DNA from: a virus
Strand: one strand, 5' to 3'
Virus record (IMG/VR): IMGVR_UViG_3300028392_000049
Span: 24,680 to 88,679 of that record
DNA: 64,000 bases
Below are positions 1-64,000 of the stretch, piece by piece. Position 1 is the stretch's first letter. Each line of letters begins with the position of its first letter. The notes under the pieces are model-generated. The model did not search any database. It was not told the origin of the DNA and was given only the letters and a program-made list of their open reading frames with translations. The position numbers and the translations under genes were made by a program.

Positions 1-492
1 AATCCAGCCGTCAGCATGACCTGAAATGCCATGAGCAAGGCTAGACACAGGAACTTCCCTGTACTTTAACTTTTCATTTCCACAAGCCTCGCACTGTGTA
101 GGGCTCAAAGCCCAAAACGTATGGCTCTCATCCTTTTGGCACTGCCATAAACCGTACAGGTTACCCATGCCCCAGAACCATGTCTGGTAACGGTCATGAA
201 TACGATGGCCTTCTTCAAACACCAGCATTTGGTCAATGCTTGCTTTGAATTTGCTTGGGGCAGGCTTAGCACCCTGCAGAGTATAGTACTCAGCACGATG
301 GCACCAATCAGATTTAATCATTGCTGATGGATGAATAACGTTAGTGGCTCGGTCACCGTTCATAGGCTGAGCCAATACAAAACGCTCTAGTGAAGTAAGC
401 ACACGAGTTTCGCGCTTACCTGCGTCTACCAATTTCTTAAGCGTTCCAGCGGGGCGGGTTTTCTGGGTTTTCGTGGGGCCTGTGCCAGTCAT
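1..492 (-). CDS. Cas4-like / PD-(D/E)XK exonuclease (partial, runs off window start)
   Basis: Manual translation MTGTGPTK...IHPSAMIKSDWCHRAEYY...EGHRIH...WQC...CEAC...YREVPV...ISGHADGWI; GGAG RBS upstream; absent from the supplied ORF track. Confidence 0.75.
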   Translation of the reverse strand, partial: MTGTGPTKTQKTRPAGTLKKLVDAGKRETRVLTSLERFVLAQPMNGDRATNVIHPSAMIKSDWCHRAEYYTLQGAKPAPSKFKASIDQMLVFEEGHRIHDRYQTWFWGMGNLYGLWQCQKDESHTFWALSPTQCEACGNEKLKYREVPVSSLAHGISGHADGWI

Positions 493-706
493 TTGTTTCT
501 CCCTTTTTATTGTAACTATCTAATGGCTTGCAAGTATGCCAATCTTTATGCGCTACACGCTTATAGCATTTAGGGCATTGAATCATTGGCCTAGGATTGG
601 TAGGCATATCCCCACCAGGTTTCTTTACAGGTACTGTATCACAACTATGTGTTGCTGTGCGCCACCAGACTTTACAGTCGGGACATCTAAAAGGTGAGTA
701 TTCCAT
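437..706 (-). CDS. Small Cys/His zinc-finger protein
   Basis: CPDC...HSC and CPKC...HTC motifs; abuts the WhiB gene. Confidence 0.55.
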   Translation of the reverse strand: MEYSPFRCPDCKVWWRTATHSCDTVPVKKPGGDMPTNPRPMIQCPKCYKRVAHKDWHTCKPLDSYNKKGETNDWHRPHENPENPPRWNA

Positions 707-1021
707 TCAATTCTCCTCAAGCCATTGCTCTAACGTTTTACCATTTCGAATAGCTTTACGGACTAAAGCGTTACGCTCTCGTCTGCTAAGCCCTCCCCAA
801 ATTCCGTACTCTTCATCCCTACCATGCGCGTAAAGTAAACAGTCTTTCTTTACTGGACACGGTGGTCGGCCATCTTTGCCTAAGCATACTGCCTTAGACT
901 GATCAGCAATCACAGTATACAAGTTTTTATCACGGGGTGGATACCAGTTATTAGTATCCATACCAATGCACTTGGCATCTGCTCGCCAGTTTTCTACATC
1001 TAGTGGGTCTCGCACGTACAC
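707..1021 (-). CDS. whiB: WhiB family transcription factor
   Basis: W...AKC, CLG...CPVKKDCL, GIWGGLSRRER signature. Confidence 0.93.
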   Translation of the reverse strand: MYVRDPLDVENWRADAKCIGMDTNNWYPPRDKNLYTVIADQSKAVCLGKDGRPPCPVKKDCLLYAHGRDEEYGIWGGLSRRERNALVRKAIRNGKTLEQWLEEN

Positions 1022-1332
1022 TCCTGGAGCTTTTGGCGAAGCTCCAGAAAATCATTTTCATCTAACATGACATAGTTCTCACCGTTAAGATGAAAACCAA
1101 GGACAGGCATTCGGCCATCAAGGATGGCTTCTTTGACAATTTTTTCTAGAACTGCCGCTTTGACAGTTACTTGTTGTTTACCCGTCCACTTATGTTCCAC
1201 TAGCAAGTCAGCACTTCGGACATCGCCTTTGCGACTCCAAAATGCTCCAGAAGCAGCAACGGTGCTGCCTCCAATAGCCTTGGCTAATCTATTTTCGTGC
1301 TTCTTAGACTGAATTTGGCCTTCAGACCGCAT
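1000..1332 (-). CDS. Holliday junction resolvase-like (Hjc/PD-(D/E)XK) protein
   Basis: HENRLAK...SGA...KGDV...LVEHKWT; directly downstream of recA. Confidence 0.7.
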   Translation of the reverse strand: MRSEGQIQSKKHENRLAKAIGGSTVAASGAFWSRKGDVRSADLLVEHKWTGKQQVTVKAAVLEKIVKEAILDGRMPVLGFHLNGENYVMLDENDFLELRQKLQECTCETH

Positions 1333-2380
1333 CAGACACCTCAGATACAATTCCAGAGTCAGCGCGTACAACCGTACGAACATCTTTCTCTAGTGATTCC
1401 TTGAGGTCTACCTCTTCTCTAATAGATTTTACCACAGCATCGGCACCTTGCCATTTACGGTCACCGTAGCTATAGTAAGCACCTGCTCGCGTAATCAATT
1501 TGTAAATAATCCCGAGCGCAACAATCTCTTTAGCAAAATCGTACTCACCAGCATTACAAGCATCCGCGTTATCAAAATAGAAATCTACATAAGCAACCTG
1601 GGAAGGTGGGGCCGACTTATTCTTAAGCGTACGAATCTTAATTGTCTGTCCTACCTTGTGCTTTTCCTGACCAGTGCCTTCTTCAAGCCATTCATCACGC
1701 TTAACCTCAATGCGGGTAAAGAAAGCGTAGTTCTTAGCCTCTCCACCTGGGGTGGTACGAGGGTCACCATACATAACGCCAATCTTCATTCGGTACTGGT
1801 TGATAAGCAGACCGATGAATGGTCGTTCGTCTTCTACTAAAGATCGGCGAGCAGCGTGACCCATCTTGCGAAAGAACTTACCCGTAAGTAAAGCCCCACG
1901 ACCGACTGTAGCTTCGTCCATGTTTTTCTCGTCTTCAGTGATAGGTACGAGGGCAGGCAGTGAGTCAATGACTACGCAGTCAACGGACTTACTTTCTACA
2001 AGCGCAAGCACGGACTCGTAAGCTTCTTCCATGATGTTAGTAGCAACTACATACACCCGTGAGACATCAACGCCACACATCTCTGCGTACTGTGGTACCC
2101 AAGTCTCAGCGGCTACCCACACTGTGGTGAACTCTGGGTCACGGGCCTGATTAGCGGCAACAGTCTTAAGGGCTACTGCTGTCTTACCGTTTGATGCTTC
2201 TCCTACAATTTCGTGCCACTGGTTAACTGGGAAACCTCCACCCAAAACAACGTCAAGAGCAAGGGAGCCTGTAGTCATGCGAACTATTGATTCATCTTTG
2301 ATGTGTGAACCTAGAACAATCATGTCCGAGCCGAACTTCTTATTTAACTGGGCTACTACTTTAGCGAGATCTGCGTCCAT
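1322..2380 (-). CDS. recA: RecA recombinase
   Basis: TGSLALDVVLGGG, Walker A GEASNGKT, VVIDSLPALVP, NQYRMKIGVMYGDPRTTPGG. Confidence 0.96.
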   Translation of the reverse strand: MDADLAKVVAQLNKKFGSDMIVLGSHIKDESIVRMTTGSLALDVVLGGGFPVNQWHEIVGEASNGKTAVALKTVAANQARDPEFTTVWVAAETWVPQYAEMCGVDVSRVYVVATNIMEEAYESVLALVESKSVDCVVIDSLPALVPITEDEKNMDEATVGRGALLTGKFFRKMGHAARRSLVEDERPFIGLLINQYRMKIGVMYGDPRTTPGGEAKNYAFFTRIEVKRDEWLEEGTGQEKHKVGQTIKIRTLKNKSAPPSQVAYVDFYFDNADACNAGEYDFAKEIVALGIIYKLITRAGAYYSYGDRKWQGADAVVKSIREEVDLKESLEKDVRTVVRADSGIVSEVSDAV

Positions 2381-2748
2381 TATATGTGACCTATGATTCC
2401 TTGTGGGTTGAAGTTATTGGCTGTAGTGGATTGACGCGCTGGCATGGTGGGGCCGTTGGCGGAGTTGCCTACACCAGACACACCGCTACCTGCCTGAACT
2501 ACTGGGTATCCACAGTCATAGCAACGAGCCTTAGCTTCTGGCGTCACTTGACCATAGTTACCACTACCGCATCCTGGACAGCGAGATGCCACTTGTGCGC
2601 TAGCAGGCAGGCGTGCAGGCTGTCCCTGCGGCATAGGTTGCTGAGGCACAGGATTGTATGGGAGATTGGGCATAGGAGAGGCTGGGGCGGGAGGAGCAGG
2701 AGATGGTACACCTGGCCCTAACTTACCTGCAAACCAATTATTACTCAT
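2380..2748 (-). CDS. Pro-rich zinc-ribbon protein
   Basis: CPGCGS...RCYDCGYP; stop overlaps the recA start. Confidence 0.7.
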   Translation of the reverse strand: MSNNWFAGKLGPGVPSPAPPAPASPMPNLPYNPVPQQPMPQGQPARLPASAQVASRCPGCGSGNYGQVTPEAKARCYDCGYPVVQAGSGVSGVGNSANGPTMPARQSTTANNFNPQGIIGHI

Positions 2749-3200
2749 GCCATCGCCTCCATATGAAATGTTCCTGGGTCAACTACTATACCAAGTTTTA
2801 AAGCAGCCGAGAATGCTGGAACAAGAACTGATACTGCAATACTAGTGTATAGGTCAGACATTACTTCTCGTTCTTCATCTTTATCTAAACCACTGCTCTC
2901 AACTCCAAGAGCACTTAAGAAATCTGTGAACGTCTCAGTCAAAGTTTGACCTGCAATATCAGACATTAAGGCTAAGAAATCTACGTATGGGTCAAGGGCG
3001 CTTAATCGTTCTTGACTTTCTCTAAGCTCCATCTCTTCGCCCTCTTCACTAATCGGTAAAAAGCCCAGAGACTGTGCATGCTTATTAGGGTTAGGTACGG
3101 CACTATCATAAAGATACCAACGAAGCAAAGTGCTAGTAGGTACATCAGTCGTTTCCAAAACATATTCTGGGTCATCCTTTTTCCAAAACATCCAACTCAT
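2745..3200 (-). CDS. Hypothetical protein
   Basis: 151-aa ORF with 4-bp overlaps to both neighbours. Confidence 0.7.
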   Translation of the reverse strand: MSWMFWKKDDPEYVLETTDVPTSTLLRWYLYDSAVPNPNKHAQSLGFLPISEEGEEMELRESQERLSALDPYVDFLALMSDIAGQTLTETFTDFLSALGVESSGLDKDEEREVMSDLYTSIAVSVLVPAFSAALKLGIVVDPGTFHMEAMA

Positions 3201-5170
3201 TTAGCTTCACCCCATCGGTTTACTGTAGTAATATCTGCAATCAAAGGTACATCTAAAAGTTGGATGCCCTCCATAGCCTCTTTAATAGCTTCCATGGTCT
3301 CTTCAACTTTCCCTTCAGGAGTTAATGTCACAAGTTCATCGTGAACAGTTAGTAGTATACGCGCTTCTTTTGGAATCATAGCATCTGCGCGAATCATTGC
3401 CAACTTGATAATGTCAGCGGCTGAACCTTGAATACGGGTGTTAAATGCCTGACGTTCTGCACTAGACCTAAAGCTTTGATCTTTAGAGTTCAAGTCAGGC
3501 AAGAACCGCTTCCGTCCCAGAATAGTAGTAACATGTGGAACTGCCTGCTTACGAGCCAACGCCAACAACTTTATTCTATACGAAGATACGGACGAGAACT
3601 GTGAGCCAAAACTGTCTAGCAAGTCACGAGCCTCGGAGACCGTACAACCAATCTGGCTAGCAATCTTAGCTGGCCCTACCCCGTACGCCATAGCAAGTAC
3701 AAGCACCTTACCAGCCTTACGGTCTACTCCCATAGTGTTGCCTACAGTTGTGTAGATGTCTCCACCGTCAAGATAGTTCTTCATCATGATGGGGTCTTTA
3801 GCCATAGATGCGATGACGCGAGGTTCAATCTGAGAGTAGTCTGCAACAACCAACTTGTAACCATCGGGCGCGTAGAAGAGGTTTCGGATAGCCTTACCAT
3901 GCGGCGTGTGAGGGGCGGGGACATTTTGAAGGTTAGGGTTGCGACTGCTGAAACGCCCAGTCTCAGCACCATGTTGCACAAAGTCACAATGAATCCGTCC
4001 GTTGATAAGAAGGCTTTCTTTTTGCTCACGCTTTTCTTTACCACCAGTAGTCCTGACAACTTCGCCTCCAAGGTATGGTACTACGTAAGTAGTACTCAGT
4101 TTATTAAGGTCAGAGTATTTAAGTAGAGCCTCTACCAATGGGTCTTTATCTCGGTATAGTTCCAAAGCCTCGGCAGATACAGAGTAATCAGAGAACTGCA
4201 AGTCATCAGAGTCTTTCTTCTGCCCAGCAGTGGTAAGGATCTTTGGCTTAAGCCCACGACCACCTTGGTCCTTGCCTGAGTACAATAAAAACTGCTTCTC
4301 CTGGTTGGAGTTAATGTTAAAGACACGACCAGCAATACGGAAGATGTCTGAACGAGCAACCTCAATATCTTCACGAAGTTGAGCATCAAGAGCGGTTAGC
4401 GCCTCTACGTCAATGGGCGCACCTGTTAGCTTTATTGTGCACAACACAGCAAGGACGTCCATCTCTAAGTCCATTACCTGGTTGAAGCCACCATCTTCAA
4501 TCTTTTTTCTAAGAGCTTTCCATAGCAGGAATGTGTACTTAGCATCAAGGTAAGCATACTTAGCCACCTCATCAAATGAGTAAACTTCTACTTCCTTGCC
4601 TACGCCTTTGACCATCTCGTATCCAAACTCACGCTTAAGGCAATCTCCCAAGCCACAACGGTTCTTGTTTCTGTTGTCACTTAGGAATGAAGCAATCATG
4701 GTATCAAAGTATGGGCCTACAGGAACCTGCCCACCGTAGTACTTAGCAACAGATGTCAAGTCAAAGATAAGGTTATGACCAACAGTCAGTACGTCCTTGC
4801 TAAACATAAGAGGACGAATTGTCTCAAATACTTCTGCAGGGTATAGCTGTTTAGGTGGTGCGCCAAAAGTTTTAGTAGCTTTTTTCTTATCGCGTGAGTA
4901 ATCACTGGGGCGAGCAGTAAGCCCAGCCTCTACGCGCTTTTCGCCTTGACCAGTTAGCGGGAATCGCTCTTCAATAAAAGCACCATTAGGATGACCCATA
5001 GGGATAACATCACAACGGCCGTGCGTTGCGAAAGTAATCCATAAAACTTCATTAATAGGCGTAAGCCCACGGTTATCTCCTACAGTTTCTACGTCAAATG
5101 CAAAAGCATCTTGCGTTAAATAAAATTCAACCATCTCATTTAACTGAGACATGCTTGTAATAATGTTCAT
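3197..5170 (-). CDS. polA: DNA polymerase family A (3'-5' exonuclease + polymerase, no 5'-3' nuclease)
   Basis: FDVET ExoI, TGRFSSRNPNLQNVP, ADYSQIEPR motif A, ERQAFNTRIQGSAADIIK, VHDEL motif C; start placed at MNIITS after GGAG RBS. Confidence 0.95.
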   Translation of the reverse strand: MNIITSMSQLNEMVEFYLTQDAFAFDVETVGDNRGLTPINEVLWITFATHGRCDVIPMGHPNGAFIEERFPLTGQGEKRVEAGLTARPSDYSRDKKKATKTFGAPPKQLYPAEVFETIRPLMFSKDVLTVGHNLIFDLTSVAKYYGGQVPVGPYFDTMIASFLSDNRNKNRCGLGDCLKREFGYEMVKGVGKEVEVYSFDEVAKYAYLDAKYTFLLWKALRKKIEDGGFNQVMDLEMDVLAVLCTIKLTGAPIDVEALTALDAQLREDIEVARSDIFRIAGRVFNINSNQEKQFLLYSGKDQGGRGLKPKILTTAGQKKDSDDLQFSDYSVSAEALELYRDKDPLVEALLKYSDLNKLSTTYVVPYLGGEVVRTTGGKEKREQKESLLINGRIHCDFVQHGAETGRFSSRNPNLQNVPAPHTPHGKAIRNLFYAPDGYKLVVADYSQIEPRVIASMAKDPIMMKNYLDGGDIYTTVGNTMGVDRKAGKVLVLAMAYGVGPAKIASQIGCTVSEARDLLDSFGSQFSSVSSYRIKLLALARKQAVPHVTTILGRKRFLPDLNSKDQSFRSSAERQAFNTRIQGSAADIIKLAMIRADAMIPKEARILLTVHDELVTLTPEGKVEETMEAIKEAMEGIQLLDVPLIADITTVNRWGEAK

Positions 5171-5238
5171 TGCTGGCTCCCTAAAGCCACTAGCCACAGG
5201 CAAAGGGGGACCTGTGGCTAGTGGCAGCCTATGTGTTG

Positions 5239-5919
5239 TTAGAGAAGATCGTTTGCAATCTCGGTCAGTTGAGCATGTGTATGCTCATGAATATCTGTAC
5301 GAGTGTATGGAACCATGGTCTCAAGAAGAGATTCAACTTCGGAGATATGCATACCGTAGTCCTCTTCAAGGTCGCGTGCCTTAAGTGGCATTAGGTTGTA
5401 GACCGTGGTCTGCTTAACTCCACTACGGCTCAGTGACCAGAAGTACTTGTTGAGCGGTCCCTGAGGCGAAGCGTTTGCTGAAGCAAGCGCACGGAACAAA
5501 CGAGGTGTGGCTGTGAGGATCTGGCGCTTAGGGCCACCCTCTGCGCTGAAGTTCACAATAGTGAACGAGCGCTTATCTTCAGCCTTGTGACCAAGAAGCG
5601 TGCAAAGAGGGCAGTCCTTGCTGTTCTTTGGGTCTAGGCAAACGTATGAACGCTTGCCTTCAGTCTTCTGGGTTAGGAAATGCATCTTGTAAGCTGCAAA
5701 TGGTCCGTCGCCCAGAAACTTGATAAGTTGTGGTGCTTCGCTCTGTCGGAATTCAGTTGGAAACTCCGAAGTTGGTGCAGTTAGCTTTTCAGCGTCTTCC
5801 CAGCCTGAGCCAATAGCGTTGGTGCTTGATGTTGTCTGCTCGGGACGAGCATCCAAATCAAAATCCTCACCGAATGAGGTTGCGGATGTGTACTTTTCTT
5901 CTGTTGGTTTGACGCTCAC
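5239..5919 (-). CDS. Single-stranded DNA-binding protein (T4 gp32-like)
   Basis: H...SYVCL...CPLC zinc motif, acidic N-terminal region, adjacent to polA; GTG start after AGGA. Confidence 0.7.
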   Translation of the reverse strand: MSVKPTEEKYTSATSFGEDFDLDARPEQTTSSTNAIGSGWEDAEKLTAPTSEFPTEFRQSEAPQLIKFLGDGPFAAYKMHFLTQKTEGKRSYVCLDPKNSKDCPLCTLLGHKAEDKRSFTIVNFSAEGGPKRQILTATPRLFRALASANASPQGPLNKYFWSLSRSGVKQTTVYNLMPLKARDLEEDYGMHISEVESLLETMVPYTRTDIHEHTHAQLTEIANDLL

Positions 5920-5956
5920 GTCATTATCCTTTGTTCGATTAATGTGTTTAGTGTTA

Positions 5957-6418
5957 TCAGTTGTTTTCAATGCGTAAGTTTCCCCACGCGGTAGAAAGTT
6001 CTTGTGGAACATTCTTATAGCTAGACCACTCTATCCTAACGGAGTCAAGTAACCCATGTGCTGCAAATATTTCTACAGCGGTGGTAATCATATCACGAGT
6101 ATATAACCACCTGCCTTTTCTGGTGTCACCGTTTTTATCTATGACATCAGGAAGTCTATACGTTGACACTGGCATATAACCATTTGCAATCCATGTGCGG
6201 ACTGTAATGATCGGTCTACCAAGTGCTTCAGCTAGTGCTCCCAATGTAAAGAACTCAACGTCCTTACCATTCAAAGGCTTAATGTAAGGCCGAGAGTCCC
6301 AAGACTTTTCTTGAATGTCTTTGGCACGCTCTACCTTAACATACTCTTTGCGTTTTCGTTTACTACCTGGGTAGTATACATCAACCGCAGAGAACATTTC
6401 GTCAATGAGGTCATCCAT
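5957..6418 (-). CDS. MerR-like HTH DNA-binding protein
   Basis: FTLGALAEALGRPIITVRTWIANGYMP...WLYT. Confidence 0.75.
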   Translation of the reverse strand: MDDLIDEMFSAVDVYYPGSKRKRKEYVKVERAKDIQEKSWDSRPYIKPLNGKDVEFFTLGALAEALGRPIITVRTWIANGYMPVSTYRLPDVIDKNGDTRKGRWLYTRDMITTAVEIFAAHGLLDSVRIEWSSYKNVPQELSTAWGNLRIENN

Positions 6419-6420
6419 GC

Positions 6421-6828
6421 TTAACTCTTCGACATCACTAACGCCCAGGTTATCTTAGCAGGAAACATCTTGTCAATGTCTTCCTCGGTGATAAGATTTT
6501 CCCAGTAGGCAGACATGATTTCATCTTCGTTAAGCACGGGTACCATTTCAATGCACCGTTCGTGCAGACCTTTGGCTTTGAGGATTTCTTCAGCAACTTC
6601 AATATCAAGAGACTTAGATACTTTACGCTGCTGCATGACTTCGCGTACGCCGCTAACTTCATCGTTAAGTTCTACTACAAGGTGACCCTTGTCGCTCTCT
6701 ACGCCAAGATCAGCAACACCCTCACGGATGTTCTTTTTAATCTCGGACTGGATTGCAGTAAGATCGCTAATACGCTCACTAAGTACTGCATTCTGCCTAA
6801 CGTAATCAAGGATTTCTGGCAAGTCCAC
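6421..6828 (-). CDS. Hypothetical protein (coiled-coil N-terminus)
   Basis: 135-aa ORF, GTG start with AGGAG RBS. Confidence 0.7.
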   Translation of the reverse strand: MDLPEILDYVRQNAVLSERISDLTAIQSEIKKNIREGVADLGVESDKGHLVVELNDEVSGVREVMQQRKVSKSLDIEVAEEILKAKGLHERCIEMVPVLNEDEIMSAYWENLITEEDIDKMFPAKITWALVMSKS

Positions 6829-6868
6829 GCGGTTACTCCTTTTATGCTAGATGTTACTTTACCACAAA

Positions 6869-7027
6869 TTATTGAGAAGCTCGTGCATTTTTTAAGTATT
6901 GTAAAAGGGCATCAATAATGATGCTAGTGACGGTGACTCCGTCAATACGGGCCTGTTCTTGAACGGCCTGCCACAATTCGTCATCTACCCGTAGGGTGCG
7001 AGTTGGGGTCTTAGGTGCATTAGGCAT
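6869..7027 (-). CDS. Ribbon-helix-helix DNA-binding protein
   Basis: Manual translation MPNAPKTPTRTLRVDDELWQAVQEQARIDGVTVTSIIIDALLQYLKNARASQ; probably leaderless. Confidence 0.8.
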   Translation of the reverse strand: MPNAPKTPTRTLRVDDELWQAVQEQARIDGVTVTSIIIDALLQYLKNARASQ

Positions 7028-7033
7028 ACTTAT

Positions 7034-7056
7034 ATTATACCTGCCCGTACTGACAA
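7034..7056 (-). promoter_or_regulatory. RecA-NDp/PafBC-type promoter of the RHH gene
   Basis: tTGTCAgta-8nt-TATAAT, 6 nt upstream of the ATG. Confidence 0.6.
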
Positions 7057-7069
7057 ATATAGGGTAAAG

Positions 7070-7141
7070 CTCCCGCTAGTGGATTCGAACCAATAACCCC
7101 AGAGTTAACAGCTCTGTGCTCTGCCGTTGAGCTAAGCGGGA
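7070..7141 (-). tRNA. tRNA-Asn(GTT)
   Basis: Cloverleaf TCCCGCT...CAGAG-CTGTTAA-CTCTG...GGTTCGAATCC...AGCGGGA-G; no encoded CCA. Confidence 0.9.
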
Positions 7142-7146
7142 TTGAG

Positions 7147-7224
7147 TGGAGTAGCAGAGAATCGAACTCTGGTCCTAGTAATTTCCGCGTGCGGTTTTAA
7201 TACTAGTCGAAACCTTCCTACCCC
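7147..7224 (-). ncRNA. Mini-tmRNA: tRNA-like domain only (78 nt)
   Basis: GGGGTAG/CTACTCC-A acceptor stem with G3:U70, tmRNA D-loop GGTTTCGAC, P2 helix CTAGTA/TACTAG, GAC linker, T-arm CAGAG-TTCGATT-CTCTG; no anticodon arm and no tag ORF. Confidence 0.8.
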
Positions 7225-7225
7225 G

Positions 7226-7304
7226 TGCTGGACCTTGGAATCGAACCAAGCGTGCTTTCGCGACAGATTTACAGTCCGTTGCCCCACCTTGGGGCCTGCA
7301 CAGC
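7226..7304 (-). tRNA. tRNA-Tyr(GTA), atypical
   Basis: ACGGA-CTGTAAA-TCTGT anticodon arm, short variable arm, T-arm CTTGG-TTCGATT-CCAAG; A at position 8 and one acceptor-stem mismatch. Confidence 0.8.
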
Positions 7305-7309
7305 TTACG

Positions 7310-7382
7310 AGCCTCAAGCAGGAATCGAACCCGCGACATCAATATTACAAGTATTGCACTCTGCCAACTGAGTTATTGAGGC
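7310..7382 (-). tRNA. tRNA-Thr(TGT)
   Basis: GCCTCAA...CAATA-CTTGTAA-TATTG...GGTTCGATTCC...TTGAGGC-T. Confidence 0.92.
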
Positions 7383-7389
7383 ACAGCTT

Positions 7390-7866
7390 TTAGCTAACAG
7401 CACGTTGTTTAAGTTTAGCAGATTCTCTGTATTGATGTTTTCTGGCTTTCATATACTCAGCTTTTTTAGCCTTGCATGGAGCACATGGGCAATTACGTTT
7501 ACCTGAGTTTCCTCCGCCGTGCTCTACTGATTCAAGATCCCCTTCTGCGTAACTTTTTTTAATGTGGCACTCTTTACAGAGCACTTGACATTTAGCAAGC
7601 TCTGCTTGAACTTTAGCTTCACTGCCACCCCCAATAATTTTTCCTATTTCATAGGTTTTATTATTGGCATCAATGTGATCTAATTCAAGACTTTCAATCG
7701 ATCCACAATGAGCACACTGACTACCCAAAGCTTTAATGGCTGCGTCTCTACGTTTTTTATAGCGAAGCCTTTGGTATTCCTTCATATAATTGTTATAACA
7801 AGTACGACATTTACCCGAATTGATTGCGGGCTCTGTTGTGCAGAGGGAGCATATTTTCATGCCCAC
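7390..7866 (-). CDS. HNH endonuclease
   Basis: CAHCGS...LELDHID...CQVLCKECHIKK; immediately upstream of the tRNA operon. Confidence 0.85.
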   Translation of the reverse strand: MGMKICSLCTTEPAINSGKCRTCYNNYMKEYQRLRYKKRRDAAIKALGSQCAHCGSIESLELDHIDANNKTYEIGKIIGGGSEAKVQAELAKCQVLCKECHIKKSYAEGDLESVEHGGGNSGKRNCPCAPCKAKKAEYMKARKHQYRESAKLKQRAVS

Positions 7867-7878
7867 ACCTTAGCATAA

Positions 7879-8061
7879 CTATTCCTGGTCGCGCAAACCG
7901 ATGGTAATGAGCCACATGACTAGTGTAAATAGGATAGCTGCACCTACTACGGTTTTAGCACTACCATCAAGAACACACCAAGCAATGAACATACCTAATA
8001 GTGTCCATAGCTGATTTAAGGTTTCAATAAAGGCATTAGCAAACCATTTAAGAAGACTCAT
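7879..8061 (-). CDS. Small two-TM membrane protein
   Basis: Two hydrophobic stretches; overlaps the upstream gene. Confidence 0.7.
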   Translation of the reverse strand: MSLLKWFANAFIETLNQLWTLLGMFIAWCVLDGSAKTVVGAAILFTLVMWLITIGLRDQE

Positions 8062-9358
8062 GGTTTACCCCTCTAACGTTAGATGTTACTGATGATGTGG
8101 TTGGAGCCCTGCGAACCAAAGTAACCGCCGAAGTTCCAGCAATAATCTGAGTAACAACAACAGATGGAATGATAGCCCGCTGTGATTGCTTACGCTGAGC
8201 AGGTGTCATATCTGCACCGATATTCATGATGGCTGTAGCGAATTGTCCTGGCCTAGAAAAAAGAGCGTTAATTAAGTCCGAAGGGCTATTAAATAATTGA
8301 AGTGCTTGGGCCACTGTGACTGTAAGCTCAACTCCATTAGACAAAACCATAACTGCATCTACGTTGTTTAAGTTAGGATCTGAGGCTTGGCATACATCTG
8401 TGGCATTATCAAGATCTTCAGTATGCCCATCCCAGAATAAGTTATATCGCTGAGTTGCCGTCCAGCTAACTTCAGAATTATCTATAGGGCTATTACCTGT
8501 ACAAGGAACTTGTCTGGTCTCCACTGTAGGTGCGGGTATAGGGAATGTTGGAATAGCAGCAATACATGCAGCAGCTACCGTGTCAATGTCAACCGTATGG
8601 TTATCCCAGTATAAGTAGTAATGCTGATCAGCCGTACCATCTACTTGAGCCTGAGTGTACGGATTAGTCCAAGTGCATTGAACAGTACGAGTCTGAATGG
8701 TTGGGGCTGGTTCTGGGGAACACGTCTGATCTACGGGAATTACTGAGTTGTCCCAGCAAGTGTGGGTCTCTACAGGGCGGCCACCATTGACAGCAAACGT
8801 GCTGCTAATGGGAACAATAGCTTGACCTGATTGGAAACGAATACCACGACGTAGTGTGTTTGGAAGCGGTCCTGAAGAAGTTACTTCTCCATCCCATCCG
8901 CCATTAGCATAGCGGGTTACATGAAGTTCAATGTAAGTTAAAGTACCCGAGTCACTTGGGTATGGTCGAACAGCCCACTGAACGCAGAGCGTATTGGCTG
9001 TGGTTCCGTAACGTAAGTAAGCACCAGTACCCCAAGTTACCCAGTCATTACCTGCAACAGAAATGCTAGGAGTCTGCGGGTAATCCCAGTAAGTACCATC
9101 AGAGATCCCAAATGACAATAGACCATTAATGCTGGCGTAAACATTGGTGTAGCTAGTATTGCCAAGATTAAGGTTAAATGGTAGATGCATCTGAAAAGAT
9201 GAATCGTCTCCTGCTGGGAATGTGGTGCTATCACATACAAAAGTAGAGGTGTTTGCTTGAGCAGGTGTTACTAATGGTGCAAACCCAATTAAAGCAAAAA
9301 CGCTTAGGGAAGCAAAAATTTTAAAAAGTTTCAATGCTAATTCTCTTCCTAGACTCAA
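8048..9358 (-). CDS. Secreted/surface protein (nidogen-like beta domain, two Cys repeats, C-terminal anchor)
   Basis: Signal peptide ending AQA; DDSSF..LPF...YTNVYASINGLLSFG; duplicated T.xTR.V.CT...Y.L.WD.HT.D unit. Confidence 0.65.
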   Translation of the reverse strand: MSLGRELALKLFKIFASLSVFALIGFAPLVTPAQANTSTFVCDSTTFPAGDDSSFQMHLPFNLNLGNTSYTNVYASINGLLSFGISDGTYWDYPQTPSISVAGNDWVTWGTGAYLRYGTTANTLCVQWAVRPYPSDSGTLTYIELHVTRYANGGWDGEVTSSGPLPNTLRRGIRFQSGQAIVPISSTFAVNGGRPVETHTCWDNSVIPVDQTCSPEPAPTIQTRTVQCTWTNPYTQAQVDGTADQHYYLYWDNHTVDIDTVAAACIAAIPTFPIPAPTVETRQVPCTGNSPIDNSEVSWTATQRYNLFWDGHTEDLDNATDVCQASDPNLNNVDAVMVLSNGVELTVTVAQALQLFNSPSDLINALFSRPGQFATAIMNIGADMTPAQRKQSQRAIIPSVVVTQIIAGTSAVTLVRRAPTTSSVTSNVRGVNHESS

Positions 9359-9406
9359 TATTAATTCTACAAGACTTAAGGCGGATAATCAGGGCTTAGG
9401 AATACG

Positions 9407-9439
9407 AAAAGCCCCCTACCTATGAGGCAAGGGGCTTTA
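9407..9439. terminator. Rho-independent terminator
   Basis: aaaagcccc...ggggcttt hairpin with T-runs on both strands. Confidence 0.7.
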
Positions 9440-9502
9440 AGTTCATCGGTCTAGGATGTAATTTTATTATACACCTTTTACCGAATCGGAGTGTTATTTC
9501 GT

Positions 9503-9967
9503 CTAGTACCAGTGATGGCTTTTCCAAAAGCCCCACGCTTGACAAGGGCTGCCATAGCGATTCTTAACGTATTTTAAACCCCAAGCAATTTGAGTATGGG
9601 GATTAGTTTTCCAGTCTTTACCCGCGCTTGCCATTTTACTCCCTGGCAATGCTTGTGGGATGCCGTGGGCACCCGAAGGATTATGCGCGTTTACGCGCCA
9701 TCCACTTTCTTTATTCCATAAGGTAACAAGACAAGAATATTCTTGTCCGCACCAGCCGTACTGTGTAGCCATGTAATACTGAGCGGCTGCTCTGTTGTAG
9801 TTTGGCGTGGCGTACGGTAACCGTAGTCCTGCCCGAGATGCCGTTGTAGCGGAATCTTGACAGGATGTTATATGGGTCTTTGCTTGACTCTGGGCAATGG
9901 GTAGCGATACGAGCAAGCTCGCAAGAAGCGCCACTGCGGGAGTCAGGCGTAGTAACTTGCCTAACAT
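9503..9967 (-). CDS. Secreted lytic transglycosylase (SLT-like)
   Basis: Signal peptide; CLVTLWNKESGW...AHGIPQALPG...QIAWGLKYVKNRYGSPC. Confidence 0.88.
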   Translation of the reverse strand: MLGKLLRLTPAVALLASLLVSLPIAQSQAKTHITSCQDSATTASRAGLRLPYATPNYNRAAAQYYMATQYGWCGQEYSCLVTLWNKESGWRVNAHNPSGAHGIPQALPGSKMASAGKDWKTNPHTQIAWGLKYVKNRYGSPCQAWGFWKSHHWY

Positions 9968-10001
9968 GAACTTCTAGCCTAGCAGACGTCTATCGGCGTG
10001 T

Positions 10002-11588
10002 CTAAACTGAAGTGTTAGCGACAAATGCCCTAAGAGAACCAAGAGTCAAGTCCACTCCACCCTTGTCATCAATGCCTTCGCCATCCATAACTGCATTGGC
10101 TACTGAGTTTTTTTGTTGCAAAGCGTCGTGTTGCCGTACTTCAATAGACCCATTAACTAAAAAATCTTGAATAACAATGGTTGCCCAAGTTGAAGACGCT
10201 CGTTTAATTCTTCCGTTTCTTTGAGTAGCCAACCCACTAGACCACGGTAAGTCATAGTTTATAAGTAAGTTAGCAGCAGGGAGATCAACACCATAACCCC
10301 CAGCATCGCTGCTAACCAAAACTCTGATGTCTGGGTTAGTGTTAAAAGAAATTTTGTTATCTTCTTTTGTTTTAGCATCTATACGTCCTGTGTATATAAG
10401 AGTTCGGTCAGCGCCGAGTCTTTCTTGGATAATGCTTACCATGTCAACGTAAGTAGCAAAAATAACTACCTTGTTGTCAGGCCTTTGATCAAGAAAATCT
10501 GTAACGTATTCAATAAGCATGTTAAGTTTAGGGGACGATGTGACGCCGTCCAGTATTCCTGAGTCTACCAAGTCATATGCATATTGTGAACCATCAGGGC
10601 CAAGATCGGCAAACTTTTCCGCACTGGTACGGATAAGATCGGGGTGGGAACACAACATTTTAAGCGCCCCTACTTTAGACATAATAGCTCCGCGCAGTTC
10701 GTCAGCCTGTCCGCCGCGTTGATTTTCAAACCCATAGTGAGCAAGCATATTAAATGAAGAGCCAAACAGAGCCTGTGCGTTATCCAAATCATAAAGCAAG
10801 TCGTTAACAATTTTGCTGTATACCTTGGCAGCTTTTCTATCAAAATGAACAAGAAAAGGATCTTTATGAATAGAGTCAGGAAGGTAAGGAGCTACGTCAG
10901 CGTCTTTCTGCGACTTGCGGACAGACGCCTCTTTCATCTTGGTGTGTAGTACAGGCAGATTTCGGTAGCGCTCTACACCACCCCAGGTGTTTCGTACAAT
11001 AAAAGTCTGGTCAAAGATATCAAAACGACCAAGAACGCTTTGGTCTACAAACTGCATAATGGAGTACAACTCTTCAGGCTTACCGTTTTCAATCGGCGTA
11101 CCTGTAAGAGCAAACTTGATAGGAGCATTGGCTAATTTTTTAACTTGCTTTGAACGTTTAGACTTAAACGACTTGATGGCTGTAGCTTCGTCTAACACCA
11201 CAAAAGATCTTGGTAACTTTTTGACTATGTCCCAGTCGTTAACTACCTGTTCGTAGTTCATGATGATGTAGTCAACGCCAGACATCTCCCAGTCCATAGC
11301 CTCAGCGTATTGAGCATGTCGTTGCTTAGGAGTTCCATCAATAACGATAGCTTTAGAGGTTCCCCCCGTAAATTTTTCTATGGAGTTAGACCATTGATAT
11401 TTTAAACTTGATAGGCAAACAACTAAACCTGGCCCAGCAATCTTGTCTTCTTGCTGTAGTCGCTCTATTGCAGCAATGGTGAGGACCGTCTTACCTAAAC
11501 CTAAGTCATATGCAACGAGCATCTTCTGCTGTTCGCACATTCGATCTACGGCCTCTACTTGGTAGGGCAGAAGTGTACCTGTAAACAT
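10002..11588 (-). CDS. SNF2-family DEAD/H helicase
   Basis: DLGLGKT, LDEAT, LTGTPIEN, GGYGVDL, QRNGRIKR. Confidence 0.92.
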   Translation of the reverse strand: MFTGTLLPYQVEAVDRMCEQQKMLVAYDLGLGKTVLTIAAIERLQQEDKIAGPGLVVCLSSLKYQWSNSIEKFTGGTSKAIVIDGTPKQRHAQYAEAMDWEMSGVDYIIMNYEQVVNDWDIVKKLPRSFVVLDEATAIKSFKSKRSKQVKKLANAPIKFALTGTPIENGKPEELYSIMQFVDQSVLGRFDIFDQTFIVRNTWGGVERYRNLPVLHTKMKEASVRKSQKDADVAPYLPDSIHKDPFLVHFDRKAAKVYSKIVNDLLYDLDNAQALFGSSFNMLAHYGFENQRGGQADELRGAIMSKVGALKMLCSHPDLIRTSAEKFADLGPDGSQYAYDLVDSGILDGVTSSPKLNMLIEYVTDFLDQRPDNKVVIFATYVDMVSIIQERLGADRTLIYTGRIDAKTKEDNKISFNTNPDIRVLVSSDAGGYGVDLPAANLLINYDLPWSSGLATQRNGRIKRASSTWATIVIQDFLVNGSIEVRQHDALQQKNSVANAVMDGEGIDDKGGVDLTLGSLRAFVANTSV

Positions 11589-11647
11589 AAGTTTACTCTA
11601 GCACACAAAAAGCCCAGGCATAAAGCCTGGGCTGATTGCAGTAAAGG

Positions 11648-12073
11648 TTAAACCTTGAATAGAAAATCTGGGTTAAGATGACCATCCCAAGCCCAGTTAG
11701 CGGTCTTTTGAACTTCAAAGTGAAGGTGCTCACCAAAGACGTTGCCATCTTCTGGGTGCCCAGCGCGGCCGCCAGATTCACCAATGTGCTGACCCTTCTT
11801 AACGTGGTCACCGACTTTAACAAGAGCCTGCATTAAGTGTGCGTATACAGCCCAATACTTCTTACCAGCAACGTCATGCTCAACGATAAGCGAGTGTGTC
11901 CCAAAAGCAGCACCCCAAGTGCCAACTCCTACAACCTTACCGTCAGCAACTGCAAGTACATCTGTACCAGCTTTGCATGGAAAGTCACAGCCTTTATGGA
12001 CTCCGTGGGACCAAGCGTCCCCCTTTTCGCCATAGGGCGTTCCGATTTTTCCGCCTGCGATTGGTAATGCCAT
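11648..12073 (-). CDS. M23 family peptidase (endolysin-like)
   Basis: HKGCD, YAHL, HLHFEV motifs. Confidence 0.9.
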   Translation of the reverse strand: MALPIAGGKIGTPYGEKGDAWSHGVHKGCDFPCKAGTDVLAVADGKVVGVGTWGAAFGTHSLIVEHDVAGKKYWAVYAHLMQALVKVGDHVKKGQHIGESGGRAGHPEDGNVFGEHLHFEVQKTANWAWDGHLNPDFLFKV

Positions 12074-12155
12074 TGTGTCTCCTAGTGGTTATCAAAATAA
12101 AAAAGAATTGCTATGCCAGACATACAAGAAGCAAAAAACATAATATTAAAAAGAG

Positions 12156-13091
12156 TCATGCTGATGCCCCTAAGCCATAGCGAATTGAATGTACAGCTGA
12201 TTCTACACCATAAATGACTTCGGCTTTGCTCATTCCACCTATGTCTTTAGCATCAGTATGGCTGTAGTTAAAGAACCGTGCTTCCATTCCCAATTTGTTA
12301 ATAGTATCAAGGGATTTTGCTGAGCCTGTTAATCCTGCCTGGTCATTATCTAAAGCAAATATAATACTATCGGCTTTGGCAATGTAAGCCATCTGTTCAT
12401 CTGAGGTAAGGGCTCCGTAAATAGCCACTCCCCCTGAAAACCCAAGAGACTCTAGCCGAACCACATCTAGAGGAGACTCCACAACAATTATGTGACCTGA
12501 CACATATTTGTCATAGCCAAACATAGCTACGCTTTTCTTTATACCTGTTGGGTAGTTCTTAAATGACCTTGTTGCGTAGCCCTTCTCCTGCCAACCCATC
12601 AACTTACCTGTGCGTAACTCTCGCTGCGGGATAATCCAGTTGTTGTTTAAAGTATCCCAAAGCAACTCATGAAAGTCAGCCGCATAAGAAGTAAGGCCAC
12701 GAGACTTCAAAGCGTCTAAAGGTGGGCGAACAAAAGCCGATAACGATGCTTCGGAAATGTACTGTAAGTCTTCAAAGATCTCTGTTGGCTTTCTAATAGC
12801 GCGTTCAAACATTTCACTGAGTTCACCGCCATCGTTAAGCCATGACCTAGCCTCATCCCAGTCCTCGTATCCTTTCATGCGAGCAACTAGTGAAACAATG
12901 TTTCCCCGAAAATCGCAAGAAAAACAAATGTGTGCTCCAGTGTCATAGTTAATATACCAAGATGGGTTACGGTCTTGCTTACCTGTACGCTCTTCATGCA
13001 TGGGGCAAAAGCCCTGCACCTCAAAGCCATTAACGTTAACGTGTTCGATCCCAAGAGAATCAAGCACTCGTAGCATGTCGTCTTCGGTCAC
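12156..13091 (-). CDS. dnaG: DNA primase (Zn finger + TOPRIM)
   Basis: CPMH...CFSC, VVESPLD, ALDNDQAG. Confidence 0.9.
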   Translation of the reverse strand: MTEDDMLRVLDSLGIEHVNVNGFEVQGFCPMHEERTGKQDRNPSWYINYDTGAHICFSCDFRGNIVSLVARMKGYEDWDEARSWLNDGGELSEMFERAIRKPTEIFEDLQYISEASLSAFVRPPLDALKSRGLTSYAADFHELLWDTLNNNWIIPQRELRTGKLMGWQEKGYATRSFKNYPTGIKKSVAMFGYDKYVSGHIIVVESPLDVVRLESLGFSGGVAIYGALTSDEQMAYIAKADSIIFALDNDQAGLTGSAKSLDTINKLGMEARFFNYSHTDAKDIGGMSKAEVIYGVESAVHSIRYGLGASA

Positions 13092-14317
13092 AGGTCATCC
13101 TTGTCTAACTCGCGAAAGTTTCCAGTTGCCCAATCCCATAACAAAGAAGTTTCCATTGGGCTAGTGTTACGACTTGCAAGAATCTTTAACAAACGAGTAT
13201 CATCTACATTCTCGTCTTCCTTTTGCAAAGCGTATGCTACGTCAGCGTCTTGTCCAAAAGATGATGAATAACCAATAGAGTCTAAGGTAACGTTACCATT
13301 CTTCATCTTCCAATTAAGAACCTGAGTAGAGATAACAATAGGAATCTGAAATTGCTGGGCAACATGCTTCAAGTTACGAGTAATGTTTGTCAAAGCAAGC
13401 GACGTATTGCGCTCCCCTGATTGCTCATCCGTCATAAGGTACACGCCATCAATAAACATAACGTCTGGCTGTAGTGATTGAATCTTGTTGGATATGCCTG
13501 AAATGGTATTAGCAGCAACGCTATCTGTAAGCCAAAACTTGTGACGCATCTGTTTCATACTACGAAGCTTTGCTTGGTAACGAGACTCTTCTTCGGCAGT
13601 CAAAGTTCCTGTGGTCAATCGATGATGAGACAAACGAGCACGCATAGCATCGTAACGATTAAGTTGTTCGTTGTTGTTCATCTCAAATGACTGGAACACG
13701 GGAACAGCACCATGCAAGTGAACGTTGTGCGCCCACTGCAAAAGCAAAGTTGACTTACCAGTTTTAGGTGGAGCAACTACAACGATCAACTGACCTGGTT
13801 GCATACCACTAGTGGCTTGGTCAATAGACGGAAAGCCTGTAGGAAGCCCACGAAGACCTCCTGGCAAAGCCTTGCGCTCAAGGTAATCGTCCCAACGCTT
13901 CTCGGCGTCAAGGGTAATATCTAAATCACTAGCTGCGGTAAGCCCGTCTTCATCCATACGAGCAATACCACGTTGAATTTTTCCAACGGCGCCCTCATGG
14001 TCTTGGCGAAGTTCTATATCAGTAATGGCTTCACGAAAAGCATTGTTAATTACGGCAACTCGGCGAGCCTCAACTACTTTGTCTAATAAATAATCAATGC
14101 TATCTGGGATAGTTTCAAACTTGTAAGTGGGAAAGTTATCAAGAATGACAGACTCGCTGGGGCACTCGTGGTACTGGGTGTAGTGGTTCTTAACAAAGTT
14201 CCACACACGCTTGTCATCATCGTTACCAAACCAAGTGTCTTTAACGCCACGCATAAACAGTGGAGATAAATCCCTATCAGCTAACGCTCGGCTTAGTAGT
14301 CGGTTTTCATAATTCAT
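13088..14317 (-). CDS. dnaB: DnaB-like replicative helicase
   Basis: GLPTGF, APPKTGKS, SFEM, FIDGVYLM, SSSFGQDAD. Confidence 0.92.
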   Translation of the reverse strand: MNYENRLLSRALADRDLSPLFMRGVKDTWFGNDDDKRVWNFVKNHYTQYHECPSESVILDNFPTYKFETIPDSIDYLLDKVVEARRVAVINNAFREAITDIELRQDHEGAVGKIQRGIARMDEDGLTAASDLDITLDAEKRWDDYLERKALPGGLRGLPTGFPSIDQATSGMQPGQLIVVVAPPKTGKSTLLLQWAHNVHLHGAVPVFQSFEMNNNEQLNRYDAMRARLSHHRLTTGTLTAEEESRYQAKLRSMKQMRHKFWLTDSVAANTISGISNKIQSLQPDVMFIDGVYLMTDEQSGERNTSLALTNITRNLKHVAQQFQIPIVISTQVLNWKMKNGNVTLDSIGYSSSFGQDADVAYALQKEDENVDDTRLLKILASRNTSPMETSLLWDWATGNFRELDKDDL

Positions 14318-14330
14318 TTAGTGCTCCCTT

Positions 14331-14726
14331 TTAAAAATCTATACCCAAACTACCGTACATCAATTGATGGGCTGGGTCAATTACTCCGATTACTTCTGGT
14401 CGATAAGGTAATTCAGCGACTAACTTCTTTGGAGAAGCATAGTGGTTATAGTACCTGAACGGATTGGTGCCCGCTCGGTCAATGTCGTTAAACAAAAGCT
14501 CTAGTTCTTTGTCATTAAATTCAAAAGAAATAAGTTCAAGGGTAACTCCTGCATGAGTAGTGTACACATAAAACTTATTTAAAAGAAACTTGTCATACCC
14601 AACATGCACGCTCTTTACAGGAAGTATTTTATATTTCTTTTCAATTACTGGTGTTTTAATAAATAAAATGTCTGCGTTTACAAGAACACGTTTAGGCATG
14701 TCATTGCTAATATCCCCTTTGTACAT
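14331..14726 (-). CDS. Hypothetical protein
   Basis: 131-aa ORF inside the replication operon. Confidence 0.7.
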   Translation of the reverse strand: MYKGDISNDMPKRVLVNADILFIKTPVIEKKYKILPVKSVHVGYDKFLLNKFYVYTTHAGVTLELISFEFNDKELELLFNDIDRAGTNPFRYYNHYASPKKLVAELPYRPEVIGVIDPAHQLMYGSLGIDF

Positions 14727-14729
14727 AAT

Positions 14730-15026
14730 TTAACAGACCTCAATTTCCCCAAAATTAATTATGAATTCTCGAAAAGATTCAGCGGACTCTTTGGCCCGCT
14801 CAGCGTCTTCCTCTGTACAACGAGTTGAGATCTTTAAAGGATATACCCCATCATTTCCTTTAACTCTTGCAATTACAAACCGAGTGTGTATGCAAGTACC
14901 ACGACCTAGGTACCCAGGGCAGTTGCAAGAAAAAGTTTTATCTTTAGACAAGCTTACTTCAAACACGCCAAGACCTGGCGATGAGTTCTGACTTAGAAAA
15001 ATCTGGACAAGCCTAGAGTCTTCCAT
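14730..15026 (-). CDS. SWIM zinc-finger protein
   Basis: FSCNCPGY...CIH; GGAGG RBS. Confidence 0.75.
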   Translation of the reverse strand: MEDSRLVQIFLSQNSSPGLGVFEVSLSKDKTFSCNCPGYLGRGTCIHTRFVIARVKGNDGVYPLKISTRCTEEDAERAKESAESFREFIINFGEIEVC

Positions 15027-15037
15027 TATTTCCTCCA

Positions 15038-15730
15038 TCATTTGCGTAGGTCTCCTCTAATAGATTCTAGTTCAATTGTGACAAAAGCTTCATGTATAAA
15101 CGAACCAGTTGCTACCCCATACTCCGATTCCCAAGACTTAACGGGCAAATTTGTAGTCACTATAGTGGGAAGTCCGTTATTAAATCTGGTACGTAAAAGG
15201 TGATGGAGCACTGTGCTATTCCAACCACTAGCGGAAGTATGCTCCTTACCAACATCGTCGATAACAAGCACGCGTACGTTATACGCATCATGGTCGCATG
15301 CTCCGTGCATACCTAAAAATAACCGCTCTTGCTCATCACTTGCTGAGTGTCCAATGATAGAACCATTCAAGTCAATTACTGAACTAAACGTGGTGAAATA
15401 GCAGGGCTTAATTAAAGAGTTTGCGTCCTCAACTGAAAAAGCTTCGGGAGCAAATGTACGAAGCATCTCTTGAATAATAGTTAAAGCAAAAGCAGTCTTA
15501 CCTTGACCAGGCTTGCCTACAAGAAGTAGACCCTTACCACACGCAAGCGCACCCTCAGCACGAATGATATCTCCGCTCTCTACCTTAGACATCCAGCGCT
15601 TAACCTTGTCAAGGTCGCTAGGGGTAACATCCACGCAGTCTGCAAACTCCCAACCAAGTCTGGCTTTAGGAATACCTGCTGCTTGAACCCAAGTCTTACG
15701 GCGAACTGGTAAATCATTTATCTTTATCAT
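15038..15730 (-). CDS. DnaC/IstB-like AAA+ helicase loader
   Basis: GKPGQGKT, VLVIDDVGKE, LRTRFNNGLPTIVTTN. Confidence 0.88.
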   Translation of the reverse strand: MIKINDLPVRRKTWVQAAGIPKARLGWEFADCVDVTPSDLDKVKRWMSKVESGDIIRAEGALACGKGLLLVGKPGQGKTAFALTIIQEMLRTFAPEAFSVEDANSLIKPCYFTTFSSVIDLNGSIIGHSASDEQERLFLGMHGACDHDAYNVRVLVIDDVGKEHTSASGWNSTVLHHLLRTRFNNGLPTIVTTNLPVKSWESEYGVATGSFIHEAFVTIELESIRGDLRK

Positions 15731-15848
15731 TGCTCTCCTTAGACAAATTTTCAATCCAAGCCTGCATCTTTTCCAAAGTCTGTTTGGTGATACCTGCTTC
15801 ACGCATCATACGCTCTTTCTCAGCTTCGTCAAGCCACGAATCCTTCAT
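15714..15848 (-). CDS. Small hypothetical protein
   Basis: MKDSWLDEAEKERMMREAG... fills the gap between the initiator-like gene and the loader. Confidence 0.45.
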   Translation of the reverse strand: MKDSWLDEAEKERMMREAGITKQTLEKMQAWIENLSKESNDKDK

Positions 15849-15849
15849 C

Positions 15850-16797
15850 TTACTCATACAACCACTCCTGTGACTTCTGCGCTTGAGTATCAGCAGCCTC
15901 TGCTTCAATCTCTGATCTAACCATACCTCTAGCCTTGTTGGCAAGTTCATCTGCCCTAAATAAAAATAATCGCCATACAGGGTCGGCGCTTGTGTACTTT
16001 TCAAAGTCCACTGAGTCAAAGAACAAGTCAAGCATGGCGCACTCAATCTCACCATTGGTGTCAAGCCTATTGCGCATTCCACCAATAGCTTGAATAAAGT
16101 TTGTTGATTTAATAGCCCAGGGTGGAATGTTCCAGTAAAACTCTAGCCGATAAGAAAACTCATACGCAATATCTGAACATGTCCATAGCGAGGTTGCAAC
16201 TTTTGAACGGTCAGTAATCCGCCTAGTCGTAATCTCTTTCTTCTGTTGTTTAAAGCGTTCTTTGGCTTTCTTTAAATCTTCGGCACGATCGGCTACATAC
16301 TCTGAAGTTGGGTTGCTATCAAAAAAGTCGTACGGCACGTCTGTCCCTTCGCTGACTTGCTCCACTTGAAATGGAAGTGTTTGGTATTCTTCTTTATCGT
16401 CTTTAGACCATATCTTACTCTCTAGCTTATTTAAGTTCTTATAGCTATCTAGCTGACTCTGCCTAAAAAGGCTGTCGGATTTTCCGACACCTACGAATTC
16501 ACTCCACGGTGTTTGATTATCAGACCATGTGGCGCTCTCCGATGCTTGAATTTTAGACACCACAGGGGTCATAATGTACTCTCTGCCAAGGTCTGTAATA
16601 CGACATTCAGTCTGCAGACGATTGCCGATTGAGTAAGTCTTGCGAAATAAAAACCCTGCCTGAACTAACTCATCTGTCACGCTGTCCCAGACGTGCCTAC
16701 CCCCAGACTTAAAGTGATCTTTAAGCCCTTTGGAAGTAGGGTTCACGTCTGATAGCACACAGGCGTACAGAGCCCCTAGGGCTCGTGCTGATATCAT
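15850..16797 (-). CDS. Putative replication initiator (N-terminal winged HTH)
   Basis: ISARALGALY...ELVQAGFLFR wHTH-like region; upstream of DnaC-like and DnaB genes. Confidence 0.55.
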   Translation of the reverse strand: MISARALGALYACVLSDVNPTSKGLKDHFKSGGRHVWDSVTDELVQAGFLFRKTYSIGNRLQTECRITDLGREYIMTPVVSKIQASESATWSDNQTPWSEFVGVGKSDSLFRQSQLDSYKNLNKLESKIWSKDDKEEYQTLPFQVEQVSEGTDVPYDFFDSNPTSEYVADRAEDLKKAKERFKQQKKEITTRRITDRSKVATSLWTCSDIAYEFSYRLEFYWNIPPWAIKSTNFIQAIGGMRNRLDTNGEIECAMLDLFFDSVDFEKYTSADPVWRLFLFRADELANKARGMVRSEIEAEAADTQAQKSQEWLYE

Positions 16798-17435
16798 TTG
16801 CCAAGTGCCTTGACAATCTCAGCGGCTAGGGTCTCGGCAAAAATGCCCGCTATGACCCGTACAGCCTCGTAGAGGGGGTCTTCGTACCCCTCTTCATCCT
16901 CATCCTCATCAAAGCCTGTTTCGGCCTCTACGTCCGTTTCTGGCCTTTTTCTAATAGAGAGCTCCTCAAGTGCTGTCAAGGTCTCCATCTCAATAAAGTC
17001 TGGGCGTTCAATCTTCGTGATTTCTCCAGCAGGTTTAATCTCTACAAGACCATTGGTCAGGTCAAGGGCAAGGTAACCATACTTAGGTAAAACTTCTAAT
17101 GCCTCTAGGCAGGCTTGATCTTCGTCATTCCAGATAACAAAAGCCACAAGGTCTTGCACCTCTTCACAGGCGTGTTCAATCGGATACTTGTGCTCTTCAC
17201 GGGGTATTGTTACTGGTATGCCAGTCATCTTTGCGCCTGGAACCATGTACGCCTGAACGGTTTTACCATTGTCTTGGGCGTATGTTGCTGCCCAAACCTG
17301 ACCATCTGATGGGGCATCTTGAACTGTAATGAATACTTTTAACTCGGGGTTGGCATAGAAGTAATCATCCATCAAAGCTTCAACATTAGCCCTTGTGGTT
17401 TGACCACTTCCTACAACCAAAATTGCCTCGGTCAT
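16794..17435 (-). CDS. Hypothetical protein (Rossmann-like N-terminus, acidic tail)
   Basis: ILVVGSG start after AGGAG RBS. Confidence 0.65.
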   Translation of the reverse strand: MTEAILVVGSGQTTRANVEALMDDYFYANPELKVFITVQDAPSDGQVWAATYAQDNGKTVQAYMVPGAKMTGIPVTIPREEHKYPIEHACEEVQDLVAFVIWNDEDQACLEALEVLPKYGYLALDLTNGLVEIKPAGEITKIERPDFIEMETLTALEELSIRKRPETDVEAETGFDEDEDEEGYEDPLYEAVRVIAGIFAETLAAEIVKALGK

Positions 17436-17475
17436 ATTATCTCCTAATCGGTAGGAGACTAAGCATACACATCTT

Positions 17476-17703
17476 TTAGATGTCGTCAAGTTTTTGCACG
17501 TAGGCGGATACTACTAGGGATAAGAACGCTGCGGCTACTGCTATAACTATGTTGTGCCTAATAGGAAACGGCTCGTATAGTTCAACCGCAAAAGCTGTTA
17601 AAGATAAGGAAACAATGGATTTATAAATACCTAAGAACAAGTATTCAGAAAGTATTACTATAAAAAATGCTGCAAATAATGAGACCGATATAAGCTCCAA
17701 CAT
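17476..17703 (-). CDS. Small membrane protein
   Basis: Three hydrophobic segments. Confidence 0.6.
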   Translation of the reverse strand: MLELISVSLFAAFFIVILSEYLFLGIYKSIVSLSLTAFAVELYEPFPIRHNIVIAVAAAFLSLVVSAYVQKLDDI

Positions 17704-17711
17704 TTTAATCC

Positions 17712-18194
17712 TTAAGGTCTGCCATAAATAATGTGGTATGCCCCTAGATTACCATTTTTTTGAGAAGTAGTGCAGAAAGGGTTAACAAAATCCCCAGTGC
17801 CAATGCTTAGTGGGCTTCCTGGATAAGCTGTGTAATAAAAACCAGTAGCTCCAGGAGCTGTAGATGGATTAGTATCAAAGTAGCCATCATTTATACTTGC
17901 TGGGCATTTAATGACAAATGAATTTTCCCCAACTACTTTTACAATTGGTATATCAGTTAAAGCTAAAAGAGTTTGAGTATAAGGGGTCGGAACCATTGTT
18001 GCGTACAATCCATTAATTGTTACATTATTTCCCGCAGTAAAGTTATGAGGATCTTCAGTAGTAATTAAGGCGTATTTAGATAGTGTTCCTGGGTAATAAC
18101 CATAAGTATTAAAGTCATTATCTTTAGTAGTAAAGTCTAAAGCAAACCCTACTACTCGGGCAGACAAGGAATCAAAGCTAGCTTTTCTAGGCAT
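17712..18194 (-). CDS. Tail-associated hypothetical protein
   Basis: Carries the PHNFTAGNNVTINGL module also found in the upstream tail protein. Confidence 0.6.
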   Translation of the reverse strand: MPRKASFDSLSARVVGFALDFTTKDNDFNTYGYYPGTLSKYALITTEDPHNFTAGNNVTINGLYATMVPTPYTQTLLALTDIPIVKVVGENSFVIKCPASINDGYFDTNPSTAPGATGFYYTAYPGSPLSIGTGDFVNPFCTTSQKNGNLGAYHIIYGRP

Positions 18195-21100
18195 AGTACA
18201 TTCCTTCCAAAACAATTCGATCTACAATACCCGTGTTAACTACACGGTTTTGGTACAGGTGACTTCTACTCCAACCAGCTTCTTCTTCCCACATAGAGTC
18301 CCTATCTGAAAGGTAGCTATACCCATCAAAGTATCCATCAAAATAAGGGTTAATTGAACTTGATTGCTCGGCTAAAATTCCATCTACATATACGCTTGCA
18401 GAACTACTTGCTGTGCTCTCTAGTTTCATGATTGCGTAAGACGCCGTTGCTGGAGCTAGCGCATTGGCAATTCCGACATTAGTCCAGGCAGTATTACTAA
18501 TGCTTGTTGCCGTACCAGTAGATGTGGATAAAAGGTTTGTATTAAAATCATACCAAGAAACTGACATGGTAAACGTCTGGTTTGCTGAACCACCATTAAC
18601 TTTTAAGTATGCACTAAACGAATACGCATTTCCTGGTGTAACTGTTACAGGGACTGGTCTATTGTACGGACCAAAAGTATTATTATCAGTTCCCATTGTC
18701 ATGCCAAAGCCACTAGTAGCGCCCGCAACTGACATAAGAAGACATGCTGATGTAGGTCCTACGTAACCAGTGCTAGTGTTGCGAGCAATAGTAGTAGTAT
18801 ACGACGATCCGACTAATCCTGAAAATCCGATAAGGGATGTGGTTGGGTACAAAGTAGGATTTGGAAATAGATTTGTTCTTGTCGGATTAATTTTTATACT
18901 AGTTGTCCGCGCATCTTCAAAGCCTACTGGAACAGAAGAAACGTATCCAGTTTCAGAAACGTATGTTTCTGCGGTGGCTTGAGTTCCGCCATTGTAAGAG
19001 AATGAGTAAACCTTAGCAGGAGTATTTTGATACACTGCCGTGATTGCTACGTTAGACGTGTTATAGGTCGACGTACTAGTTTTAACTGTGACGCTATTTC
19101 CGATAACAAAGTTATGTGGGTTTGCTGTATACAAAGTGTAATTAGAAAATGTGTATGGAGCGGTTACTCCAAATGCAGCGGTGCTTGACATGGTTACTGT
19201 TCCAGAACCTATAGCCGTAACTGTTCCACCACCAGCAGGACCACTTACAGCCATGCCTACTACAATCCCTGCTGTTGAAGTAACAGATGTAAGAACATTT
19301 GATCCAGTAGTAGCAGTTGCCGTGCTTACAATTTTTGTAAATAATCGACCAGTTACTGCAATGGGAGGAACTAATTGAGCGGCATCCACCCAGTAACCTG
19401 CGGTTGTTAGAGTTTGGATATCAAAACGTGGGCAACAGAACGCAGCAGTAGCTGGGCTTAGGTCACTAACCTGTGCCTGTGCCCAGGTGTTGTTTGTTTG
19501 AGATGCAGAGGATAAAGTTCCCACAGCAGACGTGCTAATGAATGCCCCGTTTTTATCGTACCAATCTAATTTAACAGTTGCTGTACGCTTAGTTCCAGAT
19601 CCGCCATTAAAGTACATTCCAAATGCGTATGGAGTATTAGGCTCAATTGCCACTCCTGCTGTAATAGCGCTTGAGGAATCTACATTAGGAATATCAGAAA
19701 AAATTAACTGTGTTCCAGTTGGAATGCTTGACACAATATATTGAACGCCATTTTTATCTTTAAAGGCCACGCGTGAAGTTGATGAGTCAATGCTTGATAC
19801 ATAAAGACCTTTTGGTAGACTATTATTGGTTTGATCTACTACGTAGTCTCCAACTTTTGCTTTAAAAGGTCTAATAACTATTGCAGTGCTTGAACTAATA
19901 GATACAACTTGTGCTCGGCGTGGGCCCATAACATACGATGCCGTTACCCCAGAACCACTTTCGGTAATAACATATCCAATATTTGAAGTAGTATTGTTAG
20001 AAAATGCTAATGAAGACCCAGCTGATGTTACAGAGGTCGGCGGTTTATTGACATGAATAGTTGTGCTATTAATTACAGCAGTTACTTGCATCTGTGGCGC
20101 AGGACTTGTTCCGCTAGTCAAATTATATATTTGACTACCTAGCTGGATTTTAGATGAGTCTGTAACGTAAAGAGCAATTCCATTATTGACAACTTGAGAA
20201 AGAACTCCAAAAGTTGTGGCTGTACCAGGAACATTGTTGTTACTTATTGTCACTGTTGTAGAGGTAGTTGCAGTAATTACGCCTTGAGCATTGTAACCAG
20301 AAGGAGCCATTCCCACAGCAATTGCAGACTGACCTAAAACAAATGGGTGCCCAGATCCCACAGTGTACGTAATGGTACTAGACGTCGTTGATGCTGCAGT
20401 AATTGCCCACCCAAATTGAGCTGAGTTAGTTGTTTTAATTTCGTAAAAAGGCACACCATTACCATATGCTGGGTCGGCTGTTATATTAAAGTAAGATGAT
20501 ACCGACCCTTGAGGCGCAGAAACTTTTGCAAACAGTGGTGAATATAGTGTGCGTGTAAACGGGGCTGTTGTAGCCACCGATGACTGGTTATACCCAATGG
20601 TAGATGTGTAATCGGGCTGCCACCATCCAGTTGAATTGACAAAAGATGAGGTATCATAATCTGGCAAAATATTTTTAGGCTTAGCTATAGTAACCCCGTA
20701 GCCTGTGTAGGATTCAATTAGCTCAGAAAGCCCTAAAGTTGAACCATTGTTTTGATATACCCTAGATATATTTTTAAGCAGCTTGCGAGCTTGGTCAATG
20801 GTATTAACATTGCTGTAGTCTCCACCAAATTGTTGAATCCATTTTTTAAGAAATACTTCGTCTGCTGTTTTAGGGTTACTTAAATTAAGCACGCCTTTAT
20901 TAAGAGCAGTGTAAGTATCAATATGAAAAGCAAGTAGACTAAGAAAAGTTTTAAGATCAGTATTTTCCTTGCCATCATTTGTTAAAGTATAAAATCTAGG
21001 AAGATGTGAAGTTAAAATATCAAGTGTTCCATTATCTGGAACAGCTAGGCAAGAAACTTGACCTATGTTTTTCCAATAAAATTTTGATAATTTTGCTGTA

Positions 21101-21807
21101 TCAACAAGGTCCGCACTAGAAAAGGTGCTTGTGGATACCCGAGCAAATAAAGTGTAGTAATACTTTGGAGCAGCGATTACTTTATTATTTCCAGATACAG
21201 TATTTACCGCAGTTCCTACTACCCCATAGCCTGAATTAGTAGTTTGAGCAGTGGACGTTCCTGTATCAAAAATATGGTAGTTGTTAGCTACTCCCAAAGA
21301 AGTAGTTGAGGTACTAGTTGATCCTAAGTACTTACCACTAATTCTAATAATATCATTTTGAGAGTACCCAGAACCAACCGCATTAACCACTGCAGTTGAT
21401 ATGCTTCCACTAGAATTAGTAGTGACAGTAAAGGAAGCTCCACGACCATTGGTGGGGGTAGTGGTACTAGAAACAAAGTTAATTGAGGATGAGGTTGTGG
21501 TTACAACAGTTGTTGTGCTGACTGTATAAGCGTTTGCTTTTGAGTAAGTAAGAGTCGATCCTGTGATACCGCCATTTGAATCTACAGATGTTACAGTAAT
21601 TTCAACACTATCTGTGGTAGATGTGTAAATTTGCACACCATCATTTGGATTATTTGGATAACCTGAAGTTTTTCTTACTAGTACTAAATCTGTCCAGTTC
21701 AATGCTTCTGGAACAGTTGACCAACTAATGTGATTAACAAAGTAGTTTGATGGACGTGCATCCATAACTACATCATAGTTTGGATCAACGTTAGTTAAAA
21801 ACGTCAC
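18187..21807 (-). CDS. Baseplate wedge/tail protein (P2 gpI-like) with carbohydrate-binding-like domains
   Basis: HLPRFY...FLSLLAF...ADEVFLKKWIQQFG...NGSTLGL; two CBM-like repeats (LDWYDKNG / VSWYDFN); follows baseplate J. Confidence 0.75.
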   Translation of the reverse strand: MTFLTNVDPNYDVVMDARPSNYFVNHISWSTVPEALNWTDLVLVRKTSGYPNNPNDGVQIYTSTTDSVEITVTSVDSNGGITGSTLTYSKANAYTVSTTTVVTTTSSSINFVSSTTTPTNGRGASFTVTTNSSGSISTAVVNAVGSGYSQNDIIRISGKYLGSTSTSTTSLGVANNYHIFDTGTSTAQTTNSGYGVVGTAVNTVSGNNKVIAAPKYYYTLFARVSTSTFSSADLVDTAKLSKFYWKNIGQVSCLAVPDNGTLDILTSHLPRFYTLTNDGKENTDLKTFLSLLAFHIDTYTALNKGVLNLSNPKTADEVFLKKWIQQFGGDYSNVNTIDQARKLLKNISRVYQNNGSTLGLSELIESYTGYGVTIAKPKNILPDYDTSSFVNSTGWWQPDYTSTIGYNQSSVATTAPFTRTLYSPLFAKVSAPQGSVSSYFNITADPAYGNGVPFYEIKTTNSAQFGWAITAASTTSSTITYTVGSGHPFVLGQSAIAVGMAPSGYNAQGVITATTSTTVTISNNNVPGTATTFGVLSQVVNNGIALYVTDSSKIQLGSQIYNLTSGTSPAPQMQVTAVINSTTIHVNKPPTSVTSAGSSLAFSNNTTSNIGYVITESGSGVTASYVMGPRRAQVVSISSSTAIVIRPFKAKVGDYVVDQTNNSLPKGLYVSSIDSSTSRVAFKDKNGVQYIVSSIPTGTQLIFSDIPNVDSSSAITAGVAIEPNTPYAFGMYFNGGSGTKRTATVKLDWYDKNGAFISTSAVGTLSSASQTNNTWAQAQVSDLSPATAAFCCPRFDIQTLTTAGYWVDAAQLVPPIAVTGRLFTKIVSTATATTGSNVLTSVTSTAGIVVGMAVSGPAGGGTVTAIGSGTVTMSSTAAFGVTAPYTFSNYTLYTANPHNFVIGNSVTVKTSTSTYNTSNVAITAVYQNTPAKVYSFSYNGGTQATAETYVSETGYVSSVPVGFEDARTTSIKINPTRTNLFPNPTLYPTTSLIGFSGLVGSSYTTTIARNTSTGYVGPTSACLLMSVAGATSGFGMTMGTDNNTFGPYNRPVPVTVTPGNAYSFSAYLKVNGGSANQTFTMSVSWYDFNTNLLSTSTGTATSISNTAWTNVGIANALAPATASYAIMKLESTASSSASVYVDGILAEQSSSINPYFDGYFDGYSYLSDRDSMWEEEAGWSRSHLYQNRVVNTGIVDRIVLEGMYYA

Positions 21808-23495
21808 GAACTGCCGCCTGTTGTAGTGACTGTAATGTATGAAGGTTCATATACTGGAACTTCATTAGCACTAAAAGTTAGATCACGGTTACCTGCAGTC
21901 AGCCCATTGTTTCCTTGAACACTGATTGTTGTTCCTGTAGCTGTAGTAGCGGTTGCTCCACTAGATAATGTAAACACAGTAGAACTGGTGATTGAGTTAA
22001 TGGTTTGACCCACCATTGATGAAGGTGAATTAATTAATGCTCCTGCGTACAAACCCGCAGTACTATTCACTGTAACAGAAGTTGCTGCAGATGCTGTTGA
22101 TCCATTTGTTACTGCTGTTTGACTATAAATACCCGAAGACGCCGTAGACGCAGGTAGCTTTTCGAAGTCATTAATAGTAATGTAGTTAACGCCATTAACT
22201 GCCTTACATGTAGCAAATACGTCTCCCTCACTAATAAGGTCAGCAAACGTCACATTATCAAATGCAAACAAGCTAGCCAGCGCAGCAGTTACCTGTGCTT
22301 GAATATTAGCGGCGTTGTACTGTGGGAGTACTGCTACTGTTACATTTAAGTATGGAAATGCCTTTGTGTAAGCTACTGGGGTTACAGTCGTGCCTGGAGG
22401 AATCTTATCGGAGAACCATGACTTAATGCTTGCAAGTAACGTGGAGTCGGGAACGCCAGCATTAGCCAACGCAATGTATAAAGACACACTGCCATATGTG
22501 GAGGCTACTGCCGCAGCCTTAGCCACTGAGGCATATGTCAGTGCAAGTGCTTGATAATCAGCTAAAGATACTGCACGAGTAATTGTACGTGCTGCTAAAG
22601 GGGCATTAACTCTGATTGAATCTGTAGTCTCAATGTCAGTACCTCCACTAAATGCATTTGCATTTGTTACAGATACTGCGGCCCCAGTAAGGGCGCTTAC
22701 ATCGATGGCTACAATTGATGATGCAGGTACATTACCTAATGAACCTGTGGTATCTGAGTAACGGTAGCTAACTGTAATGGATGCCCCGTTTGGAGGTATG
22801 GCCCCCGAAACCCCATCGCCAAAACCTACGTAGGTAACGCCGTTACCATCCGTGTAGTTATAAAATGATTGATCGGTTGACGCGGCGTCAATAATAGATG
22901 CTACACGGTTATAAGCATAACCATTTACATATACCAAAATAAGATTGCTGGTTAAACTTCCTGGCATTACTCCAGTATTAGCAAGAGCAAACTCTTGGTT
23001 AGCAGATCCAGTAGATGTTCCAACAACTTCATTGGCTACTAATAGACCTTGAGTAACAGTAGCCGTAGTTGAAGTATTGGCTCCAACAGTGAATGCGCTA
23101 TCTACAGTAAATAGCACAGGAGTAGTTCCGCTAGAGTACACTTGCGTTCCCGCAGGAATGGCTTGAGAACTTCCGTTAGCATTAGTAAAAGTTACTGTTC
23201 CTGTTGCTGGTGTTATGTCATTTGGAAAATACCCAAGAAGACTAGCTAGATTAAGAACAGTATCCCGTTGAGTAGCGGTGGACAAAAAAGCTTCATTAGC
23301 CGCACGGTCAATTTGAAAATTAAGCAAGTCACCCATGTAGGAGAACAGTTCAAGCAAAACAATGCCAAAGTCACTGGAGTCAGTAGACTTCCAGTTTGGG
23401 GCAAAGTTAGGGATGAGGGCTTTTAGGTCATCACGAATAGCCGCGTAATCACGTGAAGTATAATCAACCTGTGGCAGGTACATGTTGTCAGCCAT
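21804..23495 (-). CDS. Baseplate J-like protein
   Basis: DYTSRDY...DFGIVLLELFSYMGD...ANEAFL, FGDGVSGAIPP, RAVSLADY. Confidence 0.92.
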   Translation of the reverse strand: MADNMYLPQVDYTSRDYAAIRDDLKALIPNFAPNWKSTDSSDFGIVLLELFSYMGDLLNFQIDRAANEAFLSTATQRDTVLNLASLLGYFPNDITPATGTVTFTNANGSSQAIPAGTQVYSSGTTPVLFTVDSAFTVGANTSTTATVTQGLLVANEVVGTSTGSANQEFALANTGVMPGSLTSNLILVYVNGYAYNRVASIIDAASTDQSFYNYTDGNGVTYVGFGDGVSGAIPPNGASITVSYRYSDTTGSLGNVPASSIVAIDVSALTGAAVSVTNANAFSGGTDIETTDSIRVNAPLAARTITRAVSLADYQALALTYASVAKAAAVASTYGSVSLYIALANAGVPDSTLLASIKSWFSDKIPPGTTVTPVAYTKAFPYLNVTVAVLPQYNAANIQAQVTAALASLFAFDNVTFADLISEGDVFATCKAVNGVNYITINDFEKLPASTASSGIYSQTAVTNGSTASAATSVTVNSTAGLYAGALINSPSSMVGQTINSITSSTVFTLSSGATATTATGTTISVQGNNGLTAGNRDLTFSANEVPVYEPSYITVTTTGGSS

Positions 23496-23912
23496 TTAGT
23501 TTACCGCCTTAGTTTCTCCAGAGTTGGTCAAGCTATTATTATTAATTTTAACAGAATCTACGTCACCTGTGGGCAACTGGTAGTAAATACTTAGGCTAAT
23601 TGCCCCAGCAGCACTATCAAATCCTGATTCAATTCGCACTAGTTTTAGCTCAGGGAGCCATGACGCAAAAGTCTGAGTAATGGCTACCTTGGCATCTTCA
23701 ATAGCAGCAGTGGATGGCTCAAATAACAAACTAGTTAGATTAGCGCCATAGTCATAATACCAAACACGCTCGTTAGTTCCAGTGGAGAACACCGAAAGAA
23801 CTTTATTACGCCAAAACTTTGGGTCATCATTACGGATGGTATTGACACGCCCGTTGGAAAACGCAAACGGTAAATCAATAATATAATTAACTGTAGTTGA
23901 TATAATGGTCAT
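23496..23912 (-). CDS. Baseplate wedge gp25/GPW-like
   Basis: TGTNERVW..DYGANL..LLFEP...WLPEL. Confidence 0.85.
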   Translation of the reverse strand: MTIISTTVNYIIDLPFAFSNGRVNTIRNDDPKFWRNKVLSVFSTGTNERVWYYDYGANLTSLLFEPSTAAIEDAKVAITQTFASWLPELKLVRIESGFDSAAGAISLSIYYQLPTGDVDSVKINNNSLTNSGETKAVN

Positions 23913-24632
23913 TTAGAACGCTCCTAGCCATAGTGGGAAATTGGGGTCTCCGCCTTCAAACATTACCCAACAGCCATCTCCAGGAGTTGGGGTATAGTTC
24001 CCTACAAGGGTGGCGGTAACAATCATCGAAGCAACTGCTGGAGATGCGGGTGAAGTAGTTGCTGTTTGTGCTTCTAAAGTATTGGCCGCATCATTGCTCA
24101 TCCAAACAAATTCAAGGTAATCATTTGCAGCCAAAGTAAGCACATAATTCCAAGCAGGAAGAGCATGATGATTCTGATTAGAGGTAGTTATTTCGCCATT
24201 TGACCAATCAACATTCGTGCCATTTTTACGCAACCAAAAGTTTGCTGTAGAAGTTCCATTGTTTGCCACCTGCGCAGAAAACTGGATATTGTATTCTCCT
24301 GCGTAAGTAAACTTAATTCTTGACTTGTATGTGGAATCTATCGTAATTCCATTATTTTCCGCAGTCGTGTTTAATGTAATAACTTTAGGGGTATTGGCTG
24401 CTGTTAAAGTTTGAGTAGTTGTGTCATAAAAAGACCCATATGGAGTTTTACTATGCACAGGCAAACCAATAATAGGCCAAGCCCAGTTAGTTGCTGTATT
24501 ACCTAAAATTTGTGGAACTTTTAATTTAATACGGTGTTGATTGGATGGGTCATCTGTATTGGCTACCACCCCACGGTAAACCCCGTAAAAACGTTGGTCA
24601 CTAGGATCCCCAATAAAAACATCGCTGTACAT
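23913..24632 (-). CDS. Baseplate assembly protein V / gp5 OB-fold with internal insertion
   Basis: YGVYRGVV...DDP..RIKLKVPQ...WAWP, then ~150 extra aa, then P.PGDGCWVMFEGGDPNFPLWLG. Confidence 0.82.
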   Translation of the reverse strand: MYSDVFIGDPSDQRFYGVYRGVVANTDDPSNQHRIKLKVPQILGNTATNWAWPIIGLPVHSKTPYGSFYDTTTQTLTAANTPKVITLNTTAENNGITIDSTYKSRIKFTYAGEYNIQFSAQVANNGTSTANFWLRKNGTNVDWSNGEITTSNQNHHALPAWNYVLTLAANDYLEFVWMSNDAANTLEAQTATTSPASPAVASMIVTATLVGNYTPTPGDGCWVMFEGGDPNFPLWLGAF

Positions 24633-25963
24633 TAGATTGGTATCCCCTTTCCGCGCAGTCGTGTAATAACAGTAGCTGTTCTGTTTTTTACGTCGGTATC
24701 TGAATTAGTATTTTTACCTTTATCAGCAACATACGAATGAGGAACCCCTTTGGCATCTGTTGATATAGGGGCTCTGTTAGTAATCTGAGTTAAGTTAGTA
24801 TTTTTGTATGTCCCAGTTCCTTTAGACAACACTGTGTTGTGCTTAACAGGTATATTGCGCTTATTGGGAGTAATCTTTCTGTATTTAATTCCTTTAGGAG
24901 ATGAAAGATCTGGGGCATTAAACTTTCTAATAGCGCCTAGTGAATCAGTACCTACCTCTAGATACGTTGTGTACTGAAACACGTTAGGTGAAGTTTCAAT
25001 TACTTTATGCTGTGACGAAAGCACCATCCAGTAACCAGAGTACACATCGCCAATTCCAGATAAAAACACGGGCTTATCAGGATTAAGATTAGGTGTACCT
25101 AACACTTGAATACGTGCTCGGTAAGGGAATCGGTTGCGTTCATCTGCGGCAGCGGCTTCATAGAAAGCTACTGTTTGATTAGGGCTAACTGTACTGGTAG
25201 CAAACGAATCAAAAAGTTCAGTCTCAGCAGTAACACGTGTAGTGGTTGGGCGTTTGATATTAGTGGCAATACTTGCTACACCTGTGTACGCGTCCACGCC
25301 ACCAAATTGAACTGCTGACTTGTAGCCATCTGTGTACTTGTAGCTTTCGCTAAGTATTAAATTAAACGAGTAAAGTGTAGATCCTTGCGGGTCGTTAGCG
25401 TTACGCATAATAAAGTTAGGGGCAGAGTCCTTAAAAGCGTTAAAGTCAGTAGTCAGTTTTTTAAAGTGAATAGCAGTATTCTCAATACGGAATGTATATC
25501 CACACTGCTTAGCCAAACGAGAAAGCAACTGAAGGTCAGTAATTCCTGCTTGAGTAATTTGTGGGTAAACACGTGGATGCTCGTCTACCTCATAAGAAAA
25601 GTTATGCGATTTGGCAATGCGCCTAACTACTTCAGTAGCCGTAGTGTCATGGTATACCCGCTGGCGAGATTGCTTCATCTGGAAAGATGCTCCAATAATT
25701 TTGACATTGACAAACCGTTTACCTGGAGAAATTTGTGGGTTAATGTCATGCACGTAGCCATAGAACACTCGGTCAGAAATTTCACCACGAAGTGTGCACT
25801 TTACAGGATGTCCAGGTTTAACTTGAGAATACTGAACGTCCCAGTCTCTAAACTGAATGTCAATAATCTCATGAGCATAACGCTCCTGAGTAACTGTGAA
25901 TGACGTGATGCGTTGAGGAGGGTTATCCGCTAGCGCAAAATCAATGGCAACATAATTAAACAT
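24632..25963 (-). CDS. Baseplate hub (gpD/gp27-like)
   Basis: FYGYV, ATEVVRRIAKSH, QAGITDLQLLSRLAKQCGY, YSGYWMV. Confidence 0.85.
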   Translation of the reverse strand: MFNYVAIDFALADNPPQRITSFTVTQERYAHEIIDIQFRDWDVQYSQVKPGHPVKCTLRGEISDRVFYGYVHDINPQISPGKRFVNVKIIGASFQMKQSRQRVYHDTTATEVVRRIAKSHNFSYEVDEHPRVYPQITQAGITDLQLLSRLAKQCGYTFRIENTAIHFKKLTTDFNAFKDSAPNFIMRNANDPQGSTLYSFNLILSESYKYTDGYKSAVQFGGVDAYTGVASIATNIKRPTTTRVTAETELFDSFATSTVSPNQTVAFYEAAAADERNRFPYRARIQVLGTPNLNPDKPVFLSGIGDVYSGYWMVLSSQHKVIETSPNVFQYTTYLEVGTDSLGAIRKFNAPDLSSPKGIKYRKITPNKRNIPVKHNTVLSKGTGTYKNTNLTQITNRAPISTDAKGVPHSYVADKGKNTNSDTDVKNRTATVITRLRGKGIPI

Positions 25964-26237
25964 GAGGTATTCTCAACACCGTGCCGTCTGCAATATGTAA
26001 AAAGTCCGTAAGCTCAGGGTTGTACTCAGCAATAGTCCACCATAAAGCCGCGCTGTGGAAGTACTGTAAAGCAATGCCTTGAAGCGTCTCTCCCTTTGTG
26101 TACCTATGAGTAACGTACTTAATGTTCTGCAAGTCATCAAACGCATACAAAGTAATTGGGTAAGACTGACCGTACTCTGTTTTGCGGAAGTAATCCACAG
26201 TAGAGTCTTCGTAACGAGATCCAGAATGAATAGGCAT
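25956..26237 (-). CDS. LysM/tail X-like protein
   Basis: KGETLQGIALQYF...WWTIAEYNP...GTVLRIP. Confidence 0.85.
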   Translation of the reverse strand: MPIHSGSRYEDSTVDYFRKTEYGQSYPITLYAFDDLQNIKYVTHRYTKGETLQGIALQYFHSAALWWTIAEYNPELTDFLHIADGTVLRIPHV

Positions 26238-27154
26238 TACTTTGTCGCCAATCCAGCCGTAGCCATAAGATTAAATTGAATGTTTACGTCAGTAACCATA
26301 GGTATCATGCCTTTAGTAAAAGATGTGTGGTTAATGCTCAGGCTATTTACATAGCCAATATAACTTAATGGGCCTAAGTCAATACGCAAAAGTGTAGGGC
26401 TCAAGAAGCCGATGTCTGAACTAGCTCGACCCGTTGCCTGATTAACCCAGCCTGGTCCATTGATAGCCTTGTACAAGTACTCAATATCAGCAATAGTTCC
26501 TAGCTTTTGAAGCTCTTTAATTTTATCTTCAAACGTTCCAGAAAATCCTTTATCAAAACTATACGCAGGGTTGTAGAACTCTGATTTGGCATACAACTTT
26601 GCGTAAGTGTCATAGCCTTCTCCAGGTTTTGCTGAAAGAGGCATCGAATGAATGCACGCAAAATCGTTAGTGCGGTCAAGGCGAACGCTGAAAGACAGGT
26701 ACTCACCGCTAGGGAAAGCCCCTGCTACGCCTACAAACTTGTCAGCAAAAGAAGGAGTTATCTCCATGTTCATAGCAACACTAGTTTGAATTGACTGCGG
26801 GTTCCATAGGAACTGAAATCCGTAACGGGGGTCGCTGGCGTTGTTACCTATTCCCGTGTTATATGTTTCGCTCTTAATGTAATCGTTGTCTACTCGTGCA
26901 TACCAGTAGATACGCCCACGGCGATAGCGATGCTGAGAGCCAAGCGAGTGTGCCGTTGAGTTCTGTACTATAGGATCCACTAGAGAAGGCTCTACGGGCA
27001 TGCTCCATTGATGTGGGGGCAGGTTCCACTTGTAACCAGATAACCCTAACGGGCTCTTAGTGCTTTGTGGTTCCTGATTATTAGCTTTTGCCGCTACAAC
27101 CTTACCAGCTACTTTTTTTCTACCCAGGATTCCTCCTGTACCGCCGCCAGCCAT
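26237..27154 (-). CDS. Tail tube initiator-like protein
   Basis: FQFLWNPQSI...YIGYVNSLSINHTSF..GMIP; sits between tape measure and LysM genes. Confidence 0.65.
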   Translation of the reverse strand: MAGGGTGGILGRKKVAGKVVAAKANNQEPQSTKSPLGLSGYKWNLPPHQWSMPVEPSLVDPIVQNSTAHSLGSQHRYRRGRIYWYARVDNDYIKSETYNTGIGNNASDPRYGFQFLWNPQSIQTSVAMNMEITPSFADKFVGVAGAFPSGEYLSFSVRLDRTNDFACIHSMPLSAKPGEGYDTYAKLYAKSEFYNPAYSFDKGFSGTFEDKIKELQKLGTIADIEYLYKAINGPGWVNQATGRASSDIGFLSPTLLRIDLGPLSYIGYVNSLSINHTSFTKGMIPMVTDVNIQFNLMATAGLATK

Positions 27155-27155
27155 G

Positions 27156-28676
27156 CTATGACCTCGCTGTCAAGGCACTGCTAATAGCAAGGCCATAGGA
27201 ATAAGGATCAGATGACGGAGGAGCAGTTACATTAACGGTAATAGCTCCAGTATACAAAGGGCCAGAATTAGATGCAGCAGTTGGCATAAATGAAAGATCG
27301 TTAGCATTAGCGGGTCCTGCAGCGTTAGGACTAGAGCTTGCTCCACTAGGTAGTGCTGCTGCTCCTGCAAGTAATCCAATTCCACTAAGAAGTTTTCCAA
27401 CACCTCCTGAGCCAAAAGCTGTTCCAGCTATTCCATTAAGATTTTCAAGAATAGCTTGGCCACCGCCACCACGAGCCCCAGCAAATGTACCTAAAAAAGT
27501 ACTTAAATCTTGACCTTTATTAAGCCCAGCCCGCAATGGCCCAGTAGAATTAGCAAAAGTTCCATACGTTGATTGCAAAAAGTTATTAGCATTAACTGTT
27601 TGATTAGCAGTGCGCTCAGCAAAAGATTGAATAAGACCTAGTTCAGCTGTAGAACGGTTTCCTGTAGACGTAACTGCCCCAGTCAAACCACCGCTTTTTG
27701 CCAGCATCTCTTTAGTGCCAGAAGTACGAAGGGATGTTCCTCCGTTGTTAGCCATTTGAACAAGGCCAGAAAGTACAACTTGTTTAAGGTTTTGATCTCC
27801 ACCAAAGTACTGGTTAAGCAAACTATCCAACGCATTACCAGGTTGCATAGAAACAGCGATATCTTTTACTGTAATTGACTTACCTTGAGAAAGTAATTTA
27901 TAGATCTGCTCAATAATAGACGGCAAGTCATTCATTCCAGTACCAGAGCTATTACGAACCTGAACACCCAGCATTCTTAACATGTTAACATTTTGTGCTT
28001 GGTTTAATGATCCCATAGCGGCCATGCCGCCTTGAAGGCCAATGCCAGGGTTCAAGTTTGAAGCAAGTGCGGCTCCACCAAGAACACCTGAGTAACGAGT
28101 TGTATCAGTATTGGCTCCAGTATTATAGTTAGATAATCCAGGAAGTAATCCCATTCCTACGCCAGCATTTATTGCTGCTCCAGCATCCATAGGGTTAAGG
28201 GCAGATCCAGCAGCAGAAAAACGTTGCTGCATGTTGTAACCAACTTTTTGATTAGTGCCAAAACTTTGTTGGTTACCGCTATAGAATTTAATACGGTCAG
28301 CAAGCTGCTGAGTCATCACTGCCTCTTGAGATGTAGGCAAGAAAGACATTGCTCCAATAGCAGCTCCTCCTACATTTCCCATAAGTCTATAGAAGTTAGC
28401 TGAGCCGTTGGTAAAGCGAGGAGTGTCCCCAGCCGTGCTAGCTTGGTAAGGGGATCCTCCCCCTCCACCAGTTCCGCCTCCACCTGGGGCTCCTGAGCCA
28501 CCATTATTGGTAGGTGCTCCACGGTTAGCTACTTGAGAAGATGACCCTGCGCCCCTAAGTTTGTCTGCAAACCCCGCAATTTTTTCAAAATTACTTTTTA
28601 AACGATCGGAATCATCTGCCATCGATGAAACTGATTTTGCAGCGGCGTCTAGTCCGCTATTAACATCTCCAGCCAT
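27156..28676 (-). CDS. Tape measure protein (short)
   Basis: Ala/Gly/Gln-rich 506-aa protein following the tail chaperones. Confidence 0.6.
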   Translation of the reverse strand: MAGDVNSGLDAAAKSVSSMADDSDRLKSNFEKIAGFADKLRGAGSSSQVANRGAPTNNGGSGAPGGGGTGGGGGSPYQASTAGDTPRFTNGSANFYRLMGNVGGAAIGAMSFLPTSQEAVMTQQLADRIKFYSGNQQSFGTNQKVGYNMQQRFSAAGSALNPMDAGAAINAGVGMGLLPGLSNYNTGANTDTTRYSGVLGGAALASNLNPGIGLQGGMAAMGSLNQAQNVNMLRMLGVQVRNSSGTGMNDLPSIIEQIYKLLSQGKSITVKDIAVSMQPGNALDSLLNQYFGGDQNLKQVVLSGLVQMANNGGTSLRTSGTKEMLAKSGGLTGAVTSTGNRSTAELGLIQSFAERTANQTVNANNFLQSTYGTFANSTGPLRAGLNKGQDLSTFLGTFAGARGGGGQAILENLNGIAGTAFGSGGVGKLLSGIGLLAGAAALPSGASSSPNAAGPANANDLSFMPTAASNSGPLYTGAITVNVTAPPSSDPYSYGLAISSALTARS

Positions 28677-28685
28677 ATCTAATCC

Positions 28686-28796
28686 TTATCTCGTGGCTCT
28701 TGCGATCCAATTGTTTCTTTCTCTAAAAGAAAGAGAGCGGATGTCGCCCATACTCCAGCCAGGAAATGCTCGGGATAGTAGTTCATAAGAGTCCAT
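28686..28796 (-). CDS. Tail assembly chaperone second ORF (frameshift extension)
   Basis: MDSYELLSRAFPGWSMGDIRSLSFRERNNWIARATR in the +1 frame of the upstream gene. Confidence 0.7.
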   Translation of the reverse strand: MDSYELLSRAFPGWSMGDIRSLSFRERNNWIARATR

Positions 28797-28818
28797 TAAA
28801 TTAACGTAGTCTAAAGGC

Positions 28819-29619
28819 TTATAATCGAAATAAATCGACCAGACTTAACGATAGATTAATTTTACTATCGCATGCCTCGCAAGTCTTGCTCACCTCCCCA
28901 AGGCGTGGGCCTGGGGTCCTATCTGATAACTCAGTCACTAGCAGAGTTCGATCTGCCATGCTTAAGTTTAAAGCCGTTGAGCGCCCCATAGAAGGGCTGC
29001 CATCTACAGACACAATGCATCCTGCCAAAATGTCGGTGAACATCTCGGCTGTGGTCTTTTCATCAGAGTCAACCAATTTTTTCTGGGTAACTCCATTAGG
29101 CAAAGCCACTACAATTTCCCCAGCCTTAGCATTGACAGAGAATACTCTGTCCCTGACTGGGTCTTCTAGTTCATCAACCTCAACGTCATGTACTAAATCA
29201 ATAGTAATGTTTTGTTCGGTAGCGCATGAAACACATACAACTGGATAGGTAACCGTCTCGCCAAATGTAGCTATCCGAATACCTAGAAGGACGGCATCCC
29301 GATCTCCAGTAAGCATCGCGTCAAGTTCAGTAAGTGTGGGCTTTACGTCACCAATACTTACTAGTCCTCGTTGAAATGCTACCTGCAAAGACTTAGTTGC
29401 TGAACCAGCCTTAGCCATAGCTTCCTCATCGGAACCATTTAGCTCTCTAATTTCAGCGGTCTTAAACAGTTCCCCCGACTTAGTAATAAAGCCCGCAGGC
29501 AATGCTACTTCGTTTGAAGGGGGTTGCTGAGTTTCTATTTCTGCTTGTACGCCACCTGCAGCTTGAAAAGCCGCGATGGCTTGGTCCATATCTGGTAGGC
29601 CTAATGTTGTCTCAGTCAT
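28819..29619 (-). CDS. Tail assembly chaperone (T4 gp26-like)
   Basis: EIRELNGSDEE, GDRDAVLLGIRIATFG, two CxxC pairs; follows the tube gene. Confidence 0.8.
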   Translation of the reverse strand: MTETTLGLPDMDQAIAAFQAAGGVQAEIETQQPPSNEVALPAGFITKSGELFKTAEIRELNGSDEEAMAKAGSATKSLQVAFQRGLVSIGDVKPTLTELDAMLTGDRDAVLLGIRIATFGETVTYPVVCVSCATEQNITIDLVHDVEVDELEDPVRDRVFSVNAKAGEIVVALPNGVTQKKLVDSDEKTTAEMFTDILAGCIVSVDGSPSMGRSTALNLSMADRTLLVTELSDRTPGPRLGEVSKTCEACDSKINLSLSLVDLFRL

Positions 29620-29656
29620 AATTCTCCTTATTAATACTTATATAGTTTACTACAGA

Positions 29657-30280
29657 TTAGAAGCCAGCAGGTTTAACCGATCCTGCTAGAGGTGTTCCAT
29701 TAGCATTAACAAACCCGACTGACAGGCCTTCATGTACAAGCGTCATGGTTTCGTACATAAGCTCGTTCTGACCAGCGTTAAGGTCGGTGTAGCTTAGGTT
29801 AGAAATCCATGCATTGTGCAAGTAGAATGCCATACGTGGCGTGTTAGTTGTTGATCCAGCCTGTGGGTGGTCCATCAATTCGATAGTAACGTTGACTCGG
29901 AAGCCGCCCTTACCTGAATCAGTAGAGTTAATGCCTTCTCCTGCTGACGCACCAAATAACCCACGCATCCAAGTAATAGCGCTATCATTACCAAACAATG
30001 CACCGCGTGAGAATGTCACTGGGCCAAAGTTGGTCATGCCTGGGATCTGATGAATGGTAGTGTTGTAGCCACCTTCACGGTAAGGAATTGGCGCTACAGA
30101 GTATGCCAAACCTGAGATTCCCGTGAAGCCACCACTGAATGATGTGATGCGGTTATCAAACGTAGTTGTAACACCTTGAGCCACCTTGAAGGTTGCGCGA
30201 AACTTGAATACGCGCATCGGGTCAGTTTGAATGGTGCCCCGTGAATCAATGTAATTGAGGTTCTTCTTTGTTTCTGACAT
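29657..30280 (-). CDS. Tail tube protein (gp19-like)
   Basis: DPMRVFKF, YREGG, PGMTNFGPVTFSRG, NAWIS...DLNA...LVHEG. Confidence 0.92.
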   Translation of the reverse strand: MSETKKNLNYIDSRGTIQTDPMRVFKFRATFKVAQGVTTTFDNRITSFSGGFTGISGLAYSVAPIPYREGGYNTTIHQIPGMTNFGPVTFSRGALFGNDSAITWMRGLFGASAGEGINSTDSGKGGFRVNVTIELMDHPQAGSTTNTPRMAFYLHNAWISNLSYTDLNAGQNELMYETMTLVHEGLSVGFVNANGTPLAGSVKPAGF

Positions 30281-30293
30281 TGTTTACTTCTCC

Positions 30294-32471
30294 TTAAATA
30301 GAAGTGGTTACGGTAGCGCCGCCATCAGTCTGACCGAGCTTAATGATTACAAATTCCGCTGGTCGCTGCAATGCAACACCAACTTCAATGCGGAGTTCTC
30401 CAGCAGAGATTACTGCTGAAGTATTAATGGATGCGTCACACTTGACGTAATATGCCTGGTCCGCAGTTGCGCCGTAAAGGCCGCCTGCACGCCAGAAGCC
30501 ATCTAGGTACCCATTGACAATGCCAGTAACTTCATTCCAAAGTGTCTGGTCGTTGTTCTCAAACACTGCAAACTGCGTTAACGCACGAAGGTTATTTCCT
30601 AAGGAATTAAGGGTTCGGCGTGTTGAGACATATCGGTCTGAGAAGCCTGAGCTAAGTGTGCGAGCACCCATGATGCAGATTCCTGAACCTGGAACATAAC
30701 GAATAACGTTTACGTTCTTGGCTCCCGAGTTGACAAGGTCAAACTCTTGGTTAGTAAGCGAAGGTACGGATACCGCAGAGTTAATAACTGAGTAGTAACC
30801 AGCAGGTGCCTTGAACACTCCACGAGTTGCGTCTGTAGAAGTATAAACTGCGGCTACCGCTCCACCTGGTGCAACTGCCTTAGTCGCTCCTGCAGTTGAT
30901 GCAGGGTCAGCAATTGAGACAAATGGGTAGTAGATAGCACCGTAGTTGTTATTGACTGCACCATAGCCAGATGTCAAAGTAAGCACATCTGATGCTGAGG
31001 TATTATTAACCGAAGCGTCAAGAACTACAAACGAGTCTCCACGATTAGCTGCGTAACCGATAAGCTTAACCGCTGCTGTTTGGTTATTTGTTTGAGTAGC
31101 GGCAGCGTCCGCAGCAGCCAGCGGGAACCGTGAGTTTGACATATCTGGGTAGTTAATCAACAGCGGTGCTGTAATTGAGTCCAGACGAGGCAAGATATCT
31201 GTAGCCACGTAAGAACCTACAGACCCAAGGTCAGCTGCACTTGAGCCTTCTGAGCCAACAATGCCTGCAACGGTACACTTAGTAGTAGTAGTAACTCCTA
31301 GACGTACTTTATCAACCTGTGCAGCTGTTACACCTGTTGCAGAGGTAGAACCTGCAGCAGTGTACGTTGTGCCAGTGATTGAGCTAGTAACTGCTGAGGC
31401 TGCCCATACAAATGAACCGTCTGTTGAATTGACATTAGCCCCAGTAGAAGCCACCGACCAAAGAGTAGTAAACAATGGAAGACGGTTGTAACCAGATGCA
31501 GATGAGCCGCCATCAGTTGCGGTAATCCAAGTAGAATTAGCGTTAATAACATTAACCGCATAGCGAGCATCACTAGATGTCATAGTCAAATTAGTGAAGG
31601 ACTCAACACGGTCATTAGCAGTAAGGTCAGATGCTGATGCTACGACACGAGTGGTGTAGTAAACGTTTACATCAAAGTAGTTAGTAGAAGAACTTGGGGT
31701 AACAGATACCCAAAGGTTATTACCCCAAATACCATGATCAGCCGCATTGAACTGTAAGGTACTTGCAGTGGTAGATGATGTTCCACCATTGATAACAATG
31801 CTCGTACCAGTCTGAGTAGTTTCAGCAATAGTACCTGTTTTATAAATAATAGTAAACGACTTACCATCCGTCGCTACGTCAGCAACAACCCATTGTTTTC
31901 CAGGAGCGCTTAGCACCGAATACCCTGTAGTACTAACTCCACTAATAGTTACTACACGACCTGGCTCTAATGTGGAGAACTCAGCAGTGGATGAATAGAT
32001 AGAGATCTTTCCAGCATTGGCAGTTCCGTTGAGTGTCCATGTACCTGCCTGGGTAATTCCTTGGTTGCTGTCTTTGAACTTAGCAACAGCTTGGATTGAA
32101 TCTTTATTAAGATTACGAACAATGTAAGCCTGTGAGCCACCATTATCGAAGAATGTCTTGACTGCATACTTAAGGGCAGACGAGGCTGTACCAACAGTGT
32201 TGTTGTATGCTTGGCTAGATGCCGAAGCAACCGTAGCAGTAGCATCAAATGGGCCAACAGTTGAGCCATAGCTGAACTCGTTGACAAAGTCTGACCATGA
32301 GCTGACCAAAAGAGGGGTACTGATGATGCTACCTGCAGCACCAGTAGGGTTACCGCCACGGTCTGCAATACCAATAAATACTGCAACCGAGTCGCCAGTG
32401 GTTTGAGCCACAGGCTTATTTGGGGATAGCGACTCTTGGACGTAGACGCCAGGCTTATTAATTGTAGCCAT
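30294..32471 (-). CDS. Tail sheath protein
   Basis: PGVYVQE, FFDNGG, GVFKAPAG, GARTL, FAVFENND, RPAEFV. Confidence 0.95.
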   Translation of the reverse strand: MATINKPGVYVQESLSPNKPVAQTTGDSVAVFIGIADRGGNPTGAAGSIISTPLLVSSWSDFVNEFSYGSTVGPFDATATVASASSQAYNNTVGTASSALKYAVKTFFDNGGSQAYIVRNLNKDSIQAVAKFKDSNQGITQAGTWTLNGTANAGKISIYSSTAEFSTLEPGRVVTISGVSTTGYSVLSAPGKQWVVADVATDGKSFTIIYKTGTIAETTQTGTSIVINGGTSSTTASTLQFNAADHGIWGNNLWVSVTPSSSTNYFDVNVYYTTRVVASASDLTANDRVESFTNLTMTSSDARYAVNVINANSTWITATDGGSSASGYNRLPLFTTLWSVASTGANVNSTDGSFVWAASAVTSSITGTTYTAAGSTSATGVTAAQVDKVRLGVTTTTKCTVAGIVGSEGSSAADLGSVGSYVATDILPRLDSITAPLLINYPDMSNSRFPLAAADAAATQTNNQTAAVKLIGYAANRGDSFVVLDASVNNTSASDVLTLTSGYGAVNNNYGAIYYPFVSIADPASTAGATKAVAPGGAVAAVYTSTDATRGVFKAPAGYYSVINSAVSVPSLTNQEFDLVNSGAKNVNVIRYVPGSGICIMGARTLSSGFSDRYVSTRRTLNSLGNNLRALTQFAVFENNDQTLWNEVTGIVNGYLDGFWRAGGLYGATADQAYYVKCDASINTSAVISAGELRIEVGVALQRPAEFVIIKLGQTDGGATVTTSI

Positions 32472-32499
32472 TATTTCTCCTTAATAGAATTGATAAGTT

Positions 32500-33186
32500 T
32501 TAGACGGGATACATAGTCGTAGGTACATCACTTTGTACCCAGGATCCAGATGTGTTGTGGTTTACGCTTACAGCCGTTACAATTTGTGACGACACAGCGC
32601 TTGCCACAGCAGGAGTCATCTCACTAACAACTCTTACTGTGAAGGTATTACGTAGCAGTCGCTTATTTCCATTTTCGCCTTCTGCTTTGTCATTCTTAAT
32701 GACACTGTCTAAGAACATATGGCGCCGAGCGGTGCTTGTTCCAAGTTCATTCTTGACTTCCAAGTGCCCATACATGGCAGGAAATCTTTGATGCAATGTA
32801 TAAAGTAGCGTCCTGTCATGCCGTGGGTGGCGCGAGTAAGACGTGACTTGATACATTAAATCGTATGCAACTGGTACGTCATAACTGTACCAGTTTGCAG
32901 GTACACCGTCAGGGTAAGTTTGGTTTGAGCCTGGGGTTATGTACCAATTGGTAGCAATAGTTCCAGCGTTATCGCTGTCAATAACCAGACCAGAAGACTG
33001 CCGTTCACGGGCTTGGCGGATGCCAATCAAGTCAATAGTTACAAAGGGAAAGCTCTGCTGGCGGACTTCTACGTCAGGGTAGCCAAACCATACGCTCACT
33101 GCTCGGCTTGGGGATTTTTCGTCCGATACTGTAATGCCCGAAAGGTAAGTTTTAAGGGCAGCATCTTCATTAAGAATAAAAGGCAT
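32500..33186 (-). CDS. Tail terminator/sheath completion protein
   Basis: Directly upstream of the sheath gene; FPFVTIDL...YDLMYQV. Confidence 0.6.
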   Translation of the reverse strand: MPFILNEDAALKTYLSGITVSDEKSPSRAVSVWFGYPDVEVRQQSFPFVTIDLIGIRQARERQSSGLVIDSDNAGTIATNWYITPGSNQTYPDGVPANWYSYDVPVAYDLMYQVTSYSRHPRHDRTLLYTLHQRFPAMYGHLEVKNELGTSTARRHMFLDSVIKNDKAEGENGNKRLLRNTFTVRVVSEMTPAVASAVSSQIVTAVSVNHNTSGSWVQSDVPTTMYPV

Positions 33187-33506
33187 TAAAATAAACCTTT
33201 TTCTTTAAGGTAATCAGACAGGGCGGTAAACACGGCTTTACCAACTTCAGGTTGGGCATGCTCTTTGAAATTACGCATTGCCGCTCTAGGGGGAATGCTC
33301 TCATCCCCGTACTCGGCCGACATTACTTTGCTGTGCATGCTAGTAGGGTAAGAAAGACCTACGCCATTGCTATGGGAAACTACCTTGACAGCAGAGTGAA
33401 CATCCTCATCCCAGTGATGTGCCTGGGCAATATTAGACCAATCATTATTTAAAGTATCGGTTGAGGAGTCAAGCTGAGTTTTTAAAAGCTCTGAAAATGA
33501 AGACAT
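33186..33506 (-). CDS. Hypothetical virion (neck-like) protein
   Basis: AEYGD...PPRAAMRNF motif; position. Confidence 0.55.
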   Translation of the reverse strand: MSSFSELLKTQLDSSTDTLNNDWSNIAQAHHWDEDVHSAVKVVSHSNGVGLSYPTSMHSKVMSAEYGDESIPPRAAMRNFKEHAQPEVGKAVFTALSDYLKEKGLF

Positions 33507-33631
33507 TAATCCCGACCCAAGCGAAGAAAAGCCCCATACAACAATCCATCCAAGAAACCGCCTGCTTGATGATGCATAGCACCATAGTAGAATGCAGGGA
33601 AAGAGGCTTGAGAAACAGTCTCTTTAGCCAT
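33506..33631 (-). CDS. Small hypothetical protein (41 aa)
   Basis: MAKETVSQASFPAFYYG...; AAGGAG RBS; TAATG coupling. Confidence 0.55.
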   Translation of the reverse strand: MAKETVSQASFPAFYYGAMHHQAGGFLDGLLYGAFLRLGRD

Positions 33632-33703
33632 AGTATTTCTCCTTGGAGGAGTAGCAGGGTTTCGCATGGGTGGTGATGTAGTTCCTGCAGTGGAACTTCT
33701 TTA

Positions 33704-33739
33704 ATAGTAAATGAAAAAGCCCCCTTTCGGGGGCTAAAT
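33704..33739 (-). promoter_or_regulatory. Candidate late promoter, overlapping a terminator hairpin
   Basis: ATTTAGCC-N22-TACTAT. Confidence 0.55.
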
Positions 33740-33751
33740 CAATATTAGTTT

Positions 33752-34084
33752 TTACGAAGCCGAACCAGTTTGAACATATGAAGCTAGAACAATACAAGTA
33801 GAAGTCATAGCAGCCGAAGCGTACCCATAGATAGTATCTCCACCATTTGCCCAAAACTGAAGCACACCAACAGCAGAAGTAGCAGCACTACTGGCAGCAG
33901 CAGGTACTTTAAGACCACCATTGGTAGTTCCAAGACCATCTAAGGTATCATCGCCAATAGCCAAAGCAGCAGTTGTATCTCTATTTTGAATAGTGACATA
34001 TGCCTGGGTAGCACCCTTAGGTACTGTGTAAATAAGTGTCTTAGTAGTCGCAGGAAGCGAGACTGTGACGTGGTCAAGAGCCAT
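33752..34084 (-). CDS. Hypothetical beta-rich virion protein
   Basis: 110-aa ORF, TAATG-coupled. Confidence 0.65.
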   Translation of the reverse strand: MALDHVTVSLPATTKTLIYTVPKGATQAYVTIQNRDTTAALAIGDDTLDGLGTTNGGLKVPAAASSAATSAVGVLQFWANGGDTIYGYASAAMTSTCIVLASYVQTGSAS

Positions 34085-34296
34085 TACTTCTTGCCCTTAA
34101 TCTTCTTGGCAAGGGCGGTATCCTTCTTGATATCTTCCTTTTTGGACATAGGCTTCTTATCCATCTTCTTGTCTTCCTTAGCAAACTTAGCCTTTTGAGC
34201 TGGGGTCATACCCTTCATTGTCTTGGCATCTTGCTTCTTGTCTGCAGCCTTAGTTGGGCCACATGCACACTTTGCTTTACCGCACTTCTTGCACAT
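34084..34296 (-). CDS. Lys-rich small protein (CxxC N-terminus)
   Basis: MCKKCGKAKCACG..., highly basic. Confidence 0.7.
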   Translation of the reverse strand: MCKKCGKAKCACGPTKAADKKQDAKTMKGMTPAQKAKFAKEDKKMDKKPMSKKEDIKKDTALAKKIKGKK

Positions 34297-34412
34297 TATT
34301 TCTTACCAGCTTTCTTTGTAGTAGTTTTCTTAGCAAACTTCTTATTAGCAGCTGCTAGAGTCTTTTGACCGTGCTTATTCTTAGGCTGCTTACAGCCACA
34401 GGTTGCGCACAT
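34296..34412 (-). CDS. Lys-rich small protein (38 aa)
   Basis: Manual translation MCATCGCKQPKNKHGQKTLAAANKKFAKKTTTKKAGKK; TAATG coupling on both sides. Confidence 0.65.
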   Translation of the reverse strand: MCATCGCKQPKNKHGQKTLAAANKKFAKKTTTKKAGKK

Positions 34413-34648
34413 TACTTGCTCGCTTTCTTATGAGGATTGTTTTTATGCCAGTCTTTAGTGGCTTTAACCCCAGCCTTGACTGTCTTGGCCCCAGCTTTTT
34501 TAGTTAAATCAATCTTGTCGTACTTGCCGTTTTCCTTTTTTGAGCCAGCATGATCGACAACTACGTCACCTTTTTTGTCCTTATAGACACGGTGAACTTT
34601 ACCCGACACTTTAAGTGTAGCAGGACTTTCTTTTTTCTTAGCGGCCAT
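34412..34648 (-). CDS. Lys-rich small protein
   Basis: 78 aa, highly basic. Confidence 0.7.
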   Translation of the reverse strand: MAAKKKESPATLKVSGKVHRVYKDKKGDVVVDHAGSKKENGKYDKIDLTKKAGAKTVKAGVKATKDWHKNNPHKKASK

Positions 34649-35112
34649 TACGCCTTACCTTTCTTAGTTCCTCGATAAGTACGTGTGTGTGCTTTTGAAT
34701 CCCCTGTGCCTGCGTCAAGGACGGTGTGAGCGGCAACAATGTGAACAGGTGAGCCTGGGCGCACTGTGTGCTCTTGCTCTACAGCGTGTTCATCTGGGGC
34801 ATTGTATTGAGTGTAAATAGCGGGTAACTCTTTGTCTGCACGTTCTTTAAGTAATGCGTTGTGCTCTTCACTGCCAGGTTGGATAACATGACGTTTATGA
34901 ACTCTGGCTTCTAGGACTGTGCCTTTAGACGACTCAGGCTCCCAAGAATTTGGGTCATCCTCATGTGGGTCTATCCCTAAAGAGAACCCAAACGCAGTTT
35001 CTCTATTCGGAGTCCAATGCATACCTAAGTTTTCAGTGTCAATGTCGGTGCGTGCTTTATCATTGAAGCCACGATACAAAGTAATGAATTGTGCCCCAGG
35101 TTCAACGGCCAT
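34648..35112 (-). CDS. Putative ADP-ribosyltransferase-fold protein
   Basis: ITLYRG...HWT...VLEARV...EQE pattern. Confidence 0.5.
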   Translation of the reverse strand: MAVEPGAQFITLYRGFNDKARTDIDTENLGMHWTPNRETAFGFSLGIDPHEDDPNSWEPESSKGTVLEARVHKRHVIQPGSEEHNALLKERADKELPAIYTQYNAPDEHAVEQEHTVRPGSPVHIVAAHTVLDAGTGDSKAHTRTYRGTKKGKA

Positions 35113-35273
35113 TACTTACCCTTCTTTTTCTTAGCAGCATTCATATTATCCACAAGATTAGGGTAAGGACGACCAGCAGCCTTAGCCTTTGCTTTGGCAG
35201 CAGCCTTTTTCTTAGGTGTAAGTTTTTTGTCTTTCTTGCTAGGATCAGGTGTGTCCCACACTTCTTTAACCAT
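35112..35273 (-). CDS. Lys/Ala-rich small protein (53 aa)
   Basis: Manual translation MVKEVWDTPDPSKKDKKLTPKKKAAAKAKAKAAGRPYPNLVDNMNAAKKKKGK. Confidence 0.7.
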   Translation of the reverse strand: MVKEVWDTPDPSKKDKKLTPKKKAAAKAKAKAAGRPYPNLVDNMNAAKKKKGK

Positions 35274-35578
35274 TATTTTTTCTTTCCATTGTTACGAGCG
35301 GTAATAGCCGCAGCCTTCTTCTTAGCATCGGCCTTGCTAGAAGCGCCCCATGCATTTAATGAAAGCAATAAGCGAGTAGGCTCACCATTTGGTTTATGCT
35401 CTGGCCCAGGCATTCCACCCATACGGGCAAGGAAAGACGCACGGCGTGGGCTATCTCCAGATTTAACTGGGGCTTTTAGATCTGAACCTGGATGAGACTT
35501 CTCGTAAGACTTGCGGCCTTTTTCATTAAGTCCGCCCTTCTTATTTTGGCCTTCCTTTTTCTGCCATTTTTCAGTCAT
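35273..35578 (-). CDS. Basic phage protein
   Basis: WQKKEGQNKKGGLNEKGRKSY...RRASFLARMGG. Confidence 0.75.
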   Translation of the reverse strand: MTEKWQKKEGQNKKGGLNEKGRKSYEKSHPGSDLKAPVKSGDSPRRASFLARMGGMPGPEHKPNGEPTRLLLSLNAWGASSKADAKKKAAAITARNNGKKK

Positions 35579-35586
35579 AGTAAATC

Positions 35587-36348
35587 CTAATTAGCGTAAT
35601 ACTGGAACTGAGGATCGTTAACCAGTTCTTCAGATAGAATCTGCTGGCAATCGAAAGTCAGTAAGGTGTATCTCTCATTAATAATACCAGCATATTGACT
35701 GCTGATAGGACGATATACCTGGTTCTTCCAAACAATGCGGTCACGATTTAGTGGGTCAGGATTCTCAGAATCATTGGGGTCCAGCTTATATAGCATTTCA
35801 GGAATGGTGTTAATAAGCACATCATGGTCAATAGTGAAATGGATACGGTCAGCGTTGTAGAAACCCTGCTGAACCATGTTAGTTTGACCTTCTTTAAGGA
35901 CGGCTCGGATAACTGGGACTGTAATTCCAGGCTTCCATTGGCGACCATCGCTAGTAAAGTTAACAGAAGTTCCCGCACTGATTGGGGCAATATTCTTTAG
36001 GGTAAGCTTTACTACTGACCCAGTTATACTTACTACCACAGCCCCATTGGCTACGCCTACACCATTAACTGCCATACCAACGGTAACTCCAGTAGTAGAA
36101 GATACGGTAATATTAGTTGTGGCAATAGAGCCTGTCATGGTGGTATTAATGCTAGCCCCAGTTGTACTGGTTGCGTAGTTAGACCCGACGTCATAAATTG
36201 GATCAATATTGCTTACCGTAGGATTCCATACAAACCACTGCACAGTTGTACCAGCAGGATTAGTTAAATCTTTAGTGATGGCATCATGGATTTCCCCAGT
36301 TTCAAAGTCGGTGTCAAACCGACCGCTAGGGGTATATGGCCTACTCAT
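35587..36348 (-). CDS. Head closure/head-tail joining protein with inserted beta domain
   Basis: DPIYDVG...GRQW.P, GFYNAD, RDRIVWKNQVYRP; position. Confidence 0.6.
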   Translation of the reverse strand: MSRPYTPSGRFDTDFETGEIHDAITKDLTNPAGTTVQWFVWNPTVSNIDPIYDVGSNYATSTTGASINTTMTGSIATTNITVSSTTGVTVGMAVNGVGVANGAVVVSITGSVVKLTLKNIAPISAGTSVNFTSDGRQWKPGITVPVIRAVLKEGQTNMVQQGFYNADRIHFTIDHDVLINTIPEMLYKLDPNDSENPDPLNRDRIVWKNQVYRPISSQYAGIINERYTLLTFDCQQILSEELVNDPQFQYYAN

Positions 36349-36446
36349 CGTACCCTCAAACTTGTTTTATCAATATTGATACCACGGCAGCAAGCTGCGT
36401 AGTCTTCACAGTCCTGAGTTGGACAACCTGTTCTACAAGCCATCAT
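36345..36446 (-). CDS. Small Cys-rich protein
   Basis: MMACRTGCPTQDCEDYAACCRGINIDKTSLRVR. Confidence 0.55.
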   Translation of the reverse strand: MMACRTGCPTQDCEDYAACCRGINIDKTSLRVR

Positions 36447-36592
36447 TCCCACTCTTCCTCAGTCTTTACAGGAGTACTGTACGTATAGCATCCACCACAT
36501 AGAGTTTTATCCCCAGCATCAACAAGGCGAGTTTCCTCATTGAACACGGGGCATTCATGGTTTTTGCAAGTCGCTATATAAATATACCTCAT
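36443..36592 (-). CDS. Small zinc-binding protein
   Basis: MRYIYIATCKNHEC...LCGGC; coupled to the tail fibre stop. Confidence 0.55.
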   Translation of the reverse strand: MRYIYIATCKNHECPVFNEETRLVDAGDKTLCGGCYTYSTPVKTEEEWE

Positions 36593-37935
36593 TACGCAGC
36601 CTCATATGTAACAACAAAGTTAAAGTGATCAGCATTAGCCCATGTTCCAGGAATGGTAGAAGACATACTGGTAAATGAAGCATATGTTCCAGCAGCATTA
36701 CCAATAGTCATTGACCATGTTGTTGTTGCGTTCAAGTATCCTGTACCAGAAAAAGCGGCACCACCAGAAAGCACCATTGCTTGATGTGGAAAGTAGTATG
36801 CTCCACCAACCTTGGCAGTTACTGGCAAAGTTAATATCGGATTACCTGAAACAGTTGTACCACTCAAAGTAAATTTACAACGCCAAGTAACTGTTTTACC
36901 AATTTGAGTGTAAAAAGAATCAAATGTCCCACTGCCCTTAGTCCAGTTAGTCATTACTGGAGTAAATGTACTCCAAGCACTAACAATACTTGTGCCATTT
37001 AATTGAATATCACTTGTATGGTTAACTGTAGTAGCAGTAATAATATTAGCGCTAAAGTTACCTGAACCATCACGAATAACAAGTGCATTATTAGTAGCTG
37101 CTGACGTAGCAGACACACTATTCATTTGAACAGTAGTTCCATTAACTGTGGTAGCAGTAACAGTAGTAGCAGTTACCGTAGTGGCTGTAACAGCGGTGGC
37201 TGTTAATGAGCCTGAACCAAGAGAAAGACTGTTATTGGTAGGAGATGCGGCATTGCTTAGATCTGTCCACATAGTTGTTTTTGACGCATTTGTAGCGGTA
37301 GCAAAAATTAAAGATGTTCCAGATACCCACATGTCACCAATAACATAGTTACCAGAAGTAGGAACAGTTCCAGATGCTGGAATATTTACAGATGCTCGGT
37401 TAGTTGCCGTAGTTGCAAGGCTAAGTTTTCCAGTAAGAGTGGCTGTTGTAGCATTAACCGTAGTGGCATTTACAGTTGTAGCAGTTACAGTAGTTGCAAC
37501 AACAGCGTTAAAAGTTCCCGTAGCAGTAAATGAAGCCGTAGTTCCCGAAATAGTATTTGCTGATAAAGAATTATTACCTGCAGTAAGTGCTAAAGTTCCA
37601 GAGTTATTTTGGAATGCAAAAGAACGACTTGCGGTAAGTGAGCCAACAGAAAAACTAGCACCCCAAGAATTAGTTGAGTCATATATAAAAGTATTTCCAC
37701 TTAAATAGGTAGTTGTGTTAGCGCTTCCTAAACTCAGCGTTCCATCGAATGTTCCATTAGAAGGGTTAATGCTGATGTCACCTGTAACAGATGCCGCTGA
37801 AGCATATATCTGAGCAGGTGTTACATACGGACCTTCTAGGATTCCTGTAAAACTCATATTAGCTATATTTGACAATCCAGACGTAGTAAACGTCTGAGCA
37901 CCAACAGACAAACCACTAAGAAATTTTTTGGACAT
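36592..37935 (-). CDS. Tail fibre / receptor-binding protein
   Basis: Thr-rich TATTV pentapeptide repeats; C-terminal AWSTFTP...YTQIGKTV...LPV...YEAA head domain. Confidence 0.75.
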   Translation of the reverse strand: MSKKFLSGLSVGAQTFTTSGLSNIANMSFTGILEGPYVTPAQIYASAASVTGDISINPSNGTFDGTLSLGSANTTTYLSGNTFIYDSTNSWGASFSVGSLTASRSFAFQNNSGTLALTAGNNSLSANTISGTTASFTATGTFNAVVATTVTATTVNATTVNATTATLTGKLSLATTATNRASVNIPASGTVPTSGNYVIGDMWVSGTSLIFATATNASKTTMWTDLSNAASPTNNSLSLGSGSLTATAVTATTVTATTVTATTVNGTTVQMNSVSATSAATNNALVIRDGSGNFSANIITATTVNHTSDIQLNGTSIVSAWSTFTPVMTNWTKGSGTFDSFYTQIGKTVTWRCKFTLSGTTVSGNPILTLPVTAKVGGAYYFPHQAMVLSGGAAFSGTGYLNATTTWSMTIGNAAGTYASFTSMSSTIPGTWANADHFNFVVTYEAA

Positions 37936-37944
37936 ACTACTAGT

Positions 37945-40371
37945 TTATCCTATAATTACAGCAGTGTATGAAGTCGCCGTAGTAGCCGCTACTGCAAATG
38001 TGACAGTAGTTGAGTTAGTTACGGTAACATCTAGTTCTACAAGAACACCAGATGGATCAAATACCTGAACCAAAACTGCGGTGGTTCCTAGTGTGTGGGT
38101 AACTGTAGTGCTGGTTACCGATGAGAAGTTTAGAGTTCCAGTTGCCTTAGATGTAGATGTGCTAATACCCAAAAGCGTACGTACTGAAGATGTAGAGGTA
38201 GGAACATACTTAGTTCCATCGCCAACAGCAAAGTAGTTATTAGTAGCAGTAGCCGAGTTGCCTGTACCACCCTGAGCCACAGTCAAAGCAGTTGTAAGTC
38301 CAGTAATGCTGGTGATATCTGAGTTAGCGCCCGATCCCGCTGCTGATAAAGCTGTACGAGCAAGTGCAGCCGTAGTTGCCGCAGTTCCACCCTGAGCAAT
38401 AGATAGCGCAGTTGTTAAACCTGTAATGCTTGTGATATCTGAGTTAGCCCCTAATGAAGCAGCGCTAAGTGATGTGCGAGCAAGGGCAGCCGTTGTAGCA
38501 GCAGTACCACCTTGAGCAATTGATAATGCAGTAGTCAAACCGCCAAGGCTAGTAATATCAGTATTAGCACCTGAAGCGGCTGCTGACAAAGATGTGCGAG
38601 CAAGAGCAGCCGTTGTTGCCCCAGTACCACCATTAGGAACAGAGAGTGCAGTAGTAAGAGTTGTGATACCGCTTGCGGTAATATATCCCGAGGCATCTAC
38701 TTTAGCAACAGCAGTAGACGTATTTCTCCATTGTTGAAGATCGGCCGTTTGACTTGTAGTTCCGTATACACTCAACGGAACTGAGTTGGTAGCCACTGAT
38801 TGGATAAGAACACCATTAGTACCTGGGTTAGAAATACCAACACCAATAGAGTTAAACTGTGCGTTGGATCCAGTTCCTAAATTTAATGCAGTAGCAGCTT
38901 GTGTAGCAGTTATTTGACCCGTACCACCTTGACCAATAGACAGAGCAGTTGTTAAACCAGATAGCTGTGTAATGTCTGAGTTAAGCCCAGAGGCCGCTGC
39001 AGATAAAGCTGTGCGAGCAAGAGGGGCCGTAGTAGCCCCCGTACCACCATTAGCAATAGCTACGGTACCTGTTACGTTTGCGGCATTGCCCGTGATATTT
39101 CCTGAAATTGCAGAACCAGGAACTGAGGTTGAGGCTGTTACGGCACTAGCGCCGTTACCATACAAGAACCCTGTTAGACCTGTAAGAGTTGCTCCAGCAA
39201 ATGTTGGGCTGGCACTAGTAGCCACAGATTGTGGAATACCAATTTGTAGAGTACCTGAGCCAACAGTGGCAGTGATGTTGCTAGTTGAAAGTGAAGCAAC
39301 CGTGTAGTTAGTGCCGTTACCAATAAGAAGCTGACCATTGGTAGGAGTAGCCGTTGTTCCAGTACCGCCTTGGTTAGGGTTTACCGTACCGCTGATGTTA
39401 CCATTGGCAAATATCGAAAATGTAATAGCGTTAGCTGTGGTGTTATTGCCTGTAATTGCCACAGGTTTGTTTACTTGAATGTAAGAAAATTTACCATTGG
39501 CTGTTCCGTTAATTACAAAAGCAAAATCTCCAGCGGCTACGTTAGGTACAGAATTGTAGTCGGTAGCACGAGTAAGTACCCAGTTAGTTGAAACACTTCC
39601 AAGAGTTGTTATTACATAAACACCATTTTGGTCTGTAAAAGTCTGGTCTTTTAAAAGAACACGAGTACCGTTAGTTACATCAGAAGCTTGGAAAGTGTAA
39701 CCATCAAGAGCAAATATTGCTTGTGTTCCGCTATTAGTAAGCGTTGCGCCTACTCCAGAGGTACCATTTGCGTAAGTTCCTGCAAGGTTTGCTGTTGACG
39801 CATAAGAAACAGCATCGTGAGCGTTAAGCCCCGTGGCAATTGTATCAACATAACTTTTGTTAGTTACATCTAAAGCGTTTACAGGTGTTGTAGCGCGAAT
39901 AGTAAACCCAGAGCCGCTGAAGTCCACATTAGCACTGAGCGTGTTACTTAGGTCACTTAATTTGATTGCTGAGTGGTCTGTTCCAGCATGACGGTGAACG
40001 TGGTCAGAACGGGCATAGGTAAGGGCTGTACCGTCAGCAGCAGTAGCAGCAAGGTTAGCAGGAGAGCCAAATGCATCAGCCTGAGTCCACGTAGAGCCGT
40101 TTGAATAATAGATAAGTGTGTTGTCTGTAGCATAGTAGAAAGTGCCTACGTTACCTGCAGCGGCTGACGGACGGGCAGATAAAAGACCAGCGGTAATACC
40201 GCCAGCGTTAATCCAGCCAGAGCCATTGTAGAAGTACAACACATTAGCAGTAGTGTCGTAGTAGACCTGACCAGCAACAGGAGATGCGGGAGATCCCGAT
40301 AGGTTTTGAATACGGGCATTTTGAAGCTCGTTTTTACCAAGATCGATTGGGGTTAAAAATTTACGTGCCAT
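37945..40371 (-). CDS. Long tail fibre protein
   Basis: RVLLKDQT...QNGVY...LTRATD domain; repeated GGTGATT units. Confidence 0.8.
38260..38660 (-). repeat. Tandem 39-aa (117-bp) repeats in the tail fibre
   Basis: [40 protein letters not shown] repeated about 3.5 times, with another copy near 38930-39060. Confidence 0.85.
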
Positions 40372-40380
40372 TTACATCTC

Positions 40381-40728
40381 CTAAGATAGGTACGCCACGC
40401 CACTGAAAGCGGCTGAAAAAGATACGGTTAAAGCGTTGTTACTAGTCCATACAACAGAGCCCTCTACTTGAGAGCCTCCTGAATCCACTACAGACACATT
40501 TGGAAAATAACCCAAGTTATGTGTAATAGTCCATGTAGATGCTGGAGAGTTCTGTGTGAACTTGTAGTTTCCACCAGATACTCCCTGTGGACCAGCAGGG
40601 CCGACAGGGCCTTGAGGACCAATAGTTGTACCACTGACATTGACAGCGCTAGTGGTCGTTGAGCTTGGTGTGGGGGGCACCACAACTACAGATGGAGTAG
40701 TTGGTGGAATAACTACTACAGTTGTCAT
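40381..40728 (-). CDS. Minor tail/collar protein with short collagen-like segment
   Basis: GPQGPVGPAGPQG; WTITHNLGYFPNVSVVD. Confidence 0.7.
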   Translation of the reverse strand: MTTVVVIPPTTPSVVVVPPTPSSTTTSAVNVSGTTIGPQGPVGPAGPQGVSGGNYKFTQNSPASTWTITHNLGYFPNVSVVDSGGSQVEGSVVWTSNNALTVSFSAAFSGVAYLS

Positions 40729-41786
40729 GGTGTCACCGTAATTTGCTTATTAGCAAAAACCAATCCACGAACATAGGTCTGATCAAAGGTTCCATCGGCG
40801 CTAGTAACCTGCATGTCCCAGAAAGACTTAAGTGGGAAAATTTCAGTCTGGGCAGGAGTTAGGGAAAGAGTGACCTTACCATTTACACGGTCTGTGTAGG
40901 CAACGGTAAACTCTGCTACAAGTAGAGGTGAGCCTGGGTAAGTTCTAGCTTGAGCCTTGACCGTGTATCCAGTTAAGTTAAATCCAGTAATGTCAAACTC
41001 AACACTCCAGTTGTCTCCTTGGGTAAAGACAATGTCATATACGCCAACTGGATCTGGAAGTGGAGTGCGGCCTCGCATGTCATTTTCAAGGTATACGCGC
41101 TCTGCCTGAGTACTATCATCAATTTCTTGAGGCATGTACACAGGAACAAGACGATTAGTTGTACGGCTAATGCGACGTAAAATACCAACTTCAATACGCC
41201 ACAACCCAATGTTTAGGGCTGAACAAAGCTCACGGTATTGTTCTTTACGCTGTCCAATGATTCCAGAAAGTTGTTGAAAACGTTGACCGCGAGGAATGTT
41301 TACGCCATCTGGGGCAGAGATGTTAATATCAAAAGCTGCGTCAGTAGCTAGTGCCCATAACGCCTCTACCGTGGCCAGGAGAGCTACTGGATACTCTTCT
41401 ACGGGTGGTATAAGAGCTAGAGTAATATTTCTACCATAAGCATCTGTTTTGTTGTCCGTGTGTTGTAGAACGGCAGTGTTAATAAAAGTATTTAATTCAG
41501 TCGTTGTGAAGTATCGATAGTGAGTTCCAGCAATAACAATGACAGAGTTTAAAGCGGGGGCAGTGGCAAAGTGAATAATTCCAATGTTTTCTTCTACAGT
41601 AAAATCTGCAGGGTTAGCCTTAGCCGTACCATTAACGGTAACCGTTAGGTATGTGGCATCCACAGGCTTCACTTTAAGATAAAAATCTTTGGTAGACCCA
41701 TCACCAGTAAGTGTGGTTGTAAACTGAGCGGCGTTATCGCCAAGCTCTAGACGTACCCGTGACATCAAGTCGGCAATAACAGCCAC
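40725..41786 (-). CDS. Head-to-tail adaptor
   Basis: RVRLELGD N-terminus; position after the capsid genes. Confidence 0.65.
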   Translation of the reverse strand: MAVIADLMSRVRLELGDNAAQFTTTLTGDGSTKDFYLKVKPVDATYLTVTVNGTAKANPADFTVEENIGIIHFATAPALNSVIVIAGTHYRYFTTTELNTFINTAVLQHTDNKTDAYGRNITLALIPPVEEYPVALLATVEALWALATDAAFDINISAPDGVNIPRGQRFQQLSGIIGQRKEQYRELCSALNIGLWRIEVGILRRISRTTNRLVPVYMPQEIDDSTQAERVYLENDMRGRTPLPDPVGVYDIVFTQGDNWSVEFDITGFNLTGYTVKAQARTYPGSPLLVAEFTVAYTDRVNGKVTLSLTPAQTEIFPLKSFWDMQVTSADGTFDQTYVRGLVFANKQITVTP

Positions 41787-41813
41787 AAAAACTCCTTAGA
41801 TACGCTCTAATAA

Positions 41814-41849
41814 ATAATGCCCTATTTCTTAATGAAATACTGCCTAAAA
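41814..41849 (-). promoter_or_regulatory. Candidate late promoter
   Basis: TTTTAGGC-N22-CATTAT. Confidence 0.55.
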
Positions 41850-41887
41850 CAGAAATGGGGCCCGAAGGCCCCACCTCTAAAACCTGC

Positions 41888-42256
41888 TTAGATTACTCCA
41901 GCAAGGTATCCTTTTTCTTCAAGGTGACGAGCCAAGTCTTGATCTACCTGGTACTTTTGGCCTGGCTTAAAAGAATAGTAATTTCCTGCGCCGAAAGTCA
42001 TGTTTTCAATTTCTTCGACTACGCGGATAGTGACGGTCTTGCCTTCGTTAGAAACGATGGTGGGTTCGTCTACAATGACTGTTGCACGGTTAGGAACCGT
42101 TGCGTCAATAATGTCGTTATTAATTGCGTTCTGCTTTTCCGCAGTCGCCATTGCCATTGTTTCGGCAGCCTTTTGCTGCTGTTCTGCTGCAGCTGCTGCA
42201 GCTGCTTCACGCTGACGACCTGTTGCGTCAGTAGGCTTTGCTTTTGCTGTTGCCAT
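41888..42256 (-). CDS. Hypothetical protein downstream of the capsid gene
   Basis: GGAG RBS; FKPGQKYQV...HLEEKGY. Confidence 0.75.
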   Translation of the reverse strand: MATAKAKPTDATGRQREAAAAAAAEQQQKAAETMAMATAEKQNAINNDIIDATVPNRATVIVDEPTIVSNEGKTVTIRVVEEIENMTFGAGNYYSFKPGQKYQVDQDLARHLEEKGYLAGVI

Positions 42257-42294
42257 GATTGTTTTCTCCAATGTTAGTGTCTGTAAAGGGGTGA

Positions 42295-42320
42295 AAGGGG
42301 GGCCCGAAAGCCCCCCTCTC
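42295..42320 (-). terminator. Hairpin after the major capsid gene
   Basis: gaggggggctttcgggcccccctt on the minus strand. Confidence 0.6.
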
Positions 42321-42330
42321 GGAGTCTTGA

Positions 42331-43401
42331 TTAGTTAGTTTCGGCGATTACGATAGCCTGATCGGTAATGAGGCCCAGTCCGAAGATTGAGTACCATGCA
42401 AGGGCATGCTCACGACCGAAGTCAAGGATACCACCATCACGCAATTCAACTGGCAATGAGATAGCGTGACCGAAAGCGTTGTCACCAATGAAGATGGCGC
42501 TGTAGCGGTCTGCTGAACCATTACCTGTGAAGGTGTTAGGTGTTGTGTAGCCTCCACCAGCAGAAACAACAGGAGTCGAAACAGCTGTATCTGCGGTGTA
42601 GCTTGTGCCTGCTCCACCTGGAACCTTGAGAACCTGTGTGGTTTCAATGAACACGGTGTCGTACAAGCGACCGATTTCACCAAGCATGAAGTTACCAGGT
42701 GCGGCGTACTTCGTTACTTCAATGAATTCAGGGTTGTCGCGGAGCTTGCGGCTCTGGTGCGGGTGAACGAAAGCAACGTATGTTTCGCCCAGACGTGGGA
42801 TATTCTTGGTAGCAAGTGTTTCAACAGCGTCCTTGACGGTTGCAGTTGTAAGACTGAAGTTACCAGTCATCGATGCACGGCTTGTGCCCTTTGTACCATA
42901 GTCGTACCAGTTGTTGACTGCTGACAAGCTTGAACGGTCGTAACCGTAGATTGCTGACGTAGCACCGTAAAGGGTGTCGCGTGAAATCTGGTCAAGGTAG
43001 ATAGCCATGTTGCGACCCAGAAGACGTGAAGCCGAAGCCATAACATCATCGAAAGAAGCATTGAGGAGAAGTTCTGAAACAGCAAGCGCGTAGCCGTGCT
43101 CCGAAACTGTGATGCTGAACTGCTGTGCAGTCAAAGCATTTGTGGTCATACGTACGCCTTCAACCAATGGCTGTGCAAAGCCAAGGTTGTTGTAACGCAT
43201 GAAGTTGATTTGCAAACCTGGTGCAACACCAAGTTCTGTCTTCTTTACAGCAAACTGCTCAAAGCGAAGAATCGGCATAGCCTGGAAAAGGATTTCCTTT
43301 GACCAGATCTGCTGAATCGCCTGAGTAAGCTGCGAGTTTGTGCCTGAGTAGGCGGTAGGTGACGCGGCGAGATTGCCTGTACCTGTTAATGCGCTAGCCA
43401 C
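42331..43401 (-). CDS. Major capsid protein (N4-gp56-like family)
   Basis: LRFEQFA, EHGYA, YVAFVHPHQ, GEIGRLY..VFIET, DFGREH..AWY; follows the scaffold gene. Confidence 0.92.
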   Translation of the reverse strand: MASALTGTGNLAASPTAYSGTNSQLTQAIQQIWSKEILFQAMPILRFEQFAVKKTELGVAPGLQINFMRYNNLGFAQPLVEGVRMTTNALTAQQFSITVSEHGYALAVSELLLNASFDDVMASASRLLGRNMAIYLDQISRDTLYGATSAIYGYDRSSLSAVNNWYDYGTKGTSRASMTGNFSLTTATVKDAVETLATKNIPRLGETYVAFVHPHQSRKLRDNPEFIEVTKYAAPGNFMLGEIGRLYDTVFIETTQVLKVPGGAGTSYTADTAVSTPVVSAGGGYTTPNTFTGNGSADRYSAIFIGDNAFGHAISLPVELRDGGILDFGREHALAWYSIFGLGLITDQAIVIAETN

Positions 43402-43437
43402 TTGTGACTCCTAGTTGTTGTTTTTTGATTTTTGGGA

Positions 43438-44229
43438 TTAACCGAACAAGCCCTTTGACTGCCCTTGAGCTTTGTTGCTCAAGAGTTGGCTACGATACTT
43501 AGCGTAATCATTCAACGACATAGACGAGATGTCTTCTGCCGTAAACTGACGGTTACCAGTTTCGATATCCAAAGGACCAGCATTCGAAGGGGTAGTGACT
43601 CTTGTTCCTGGCATATCCCTACGAGCAGCTTGCATAGCTTGCTGTGCTGCTTCTAGGATACTGGAGGACTTAGCCTTTAGTCCTTGAATACTGTCTTCAA
43701 TTTCTTCGGGGGTGTTACCTTGTACGTAGTCAATCAGATCAGGAATGATGTTCTCGGATTCCTGCTGAATGCGTTCTGTACGGTAACTGTTTAGTTCTGC
43801 AAACGACTTTTCGCGTTCCAGAAGAGCAAAGGCTCGTTCGCGTTCGTTACGCTCACGTTCCAGCTGCTCCGACCATTCAGTTTCCTTGACCTTAAGTAGG
43901 TCGCGGAGTTCAAGCTCTTCTTCTTGCTTGCGCTTAGATTCTTCAGCAATTTGGGCTTCGCGAGCGGTTTGCTCGGCTAGCTTCTGTGCTGATTCTTCTT
44001 CACGTTCACGCTTAATGGCATCAAGTTCTTCTTTGAGGCTACTAATTTGTGGGTAGAGCTTATCTTTTTCCTGGCTGCGAACTCGTGCCAAGTCCTCATC
44101 TGTGTATAACTTGTTTGAGTTTGCCGAAGTAGCAGCGGGTGCGTCAGCGCCCGAATTTACTGCTACTGGAGTTACGTTTGCTTCAGATGCAAAAGCATCT
44201 ACAGCGTCTGCATTTACAGAAGTTGTCAT
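43438..44229 (-). CDS. Capsid scaffolding protein
   Basis: Coiled-coil, acidic; between portal and capsid genes. Confidence 0.8.
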   Translation of the reverse strand: MTTSVNADAVDAFASEANVTPVAVNSGADAPAATSANSNKLYTDEDLARVRSQEKDKLYPQISSLKEELDAIKREREEESAQKLAEQTAREAQIAEESKRKQEEELELRDLLKVKETEWSEQLERERNERERAFALLEREKSFAELNSYRTERIQQESENIIPDLIDYVQGNTPEEIEDSIQGLKAKSSSILEAAQQAMQAARRDMPGTRVTTPSNAGPLDIETGNRQFTAEDISSMSLNDYAKYRSQLLSNKAQGQSKGLFG

Positions 44230-44314
44230 ACTATTTCCTTAGTTTTCTCTGGGTCGTTTTCCGAATTTGGGTTAATCCCGTAACACATTTGACCGAACAT
44301 TTGTTTCTATACTT

Positions 44315-44350
44315 ATTTTTGTACGAATACACGCCGTTGTCTGGTTAAAC
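44315..44350 (-). promoter_or_regulatory. Candidate late promoter
   Basis: GTTTAACC-N22-AAAAAT. Confidence 0.45.
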
Positions 44351-44358
44351 TAGTGCGT

Positions 44359-46083
44359 TTACTCGTACTCTGACGGAGCCCTTCGGTTAGGAAGAGTTGT
44401 TCCGTAAGCCTTTGTAACGAGGTCCATGCGAAGCTGTTGTTCGGCCTCTGAGGACGCAATGAGTGCACCATCCAATGGAGGTGCTACTGGAGGCACTGTC
44501 TCAGCACCAGGAGCAGGTGCAGAAGGGCCGCCAGGCTGTCCTGGACCCATAGGAACTGGTTGACCACCAAGTCCGCCTGAGAGCATTCCTGTGAGTTCAG
44601 CGATGGTATTTTCAATTTGAGTTTGTACCAACTTAACAGCGCCATCAGCCTTAGCATCTTGCAAGAGTTCCATACGAATTTCTTCAAGCTTTTCGTAAGG
44701 GAATTCTTCGCCAAGCGTGCGCAAAGCACCAGCCTTTGACTCTAGTCCCAAAGACATCTTGGTCTGTACCTCGTTAAGTACAATCAGTTTATCCAAAGGC
44801 AATGGTGGCATGAAATGAACTTCATTTTGATAAGTCAATGGATCATTGATATCAAGAATTTGGGCTTCTCCTTGATTTAATGCGCCTTCAATAGCAGGGT
44901 TCCAAATAAGAGCTTCAGGTTCTTTGATGGCAAGATTAAGAAGGATTAGTTCGTTAATACGTTGAATGCCACGCTTGTACTGAGTAATCTTCTGGTGCCA
45001 CTTATTCATTAAAGGTTGGAACTGAATAGAAAGTGCAACACCAGAGGTGTTAGAAATGGGTTGCGCCATGCCCAAAGCAGTTTCAGGAACGCCCACCATT
45101 TCGTGCATGGCCTTCTTCATTAGGGCTAGGAACTCCATAGCGCCCTTTAAGCCCTGTGAGCCACCCTCAAGGTTTTGAACCTTAGCGTCCTTAGGAAGAC
45201 CGCCCCAGACCTTGTTAGCGCCCTTCTCTAACTGATTAGCCTTAGCTCCAGTAATAACAGTAACAGGAGCAGCGTGGTAGTTAACAATGTCGGCAATGTC
45301 CGTAGAAACTTCATTGTACGTACGGTTGATTGGGATAATGTCGTAGCAGTCGGCAAGACCCCAAGGAGAGCCTGAAACGCGAACATTAGGAATATGAATG
45401 ATAGGAATAGTGCCGAGAGGATTAGGTCGTGAATCAATAAGTTCGTCATTGATATACTCCTCAATAATGTCATCTGTCAAGATTTCAGTGTAAGTGAATA
45501 CCTGCCGAGTTCCTTCAAGCGAGGTGCCCCAGAATCGGTACTTTAGCTTGAATCGGATCAACCGTTCGCGGTCATGCGGGTGAAACTCGGGGAAACAAAA
45601 CGATGCGTTAAGTGGCAAGATGCGAACCTTGCCTGGGTGCATACGACCAATGGTGTCAGCGTAAGCTTCTTCATAAGCAACCTTAACAAAGCAATCTCCA
45701 GAGACTGAGCCTTGCTGACCCATTTCCCAAAGCACAGTACCTTTGTCGTTGTCAGTATCCCAAACGCGTTCTAGAAGATCGGGCACAATGCCTTCGGTCT
45801 GCTTAGGGCTACGGAAGTGCATTCCATGCCCAAATGAGAAGTTGATAATGTAATCTGTGAGCGCACGGTAATAGTTAAATACCATTGAGGGCTCACCAGC
45901 CTGACGGCGGTAAGATGTATGATGGCCTAGGTACATAGCCCAGTTAAGGGAATAACGGTTTAGGCGGGGGCCGTGAACTTCAAATTCTTCATCAGCAAGT
46001 TCTACAAGACCCAAAGGTGAAATGGAGATAGTAAGGTCAGACGATGCCGCCCTATAACTGGGTGGCGAGAAGTCAATACTCAT
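44359..46083 (-). CDS. Portal protein (SPP1 gp6-like)
   Basis: FNYYRAL, GDCFVKV, NPLGTIPIIHIPN, NTSGVAL. Confidence 0.9.
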   Translation of the reverse strand: MSIDFSPPSYRAASSDLTISISPLGLVELADEEFEVHGPRLNRYSLNWAMYLGHHTSYRRQAGEPSMVFNYYRALTDYIINFSFGHGMHFRSPKQTEGIVPDLLERVWDTDNDKGTVLWEMGQQGSVSGDCFVKVAYEEAYADTIGRMHPGKVRILPLNASFCFPEFHPHDRERLIRFKLKYRFWGTSLEGTRQVFTYTEILTDDIIEEYINDELIDSRPNPLGTIPIIHIPNVRVSGSPWGLADCYDIIPINRTYNEVSTDIADIVNYHAAPVTVITGAKANQLEKGANKVWGGLPKDAKVQNLEGGSQGLKGAMEFLALMKKAMHEMVGVPETALGMAQPISNTSGVALSIQFQPLMNKWHQKITQYKRGIQRINELILLNLAIKEPEALIWNPAIEGALNQGEAQILDINDPLTYQNEVHFMPPLPLDKLIVLNEVQTKMSLGLESKAGALRTLGEEFPYEKLEEIRMELLQDAKADGAVKLVQTQIENTIAELTGMLSGGLGGQPVPMGPGQPGGPSAPAPGAETVPPVAPPLDGALIASSEAEQQLRMDLVTKAYGTTLPNRRAPSEYE

Positions 46084-46126
46084 TTACACATCTCTCCAAG
46101 TAGTAGACTTAATAATACCATAGTTC

Positions 46127-46438
46127 TTAACCACGTAGATGTTCGCCACGAATCAAGTTACGCCCCATAGGCTTAGTAACTTTTTTCTTTTGGGCGGCTT
46201 CTTTTTTGTCTTGCTCTTCTTTTACGTAGTCGCGGAAACGTGGGTCAATATCTTTTTCATGGTCAACAAATCTTCCGCCAACTTGAATGTAGCGCGAGTG
46301 TACCCAGTGGGCAGCAGCAGGTGACGGGTATACGCGAAACTTAGATTTAGCCTGTGCGACATACATGTTCCACAACTTAGGGTTAGCAGGCAACTGCTTA
46401 GGACCTTGTTGTACAGACTTGCCTTGAATAAGAGCCAT
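46127..46438 (-). CDS. Hypothetical basic protein
   Basis: PANPKLW...AKSKF..YPSPAA. Confidence 0.7.
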   Translation of the reverse strand: MALIQGKSVQQGPKQLPANPKLWNMYVAQAKSKFRVYPSPAAAHWVHSRYIQVGGRFVDHEKDIDPRFRDYVKEEQDKKEAAQKKKVTKPMGRNLIRGEHLRG

Positions 46439-46503
46439 GATAAATCCTTAGTGCCCCCCTCTAGCGTAAGGATCTAGAGGGAGGCGTCCCAGGTAGCGGG
46501 CTA

Positions 46504-46908
46504 TTAGTCCTGAACGACAGCAGGGCTTAGGCGGAACTGATGTCCACCATCGCGGAAGACCTCTTCAAAATGATTGTCGCCATGGTCAGCAAAAGCTTCC
46601 GAGGCAAACTCATTAAGAACAGTTGGTGCTTCCACCCAAGCAGCAGAACCAACGTGAGCACGCTCACGCATTGTTTCTTCAGGGAACTTTTCGAAGACGT
46701 TCTGGTTGTGGTTCGGACGGCCTGGTGCTGGGATGTATCCCTGCATAGCGCCCTTGGTGAACTCCATAGGAACATCGGTATCTGTTGCGATACCTTCTTC
46801 AAAACGTAGCGGACCACGTTGACCAGGCAGGGCTGGGCTCATGGTACGGTCGTATACAGTGCCTGGACGCTCTGGGAGCTGTGGCGCTGGTGCGATAATT
46901 TCTGACAT
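46504..46908 (-). CDS. Hypothetical protein
   Basis: 134-aa ORF with AGGAG RBS. Confidence 0.75.
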   Translation of the reverse strand: MSEIIAPAPQLPERPGTVYDRTMSPALPGQRGPLRFEEGIATDTDVPMEFTKGAMQGYIPAPGRPNHNQNVFEKFPEETMRERAHVGSAAWVEAPTVLNEFASEAFADHGDNHFEEVFRDGGHQFRLSPAVVQD

Positions 46909-46952
46909 TGGGAGAATCTCCTTAAATTAAGGTTGAGGTTACCTCACTTAAA

Positions 46953-46988
46953 ATTGTGCCATTTATTAAGTGATTTGTATGACTAAAC
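46953..46988 (-). promoter_or_regulatory. Candidate late promoter
   Basis: GTTTAGTC-N22-CACAAT. Confidence 0.55.
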
Positions 46989-46993
46989 GCGAC

Positions 46994-48574
46994 TTATCTG
47001 TAGAATGGTGAGCTTGATGTTTCTGCCTCTGGCATGGTGATGTCCAGAGTCAAAGAGCAAGCAATAGCAAGCGAGTCAGCATAATCATCATGAGCGTGTG
47101 CCTCATCAGGGGCTGCTGCCATGAAGTTAGGTCCCTTGAACTTAGTCTCAAGGTCGGTCATCTGTTGGTAAAAGCGCTTCCAGTTGCGTAAACGGCGGGT
47201 CTTAGCGTGGGCAGGAAAACCTACCATGCGGCGGTCAATAAGTTGTTTGAGATGCTTCCAACGCTTAGATTGCTCGGTTGGGCTACTTGTTAGAGAGATT
47301 ACATCGGCTCGTGGCATTAATAGCTTAAGGCGCTGAGCTACTGCGTCACCAACACCATTAGCATCTACTCCAATAAGGAACACATTGTAGTTTGAGAGAA
47401 AAGTTTGAATTTGGAAATACTGGTCTTCCCAGTCATCTCCTTGAATTTCAAGCCAGTTAAGTACTCGGTGGTCATAGTACCCAAACTCATCTGGGCGATC
47501 CCAGTCCACCCATACAACAGTAACTACCGTTGAGTCCATTTTTCGGGCAGGGTCAATACCGACCACAACAGGGCTACGATGCCACGAGCGAACAACTTCT
47601 TGACTGGTATCACCTAGATCATCCATAACTGTAGAGGTAATGAACATACCCTTTTCCAACATCCACTTACAGTTGTAAGACATTTGGAATTCATCTGAGT
47701 CTTCGCCAATGCGCATGACTTCTTTTTTAATGAACTTTTCGTACTTAGGGTTGATTTTAGAGACGTCTCGCCAGTCCCACTGAAAGTGATTTTGGCGCTT
47801 GCCCCTGTTAGTTTGACGGCGCTTATTGAGTTGAATAGAGCGGTAAAAGTTGTTCTTAACGTTTGTTGGCGTTCCTGTCTTAACCATTGTTCCTGAGTAG
47901 TATGCGAGCATAGGGCTAATAGATTTAGATACAATAAAGTCATCAGCGCCTTGACACTCATCAATAACTACTAGGTGAAATGACTTAGATTCAATTTTAG
48001 CGCGAGGGTTAGCCGTCATCATCATAAGTGTAGAACCAGAGTTCTTAAGTTTGATCTGACGGGTAATGCCAGGAACTTTTCCTAAAGAGTCGTCAATTTC
48101 AGAATCGTTAAGGATTTCTTGAGCACGTTCGGATGTAAGGCGATTGACAGTTCTACCAAACAGCGTTTCTACCTGCCCTTCAACAGGAGCAAACATGCCA
48201 ATCCAGATACCATCTTTAAACTGCCCAAGTAAGTCTGGGTACATTTGAGCAAGGCGCGGAAGTAGAACCATAAGTGTGGCTACTGTGTTAGCAATGGTTT
48301 CAGACTTGCCAGACTGGCGTGCTGCGAGGGCTGTAATCTCTTCGCCATCGTTAATAATGACGGATTCCATAATTCGGCGGGCTAGCGGAATTTGATAGGG
48401 GTGAAGCCCATGACCTACAAGGGCTTCCATAAACTGCATCATTTTGTCAATGAGCATGGCGACAAATTCTTTAGATAATTCGTCTAACTCTTCTTCTTCA
48501 GGTTCATTAAGCAGAATGTCGGGGTTCTGCTCATCTTCCTCTGAAGACTCTAAATAGAACTGATGTTCAGTCAT
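46994..48574 (-). CDS. terL: Terminase large subunit
   Basis: ARQSGKS, IDECQ, TGTP, VGIDPA, HDDYADS. Confidence 0.93.
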   Translation of the reverse strand: MTEHQFYLESSEEDEQNPDILLNEPEEEELDELSKEFVAMLIDKMMQFMEALVGHGLHPYQIPLARRIMESVIINDGEEITALAARQSGKSETIANTVATLMVLLPRLAQMYPDLLGQFKDGIWIGMFAPVEGQVETLFGRTVNRLTSERAQEILNDSEIDDSLGKVPGITRQIKLKNSGSTLMMMTANPRAKIESKSFHLVVIDECQGADDFIVSKSISPMLAYYSGTMVKTGTPTNVKNNFYRSIQLNKRRQTNRGKRQNHFQWDWRDVSKINPKYEKFIKKEVMRIGEDSDEFQMSYNCKWMLEKGMFITSTVMDDLGDTSQEVVRSWHRSPVVVGIDPARKMDSTVVTVVWVDWDRPDEFGYYDHRVLNWLEIQGDDWEDQYFQIQTFLSNYNVFLIGVDANGVGDAVAQRLKLLMPRADVISLTSSPTEQSKRWKHLKQLIDRRMVGFPAHAKTRRLRNWKRFYQQMTDLETKFKGPNFMAAAPDEAHAHDDYADSLAIACSLTLDITMPEAETSSSPFYR

Positions 48575-48650
48575 GTCTTATTACCTCTTGAGGCGTAGGT
48601 GTAATGTTATCCGTAACTAATCATGTGATTAGCGTGTCTCGTTCTATATC

Positions 48651-48686
48651 AGGCTAACTGAGTTCCATACAACAATCTTGTTAAAA
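48651..48686 (-). promoter_or_regulatory. Candidate late promoter
   Basis: TTTTAACA-N22-TAGCCT. Confidence 0.5.
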
Positions 48687-48773
48687 TACAACTTTTTGTA
48701 CAAAAGAAAACCCCAACCGAAGCTGGGGTAATCTTTGTCACCTTAGGAGAGGATAAGAAGTGAGCAGTTATAA

Positions 48774-49010
48774 CTATAGCATACTACGCTTATGTAACTC
48801 GGCTACTAGATAATGAATAGCCTCCGCACCGATAAGCATGTCACTTAAATCAGTTATTGCTTTAGTCTTTATATACGCAGACGTAGCTCTATTAGTCTCA
48901 TTCATTGCCTGCTCAATCCATAATGGAAGATCTGCAGTAGGGATGCGCTCTACTCGCCTAACCAGTTTTTCGGAGAACGCGATAGGGGGTTGCGGCTTTT
49001 TCCAAAACAT
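48774..49010 (-). CDS. Hypothetical protein
   Basis: MFWKKPQP..., coupled to the upstream ORF. Confidence 0.65.
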   Translation of the reverse strand: MFWKKPQPPIAFSEKLVRRVERIPTADLPLWIEQAMNETNRATSAYIKTKAITDLSDMLIGAEAIHYLVAELHKRSML

Positions 49011-49273
49011 TAGTCCCATTCTAAAAGCTCCTCTAATGTTACGTCTAACTCTCTTCCCCAAATTGCTGCTGTAAGCGCCTCAGTCTCATCCTGAGCTCTT
49101 CCAAACCACCCAATAACCAAGCCAGGCTTAGTGAAAGGTAATCTAAAAACAAGGCAACTGCCTTTACGATAAGGCTCATCGATTTCATTAGTCCATCCCT
49201 TTTCTACAATAGGTAAAGCATTCCTATGTGGGTATTTAATTATCTGTCCGTATAGTGATCCAATATTAATCAT
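49010..49273 (-). CDS. Hypothetical protein
   Basis: 87-aa ORF, TAATG-coupled. Confidence 0.65.
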   Translation of the reverse strand: MINIGSLYGQIIKYPHRNALPIVEKGWTNEIDEPYRKGSCLVFRLPFTKPGLVIGWFGRAQDETEALTAAIWGRELDVTLEELLEWD

Positions 49274-49758
49274 TATTTATTTCTTCCTATAATTTGATCA
49301 ATTGTGGCGTACTTTCCCGCTTGCGCTTTACGGGATTGTTTAGCCTTCTTAGAGTAGTAACTCTGTGAGTGACCAGATACCTCACCTTTATTAGACCAGT
49401 TATCAAGTTCGCCCTGCATATATTTACCTTTAGAGTCAGCAAGCCTAAACTCACGCCACAAAGACGGGGGAACATCGTAGTAGTTGTAAAGGGTCCCATC
49501 TCTAAATTGAATAGTTAAAATAAAGTTCTTTTTATCGTATCCAGCAGCCAATGTACGCGGCTGCTCTACGTTAGAAGTAGAAGTAGGGTTATCTGTTAGT
49601 GGGGCCCATTTTGAGCCGTCAGAGGCCTCTTCTGGGGTACTAACATTCTCAGGATCTGGCTGGTCAAGCTCTAGTTGCTCAAGTTCTTCTTGGAGCATGC
49701 TGGAGTAATCTTGTTGATTTAAGTCACTCCAGAGTTCATCTGGTTCGTAAACGGACAT
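49273..49758 (-). CDS. KTSC domain protein
   Basis: AGYD...LTIQFRDGTLYNYYDVP...ADSKGKY. Confidence 0.85.
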   Translation of the reverse strand: MSVYEPDELWSDLNQQDYSSMLQEELEQLELDQPDPENVSTPEEASDGSKWAPLTDNPTSTSNVEQPRTLAAGYDKKNFILTIQFRDGTLYNYYDVPPSLWREFRLADSKGKYMQGELDNWSNKGEVSGHSQSYYSKKAKQSRKAQAGKYATIDQIIGRNK

Positions 49759-50024
49759 CAGTCCTCACATTCGTGTTGTGCAGTTTCCGTGTCGCGAACA
49801 CGGGCATGGCAATCATAGCACCTAAGCCACACAGGAGGTTCAAAGTTATTTTGAGCAGTGGCTCCGTCTGCAAAGTCCGACCCATCTTCAGGAAATGCTT
49901 GGTCGTACTCATAATTAACGGGTTCTTGAGCAAATAGCTCTGGGGGGAACGGGCCCATAGGACGCGTAATTCTGGTGGGAACTGGGTGCCCTTGAAAAGT
50001 TTCTACTGTCCTAATTACATGCAT
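49758..50024 (-). CDS. Hypothetical zinc-binding protein
   Basis: C-terminal RCYDC...HEC. Confidence 0.65.
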   Translation of the reverse strand: MHVIRTVETFQGHPVPTRITRPMGPFPPELFAQEPVNYEYDQAFPEDGSDFADGATAQNNFEPPVWLRCYDCHARVRDTETAQHECED

Positions 50025-50071
50025 AGACTAATGATAGCAAAAAAGCGCCCCGTAGGGCGCTTTCCTGGAAG

Positions 50072-50338
50072 TTAAGATTTACGTGGTTTACTAGCGCTGG
50101 CAACTTCGTTGTCAACTTTAGCAAACGCTGCATCAATCTCGTCATGCGTAAGGTCTCCGTCAATAAGGTAAGACCTAGCAAGCTCTTCGGATACGACTGC
50201 TACGCCCATGAGGGCGGCAAGACCAGCGGTCTTCCATACAGCAATACCCACTAGCGACCCTGCGCCTATAGTTCCTAGACCAGTAGCAATAATTACGGCA
50301 ACCATACGGCTCACTATTGCGCGAGCTTTGCGTAACAT
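50072..50338 (-). CDS. Membrane protein (holin-like)
   Basis: Two TM segments, then DGDLTHDEIDAAF. Confidence 0.6.
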   Translation of the reverse strand: MLRKARAIVSRMVAVIIATGLGTIGAGSLVGIAVWKTAGLAALMGVAVVSEELARSYLIDGDLTHDEIDAAFAKVDNEVASASKPRKS

Positions 50339-50599
50339 TTACTTAACCTTTTTAGCCGACTTTGCTGATGCCTCTACAACTTCAGTAGCAATCTCAGCTA
50401 TTTCTGGCGGAAGTGCGTTAATGCCAAACTTTACTTCGTTTGGGTTTAAGGCTGCAATAATTGGACCAAACGCACCCGCAAGAGCGGCTACTGCCAAGTC
50501 TTTAGGTTCGGTTTTGCCTGCAGCAAAAGCAGCAGCAATAGCAGCAATAGCAGCATAAGCGTATTGTTCTGCAATAGCAATAAGTTTCTTGTTGTTCAT
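50339..50599 (-). CDS. Holin-like membrane protein
   Basis: Ala-rich TM segments; GPIIAALNPNE.KFG. Confidence 0.6.
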   Translation of the reverse strand: MNNKKLIAIAEQYAYAAIAAIAAAFAAGKTEPKDLAVAALAGAFGPIIAALNPNEVKFGINALPPEIAEIATEVVEASAKSAKKVK

Positions 50600-50606
50600 G
50601 ATTCTC

Positions 50607-50879
50607 CTAATTAGGACGGTTGTTGTCAATGTGATGCTCAAGACGATCTTGAAGCTTCTCTACTTGACGTTCAATACGGTTGACAGCATCGCGCATACTG
50701 GATCCGCCATTTGGCTTATACTGCGTTTCTAACGCGTCTAATCTATCCGTAATTTCGTCAAGTTTTTCTAAACGAGTAGTTATTTTATTAACAAATCTAA
50801 AACCCGCGTATAAAAGTCCAATAATTTCAATAACAGTGATTAGAATCTGAGAGGCTGAACTGGTGTCAGAAAGCGACAT
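50607..50879 (-). CDS. Membrane-anchored coiled-coil protein
   Basis: N-terminal TM; PNGGSSMRDAVNRIE motif typical of actinophage lysis-region proteins. Confidence 0.7.
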   Translation of the reverse strand: MSLSDTSSASQILITVIEIIGLLYAGFRFVNKITTRLEKLDEITDRLDALETQYKPNGGSSMRDAVNRIERQVEKLQDRLEHHIDNNRPN

Positions 50880-50993
50880 GCTAAGGACCTTAATAGTGAG
50901 GTTAAATGTGCTTATACCATGGTGTTGTACTAATAAAAACCCGTTACTACAATTAAACCGTATTTTGCATGGTACGTCTTGCTCAATTTGCAT

Positions 50994-51016
50994 TTGTCAT
51001 ACACATGCTGTACGAT
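50994..51016 (+). promoter_or_regulatory. RecA-NDp/PafBC-type promoter of the second whiB
   Basis: tTGTCAtac-8nt-TACGAT. Confidence 0.55.
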
Positions 51017-51042
51017 TTCTGTAACTTACTTAGGAGAACACC

Positions 51043-51348
51043 TTGAATAATGCCCCATCATTTGACGGAACCCAACCCTGCATGAAAGTAGACCCAGAGT
51101 TGTTTTTTCCAGAAGTATATGTAGAAGTAGACGAAAATGGTAAAGAGCGACGCCCATCTGCACATGCATTAACTGTTTACAAACGTGCAGTGGCTAATGC
51201 TAAAGAAGTATGCAATGGATGTTCTTTTGTAAGCCCTTGCTTAGAGTACGCAGTAAAGACCAATGCATACGGAGTTTGGGGAGCCACGGATGAAAAAGAC
51301 CGCCGCCGTATTAAAAAGAACATGAGAATACAAAAGAGCACCCCGTAG
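51043..51348 (+). CDS. whiB: WhiB family transcription factor (second copy)
   Basis: C...DPELFFP...CNGC...CLEYA...GVWGAT; AGGAG RBS, TTG start. Confidence 0.9.
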   Translation: MNNAPSFDGTQPCMKVDPELFFPEVYVEVDENGKERRPSAHALTVYKRAVANAKEVCNGCSFVSPCLEYAVKTNAYGVWGATDEKDRRRIKKNMRIQKSTP

Positions 51349-51371
51349 GGTGCTCTTCTGCTTGAGGTGTT

Positions 51372-53330
51372 TTATAGACCGTAGTTACGCGTAATACCAA
51401 CGGCTAGGTTATCCGTACCCGTTGTAAGAACTGTACCAGCTGCTGGGGACTGAGCCGAAACAACTCCATTCTTAGGACGGAATACAAGCGCTGTTGCGCC
51501 AACTGTTCCTGTGCAACCAGCGGCATTAACGGTGAAGCTAACTGTGCTAGGTACTGCAGAAACTACTACGTCAGCAAGGTTAAGCGTAGTGTTGGAAGAA
51601 CCGCTCAAATTAACCGTGTCGCCAACCGAAAGGTTGTGGGCAGTTCCCGAGGTAACCGTAAGGGTTGTGCTTGTTGTAGCGACAGTTGTTGCGGTGATAT
51701 CAGTTGAGAACTGAAGGAACCCTGGCTTTAGAGCCGCAGAACGAATCTTTTGGATTGCGTTTGAGATCGGCAGACCAACAACGTTTGGTACAACGTATGT
51801 TGGGTAGTAGTCTGGGTAACCCACGCGACTTGTTGTAACAATCTCGTGGTTATCTAATGCTGGGTTTAGCTGACCCGATGGGTACAGGTAAGTTGAAGCC
51901 CAACCATTATCACCAAGTGATACGTTAGCCGAACCCGAGAAGGCCCCACTATTCTTGATTACAGCACCAGCGGCTGTTACAGCCGTAGTTGTAGTATTAG
52001 CCACAGAGAACGAACTAGCTGTAGGTGCAGGTGTAGTTAGCACTGTTGCGTTTACAGCATTGTATCCTGTTGGAGCCATTCCAGAAATAGTAACCTTGTC
52101 TCCACCAGCTAGGCCATTTGCCGAGTCTGTGTAGTAAGTTACGTTAGTTCCGTCACCAACAACGCCAGTTCCTGCTGTGCCCGATACCTTAAGGATCTTG
52201 AAGCTTGTTCCAGGAACCGACAGGGTCTTTGAGTCAACAACAGTTACTACGCCATTTACGTTGTAGTTAGCATTGCTAGCACCTGTAATCGCTACAGACT
52301 GACCTGAAGTGAGGTTATGTGGGAACGCAGTTACGTACTGATTTCCCGTTGAAGCCGAGAATGTAATAACAGCGGCAGAAGCTACTGTATTAGCATTAAC
52401 TGCTGGGTTAATTGTTACAGTACCTGAACCAATTGCGGTAATAACTGTACCTGCAGCAATACCTGTTGAAGCAGTTGCGCTAACGCCCATACCAACAGCA
52501 AGACCAGAAGTCGAAGTGATGGCTAGAGAAGTAGCAGCAGCGGCAGCAGTCGCAGTTGTTGTGGAAGTTGATCCTGCGTAAGCTACAACGCCAACAGCAG
52601 ACACAACGCGAGCCTGAGCTCCACCAAGTGGTGACTGATTTGTGATAGCACCATTAGCGTATGAGGCTACTGTGTCAGTTACAGTACTGTTGAAGATAAT
52701 TGACGTTGAGCCAGTTGCAGCAATTGTACCTTCAATGTTGTATGAGTTAGGAATGATACCCGTAACTGATACAACTTGACCTGCAACAAGACCGTGGCCT
52801 GAAGCAACAGTGTATGTAACTTGAGCACCATTAGCTGAAACACCTGTGATAGCAACCTGTGCAGCACGAGCATCGTTAGGCTGAATTGGGAACGTGTCGC
52901 CCCATTCAAGACCGACCTGGTAGTTAGATGCAGCAGCAGCAGCCGATGATGTTGGAAGCCATGCGTTTTCCCAAGGGCCGTTAGAAACGAGTGTATCGTT
53001 AATAACAGTACCCTGTGAAACAGAAGCAGTAGCAACAACTGATGGTGCCTTAACAGTGAAGGTGTTAGTTCCAGTTACAGAAGCAACAACTGCTGGGGTA
53101 CCAAATCCAAGAGTGCTGTCATTAGCAAGGCTTGGATTGAAGTTAAATGATGCGGAGCCAGTTCCATAAATGATTACTGGTGATCCTGCTACAAGGTTGT
53201 GCGCACTTGTAGTTGTGTACGACAAAGTCGTGGTGTTGTTAGCAGACGCAGCAGATACAGCGAGTGTACGTAATGGGTCTGTAACAGGTAGTTTACTCTG
53301 GTTATAACCAGAGGTTTCCTTGTTTGCCAT
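51372..53330 (-). CDS. Large Thr/Ala/Val-rich beta-repeat protein (probable virion/surface protein) with a split PASTA-like motif
   Basis: About five H.L..G..V.I.G....N repeats; VPNVVGLP...VVSAQSPAAGT. Confidence 0.7.
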   Translation of the reverse strand: MANKETSGYNQSKLPVTDPLRTLAVSAASANNTTTLSYTTTSAHNLVAGSPVIIYGTGSASFNFNPSLANDSTLGFGTPAVVASVTGTNTFTVKAPSVVATASVSQGTVINDTLVSNGPWENAWLPTSSAAAAASNYQVGLEWGDTFPIQPNDARAAQVAITGVSANGAQVTYTVASGHGLVAGQVVSVTGIIPNSYNIEGTIAATGSTSIIFNSTVTDTVASYANGAITNQSPLGGAQARVVSAVGVVAYAGSTSTTTATAAAAATSLAITSTSGLAVGMGVSATASTGIAAGTVITAIGSGTVTINPAVNANTVASAAVITFSASTGNQYVTAFPHNLTSGQSVAITGASNANYNVNGVVTVVDSKTLSVPGTSFKILKVSGTAGTGVVGDGTNVTYYTDSANGLAGGDKVTISGMAPTGYNAVNATVLTTPAPTASSFSVANTTTTAVTAAGAVIKNSGAFSGSANVSLGDNGWASTYLYPSGQLNPALDNHEIVTTSRVGYPDYYPTYVVPNVVGLPISNAIQKIRSAALKPGFLQFSTDITATTVATTSTTLTVTSGTAHNLSVGDTVNLSGSSNTTLNLADVVVSAVPSTVSFTVNAAGCTGTVGATALVFRPKNGVVSAQSPAAGTVLTTGTDNLAVGITRNYGL

Positions 53331-53427
53331 AAGAGTTTAATCCTTCCTTAGGCGTTGAATAACTAGTTATTTTGCCAACTGTATAGCGGTGAAGAAGGAG
53401 ATGCCTCTCACGTCTTCTGGCATATTC

Positions 53428-53463
53428 AGTGTATCTAATTCTGTTTCAGGCAACTGCCTAAAC
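53428..53463 (-). promoter_or_regulatory. Candidate late promoter
   Basis: GTTTAGGC-N22-TACACT. Confidence 0.6.
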
Positions 53464-53474
53464 TAATTAGTTTC

Positions 53475-53711
53475 CTATCTTGGGTTTTCTTCTTCCCATG
53501 ATCGGTTCTGGTCATGCGCGTTTTCATGCAGAATTACATTTGACTCAAGATGGTCAGCATCTCGCCCTGTAATGTTTATTCCGCATTCACGACAACGTTC
53601 TTTAAATGACTCATGCCTACGGCTACTGTCATTAGAACGGTCTTGTGGGATTTCTGGAATGTAACCCTTGCGAGGAGACATGTCGCTTTTACTTGGTTGC
53701 CATTTAGCCAT
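53475..53711 (-). CDS. Small zinc-finger-like protein
   Basis: CRECG...H...H. Confidence 0.6.
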   Translation of the reverse strand: MAKWQPSKSDMSPRKGYIPEIPQDRSNDSSRRHESFKERCRECGINITGRDADHLESNVILHENAHDQNRSWEEENPR

Positions 53712-53719
53712 TATCTATC

Positions 53720-53878
53720 CTAGTTCTGGTGTTCCCCGCTGGCTCCACGCCCAGGGCTACTGTATGAAAATACTGAAGGTAGCTCAATATTTTTTGGAAA
53801 GGTTCTTAGACCAAACCGCGAATCCCGAATAGGCTCTGGCTTGGCTACTGCGCTAGAAAAATTAACCTTGCGGTTCAT
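53720..53878 (-). CDS. Small hypothetical protein (52 aa)
   Basis: Manual translation MNRKVNFSSAVAKPEP... Confidence 0.55.
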   Translation of the reverse strand: MNRKVNFSSAVAKPEPIRDSRFGLRTFPKNIELPSVFSYSSPGRGASGEHQN

Positions 53879-53881
53879 TTT

Positions 53882-54061
53882 TTATTTATCCCATCTGTTT
53901 TGCTGTAAAGCCTGCGTAGGGATGCCGCGAACACCGCCAGTTACTTTAGTAATAGCATCACGGAAATCTCTAGGGCTTGCCTTTGACCGATTAAGTAGAT
54001 AGCGCTCTAAAGCCTGAGACTGTAAGTCAGAGGCTGGTTTAAGGTTACTCTTTTTAGGCAT
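53882..54061 (-). CDS. Small hypothetical protein (59 aa)
   Basis: Manual translation MPKKSNLKPASDLQSQALERY... Confidence 0.55.
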   Translation of the reverse strand: MPKKSNLKPASDLQSQALERYLLNRSKASPRDFRDAITKVTGGVRGIPTQALQQNRWDK

Positions 54062-54063
54062 GA

Positions 54064-54672
54064 TTAAAAAAACGGCTTTTCGATACCTGTTGTGGGATTT
54101 CCGTGGTGGTCATTTCCAAAGCCGCTTGAAGGGTTGTCTAACTCATTTAACTCATTACCTGATGGAGGGGAGCTAAAAGGAACAGCTACTGCTGGACGTG
54201 GCTTTGGGTTAAGCACTTCAGCAGGATATTTTCCTGCGTTGCCTTCATCAGGCTGCAAAAATTGGGCGGAACGAGACCCAATTTGCTGTCCTAAAGCACC
54301 ACCAATTTTTGCACCAAGTACTGTTCCCTCAGGACCAGCTAAAGTTCCTATACCACCACCAATAAGCTCTCCAGCGGTTTTTCCTAAAGTTTCTCCAAGA
54401 CCTGCTTTAATGGTAGCTTTGCCCTTACCAGGGTTGCGGCTTTCGTACTCTTCTTTAAGGCGGTACTTATCAGCAAGTTCTTCACGGCGGTTTTGTGACT
54501 TATAGCGCTCTAGTTCAGCCTGGTTCTTAAACAGTGCACGCTGGTTAGCGCCTTTAATGGCACGTTTAATGCCACGATTCCACACACCCTGAATCATGCC
54601 AAGGCCTTGTTGTCCACCTACCTGCTGGTTAGAGTTGGCCATTCCACCAATATTATTAATATCCATAGACAT
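54064..54672 (-). CDS. Hypothetical protein with glycine-zipper-like segment
   Basis: GELIGGGIGTLAGPEGTVLGAKIGGALG. Confidence 0.65.
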   Translation of the reverse strand: MSMDINNIGGMANSNQQVGGQQGLGMIQGVWNRGIKRAIKGANQRALFKNQAELERYKSQNRREELADKYRLKEEYESRNPGKGKATIKAGLGETLGKTAGELIGGGIGTLAGPEGTVLGAKIGGALGQQIGSRSAQFLQPDEGNAGKYPAEVLNPKPRPAVAVPFSSPPSGNELNELDNPSSGFGNDHHGNPTTGIEKPFF

Positions 54673-54968
54673 TACTTTTCGTTCTCCTTCTTGCCAGCGC
54701 GGCGCTTATTTTCTTTAGCTACGTTTTTAGAGTGGCTCATTGCCTGCAAATTACTTTGCCCATCGTGGCCTTTACGACCACCATTATCTTTATGGTCAAC
54801 GTCTGTGTTCTTAGAAAGCTTTCCATGCTTATCCTCATAATCCACACGGGCTTTATTGCTTGACGTTGTTTCCCACTTGCCGTTTACTTTTTTCTTGTAA
54901 ACGTAAATTGGACGACCACCATTTTGCTCAGAGCCTTTATACGGACCAAATCGCTTTGCTTCAGACAT
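54672..54968 (-). CDS. HNH endonuclease-like protein
   Basis: DVDHKDN...NLQAMSHSKN. Confidence 0.7.
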   Translation of the reverse strand: MSEAKRFGPYKGSEQNGGRPIYVYKKKVNGKWETTSSNKARVDYEDKHGKLSKNTDVDHKDNGGRKGHDGQSNLQAMSHSKNVAKENKRRAGKKENEK

Positions 54969-55939
54969 TACAGCCGTCCTACAGGAGCAACTTCTTGCGA
55001 CTTACCAGAAGTATCTTTAGCGGTTGTGTCTGTATTGCTTGACATAGAAACATCTGTTGGGGCTGACGTACTCGGCCTAAACTGTGAAGATGAGCTAGCA
55101 GGGGTAGGTACTGAAGAGGACATGCCTGTTGGAGCGCTAGAAGAATTTAATCCGCCAAACAGTGCTCCTAAAGAGAACCGCGTGCCAGGGGCACGAAGGG
55201 CCGCTGAGTCGGACGCTGAAGGCGCAAAAGTATCTGAGCCGCTGCTAGCAGGAGTAGATGAAGTCCCGCTATATTTAGGAACTGCAGGGGCTTTACCTAC
55301 TGTGGAAGTGTCGTACTTAATATACTGAGCACTGCCACCACGCTTACCTTGAATAGCGTCTGACCAGCCTAAGTACTTACCTGAGCCTTTTCCGCCCCAT
55401 AGTTGGTCGTACCTAACTTTACCCACGCGGTCGCCATTAGCATCTGTAGAATACACATAGCCACCACCAGCAGATACCGCAACGTGGCCTTGTTGCGTGT
55501 CAGCATTGCCAGCGTAAAAAACAGGAACACCAGCAGGAGGAGGGGTATCGGTGTTGTAATGTGAGGAGCCTTGTTTCTTAGCCCAGTCATTGTATTCTTT
55601 AGCTGTGTTGTAAACTCCAGTATGCCCAAGAATAGATGACTCACCAAAAGTTTGGCATAAACCATGATCATGAGATTGGCCGTTTGCGTGAGCAGCGCGT
55701 GCTGTAATAGTCTTCCAGTCAAGCCCATCATTGTTAACAATGGTGGATGGAATAGCCTCGGGAGTTGCTTTAGCTGCAGTGGTTGTAGCAGCTTTTACTT
55801 TAATAGGATTAGGCGCAGGTGCAACAGGTGCTGGACGGTCTACAGTAGACTTTATAGCAACTGTTTTAGCCCGTGCTGTACTAGCAGCAGCAGGCTTTGT
55901 AGAAGTTGGCACAGGGGCCGCAGGAGGTCTCGGCAACAT
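54968..55939 (-). CDS. CHAP/NlpC-P60-like peptidoglycan hydrolase
   Basis: GLCQTF...PPAGVPVFY...GHVAVS.GGG...STD...YLGW. Confidence 0.75.
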   Translation of the reverse strand: MLPRPPAAPVPTSTKPAAASTARAKTVAIKSTVDRPAPVAPAPNPIKVKAATTTAAKATPEAIPSTIVNNDGLDWKTITARAAHANGQSHDHGLCQTFGESSILGHTGVYNTAKEYNDWAKKQGSSHYNTDTPPPAGVPVFYAGNADTQQGHVAVSAGGGYVYSTDANGDRVGKVRYDQLWGGKGSGKYLGWSDAIQGKRGGSAQYIKYDTSTVGKAPAVPKYSGTSSTPASSGSDTFAPSASDSAALRAPGTRFSLGALFGGLNSSSAPTGMSSSVPTPASSSSQFRPSTSAPTDVSMSSNTDTTAKDTSGKSQEVAPVGRL

Positions 55940-56496
55940 TAGTTAACCCGAGTAATATTAACATTTTGTCCAGGAATAGACATGCTACCTGAAGTAAAGT
56001 GGTGAAGTCGGCGATTCTTACTCTTGCCTTCTTCTTCATCCTTTTTAGACTTAGAAGCGTTTTCTTCCTCAGCTTTAGCCGCATCTTTTTCTGCGGTCGC
56101 TGCGCCTTCTTCGGCCTTTACTGCGCCTTTAACGCCAGTTTCAGCGGCATCCTTAGCAAGAGCCTCTCCACCTGCACGACCAGCCTGTGCGGCCAGCTCA
56201 GCGCCTTTAACGGCCTCTCCAGCGCCAGGTACTACCATAGCTGCGGTAGCACCAAGTGCGGCAGCTCCCCAAGCTGCGGATTTAAGAGCATCGCCCCAAT
56301 TACCTGACTTGGCAGAGCGGTACGCTTGACCCCAGTCTTTAGCACCAAGCATTGTGTTAGCAGCTACGTCTACTGCGCCATGCACGGCGTCTTGGGCTAC
56401 ATTGCCCCATCCACCTTGACTTTTAGCATAACCAGAGGCTATGTCAGAAAATTGGGATGCACCATTCTGCATTGTGTCAACCATGCCATCAGACAT
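55939..56496 (-). CDS. Ala/Gly-rich hypothetical protein (possible ejected protein)
   Basis: Hydrophobic AAWGAAALGATAAMVVPGAG segment. Confidence 0.65.
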   Translation of the reverse strand: MSDGMVDTMQNGASQFSDIASGYAKSQGGWGNVAQDAVHGAVDVAANTMLGAKDWGQAYRSAKSGNWGDALKSAAWGAAALGATAAMVVPGAGEAVKGAELAAQAGRAGGEALAKDAAETGVKGAVKAEEGAATAEKDAAKAEEENASKSKKDEEEGKSKNRRLHHFTSGSMSIPGQNVNITRVN

Positions 56497-56642
56497 TATC
56501 CACCCGTTCCTAGCACGACATCTCGTGCTGCGTAGCTTGTGCTATAACGCTGATAGGACGGCCGAGGACCAGAGAACATACCAACGTTACTATTTCTAAA
56601 TTGTACATTGGATAAACGGGGAAATACCCCTTTACTATTCAT
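56496..56642 (-). CDS. Small hypothetical protein (48 aa)
   Basis: MNSKGVFPRLSNVQFRN...; TAATG coupling on both sides. Confidence 0.6.
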   Translation of the reverse strand: MNSKGVFPRLSNVQFRNSNVGMFSGPRPSYQRYSTSYAARDVVLGTGG

Positions 56643-56872
56643 TACTTATCGTCTTTAGCCTTTTGGGATGCAATCCAAGCATCAGTCCAACCATCGGAAG
56701 CGCCGCCGACTGGACGCCATTTAAGATGTGAGTTTTCTTTTTCTTCATTAGTGCGCATGTCAATGTGATGCTCATGCCAAGGGTCGCAATGATTGCAGTC
56801 TTTTTGATTGCCCATCATCTCATCGCGGTGTAGTCCGCTGATGTGCTCTTTGAAGTGGTCGCGGTTAGTCAT
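56642..56872 (-). CDS. Hypothetical His/Cys-rich protein
   Basis: CNHC motif. Confidence 0.6.
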   Translation of the reverse strand: MTNRDHFKEHISGLHRDEMMGNQKDCNHCDPWHEHHIDMRTNEEKENSHLKWRPVGGASDGWTDAWIASQKAKDDK

Positions 56873-56987
56873 TTGTTTCAACTTTCTTTGGTAGATCGCC
56901 CTTAGGCGTGTGCTTTTCCCATTGGGATGCCATACGTGGGTGTTTTGCCCACATCCAACGGCGTTGTGCGTCTGACTTAAACGGCAT
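56865..56987 (-). CDS. Small basic phage protein (40 aa)
   Basis: MPFKSDAQRRWMWAKHP.MA.QWEKHTP. Confidence 0.65.
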   Translation of the reverse strand: MPFKSDAQRRWMWAKHPRMASQWEKHTPKGDLPKKVETND

Positions 56988-57079
56988 TACGCGTCCTCAA
57001 GCTCTCGTTCACGTGTACGTCTAGTATGACGTGTCCATGGGCTTTCTTCTTCTTGAAACTCTTCGTCTTCTTCACTCAT
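56987..57079 (-). CDS. Tiny hypothetical protein
   Basis: MSEEDEEFQEEESPW...; coupled on both sides. Confidence 0.45.
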   Translation of the reverse strand: MSEEDEEFQEEESPWTRHTRRTRERELEDA

Positions 57080-57242
57080 TTTTGTCTTTTTCGGCCTGTT
57101 CGCGGGCTTTTTGAGCGAGAAATGCTGGATGACGACCCTTTGCAGCCTCTAGAAGGGAGTCTTGGTCACCAAATTTGGCTTTGCGGTACTCATCTAAGTT
57201 AATAACACGCGCACCATCTTGTGCTTTATCGTTAATAGCCAT
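57072..57242 (-). CDS. Small hypothetical protein (56 aa)
   Basis: MAINDKAQDGARVINLDEYRK... Confidence 0.6.
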   Translation of the reverse strand: MAINDKAQDGARVINLDEYRKAKFGDQDSLLEAAKGRHPAFLAQKAREQAEKDKNE

Positions 57243-57424
57243 TAAAATTCCCTCTTTGATGTCGCTGGGTCTGCATTCTGTGCATAATGGTCACCGAATG
57301 CTCGTGCTGCACGATCATCTCGAAACGCGGCTAAGGCCGTACTTACACCCTGTTGGGGATGTGGGGGTTGAAATGATTGTGCAAGCTTATTAAAGTGTAA
57401 TGCATGTAGTTGCTCAATGTTCAT
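57242..57424 (-). CDS. Small hypothetical protein
   Basis: 60 aa, TAATG-coupled. Confidence 0.55.
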   Translation of the reverse strand: MNIEQLHALHFNKLAQSFQPPHPQQGVSTALAAFRDDRAARAFGDHYAQNADPATSKREF

Positions 57425-58020
57425 TAACGTAGTCCTTTTGTGCTAGATGAGTTTACTAACCACTCTTGCTCGTTTCCAAGGCTAGGTACTCCGTAGTCTT
57501 CCATGCGAATTCCACGAACAGAGCCAGGACCAGCCGTGTACACCCGTGCAGCGCCTCGTCCTCTTGGGGTATCTGCAAAACGTTTAGCTACATCGTGAGA
57601 TTCACTAAATGAATGATAGCCCTGCAAGTTCTCTGCGGGATGATGGCTTGAGCCTGTATACAAGGAAACTGGGTTAGGACGAGAGTTTCTCTTTACTTCT
57701 GTGTTAAGTGCTTGTCCCGCTGCTAAATCAATATACGAACCAAAAAGTGCACGGCCATTGCTAGAACTTATCCTGTGCCTTTTTAACGCATGTCTTACTA
57801 GTTCTTCATGTGGCCTGGCTACTGATAGATCGCGTTCCATCTCATCTACACGTAAATCGTTTTCCGCGCGTTGGCGTGTATAAATACCTGTAGAAGGAAG
57901 GGAGCGAGCATAGTCAGCATACTCAGAGTGGGTCATCTCTGCGCCAGAGAATGGGTGTCGCATATTACCTTGAGTTAATTTCTTTGTGGCAAGGTCATGC
58001 CACTGTGCTCCTCTATCCAT
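57424..58020 (-). CDS. Putative ADP-ribosyltransferase-fold protein
   Basis: VSLYTG...HSFSESHDVAKRFA...NEQEWLV. Confidence 0.55.
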   Translation of the reverse strand: MDRGAQWHDLATKKLTQGNMRHPFSGAEMTHSEYADYARSLPSTGIYTRQRAENDLRVDEMERDLSVARPHEELVRHALKRHRISSSNGRALFGSYIDLAAGQALNTEVKRNSRPNPVSLYTGSSHHPAENLQGYHSFSESHDVAKRFADTPRGRGAARVYTAGPGSVRGIRMEDYGVPSLGNEQEWLVNSSSTKGLR

Positions 58021-58357
58021 TAGATGTGCACTCCTCACAAAAATGCGGATGCTCGCCTCTACCAATGGTCTTAGCAATGTGATGGATGTACTCAGGATTA
58101 GTTGTTGTGTATGGAGCAAATGTTGAATGCTTATCGCACTTAAGCGTGTACTTGTCTTGTCTGTGAGTTCTATCGCTTACACGTAGTTTTTGAATGCTTA
58201 AGCCAGATTCTCTATTGGTGCGTACATGTTCGTAAGCGTCATCAAGCATGTGAGGTTTAATCCACTGTTTAGAGGCATGCGAAGCTGCAGTAACGTTTTT
58301 GTAAATGTCTTCAGAGGTAAGGTGCGGCAAGTCGCGCCATTCATTTTCTGTAGCCAT
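58013..58357 (-). CDS. Hypothetical zinc-binding protein
   Basis: CDKH...CEEC. Confidence 0.6.
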   Translation of the reverse strand: MATENEWRDLPHLTSEDIYKNVTAASHASKQWIKPHMLDDAYEHVRTNRESGLSIQKLRVSDRTHRQDKYTLKCDKHSTFAPYTTTNPEYIHHIAKTIGRGEHPHFCEECTSNG

Positions 58358-58803
58358 TAGTGCTTTACCCCACCCTCATCAAAATGGGTTTTCAAAGTCT
58401 TAGCAGCGTTCTCACCAAGAGTGCTACCTACGGTATCTACATAAGTCTTAGCAAAAGCCTCACCATGACCTGATGCAGGTGATATGTGATGAGCAGCTTC
58501 ATGAAGAATTGCCCCAACTTCCATTCTCCGACCAGGAAGAATGCGCCCTCTTGGATTGAAGAACGTGTCTCCAGGCTTGCCGCACCAGTCCTCTGAGTTT
58601 GTTTGAGCAAATGCATGGATATCAAACTTGCCTAAACGGCGATCAATCTTTACTCGGGCCTCTGGATTACCCGTCACCTTACGCACAAGACGCTGTGCAC
58701 GCCAAGGGCCCATCTTACGACCAAGAGTTTTATCTGATCTAATTGCAGACCATTCAGAGCCGTACAAGGCTTTTGTTTGGTCAAATTGAGGAGTTTCTTC
58801 CAT
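58357..58803 (-). CDS. Zinc metallopeptidase-like (SprT-like HEXXH)
   Basis: ILHEAAH...GHGEAF. Confidence 0.7.
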   Translation of the reverse strand: MEETPQFDQTKALYGSEWSAIRSDKTLGRKMGPWRAQRLVRKVTGNPEARVKIDRRLGKFDIHAFAQTNSEDWCGKPGDTFFNPRGRILPGRRMEVGAILHEAAHHISPASGHGEAFAKTYVDTVGSTLGENAAKTLKTHFDEGGVKH

Positions 58804-59021
58804 TAGAACAACTTACCTTGATTGCCACGATTAGCTACGTGGTCAGCGATGTGCTGGGGATCTTTGAAAGTTTTACAATGCTCACAGGTCATACGAGCGC
58901 TTGGCTCTATGCCCATTTTGTTTTCGTGATTGACTACATCAATTGGGAAACGAAAAGTACGGCTACCATAAATTGCTCGTGCCGAAGTAACACCTGGGAT
59001 AGGGTTTGGCGTTTTCGCCAT
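58803..59021 (-). CDS. Small zinc-finger protein
   Basis: CEHCKTF...HIADH. Confidence 0.6.
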   Translation of the reverse strand: MAKTPNPIPGVTSARAIYGSRTFRFPIDVVNHENKMGIEPSARMTCEHCKTFKDPQHIADHVANRGNQGKLF

Positions 59022-59047
59022 CTAAGCCTCCTGATAATAAAAGTGAC

Positions 59048-59350
59048 TTAGCGTGCAGAGCGCGTAGTGATATCTTCAGGACCAGCTTCAGCGGTTTGCT
59101 GTTGTCCCTCTTCAATTGCCTGAAGGCACGCAGGGCAATGCATGCCCTTGTCGTTATGCTGTCCAGCTTTATGGTAATCGCGGGCAACTACGTCGCCGTC
59201 AATGTCAAAGTGAGCCGTATGTTCATTACCACGGCTAGCATAGCCTTCTTTAGCCTCAACCGCTTTGCTCATGTCGATGCCTTCTCCGCAACCAACACAG
59301 TGATGTCCGCCAGCAGCTAGACCCTTACCAAATTCTTTTGAACGACTCAT
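59048..59350 (-). CDS. Hypothetical zinc-binding protein
   Basis: HCVGC...HCPAC. Confidence 0.65.
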   Translation of the reverse strand: MSRSKEFGKGLAAGGHHCVGCGEGIDMSKAVEAKEGYASRGNEHTAHFDIDGDVVARDYHKAGQHNDKGMHCPACLQAIEEGQQQTAEAGPEDITTRSAR

Positions 59351-59364
59351 GAATTCATTATCTC

Positions 59365-59601
59365 CTAAAACGGCTCTTTATTCTTGTCCAACTCTAGACA
59401 ATACGCAACATACGCATCACCCAGCATACTCATCAATTCAGGCAACTGCCTGGAATGCCTCGCATCAAAATGACGTTTCCAATCTGTAGCATATTTGTAC
59501 ATCGAAGCACAACCAGCATTTATATCAGAAAAAGCAACATCAGCAAAACGCCCCACCGAGCCCTCAGTGCCACGCTGCTCCATCAACCAGGAAGTAAACA
59601 T
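59365..59601 (-). CDS. YozE SAM-like small protein
   Basis: FTSWLMEQ....VGRFA...D...AYVAY. Confidence 0.55.
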   Translation of the reverse strand: MFTSWLMEQRGTEGSVGRFADVAFSDINAGCASMYKYATDWKRHFDARHSRQLPELMSMLGDAYVAYCLELDKNKEPF

Positions 59602-59757
59602 ACCCAATGATAGCCAAACCCGCAATCTCTGTCTTAGCAATCTCCCACTTTAGGCTACTGCCAGCCCTCTCCACCTTCCACCTAAGCGTGAGGCCTGCCC
59701 CCACGCGCTCGGGCGTGTCGCTTAAGGGCTACCCCTCCTAAATAGGTAGCCTGAGCG

Positions 59758-59821
59758 TTATCCACAGCCCTACAACAAAAAAGTTTCAGCGGTGAATAAT
59801 TGCCTGATTATGGTGTAGTCT
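59758..59821 (+). promoter_or_regulatory. Early-region promoter repeat 1 (DnaA box + A-tract + GAATAATTG + TAGnnT)
   Basis: TTATCCACAGCCCTACAACAAAAAAGTTTCAGC...GAATAATTG, four near-identical copies. Confidence 0.8.
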
Positions 59822-59873
59822 CTTAAGTGTCAGAGAGCGAGAAACACTCGCGTAAATGACGAAAGGGGTTCAC

Positions 59874-60194
59874 ATGCTTACTGTGAACATTACACGCGAG
59901 AGCGTGCCACAAAAGTTGGCGGAACTTAACGGTTCTTTCTTCTACGTGGAGTACACGTCCAAGCAGACAGGCGAAGATAAGTCTGGCTTGTACACTACGA
60001 ACGTACGTAAGTACGGACGTACGGGCAAGGGTCTATCGTATGACCCCACCGAAAAGCGTCTAACGCAGGTCACCGACATGATTGCGGCACGACGTGCCAA
60101 ACGTCACGGGGGCTCGTCCGACCGCATGCTCTGGTGGGACGGCGTTAAGATTATCCGTGTCCGTGCCAAAGGTATTGAATACCACGTCCATTAA
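59874..60194 (+). CDS. SH3/Sm-like (WYL_2-like) phage protein
   Basis: FFYVEYTSK...YDP....VTDM...R.L....V; GAAAGGGG RBS. Confidence 0.55.
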   Translation: MLTVNITRESVPQKLAELNGSFFYVEYTSKQTGEDKSGLYTTNVRKYGRTGKGLSYDPTEKRLTQVTDMIAARRAKRHGGSSDRMLWWDGVKIIRVRAKGIEYHVH

Positions 60195-60246
60195 CAAGCC
60201 TGAGAGGGGGCGCAAGCCCCCTCTCTCTATCCCTTAAGGAGGGGTC

Positions 60247-60426
60247 ATGATAGAGAACATCATCAACATTGCCAAAATTGGTATCGAGGACTTGGAGTAT
60301 CAAGCCAACCAACTTGGCAAGTATGACAACAACACCGACATGCTAGTGCTCGCGGACAGCAAGCGCGAAATTGCCGACGCTATCCGCCAACTCATCAACC
60401 TAGCCGAACAGTACGACAGGCTATGA
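60247..60426 (+). CDS. Small helical hypothetical protein
   Basis: MIENIINIAKIGIEDLEYQ...; AAGGAGG RBS. Confidence 0.65.
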   Translation: MIENIINIAKIGIEDLEYQANQLGKYDNNTDMLVLADSKREIADAIRQLINLAEQYDRL

Positions 60427-60566
60427 GTAAGCACAAGCGACCACAGCCACCGCTACGCCTGACCCTTCGGGGTCAGGTCGTAGTGGCGGGGCTAACCATT
60501 ATCGCAATCCACTATGGATTAATAGCACTGTCATACATGTGCCAGTTCATCATTAACCACCATTAG
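60423..60566 (+). CDS. Small membrane protein
   Basis: MSKHKRP..LRLTLRG followed by one TM segment; ATGA overlap. Confidence 0.55.
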   Translation: MSKHKRPQPPLRLTLRGQVVVAGLTIIAIHYGLIALSYMCQFIINHH

Positions 60567-60621
60567 GAAACCCTGCTAGGTAGTGCACAGCCTAGCCTTA
60601 ACCTATACTGGAGGACGCCAT

Positions 60622-60670
60622 GCCCCCTAGCCACAGCCGATTAACAGCGCGGTGGCTAGGGGGTTTTTTT
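60622..60670 (+). terminator. Rho-independent terminator
   Basis: ccccctagccac...ggtggctagggggttttttt. Confidence 0.75.
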
Positions 60671-60769
60671 ATTCTCCCCGAAGGGGGCGGGGTGGGAGGG
60701 CCAACACAAACATCATGGCTTTACGGGTGTAGGCGACAAACTGTACCCCAAACCCCAAAAGAGAGAAGC

Positions 60770-60833
60770 TTATCCACAGCCCTACAACAAAAAAGTTTCA
60801 GCAAAGAATAATTGGCTGATTATGGTATAGAGT
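60770..60833 (+). promoter_or_regulatory. Early-region promoter repeat 2
   Basis: Same repeat; -10 TAGAGT. Confidence 0.8.
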
Positions 60834-60916
60834 TGTCTTATTGGTTAGGGCGACGACCGACGGGTGTGGGCGGAGACACCGCCCACCCCTAATCATGTGA
60901 GAGAGGACGTGCTCCC

Positions 60917-61123
60917 ATGGATGCACAAACCGACTACGAGATAGTCACCTATCAAGGTGGCTATGCTACAGTCATAAGCCCTGACGGTTGCGACGCACGC
61001 GTAATGCGCTTCGCGGACAACGGTCGCACACACGTGGTGCTCAAAACCTTTACGGGCGAAACAGCGCACCAGGACGCGGAACGCCTAGTACTGAGTTACG
61101 TACTGCGCCTAGTGCACGGATAG
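60917..61123 (+). CDS. Hypothetical protein
   Basis: GAGAGG RBS; FTGETAHQDAER. Confidence 0.7.
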   Translation: MDAQTDYEIVTYQGGYATVISPDGCDARVMRFADNGRTHVVLKTFTGETAHQDAERLVLSYVLRLVHG

Positions 61124-61186
61124 CCAACTGGGTAGCCCTTCGGGGCTACCCTTTATCCACAGCTTATCCACAAGCTGTGGAGAGGC

Positions 61187-61259
61187 CCAACACAAACAAG
61201 CCAAAAGCCATAGCCCGCCCTAATGGCGTTAAGGCTGGCTTTTGGCTTGTTTGTGTTGG
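61187..61259. repeat. Long hairpin repeat, copy A
   Basis: 23-bp perfect stem CCAACACAAACAAGCCAAAAGCC, apex CGCC-N5-GGCG with TTAA bulge. Confidence 0.85.
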
Positions 61260-61270
61260 CCTTGCTTCAC

Positions 61271-61334
61271 TTATCCACAGCCCTACAACAAAAAAGTTTC
61301 AGCAAAGAATAATTGGCTGATTAGGTGATAGATT
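61271..61334 (+). promoter_or_regulatory. Early-region promoter repeat 3
   Basis: Same repeat; -10 TAGATT. Confidence 0.8.
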
Positions 61335-61364
61335 AGTTTCATAAGCACGAGAGAGGGAAACACT

Positions 61365-62102
61365 ATGCTTAAACGCTCTAATGATGCCAAAGTTACTAAC
61401 CTAATACGTGTTAGTAATACGGCTAAAGGCATTAAGTACGTTAGTAATCTAGCCAACTCATTCGGGTTGCCTAGCGGGCTATCGTTCTCATGCCCTGGCG
61501 CTACGTCAGTCTGTGAGTCTGTCTGCTACGCGGGCAAACTTGAACGACTACGTCCAAAGGTTCGCAATGTACTACAGCACAACTGGGATCAGTTGCGCAA
61601 TGCGAACTACAGCACGATGTTCAAACTGCTATCAGTAATGATTCGCGGGTTCGATGCAGAGTGTGACGAGAAGGATGCAGAGAAGTTATTCCGCATCCAC
61701 TGGGATGGCGACTTCTTCAACGATGACTACACGCAAGCGTGGGGAGACGTTGTAAGAGCCAACCCGCAGATTCGGTTCTGGGTTTACACTCGCACCGAGA
61801 AGAGCGCTATCATGCTACAGGATATGAGACTAGATAACCTAGCCTTGTACTTCTCAACCGATAGCGCCAACAAGTCAATAGGCGAAAGCCTAGCGATAAA
61901 TCACGGAATCAAGTTAGCCTACCTCGCGGACACATTCGCGAACGGTAAAGCTGACATGGAATCCATATCGCTCAAGTCAGTGCGATGCCCTGAGAATAAC
62001 AAGGCTATCAAAATCATTGACGAGAACGGTAGCGCATGCATCAAGTGTGGTGCTTGTGTATTCGGTCGCAATAACGTACTATTTAGTGCGACTAAAAAAT
62101 AA
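61365..62102 (+). CDS. GP88-family (radical-SAM-like, Cys-rich) phage protein
   Basis: SFGLP...SCPGAT..C..VCYA, FRIHWDGDF, FWVYTR, C..CG.C. Confidence 0.75.
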   Translation: MLKRSNDAKVTNLIRVSNTAKGIKYVSNLANSFGLPSGLSFSCPGATSVCESVCYAGKLERLRPKVRNVLQHNWDQLRNANYSTMFKLLSVMIRGFDAECDEKDAEKLFRIHWDGDFFNDDYTQAWGDVVRANPQIRFWVYTRTEKSAIMLQDMRLDNLALYFSTDSANKSIGESLAINHGIKLAYLADTFANGKADMESISLKSVRCPENNKAIKIIDENGSACIKCGACVFGRNNVLFSATKK

Positions 62103-62153
62103 ACCAACGGGCGGGGGAGCAATCCCCCGTCCACCTATTGAGGGAGTACTACA

Positions 62154-62498
62154 ATGACTATGAATACTTACTGTAGCGAAATTGACCACGACGGTTACAG
62201 CGGGCTATGGGTTATCCACGAACTAACCGAGGACAGCAAGGGCATTGAAATCAAGTTCAACGTCAATGATTCCTGGTCAGATAAGGATACCTACCTATTC
62301 GGGCGTACATGCGTACGAGCAGAGCGTGATGAATACCGAGGTGAGGAATGCGCCGAGAAGCCATGGAAGTTCACCAACACAATGATGGACATTCTGCAAG
62401 AGGACATTGACAACGGATGCCAGAACATGGATCATGTCAGTCAGTTCTTGAATGATGCTAAGTTCATTACAGTCCTAGACAGTTACGAACGACTATAA
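62154..62498 (+). CDS. Hypothetical acidic protein
   Basis: GAGGGAG RBS; 114 aa. Confidence 0.65.
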   Translation: MTMNTYCSEIDHDGYSGLWVIHELTEDSKGIEIKFNVNDSWSDKDTYLFGRTCVRAERDEYRGEECAEKPWKFTNTMMDILQEDIDNGCQNMDHVSQFLNDAKFITVLDSYERL

Positions 62499-62548
62499 GC
62501 CAAGCCACCCAGCCCACTTCCCTCGGGCTGGGTGGCTTTTTTATTGCC

Positions 62549-62619
62549 CCAACACAAACAAGCACAAAGCACAGCTCGCTTTTGGCGTTAAAGCTGTGCT
62601 TTGTGCTTGTTTGTGTTGG
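62549..62619. repeat. Long hairpin repeat, copy B
   Basis: 28-bp perfect stem CCAACACAAACAAGCACAAAGCACAGCT, same apex and TTAA bulge. Confidence 0.85.
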
Positions 62620-62657
62620 CCTGTCATATCCCTTTAAACAATGGCCTAGAAGAGAAG

Positions 62658-62721
62658 TTATCCACAGGCTTACAACAAAAAAGTTTCAGCAGAGAATAAT
62701 TGGCTAGTTATCGTGTAGTGT
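62658..62721 (+). promoter_or_regulatory. Early-region promoter repeat 4
   Basis: Same repeat; -10 TAGTGT. Confidence 0.8.
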
Positions 62722-62846
62722 TGGAGACATCAAGCCAACGGCACGCAACGGCTGGCGCGGAAGTACCGCGTACCGCTGTGGCGGACACGCACCTAGTGCG
62801 TGTGTCAGGGTGTGCACGTTCGCTTGTGTGAGAGGGGTGTTGCTTT

Positions 62847-63878
62847 ATGGCACACAATCTTGAAATGAATAACGGCAACGTTGCATTCGCTTTACGCGGT
62901 GCACCTGCATGGCACGGGCTGGCACAGCACGTCTTCACCGAGGACGAGCACGTCACTACCGCGCAGATGTTGGACAGCGCGTTGCTGTCGGGTTGGAATG
63001 TACGTCTTGAGGACATCATTCTGCCCGAGGGTTACACAACCGACAAGGCACACCAGATGGTGGTGCGCGACAATCCATTCCCTGATAAGGCTGGAGAGCG
63101 CAACGTCCTAGGTGTTGTCGGAGAGCGTTACCACACCTACCAGAATGAAGAGTTATTCGCTTTCGGCGATAACCTGCTTGATGGTGGTGGCTATTGGGAG
63201 TCTGCTGGCTCTATTAAGAATGGTCGCGTGGTATTCGGTTCTCTCAAGTTGGATAAGGACTTCGTCCTAGACCCACAAGGCATTGCAGATAAGACCGAGT
63301 CTTACCTGCTCATTACGACCTCGCACGACGGTTCAGCCGCTATCCAAGCGATGACAACCCCAGTGCGCGTAGTGTGCCAGAATACGCTTAACGCCGCGCT
63401 TGATGGTACTAAGCAGTCCTACAAAGTCCGCCACACTGCCACGGCTGGTGGACGCGTAGACCAAGCGCGACTAGCGTTGGGACTCACGTTCGATTACATG
63501 GACAAGTTCCAAGCAACCGCCGAAGCGCTGTTCGCCACGTCAATGACGGACAAGCAATTCCACGACATCGTCAAGGCTCTGTACCCAGAACCTGCCGAGG
63601 ACGCTGGCAAGGCAAGCGTGACCAAGTACGAGTCCAAGATTGAACTAATCAGCGACCTGTACTTCGATAGTCCAACTCAGTTGGGTATCAAGGGAACCGC
63701 TTGGGGAGCATACAACGCGCTCACAGAGCGTGTGGATTACTTCCGCCAAGGTCGCTTGGTCAAGGGTGCTCAGAACTCTGAGGACGCTCAACTAGCGAGC
63801 GCGTCAGGCTTCGACGCACAAGCCACAGCCGAGAAGAACCGCATTCTAAGCGCGGTACGCGAACTCGCTGGGGTATAG
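62847..63878 (+). CDS. DUF932 family phage/plasmid protein
   Basis: MAHNLE...PAWHGL, VVGERY...QNEE, TSHDGS, TPVRVVCQNTL, GTAWGAYNALTE. Confidence 0.9.
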   Translation: MAHNLEMNNGNVAFALRGAPAWHGLAQHVFTEDEHVTTAQMLDSALLSGWNVRLEDIILPEGYTTDKAHQMVVRDNPFPDKAGERNVLGVVGERYHTYQNEELFAFGDNLLDGGGYWESAGSIKNGRVVFGSLKLDKDFVLDPQGIADKTESYLLITTSHDGSAAIQAMTTPVRVVCQNTLNAALDGTKQSYKVRHTATAGGRVDQARLALGLTFDYMDKFQATAEALFATSMTDKQFHDIVKALYPEPAEDAGKASVTKYESKIELISDLYFDSPTQLGIKGTAWGAYNALTERVDYFRQGRLVKGAQNSEDAQLASASGFDAQATAEKNRILSAVRELAGV

Positions 63879-63892
63879 CAAGCCCAATAAGG

Positions 63893-63927
63893 AAACCCTC
63901 TAGCCGAAAGGCTAGGGGGTTTTTTTA
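63893..63927 (+). terminator. Rho-independent terminator
   Basis: aaccctctagccgaaaggctagggggttttttt. Confidence 0.8.
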
Positions 63928-63961
63928 TGCCCTCTGCCAGGATCCTGGCCAGGAAGCTGTC

Positions 63962-64000
63962 CCAACACAAACAAGCATCAAGCTCGCCTTTTTGGCGTTA
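63962..64000. repeat. Long hairpin repeat, copy C (truncated by window end)
   Basis: CCAACACAAACAAGCATCAAGCT-CGCC-TTTTT-GGCG-TTA. Confidence 0.75.

Follow-up and report, generated by a model that had tools for sequence, protein, structure and literature searches.

The phage under study comes from fresh water, and the window (the whole 64,000-nt stretch of DNA that was analysed) carries on its minus strand an HNH endonuclease gene (7390..7866; PHROG 4234, E 1.5e-31) immediately upstream of an operon of tRNA genes. The operon opens with tRNA-Thr (UGU; 7309..7382, from ARAGORN and Rfam), followed by tRNA-Tyr (GUA; 7225..7304, from ARAGORN, with 31.9 bits for the Rfam tRNA model), and it includes tRNA-Asn (GUU; 7069..7141, from ARAGORN and Rfam), all on the minus strand. 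Between tRNA-Tyr and tRNA-Asn lies a 78-nt gene for a mini-tmRNA that consists of the tRNA-like domain only and runs from G1 at 7224 to the discriminator A73 at 7147 (7147..7224, minus strand). The letters given for this gene by the first-pass annotation are exactly those of the minus strand, and its claim of a mini-tmRNA inside a phage tRNA operon holds, the neighbouring tRNAs being called by ARAGORN. The genes are closely packed: tRNA-Tyr ends at 7225/7226, directly upstream with a spacer of 0-1 nt, and tRNA-Asn starts directly downstream at 7141, five bases past the beginning of the mini-tmRNA 3′ trailer (CUC, 7144..7146, minus strand), in which C74 is kept and CCA is not encoded.

The neighbours of the mini-tmRNA are thus the HNH endonuclease, the tRNAs and an Arc-like repressor; the gene sits in the replication module, and the IMG/VR record bears direct terminal repeats. 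No match to SmpB (PF01668), Pth (PF01195) or the CCA-adding enzyme (PF01743) was found in the complete 88.7-kb phage genome. Between 6700 and 8200, the numbers of promoter-like sites (4, with 2.5 ± 1.8 expected) and terminator-like sites (2, with 1.2 ± 1.0 expected) were within expectation. Among the sequencing runs listed for this stretch there is no RNA run, and the one strong entry is a freshwater DNA run. A tRNA-like element elsewhere in the genome (about 2071-2122) was set aside as unrelated, having neither G3·U70 nor any tRNA or tmRNA match in Rfam; its sole Rfam match was a chance-level snoRNA (E 0.45).

Structure of the 78-nt RNA

In the Rfam search of the 64-kb window, the stretch 7144-7224 (minus strand) matched the tmRNA model RF00023 with 52.1 bits (E 1.2e-17), above the curated gathering threshold of 47 bits, and our own covariance model, R1, gave the 78-nt element 90.7 bits. 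The RF00023 match covers model positions 1-374, with 302 internal positions reduced to 10 nt. On the same stretch the tRNA model (RF00005) scored lower than the tmRNA model and was removed by clan competition, and the tmRNA_permuted model reached 20.3 bits (cut-off 47) on a shifted stretch, 7085-7174. ARAGORN, which had been suggested as a further check, called nothing at 7147-7224. No D-stem can be drawn from the window sequence, and no cloverleaf with a D-stem and an anticodon arm. The missing ARAGORN call, the lower tRNA score and the lack of a drawable D-stem leave the alternative of a degenerate ordinary tRNA without support.

The proposed structure forms 21 of 21 standard pairs in the window sequence, G3·U70 included (all coordinates below are on the minus strand). 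The acceptor stem joins its 5′ strand GGGGUAG (7218..7224) to CUACUCC (7148..7154) through 7 of 7 pairs, with G3 at 7222 facing U70 at 7150 (U75 of the 78-mer, U70 in tRNA numbering); this 7-bp stem, the G3-U pair and the terminal A make up the alanine identity in the window. The stemless D-loop GAAGGUUUCGA (7207..7217), aligned to the consensus GGaUUCGAC of RF00023, carries two blocks known from the D-loop of tmRNA, GG and UUCGA(C). Helix P2a is formed by CUAGUA (7201..7206) and UACUAG (7175..7180), a pairing borne out by family covariation, and it is followed by an A-rich internal loop, UUAAAA (7195..7200), where the family consensus is TAAA ahead of the hairpin. A GAC linker (7172..7174, aligned to GGAC of RF00023) leads into the T arm GUUCGAUUC (7155..7171; 5 pairs, CAGAG with CUCUG around a UUCGAUU loop). 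The D-loop GG..UUCGAC, the linker and the T arm can all be aligned column by column to the RF00023 consensus. Where a normal tmRNA has about 300 nt of pseudoknots and tag frame, the window has a capping hairpin, CCG-CACG-CGG (7185..7194); it had been drawn as CCGC-AC-GCGG, which would need an impossible 2-nt loop, and the realistic form is a 3-bp CCG/CGG stem with a CACG tetraloop.

The most stable fold from RNAfold (−24.1 kcal/mol, z −2.45) has the acceptor stem, helix P2a and the capping hairpin but no T arm; the tRNA-like fold of the element, at −22.0 kcal/mol, is the one we prefer because of its covariation support. The mRNA-like domain (resume codon, tag frame with stop, pseudoknots) is absent, its place being taken by the 10 nt that stand for 302 model positions, so that the RNA is not a complete tmRNA and is incapable of complete trans-translation. 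One frame in the window that spans the hairpin and P2a (GCA CGC GGA AAU UAC UAG) was considered as a hidden tag and rejected, since it is not conserved: among the matches listed, GCA is absent from the P2 region of 68 of 151 unique family members, and an in-frame stop before the T arm occurs in 14 of the 83 members that have GCA, against 188 of 453 control frames. The view that neither a tag reading frame nor pseudoknots are present therefore stands, the middle of RF00023 being deleted and no reading frame being conserved across the family; likewise, assignment to the tmRNA tRNA-like domain is borne out by the above-threshold RF00023 match together with the family covariation. The stretch 7147-7224 holds a real gene, whose RNA is a tag-less, 'TLD-only' tmRNA of the kind known from Mycobacterium phage DS6A.

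Family members, relatives and known counterparts

A pattern scan in which acceptor pairs 1-4 and portions of the D-loop and T arm were fixed found the same architecture, about 63-89 nt long, in at least 119 IMG/VR contigs, and a second scan with the acceptor unconstrained also gave at least 119 viral contigs. Model R1 recovered 101 elements from 100 sources (929 kb), and at E ≤ 0.001 there was no ordinary tRNA among these 101 elements, though the loci contain tRNA genes. In the R1 alignment, among the matches listed, 97.2% of cells were paired; shuffling lowered this share to 68.9%, and sliding the partners to 40-52%. Changes on both sides occur in 16 of the 22 pairs; since the alignment was fitted to the model structure, these counts lean towards that structure. 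In the T arm 100% of cells are paired, and two-sided changes are seen at 4 of the 5 family pairs (matches listed). The covariance-model search for compensatory change in P2 that had been proposed gave a clear result among the listed matches, which come from unrelated phages: 6 of the 7 P2a family pairs change on both sides, with 95.2% of cells paired. Conserved structured homologues thus exist: they occur in at least 119 contigs, and each helix shows compensatory changes. The D-loop and the GAC linker are conserved across the family, and other lineages have GNRA-type loops at the place of the capping hairpin.

The same pattern gave only 35 matches in 185,579 bacterial and archaeal species genomes, which points to a phage association; 8 of these 35 fall short of 7 acceptor pairs and are perhaps not mini forms. 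The tag-less mini-tmRNA form is common in phages. As to its surroundings, among the matches listed a Phage_capsid-family gene starts about 100 nt downstream on the same strand in 20 loci, and for 92 of 121 loci ARAGORN called no tRNA gene in the whole of the flank that was fetched. The 15 largest neighbour-gene clusters include no integrase, and the neighbour-gene clusters hold no conserved defence-related partner gene. One cluster (representative L036) was considered as a terminase, had no Pfam match and was left unnamed.

The nearest relatives of this phage do not carry the gene. Among 80 related IMG/VR loci, gathered through a 436-aa neighbour protein, and in 5 whole related records, model R1 found no mini-tmRNA (0/80 and 0/5), meaning that the gene is dispensable in this phage lineage. 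In the nearest relative (L135), as a blastn comparison showed, tRNA-Asn alone is kept of the operon, with the HNH gene, tRNA-Thr, tRNA-Tyr and the mini-tmRNA all absent. Since close relatives lack the element, synteny could not be used, and the family evidence was drawn from unrelated phages. When cultured phages were searched, megablast of the 1.1-kb region gave no match, and blastn of the 81-nt element gave a single one, pSt2308.

A 'TLD only' tmRNA has in fact been in print for DS6A, along with the same idea of SmpB titration (PMC4131195, PMC11915505), so the novelty implied by the first-pass annotation was overstated and its structural description stands, the window element being by its sequence a homologue of the DS6A one. 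The DS6A element (JN698994.1, 28478-28557; tmRNA Website tmID 11587, 'Standard, no CDS') shares with the window the 7-bp acceptor stem with G3·U70, the stemless D-loop, P2a, the A-rich loop, the T arm, A73, the lack of an encoded CCA and an identical CCGCACGCGG capping hairpin, and R1, which was built without it, gives it 61.4 bits. The two differ in sequence, with GGUCGAC and GCAC in DS6A against UUUCGAC and GGAC in the window, and DS6A scores 43.2 bits with RF00023, below the cut-off, against 52.1 for the window. The DS6A element stands alone after structural and lysis genes, whereas that of the window lies in a tRNA operon; the DS6A host is Mycobacterium, whereas the window belongs to a freshwater phage of lower G+C (42-50%). 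In E. coli the DS6A RNA is reported, after Mao 2009, to inhibit the endogenous tmRNA (PMC11915505, PMC4131195).

Cultured BRock-like Streptomyces phages carry a mini-tmRNA in 5 of 5 cases, none of them with an RNA annotation, and 4 of the 5 copies keep G3·U70 with U-A as pair 4. The capping 10-mer is identical in DS6A, pSt2308, GiJojo, LuckySocke and BRock. The Alone3 copy, at 52.9 bits, is mismatched in both P2a and the T stem and looks partly decayed, and the pSt2308 copy gives a weak, sub-threshold mascRNA match (28.8 bits, cut-off 42.5).

Both ends of canonical SsrA (RF00023) recur in the window element, which has an acceptor stem bearing the alanine identity set, the GG..UUCGAC D-loop, the base of helix P2a, the GAC linker and the T arm, but lacks the roughly 300 nt that hold four pseudoknots, the resume codon, the tag frame and the stop codon. 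With tRNA-Ala it has in common the G3·U70 and A73 identity set, the T arm and the D-loop GG, but not the D-stem or the anticodon arm. A natural reduction to the tRNA-like domain is also seen in CDS-less organellar tmRNAs (jakobid and oomycete mitochondria, and a plastid form of about 65 bp in Mallomonadaceae), likened here to the phage family by description; these, however, are organelle genes and mostly permuted, and the mitochondrial ones are described as kept together with SmpB, with a rescue role assumed (PMC11915505). Engineered TLD fragments follow the same design, both tmRNA ends being joined by a tetraloop-capped P2a, as in the Thermus construct (5′ 25 nt and 3′ 34 nt joined by UUCG; PDB 2CZJ); such fragments are reported to bind SmpB and, together with it, to support polyalanine synthesis without mRNA in vitro, after Shimizu and Ueda 2006 (PMC3929946). 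They are laboratory constructs, however, and have neither the conserved A-rich internal loop nor the second short stem seen in the phage form.

The alanine identity set

With the acceptor unconstrained there were 94 unique matches, 88 of which are intact (5/5 T stem, 7/7 acceptor stem) among the matches listed. The other six were set aside from the identity-set count: four (L223, L246, L252, L253) have no T stem and look like chance matches, and two (L229, L248) look like mini-tmRNAs with a 6/7 acceptor stem. All 88 intact members have G1-C72, G2-C71, G3·U70 and A73. Acceptor pair 4 varies in the same 88 (GC 60, CG 16, UA 5, GU 4, AU 3), and pairs 5-7 covary. Among the unique family members listed, C74 is kept in 140 of 151 and CCA is encoded in 53 of 151. 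An invariant identity set beside covarying pairs 4-7 argues that alanine charging is under selection, and it fits the earlier description of the RNA as alanylatable. The invariance could come partly from RNase P, EF-Tu or SmpB-stimulated folding rather than from alanyl-tRNA synthetase, or partly from a D-loop and T-arm search pattern that samples one sublineage only.

Possible functions of the phage mini-tmRNA

The element probably enables the phage to interfere with ribosome rescue and tagging in its host. In our leading reading, which we give an even chance of being right, the element would be a charged, SmpB-dependent mini-tmRNA that competes with host tmRNA and diverts or blocks host rescue-and-tag. 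It would be transcribed together with the Thr-Tyr-Asn tRNA operon and excised by host RNase P and 3′-end enzymes, and the host CCA-adding enzyme, invoked because the phage encodes none, would complete its 3′ end. Host alanyl-tRNA synthetase would charge it through G1-C72, G2-C71, G3·U70 and A73; SmpB, again of the host since the phage encodes none, would bind it; and with EF-Tu it would compete with the full-length host tmRNA for entry into ribosomes that have stalled at the end of an mRNA. Because it has neither resume codon nor tag frame, the nascent chain would get alanine, possibly several over repeated rounds, and not the ssrA degradation tag, and the host rescue-and-tag pathway would be diverted or blocked during infection.

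A point against this competitor is that charging may be dispensable for tmRNA inhibition, in which case a plain SmpB sponge would suffice. Such an RNA would bind or titrate host SmpB and so destabilise or idle the host tmRNA, with aminoacylation and ribosome entry irrelevant; Hudson, Lau and Williams 2014 describe a similar molecule that strongly inhibits tmRNA, chargeable or not, 'perhaps acting by titrating SmpB' (PMC4131195), and the conserved D-loop and GAC linker correspond to the SmpB-contact region of solved TLD-SmpB complexes (PMC3929946). A sponge, however, needs none of G1-C72, G2-C71, G3·U70 and A73, which are lost in 0 of the 88 listed members while neighbouring pairs vary, and C74 is kept as well in 140 of the 151 listed, so we hold this explanation to be quite unlikely. 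The identity set found in 88/88 of these members would also suit a helper instead of an inhibitor, in which the charged RNA and host SmpB take over the nascent chain where a ribosome has stalled on a broken mRNA, with release by drop-off and peptidyl-tRNA hydrolase or by an ArfA/ArfB-type release factor; the phage would gain translation capacity, and its proteins would go unmarked for ClpXP. In favour of productive, tag-free or alanine-tail rescue are the CDS-less mitochondrial tmRNAs, retained with SmpB and assumed to act in rescue (PMC11915505), the repeated peptidyl transfers that TLD and SmpB are reported to run in vitro (PMC3929946), and the full-length tmRNAs of other phages, which suggest that phages want more rescue, not less (PMC4131195, PMC9004378). 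But the RNA, lacking a stop codon, offers no built-in means of release, Pth is not encoded by the phage, and the sole in vivo result that we found cited (PMC4131195, PMC11915505) is that tmRNA is inhibited in E. coli; rescue of this kind appears unlikely, if well worth keeping in mind.

Less is to be said for roles outside trans-translation. The spacing of the element from its neighbours in the window, 0-1 nt on the tRNA-Tyr side and 5 nt on the tRNA-Asn side, and its place about 100 nt ahead of a Phage_capsid-family gene in 20 of the loci listed, would suit a cis-acting RNase P or RNase Z site that punctuates the tRNA operon here and late mRNA ahead of the capsid gene in other phages, the released RNA being functionless, and the weak sub-threshold mascRNA match of the pSt2308 copy points the same way; yet any tRNA-like fold would do for processing, which leaves the tmRNA-specific D-loop, the GAC linker and the identity set unexplained, and in the window the adjacent tRNAs already give processing sites. 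We regard a processing signal as very unlikely. It is extremely unlikely, in our estimate, that the RNA is a decoy or target mimic for another recogniser of the tmRNA/tRNA top half, such as a host defence nuclease, a sensor or RNase R: no defence-related partner gene is conserved beside it, and 92 of the 121 loci listed have no ARAGORN tRNA in the flank. The element does travel with tRNA-Tyr and tRNA-Asn beside an HNH gene, and the nearest relative lacks this block; phage tRNA sets may serve to counter defences that cleave tRNA, and the suggested tie of the mini-tmRNA to such defences is circumstantial. There is also a report of a phage anti-CRISPR protein that associates with fragments of tRNA and tmRNA and with RNase R (PMC11662646). 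Finally, ssrA is a frequent integration site for phages and islands, which carry the 3′ end of the gene (PMC9004378, PMC11915505), and the Alone3 copy has a partly decayed appearance (52.9 bits), but a non-functional relic, whether a decayed tmRNA gene or the attP remnant of an ssrA-integrating phage, is hardly credible. Remnants of attP hold the 3′ part only, whereas the window has both halves, paired; every helix of the family shows compensatory change; and no integrase is found among the 15 largest neighbour clusters, with the element placed in the replication module of a record with direct terminal repeats. An ssrA-derived attP fragment was accordingly rejected for the window, where the 5′ half is present and paired and the genes around the element code for an HNH endonuclease, tRNAs and an Arc-like repressor.

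Bacteria rescue ribosomes and tag proteins mainly by trans-translation, a system that is also a drug target. The TLD-only kind of tmRNA has been known since 2009 from a single phage, DS6A (PMC4131195, PMC11915505), and the curated tmRNA database of 2025 is reported to hold 79 phage sequences among 97,179, with 72 entries classed as 'Permuted, no CDS' against 9 as 'Standard, no CDS' (PMC11915505). In the literature we found no description of a widespread phage family of such RNAs, only mentions of DS6A. The form is probably under-annotated, given at least 119 contigs per scan against those 9 database entries, the ARAGORN miss and the unannotated Streptomyces copies. New here are the invariance of the identity set when the acceptor is left free, the copies in BRock-like Streptomyces phages and the absence of the gene from the nearest uncultured relatives. 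The invariance makes it testable whether the RNA is a sponge or a charged adaptor, and BRock, LuckySocke and GiJojo are cultured Streptomyces phage systems that bear the homologue and have a harmless host.

Tentatively, and with the chances somewhat against it, phage mini-tmRNAs may be charged adaptors, not passive sponges, that with host SmpB and under phage control add one or several alanines, template-free, on stalled ribosomes in place of the ssrA tag, forming an alternative rescue or quality-control route across phages of many bacterial phyla. If true, its signature would be the absolute conservation of the alanyl-tRNA synthetase identity elements while the rest of the acceptor stem drifts. 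A 78-nt phage gene that engages trans-translation would be a cheap natural tool with which to switch off or rewire the pathway.

The mini-tmRNA and its predicted fold

On re-reading, the minus-strand sequence of window 7147–7224 matched base for base the transcription in the first-pass annotation, which had proposed here a 78-nt mini-tmRNA consisting only of the tmRNA tRNA-like domain (TLD). The coordinates also bear out its placement between two tRNA genes: running from G1 (7224) to the discriminator A (7147), it lies one base downstream of tRNA-Tyr (3′ end 7225/7226) and is separated by a CUCAA spacer from tRNA-Asn, which starts at 7141, with tRNA-Thr (7309–7382) further upstream of tRNA-Tyr and all four genes on the minus strand. 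CCA is encoded neither in the mini-tmRNA nor in these adjoining tRNA genes.

When the whole window was searched with Rfam, the tmRNA model RF00023 (374 positions, gathering score 47 bits) matched at 7144–7224 with 52.1 bits (E 1.2e-17). Both ends of the model are matched; the part between them that contains the pseudoknots and tag frame, 302 positions long, is reduced to 10 nt here. An ordinary tRNA identity was rejected, since the Rfam tRNA model scored below tmRNA over the same interval and was dropped by clan competition. ARAGORN, proposed as a check along with Rfam, made no call at the mini-tmRNA when run on the window.

In the tRNA-like fold all 21 of 21 pairs are standard, G3·U70 included, at −22.0 kcal/mol. 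The RNAfold minimum (−24.1 kcal/mol) loses the T arm, and covariation within the family supports the tRNA-like fold as the predicted form rather than this minimum. The small hairpin had been drawn with a 2-nt loop, which is impossible; in reality three base pairs close a CACG tetraloop.

A phage family and its alanine identity set

To exclude full-length tmRNAs, the IMG/VR database was scanned with a pattern allowing only 15–45 nt from D-loop to T arm, and at least 119 contigs matched. Its fixed parts were acceptor pairs 1–4 and some of the D-loop and T arm; the other three acceptor pairs, left free, proved to be paired in 119/119 of the matches listed. A covariance model (R1) built from 21 of these sequences recovered 101 elements in 100 sources (929 kb) and hit no ordinary tRNA there at E ≤ 0.001, in loci that do hold ARAGORN-called tRNA genes. 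In the resulting alignment, which is fitted to R1 and so leans on the model, 97.2% of cells were paired, against 68.9% after shuffling and 40–52% with slid partners. Both sides change in 16/22 pairs, and compensatory change is found in every helix, including P2, for which the first-pass annotation had suggested looking for such changes with a covariance model.

Since the P2 cap differs by lineage (GNRA-type loops in many members; CACG, CAUG or CUUG in others), it looks like a structural cap, and the A-rich loop preceding it is conserved with consensus TAAA. In some viral contigs two different copies lie within a few kb of each other, as at loci L049 and L076, both in IMGVR_UViG_3300027749_000047 (135,953 bp), and at L005:1565–1637 and L005:5111–5183. 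At three further loci (L014:2976–3318, L047:4100–4442 and L093:5905–6228) an ARAGORN 'tmRNA' of 323–343 nt shares its 3′ end with a mini element, which could be spurious pairing with upstream sequence or a longer form in those phages.

In a second scan only the D-loop and T arm were specified, the acceptor being left free to remove bias, and at least 119 IMG/VR contigs were obtained. Among the 94 unique matches listed, 88 had a fully paired T stem and all seven acceptor base pairs; the six set aside were four chance-looking matches and two with a 6/7 acceptor stem. G1–C72, G2–C71, G3·U70 and A73, which make up the alanyl-tRNA synthetase recognition set, were present in 88/88 of these listed matches with the acceptor unconstrained. 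Pair 4 was GC in 60, CG in 16, UA in 5, GU in 4 and AU in 3, and pairs 5–7 covary freely. Alanine charging thus seems to be under selection, and the invariance of this identity set is our main new argument.

Tag frames and 3′ ends were counted over 151 unique elements among the matches listed. The P2 region lacked any GCA in 68/151, and of the 83 elements with a GCA there, 14 had a stop codon in frame ahead of the T arm, against 188/453 control frames with a stop. The claimed absence of a tag ORF therefore holds, and the short GCA ... UAG frame in the window is, as a tag, a coincidence. C74 is retained in 140/151 elements and CCA is encoded in 53/151; this retention despite few encoded CCA ends may reflect constraint from CCA addition or 3′ processing.

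Genomic setting and possible host

The source record (IMG/VR; 88,679 bp, direct terminal repeats, estimated complete) has a G+C content of 42–50%, and the sequencing run that matches it most strongly is a freshwater metagenome. The mini-tmRNA is located in the replication module. Its tRNA operon immediately follows a gene for an HNH endonuclease and is followed in turn by one for an Arc-like repressor, with DNA polymerase and helicase genes beyond the latter. No SmpB, peptidyl-tRNA hydrolase or CCA-adding enzyme was found encoded across the complete phage genome, so any function of the mini-tmRNA must rely on host proteins. In the gap between tRNA-Asn and the Arc-like gene, TTGTCAGTA-N8-TATAAT (window 7034–7056, minus strand) fits the actinobacterial PafBC/RecA-NDp-type promoter motif; this candidate, not listed by a sigma-70 promoter scan, would be consistent with an actinobacterial host. 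Elsewhere in the same phage genome, beyond the window, a 52-nt hairpin resembling an acceptor plus T arm (G000:C1:2071–2122, equal to L297:172–223) lacks G3·U70, matches no tRNA or tmRNA family in Rfam, and appears unrelated to the mini-tmRNA.

Among cultured phages, five from Streptomyces (LuckySocke, Alone3, GiJojo, pSt2308 and BRock) have the closest DNA polymerases, at ~39% identity across 98% of the protein. All five carry the mini-tmRNA, unannotated (loci L001, L215, L216, L217, L218), between tRNA-Val and tRNA-Ser of their tRNA arrays. Pair 4 has become U–A with G3·U70 unchanged in 4/5 copies, and the Alone3 copy looks partly decayed. In GiJojo, the gene 44 'hypothetical protein' CDS (L215:1501–1743) starts right on the mini-tmRNA and is probably a mis-call. 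The search pattern that matched at least 119 viral contigs gave only 35 matches in 185,579 bacterial and archaeal species genomes (596 Gb), from many phyla and for the most part on contigs of MAGs; the mini-tmRNA is therefore overwhelmingly a phage gene. Of the 35, only two, one in an Acidimicrobiales MAG and one in a Mycobacterium MAG, have the CCGCAYGCGG cap, and one Streptomyces genome has a near variant. Polymerase relationship, cap and freshwater origin together suggest, from small numbers, an actinobacterial host.

Since this phage's closest uncultured relatives lack it (0/80 loci, 0/5 whole records), the mini-tmRNA is by this comparison an accessory gene in this lineage. The nearest relative, L135 (neighbour protein 74% identity), retains tRNA-Asn at 93% identity, and the HNH gene, tRNA-Thr, tRNA-Tyr and mini-tmRNA are replaced there by other sequence with a different ORF (window 7145–7890 versus L135:7447–8565). 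The mini-tmRNA may have come in together with the homing-type endonuclease as one block, and these four genes could make up a mobile tRNA cassette linked to that enzyme.

In the fetched flanks of the family, ARAGORN found no tRNA gene at 92/121 loci; at 20 a tRNA lies ≤200 nt away, on the same strand every time. Neighbour-gene clustering with Pfam identified the head module as a second common context, with a portal gene at 23 loci, an XkdF-like protease at 28, and at 20 an HK97-type capsid gene on the same strand, beginning ~100 nt past the mini-tmRNA (for example L107:302–1486, minus strand, with the mini-tmRNA ~108 nt upstream). Many small phages show the order portal, XkdF-like protease, mini-tmRNA, HK97-type major capsid gene. 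Such placement suggests late expression. No integrase cluster was present among the 15 largest neighbour clusters.

Prior art and possible function

'Mycobacterium phage DS6A (TLD only)' was listed by Hudson, Lau and Williams (PMC4131195), who state that a similar molecule is a strong inhibitor of tmRNA regardless of whether it can be charged, perhaps through titration of SmpB. The 2025 tmRNA database paper, whose 97,179 sequences include 79 from bacteriophages and 9 of the 'Standard, no CDS' form, repeats this (PMC11915505). The DS6A element (JN698994.1 28478–28557) shares the architecture of the window's mini-tmRNA and has an identical cap, CCGCACGCGG; its scores are 61.4 bits with R1 and, under the gathering score, 43.2 bits with RF00023. 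The window's mini-tmRNA is a TLD-only tmRNA, a kind already known; the literature searches turned up no account of such a family being widespread in phages.

The tmRNA TLD binds AlaRS, EF-Tu and SmpB, the last standing in for the anticodon arm; a laboratory version of the TLD, with its two ends linked through a tetraloop, has been crystallised with SmpB, and such a fragment with SmpB supports polyalanine synthesis without mRNA (PMC3929946). In the proposed mechanism, RNase P and 3′ processing would release the mini-tmRNA, the host would add CCA, and the RNA would be alanylated and then bound by host SmpB. It would compete with host tmRNA for SmpB and stalled ribosomes, so that alanine instead of the ssrA tag would reach nascent chains.

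We put the chance that the mini-tmRNA acts as such a charged competitor of host tmRNA at about even, and consider a net-beneficial, tag-free rescue rather unlikely. An uncharged sponge is more doubtful still: it would have no need of the alanine recognition set, yet the set never varies in the matches listed. Because an RNA that merely soaked up SmpB would not require it, this invariance tilts the mechanism toward a charged RNA acting on the ribosome. Only a small chance is left for three further readings together: a signal for processing, a decoy aimed at some other binder, or a relic. Of the first-pass proposal of an alanylatable, SmpB-binding RNA, part is borne out: the identity as a tmRNA TLD is solid, and the function is what we infer.

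Taken together, the family is far larger than the searched literature indicates, and the invariant alanine identity set, together with the cultured Streptomyces phages, makes the question of its function testable.
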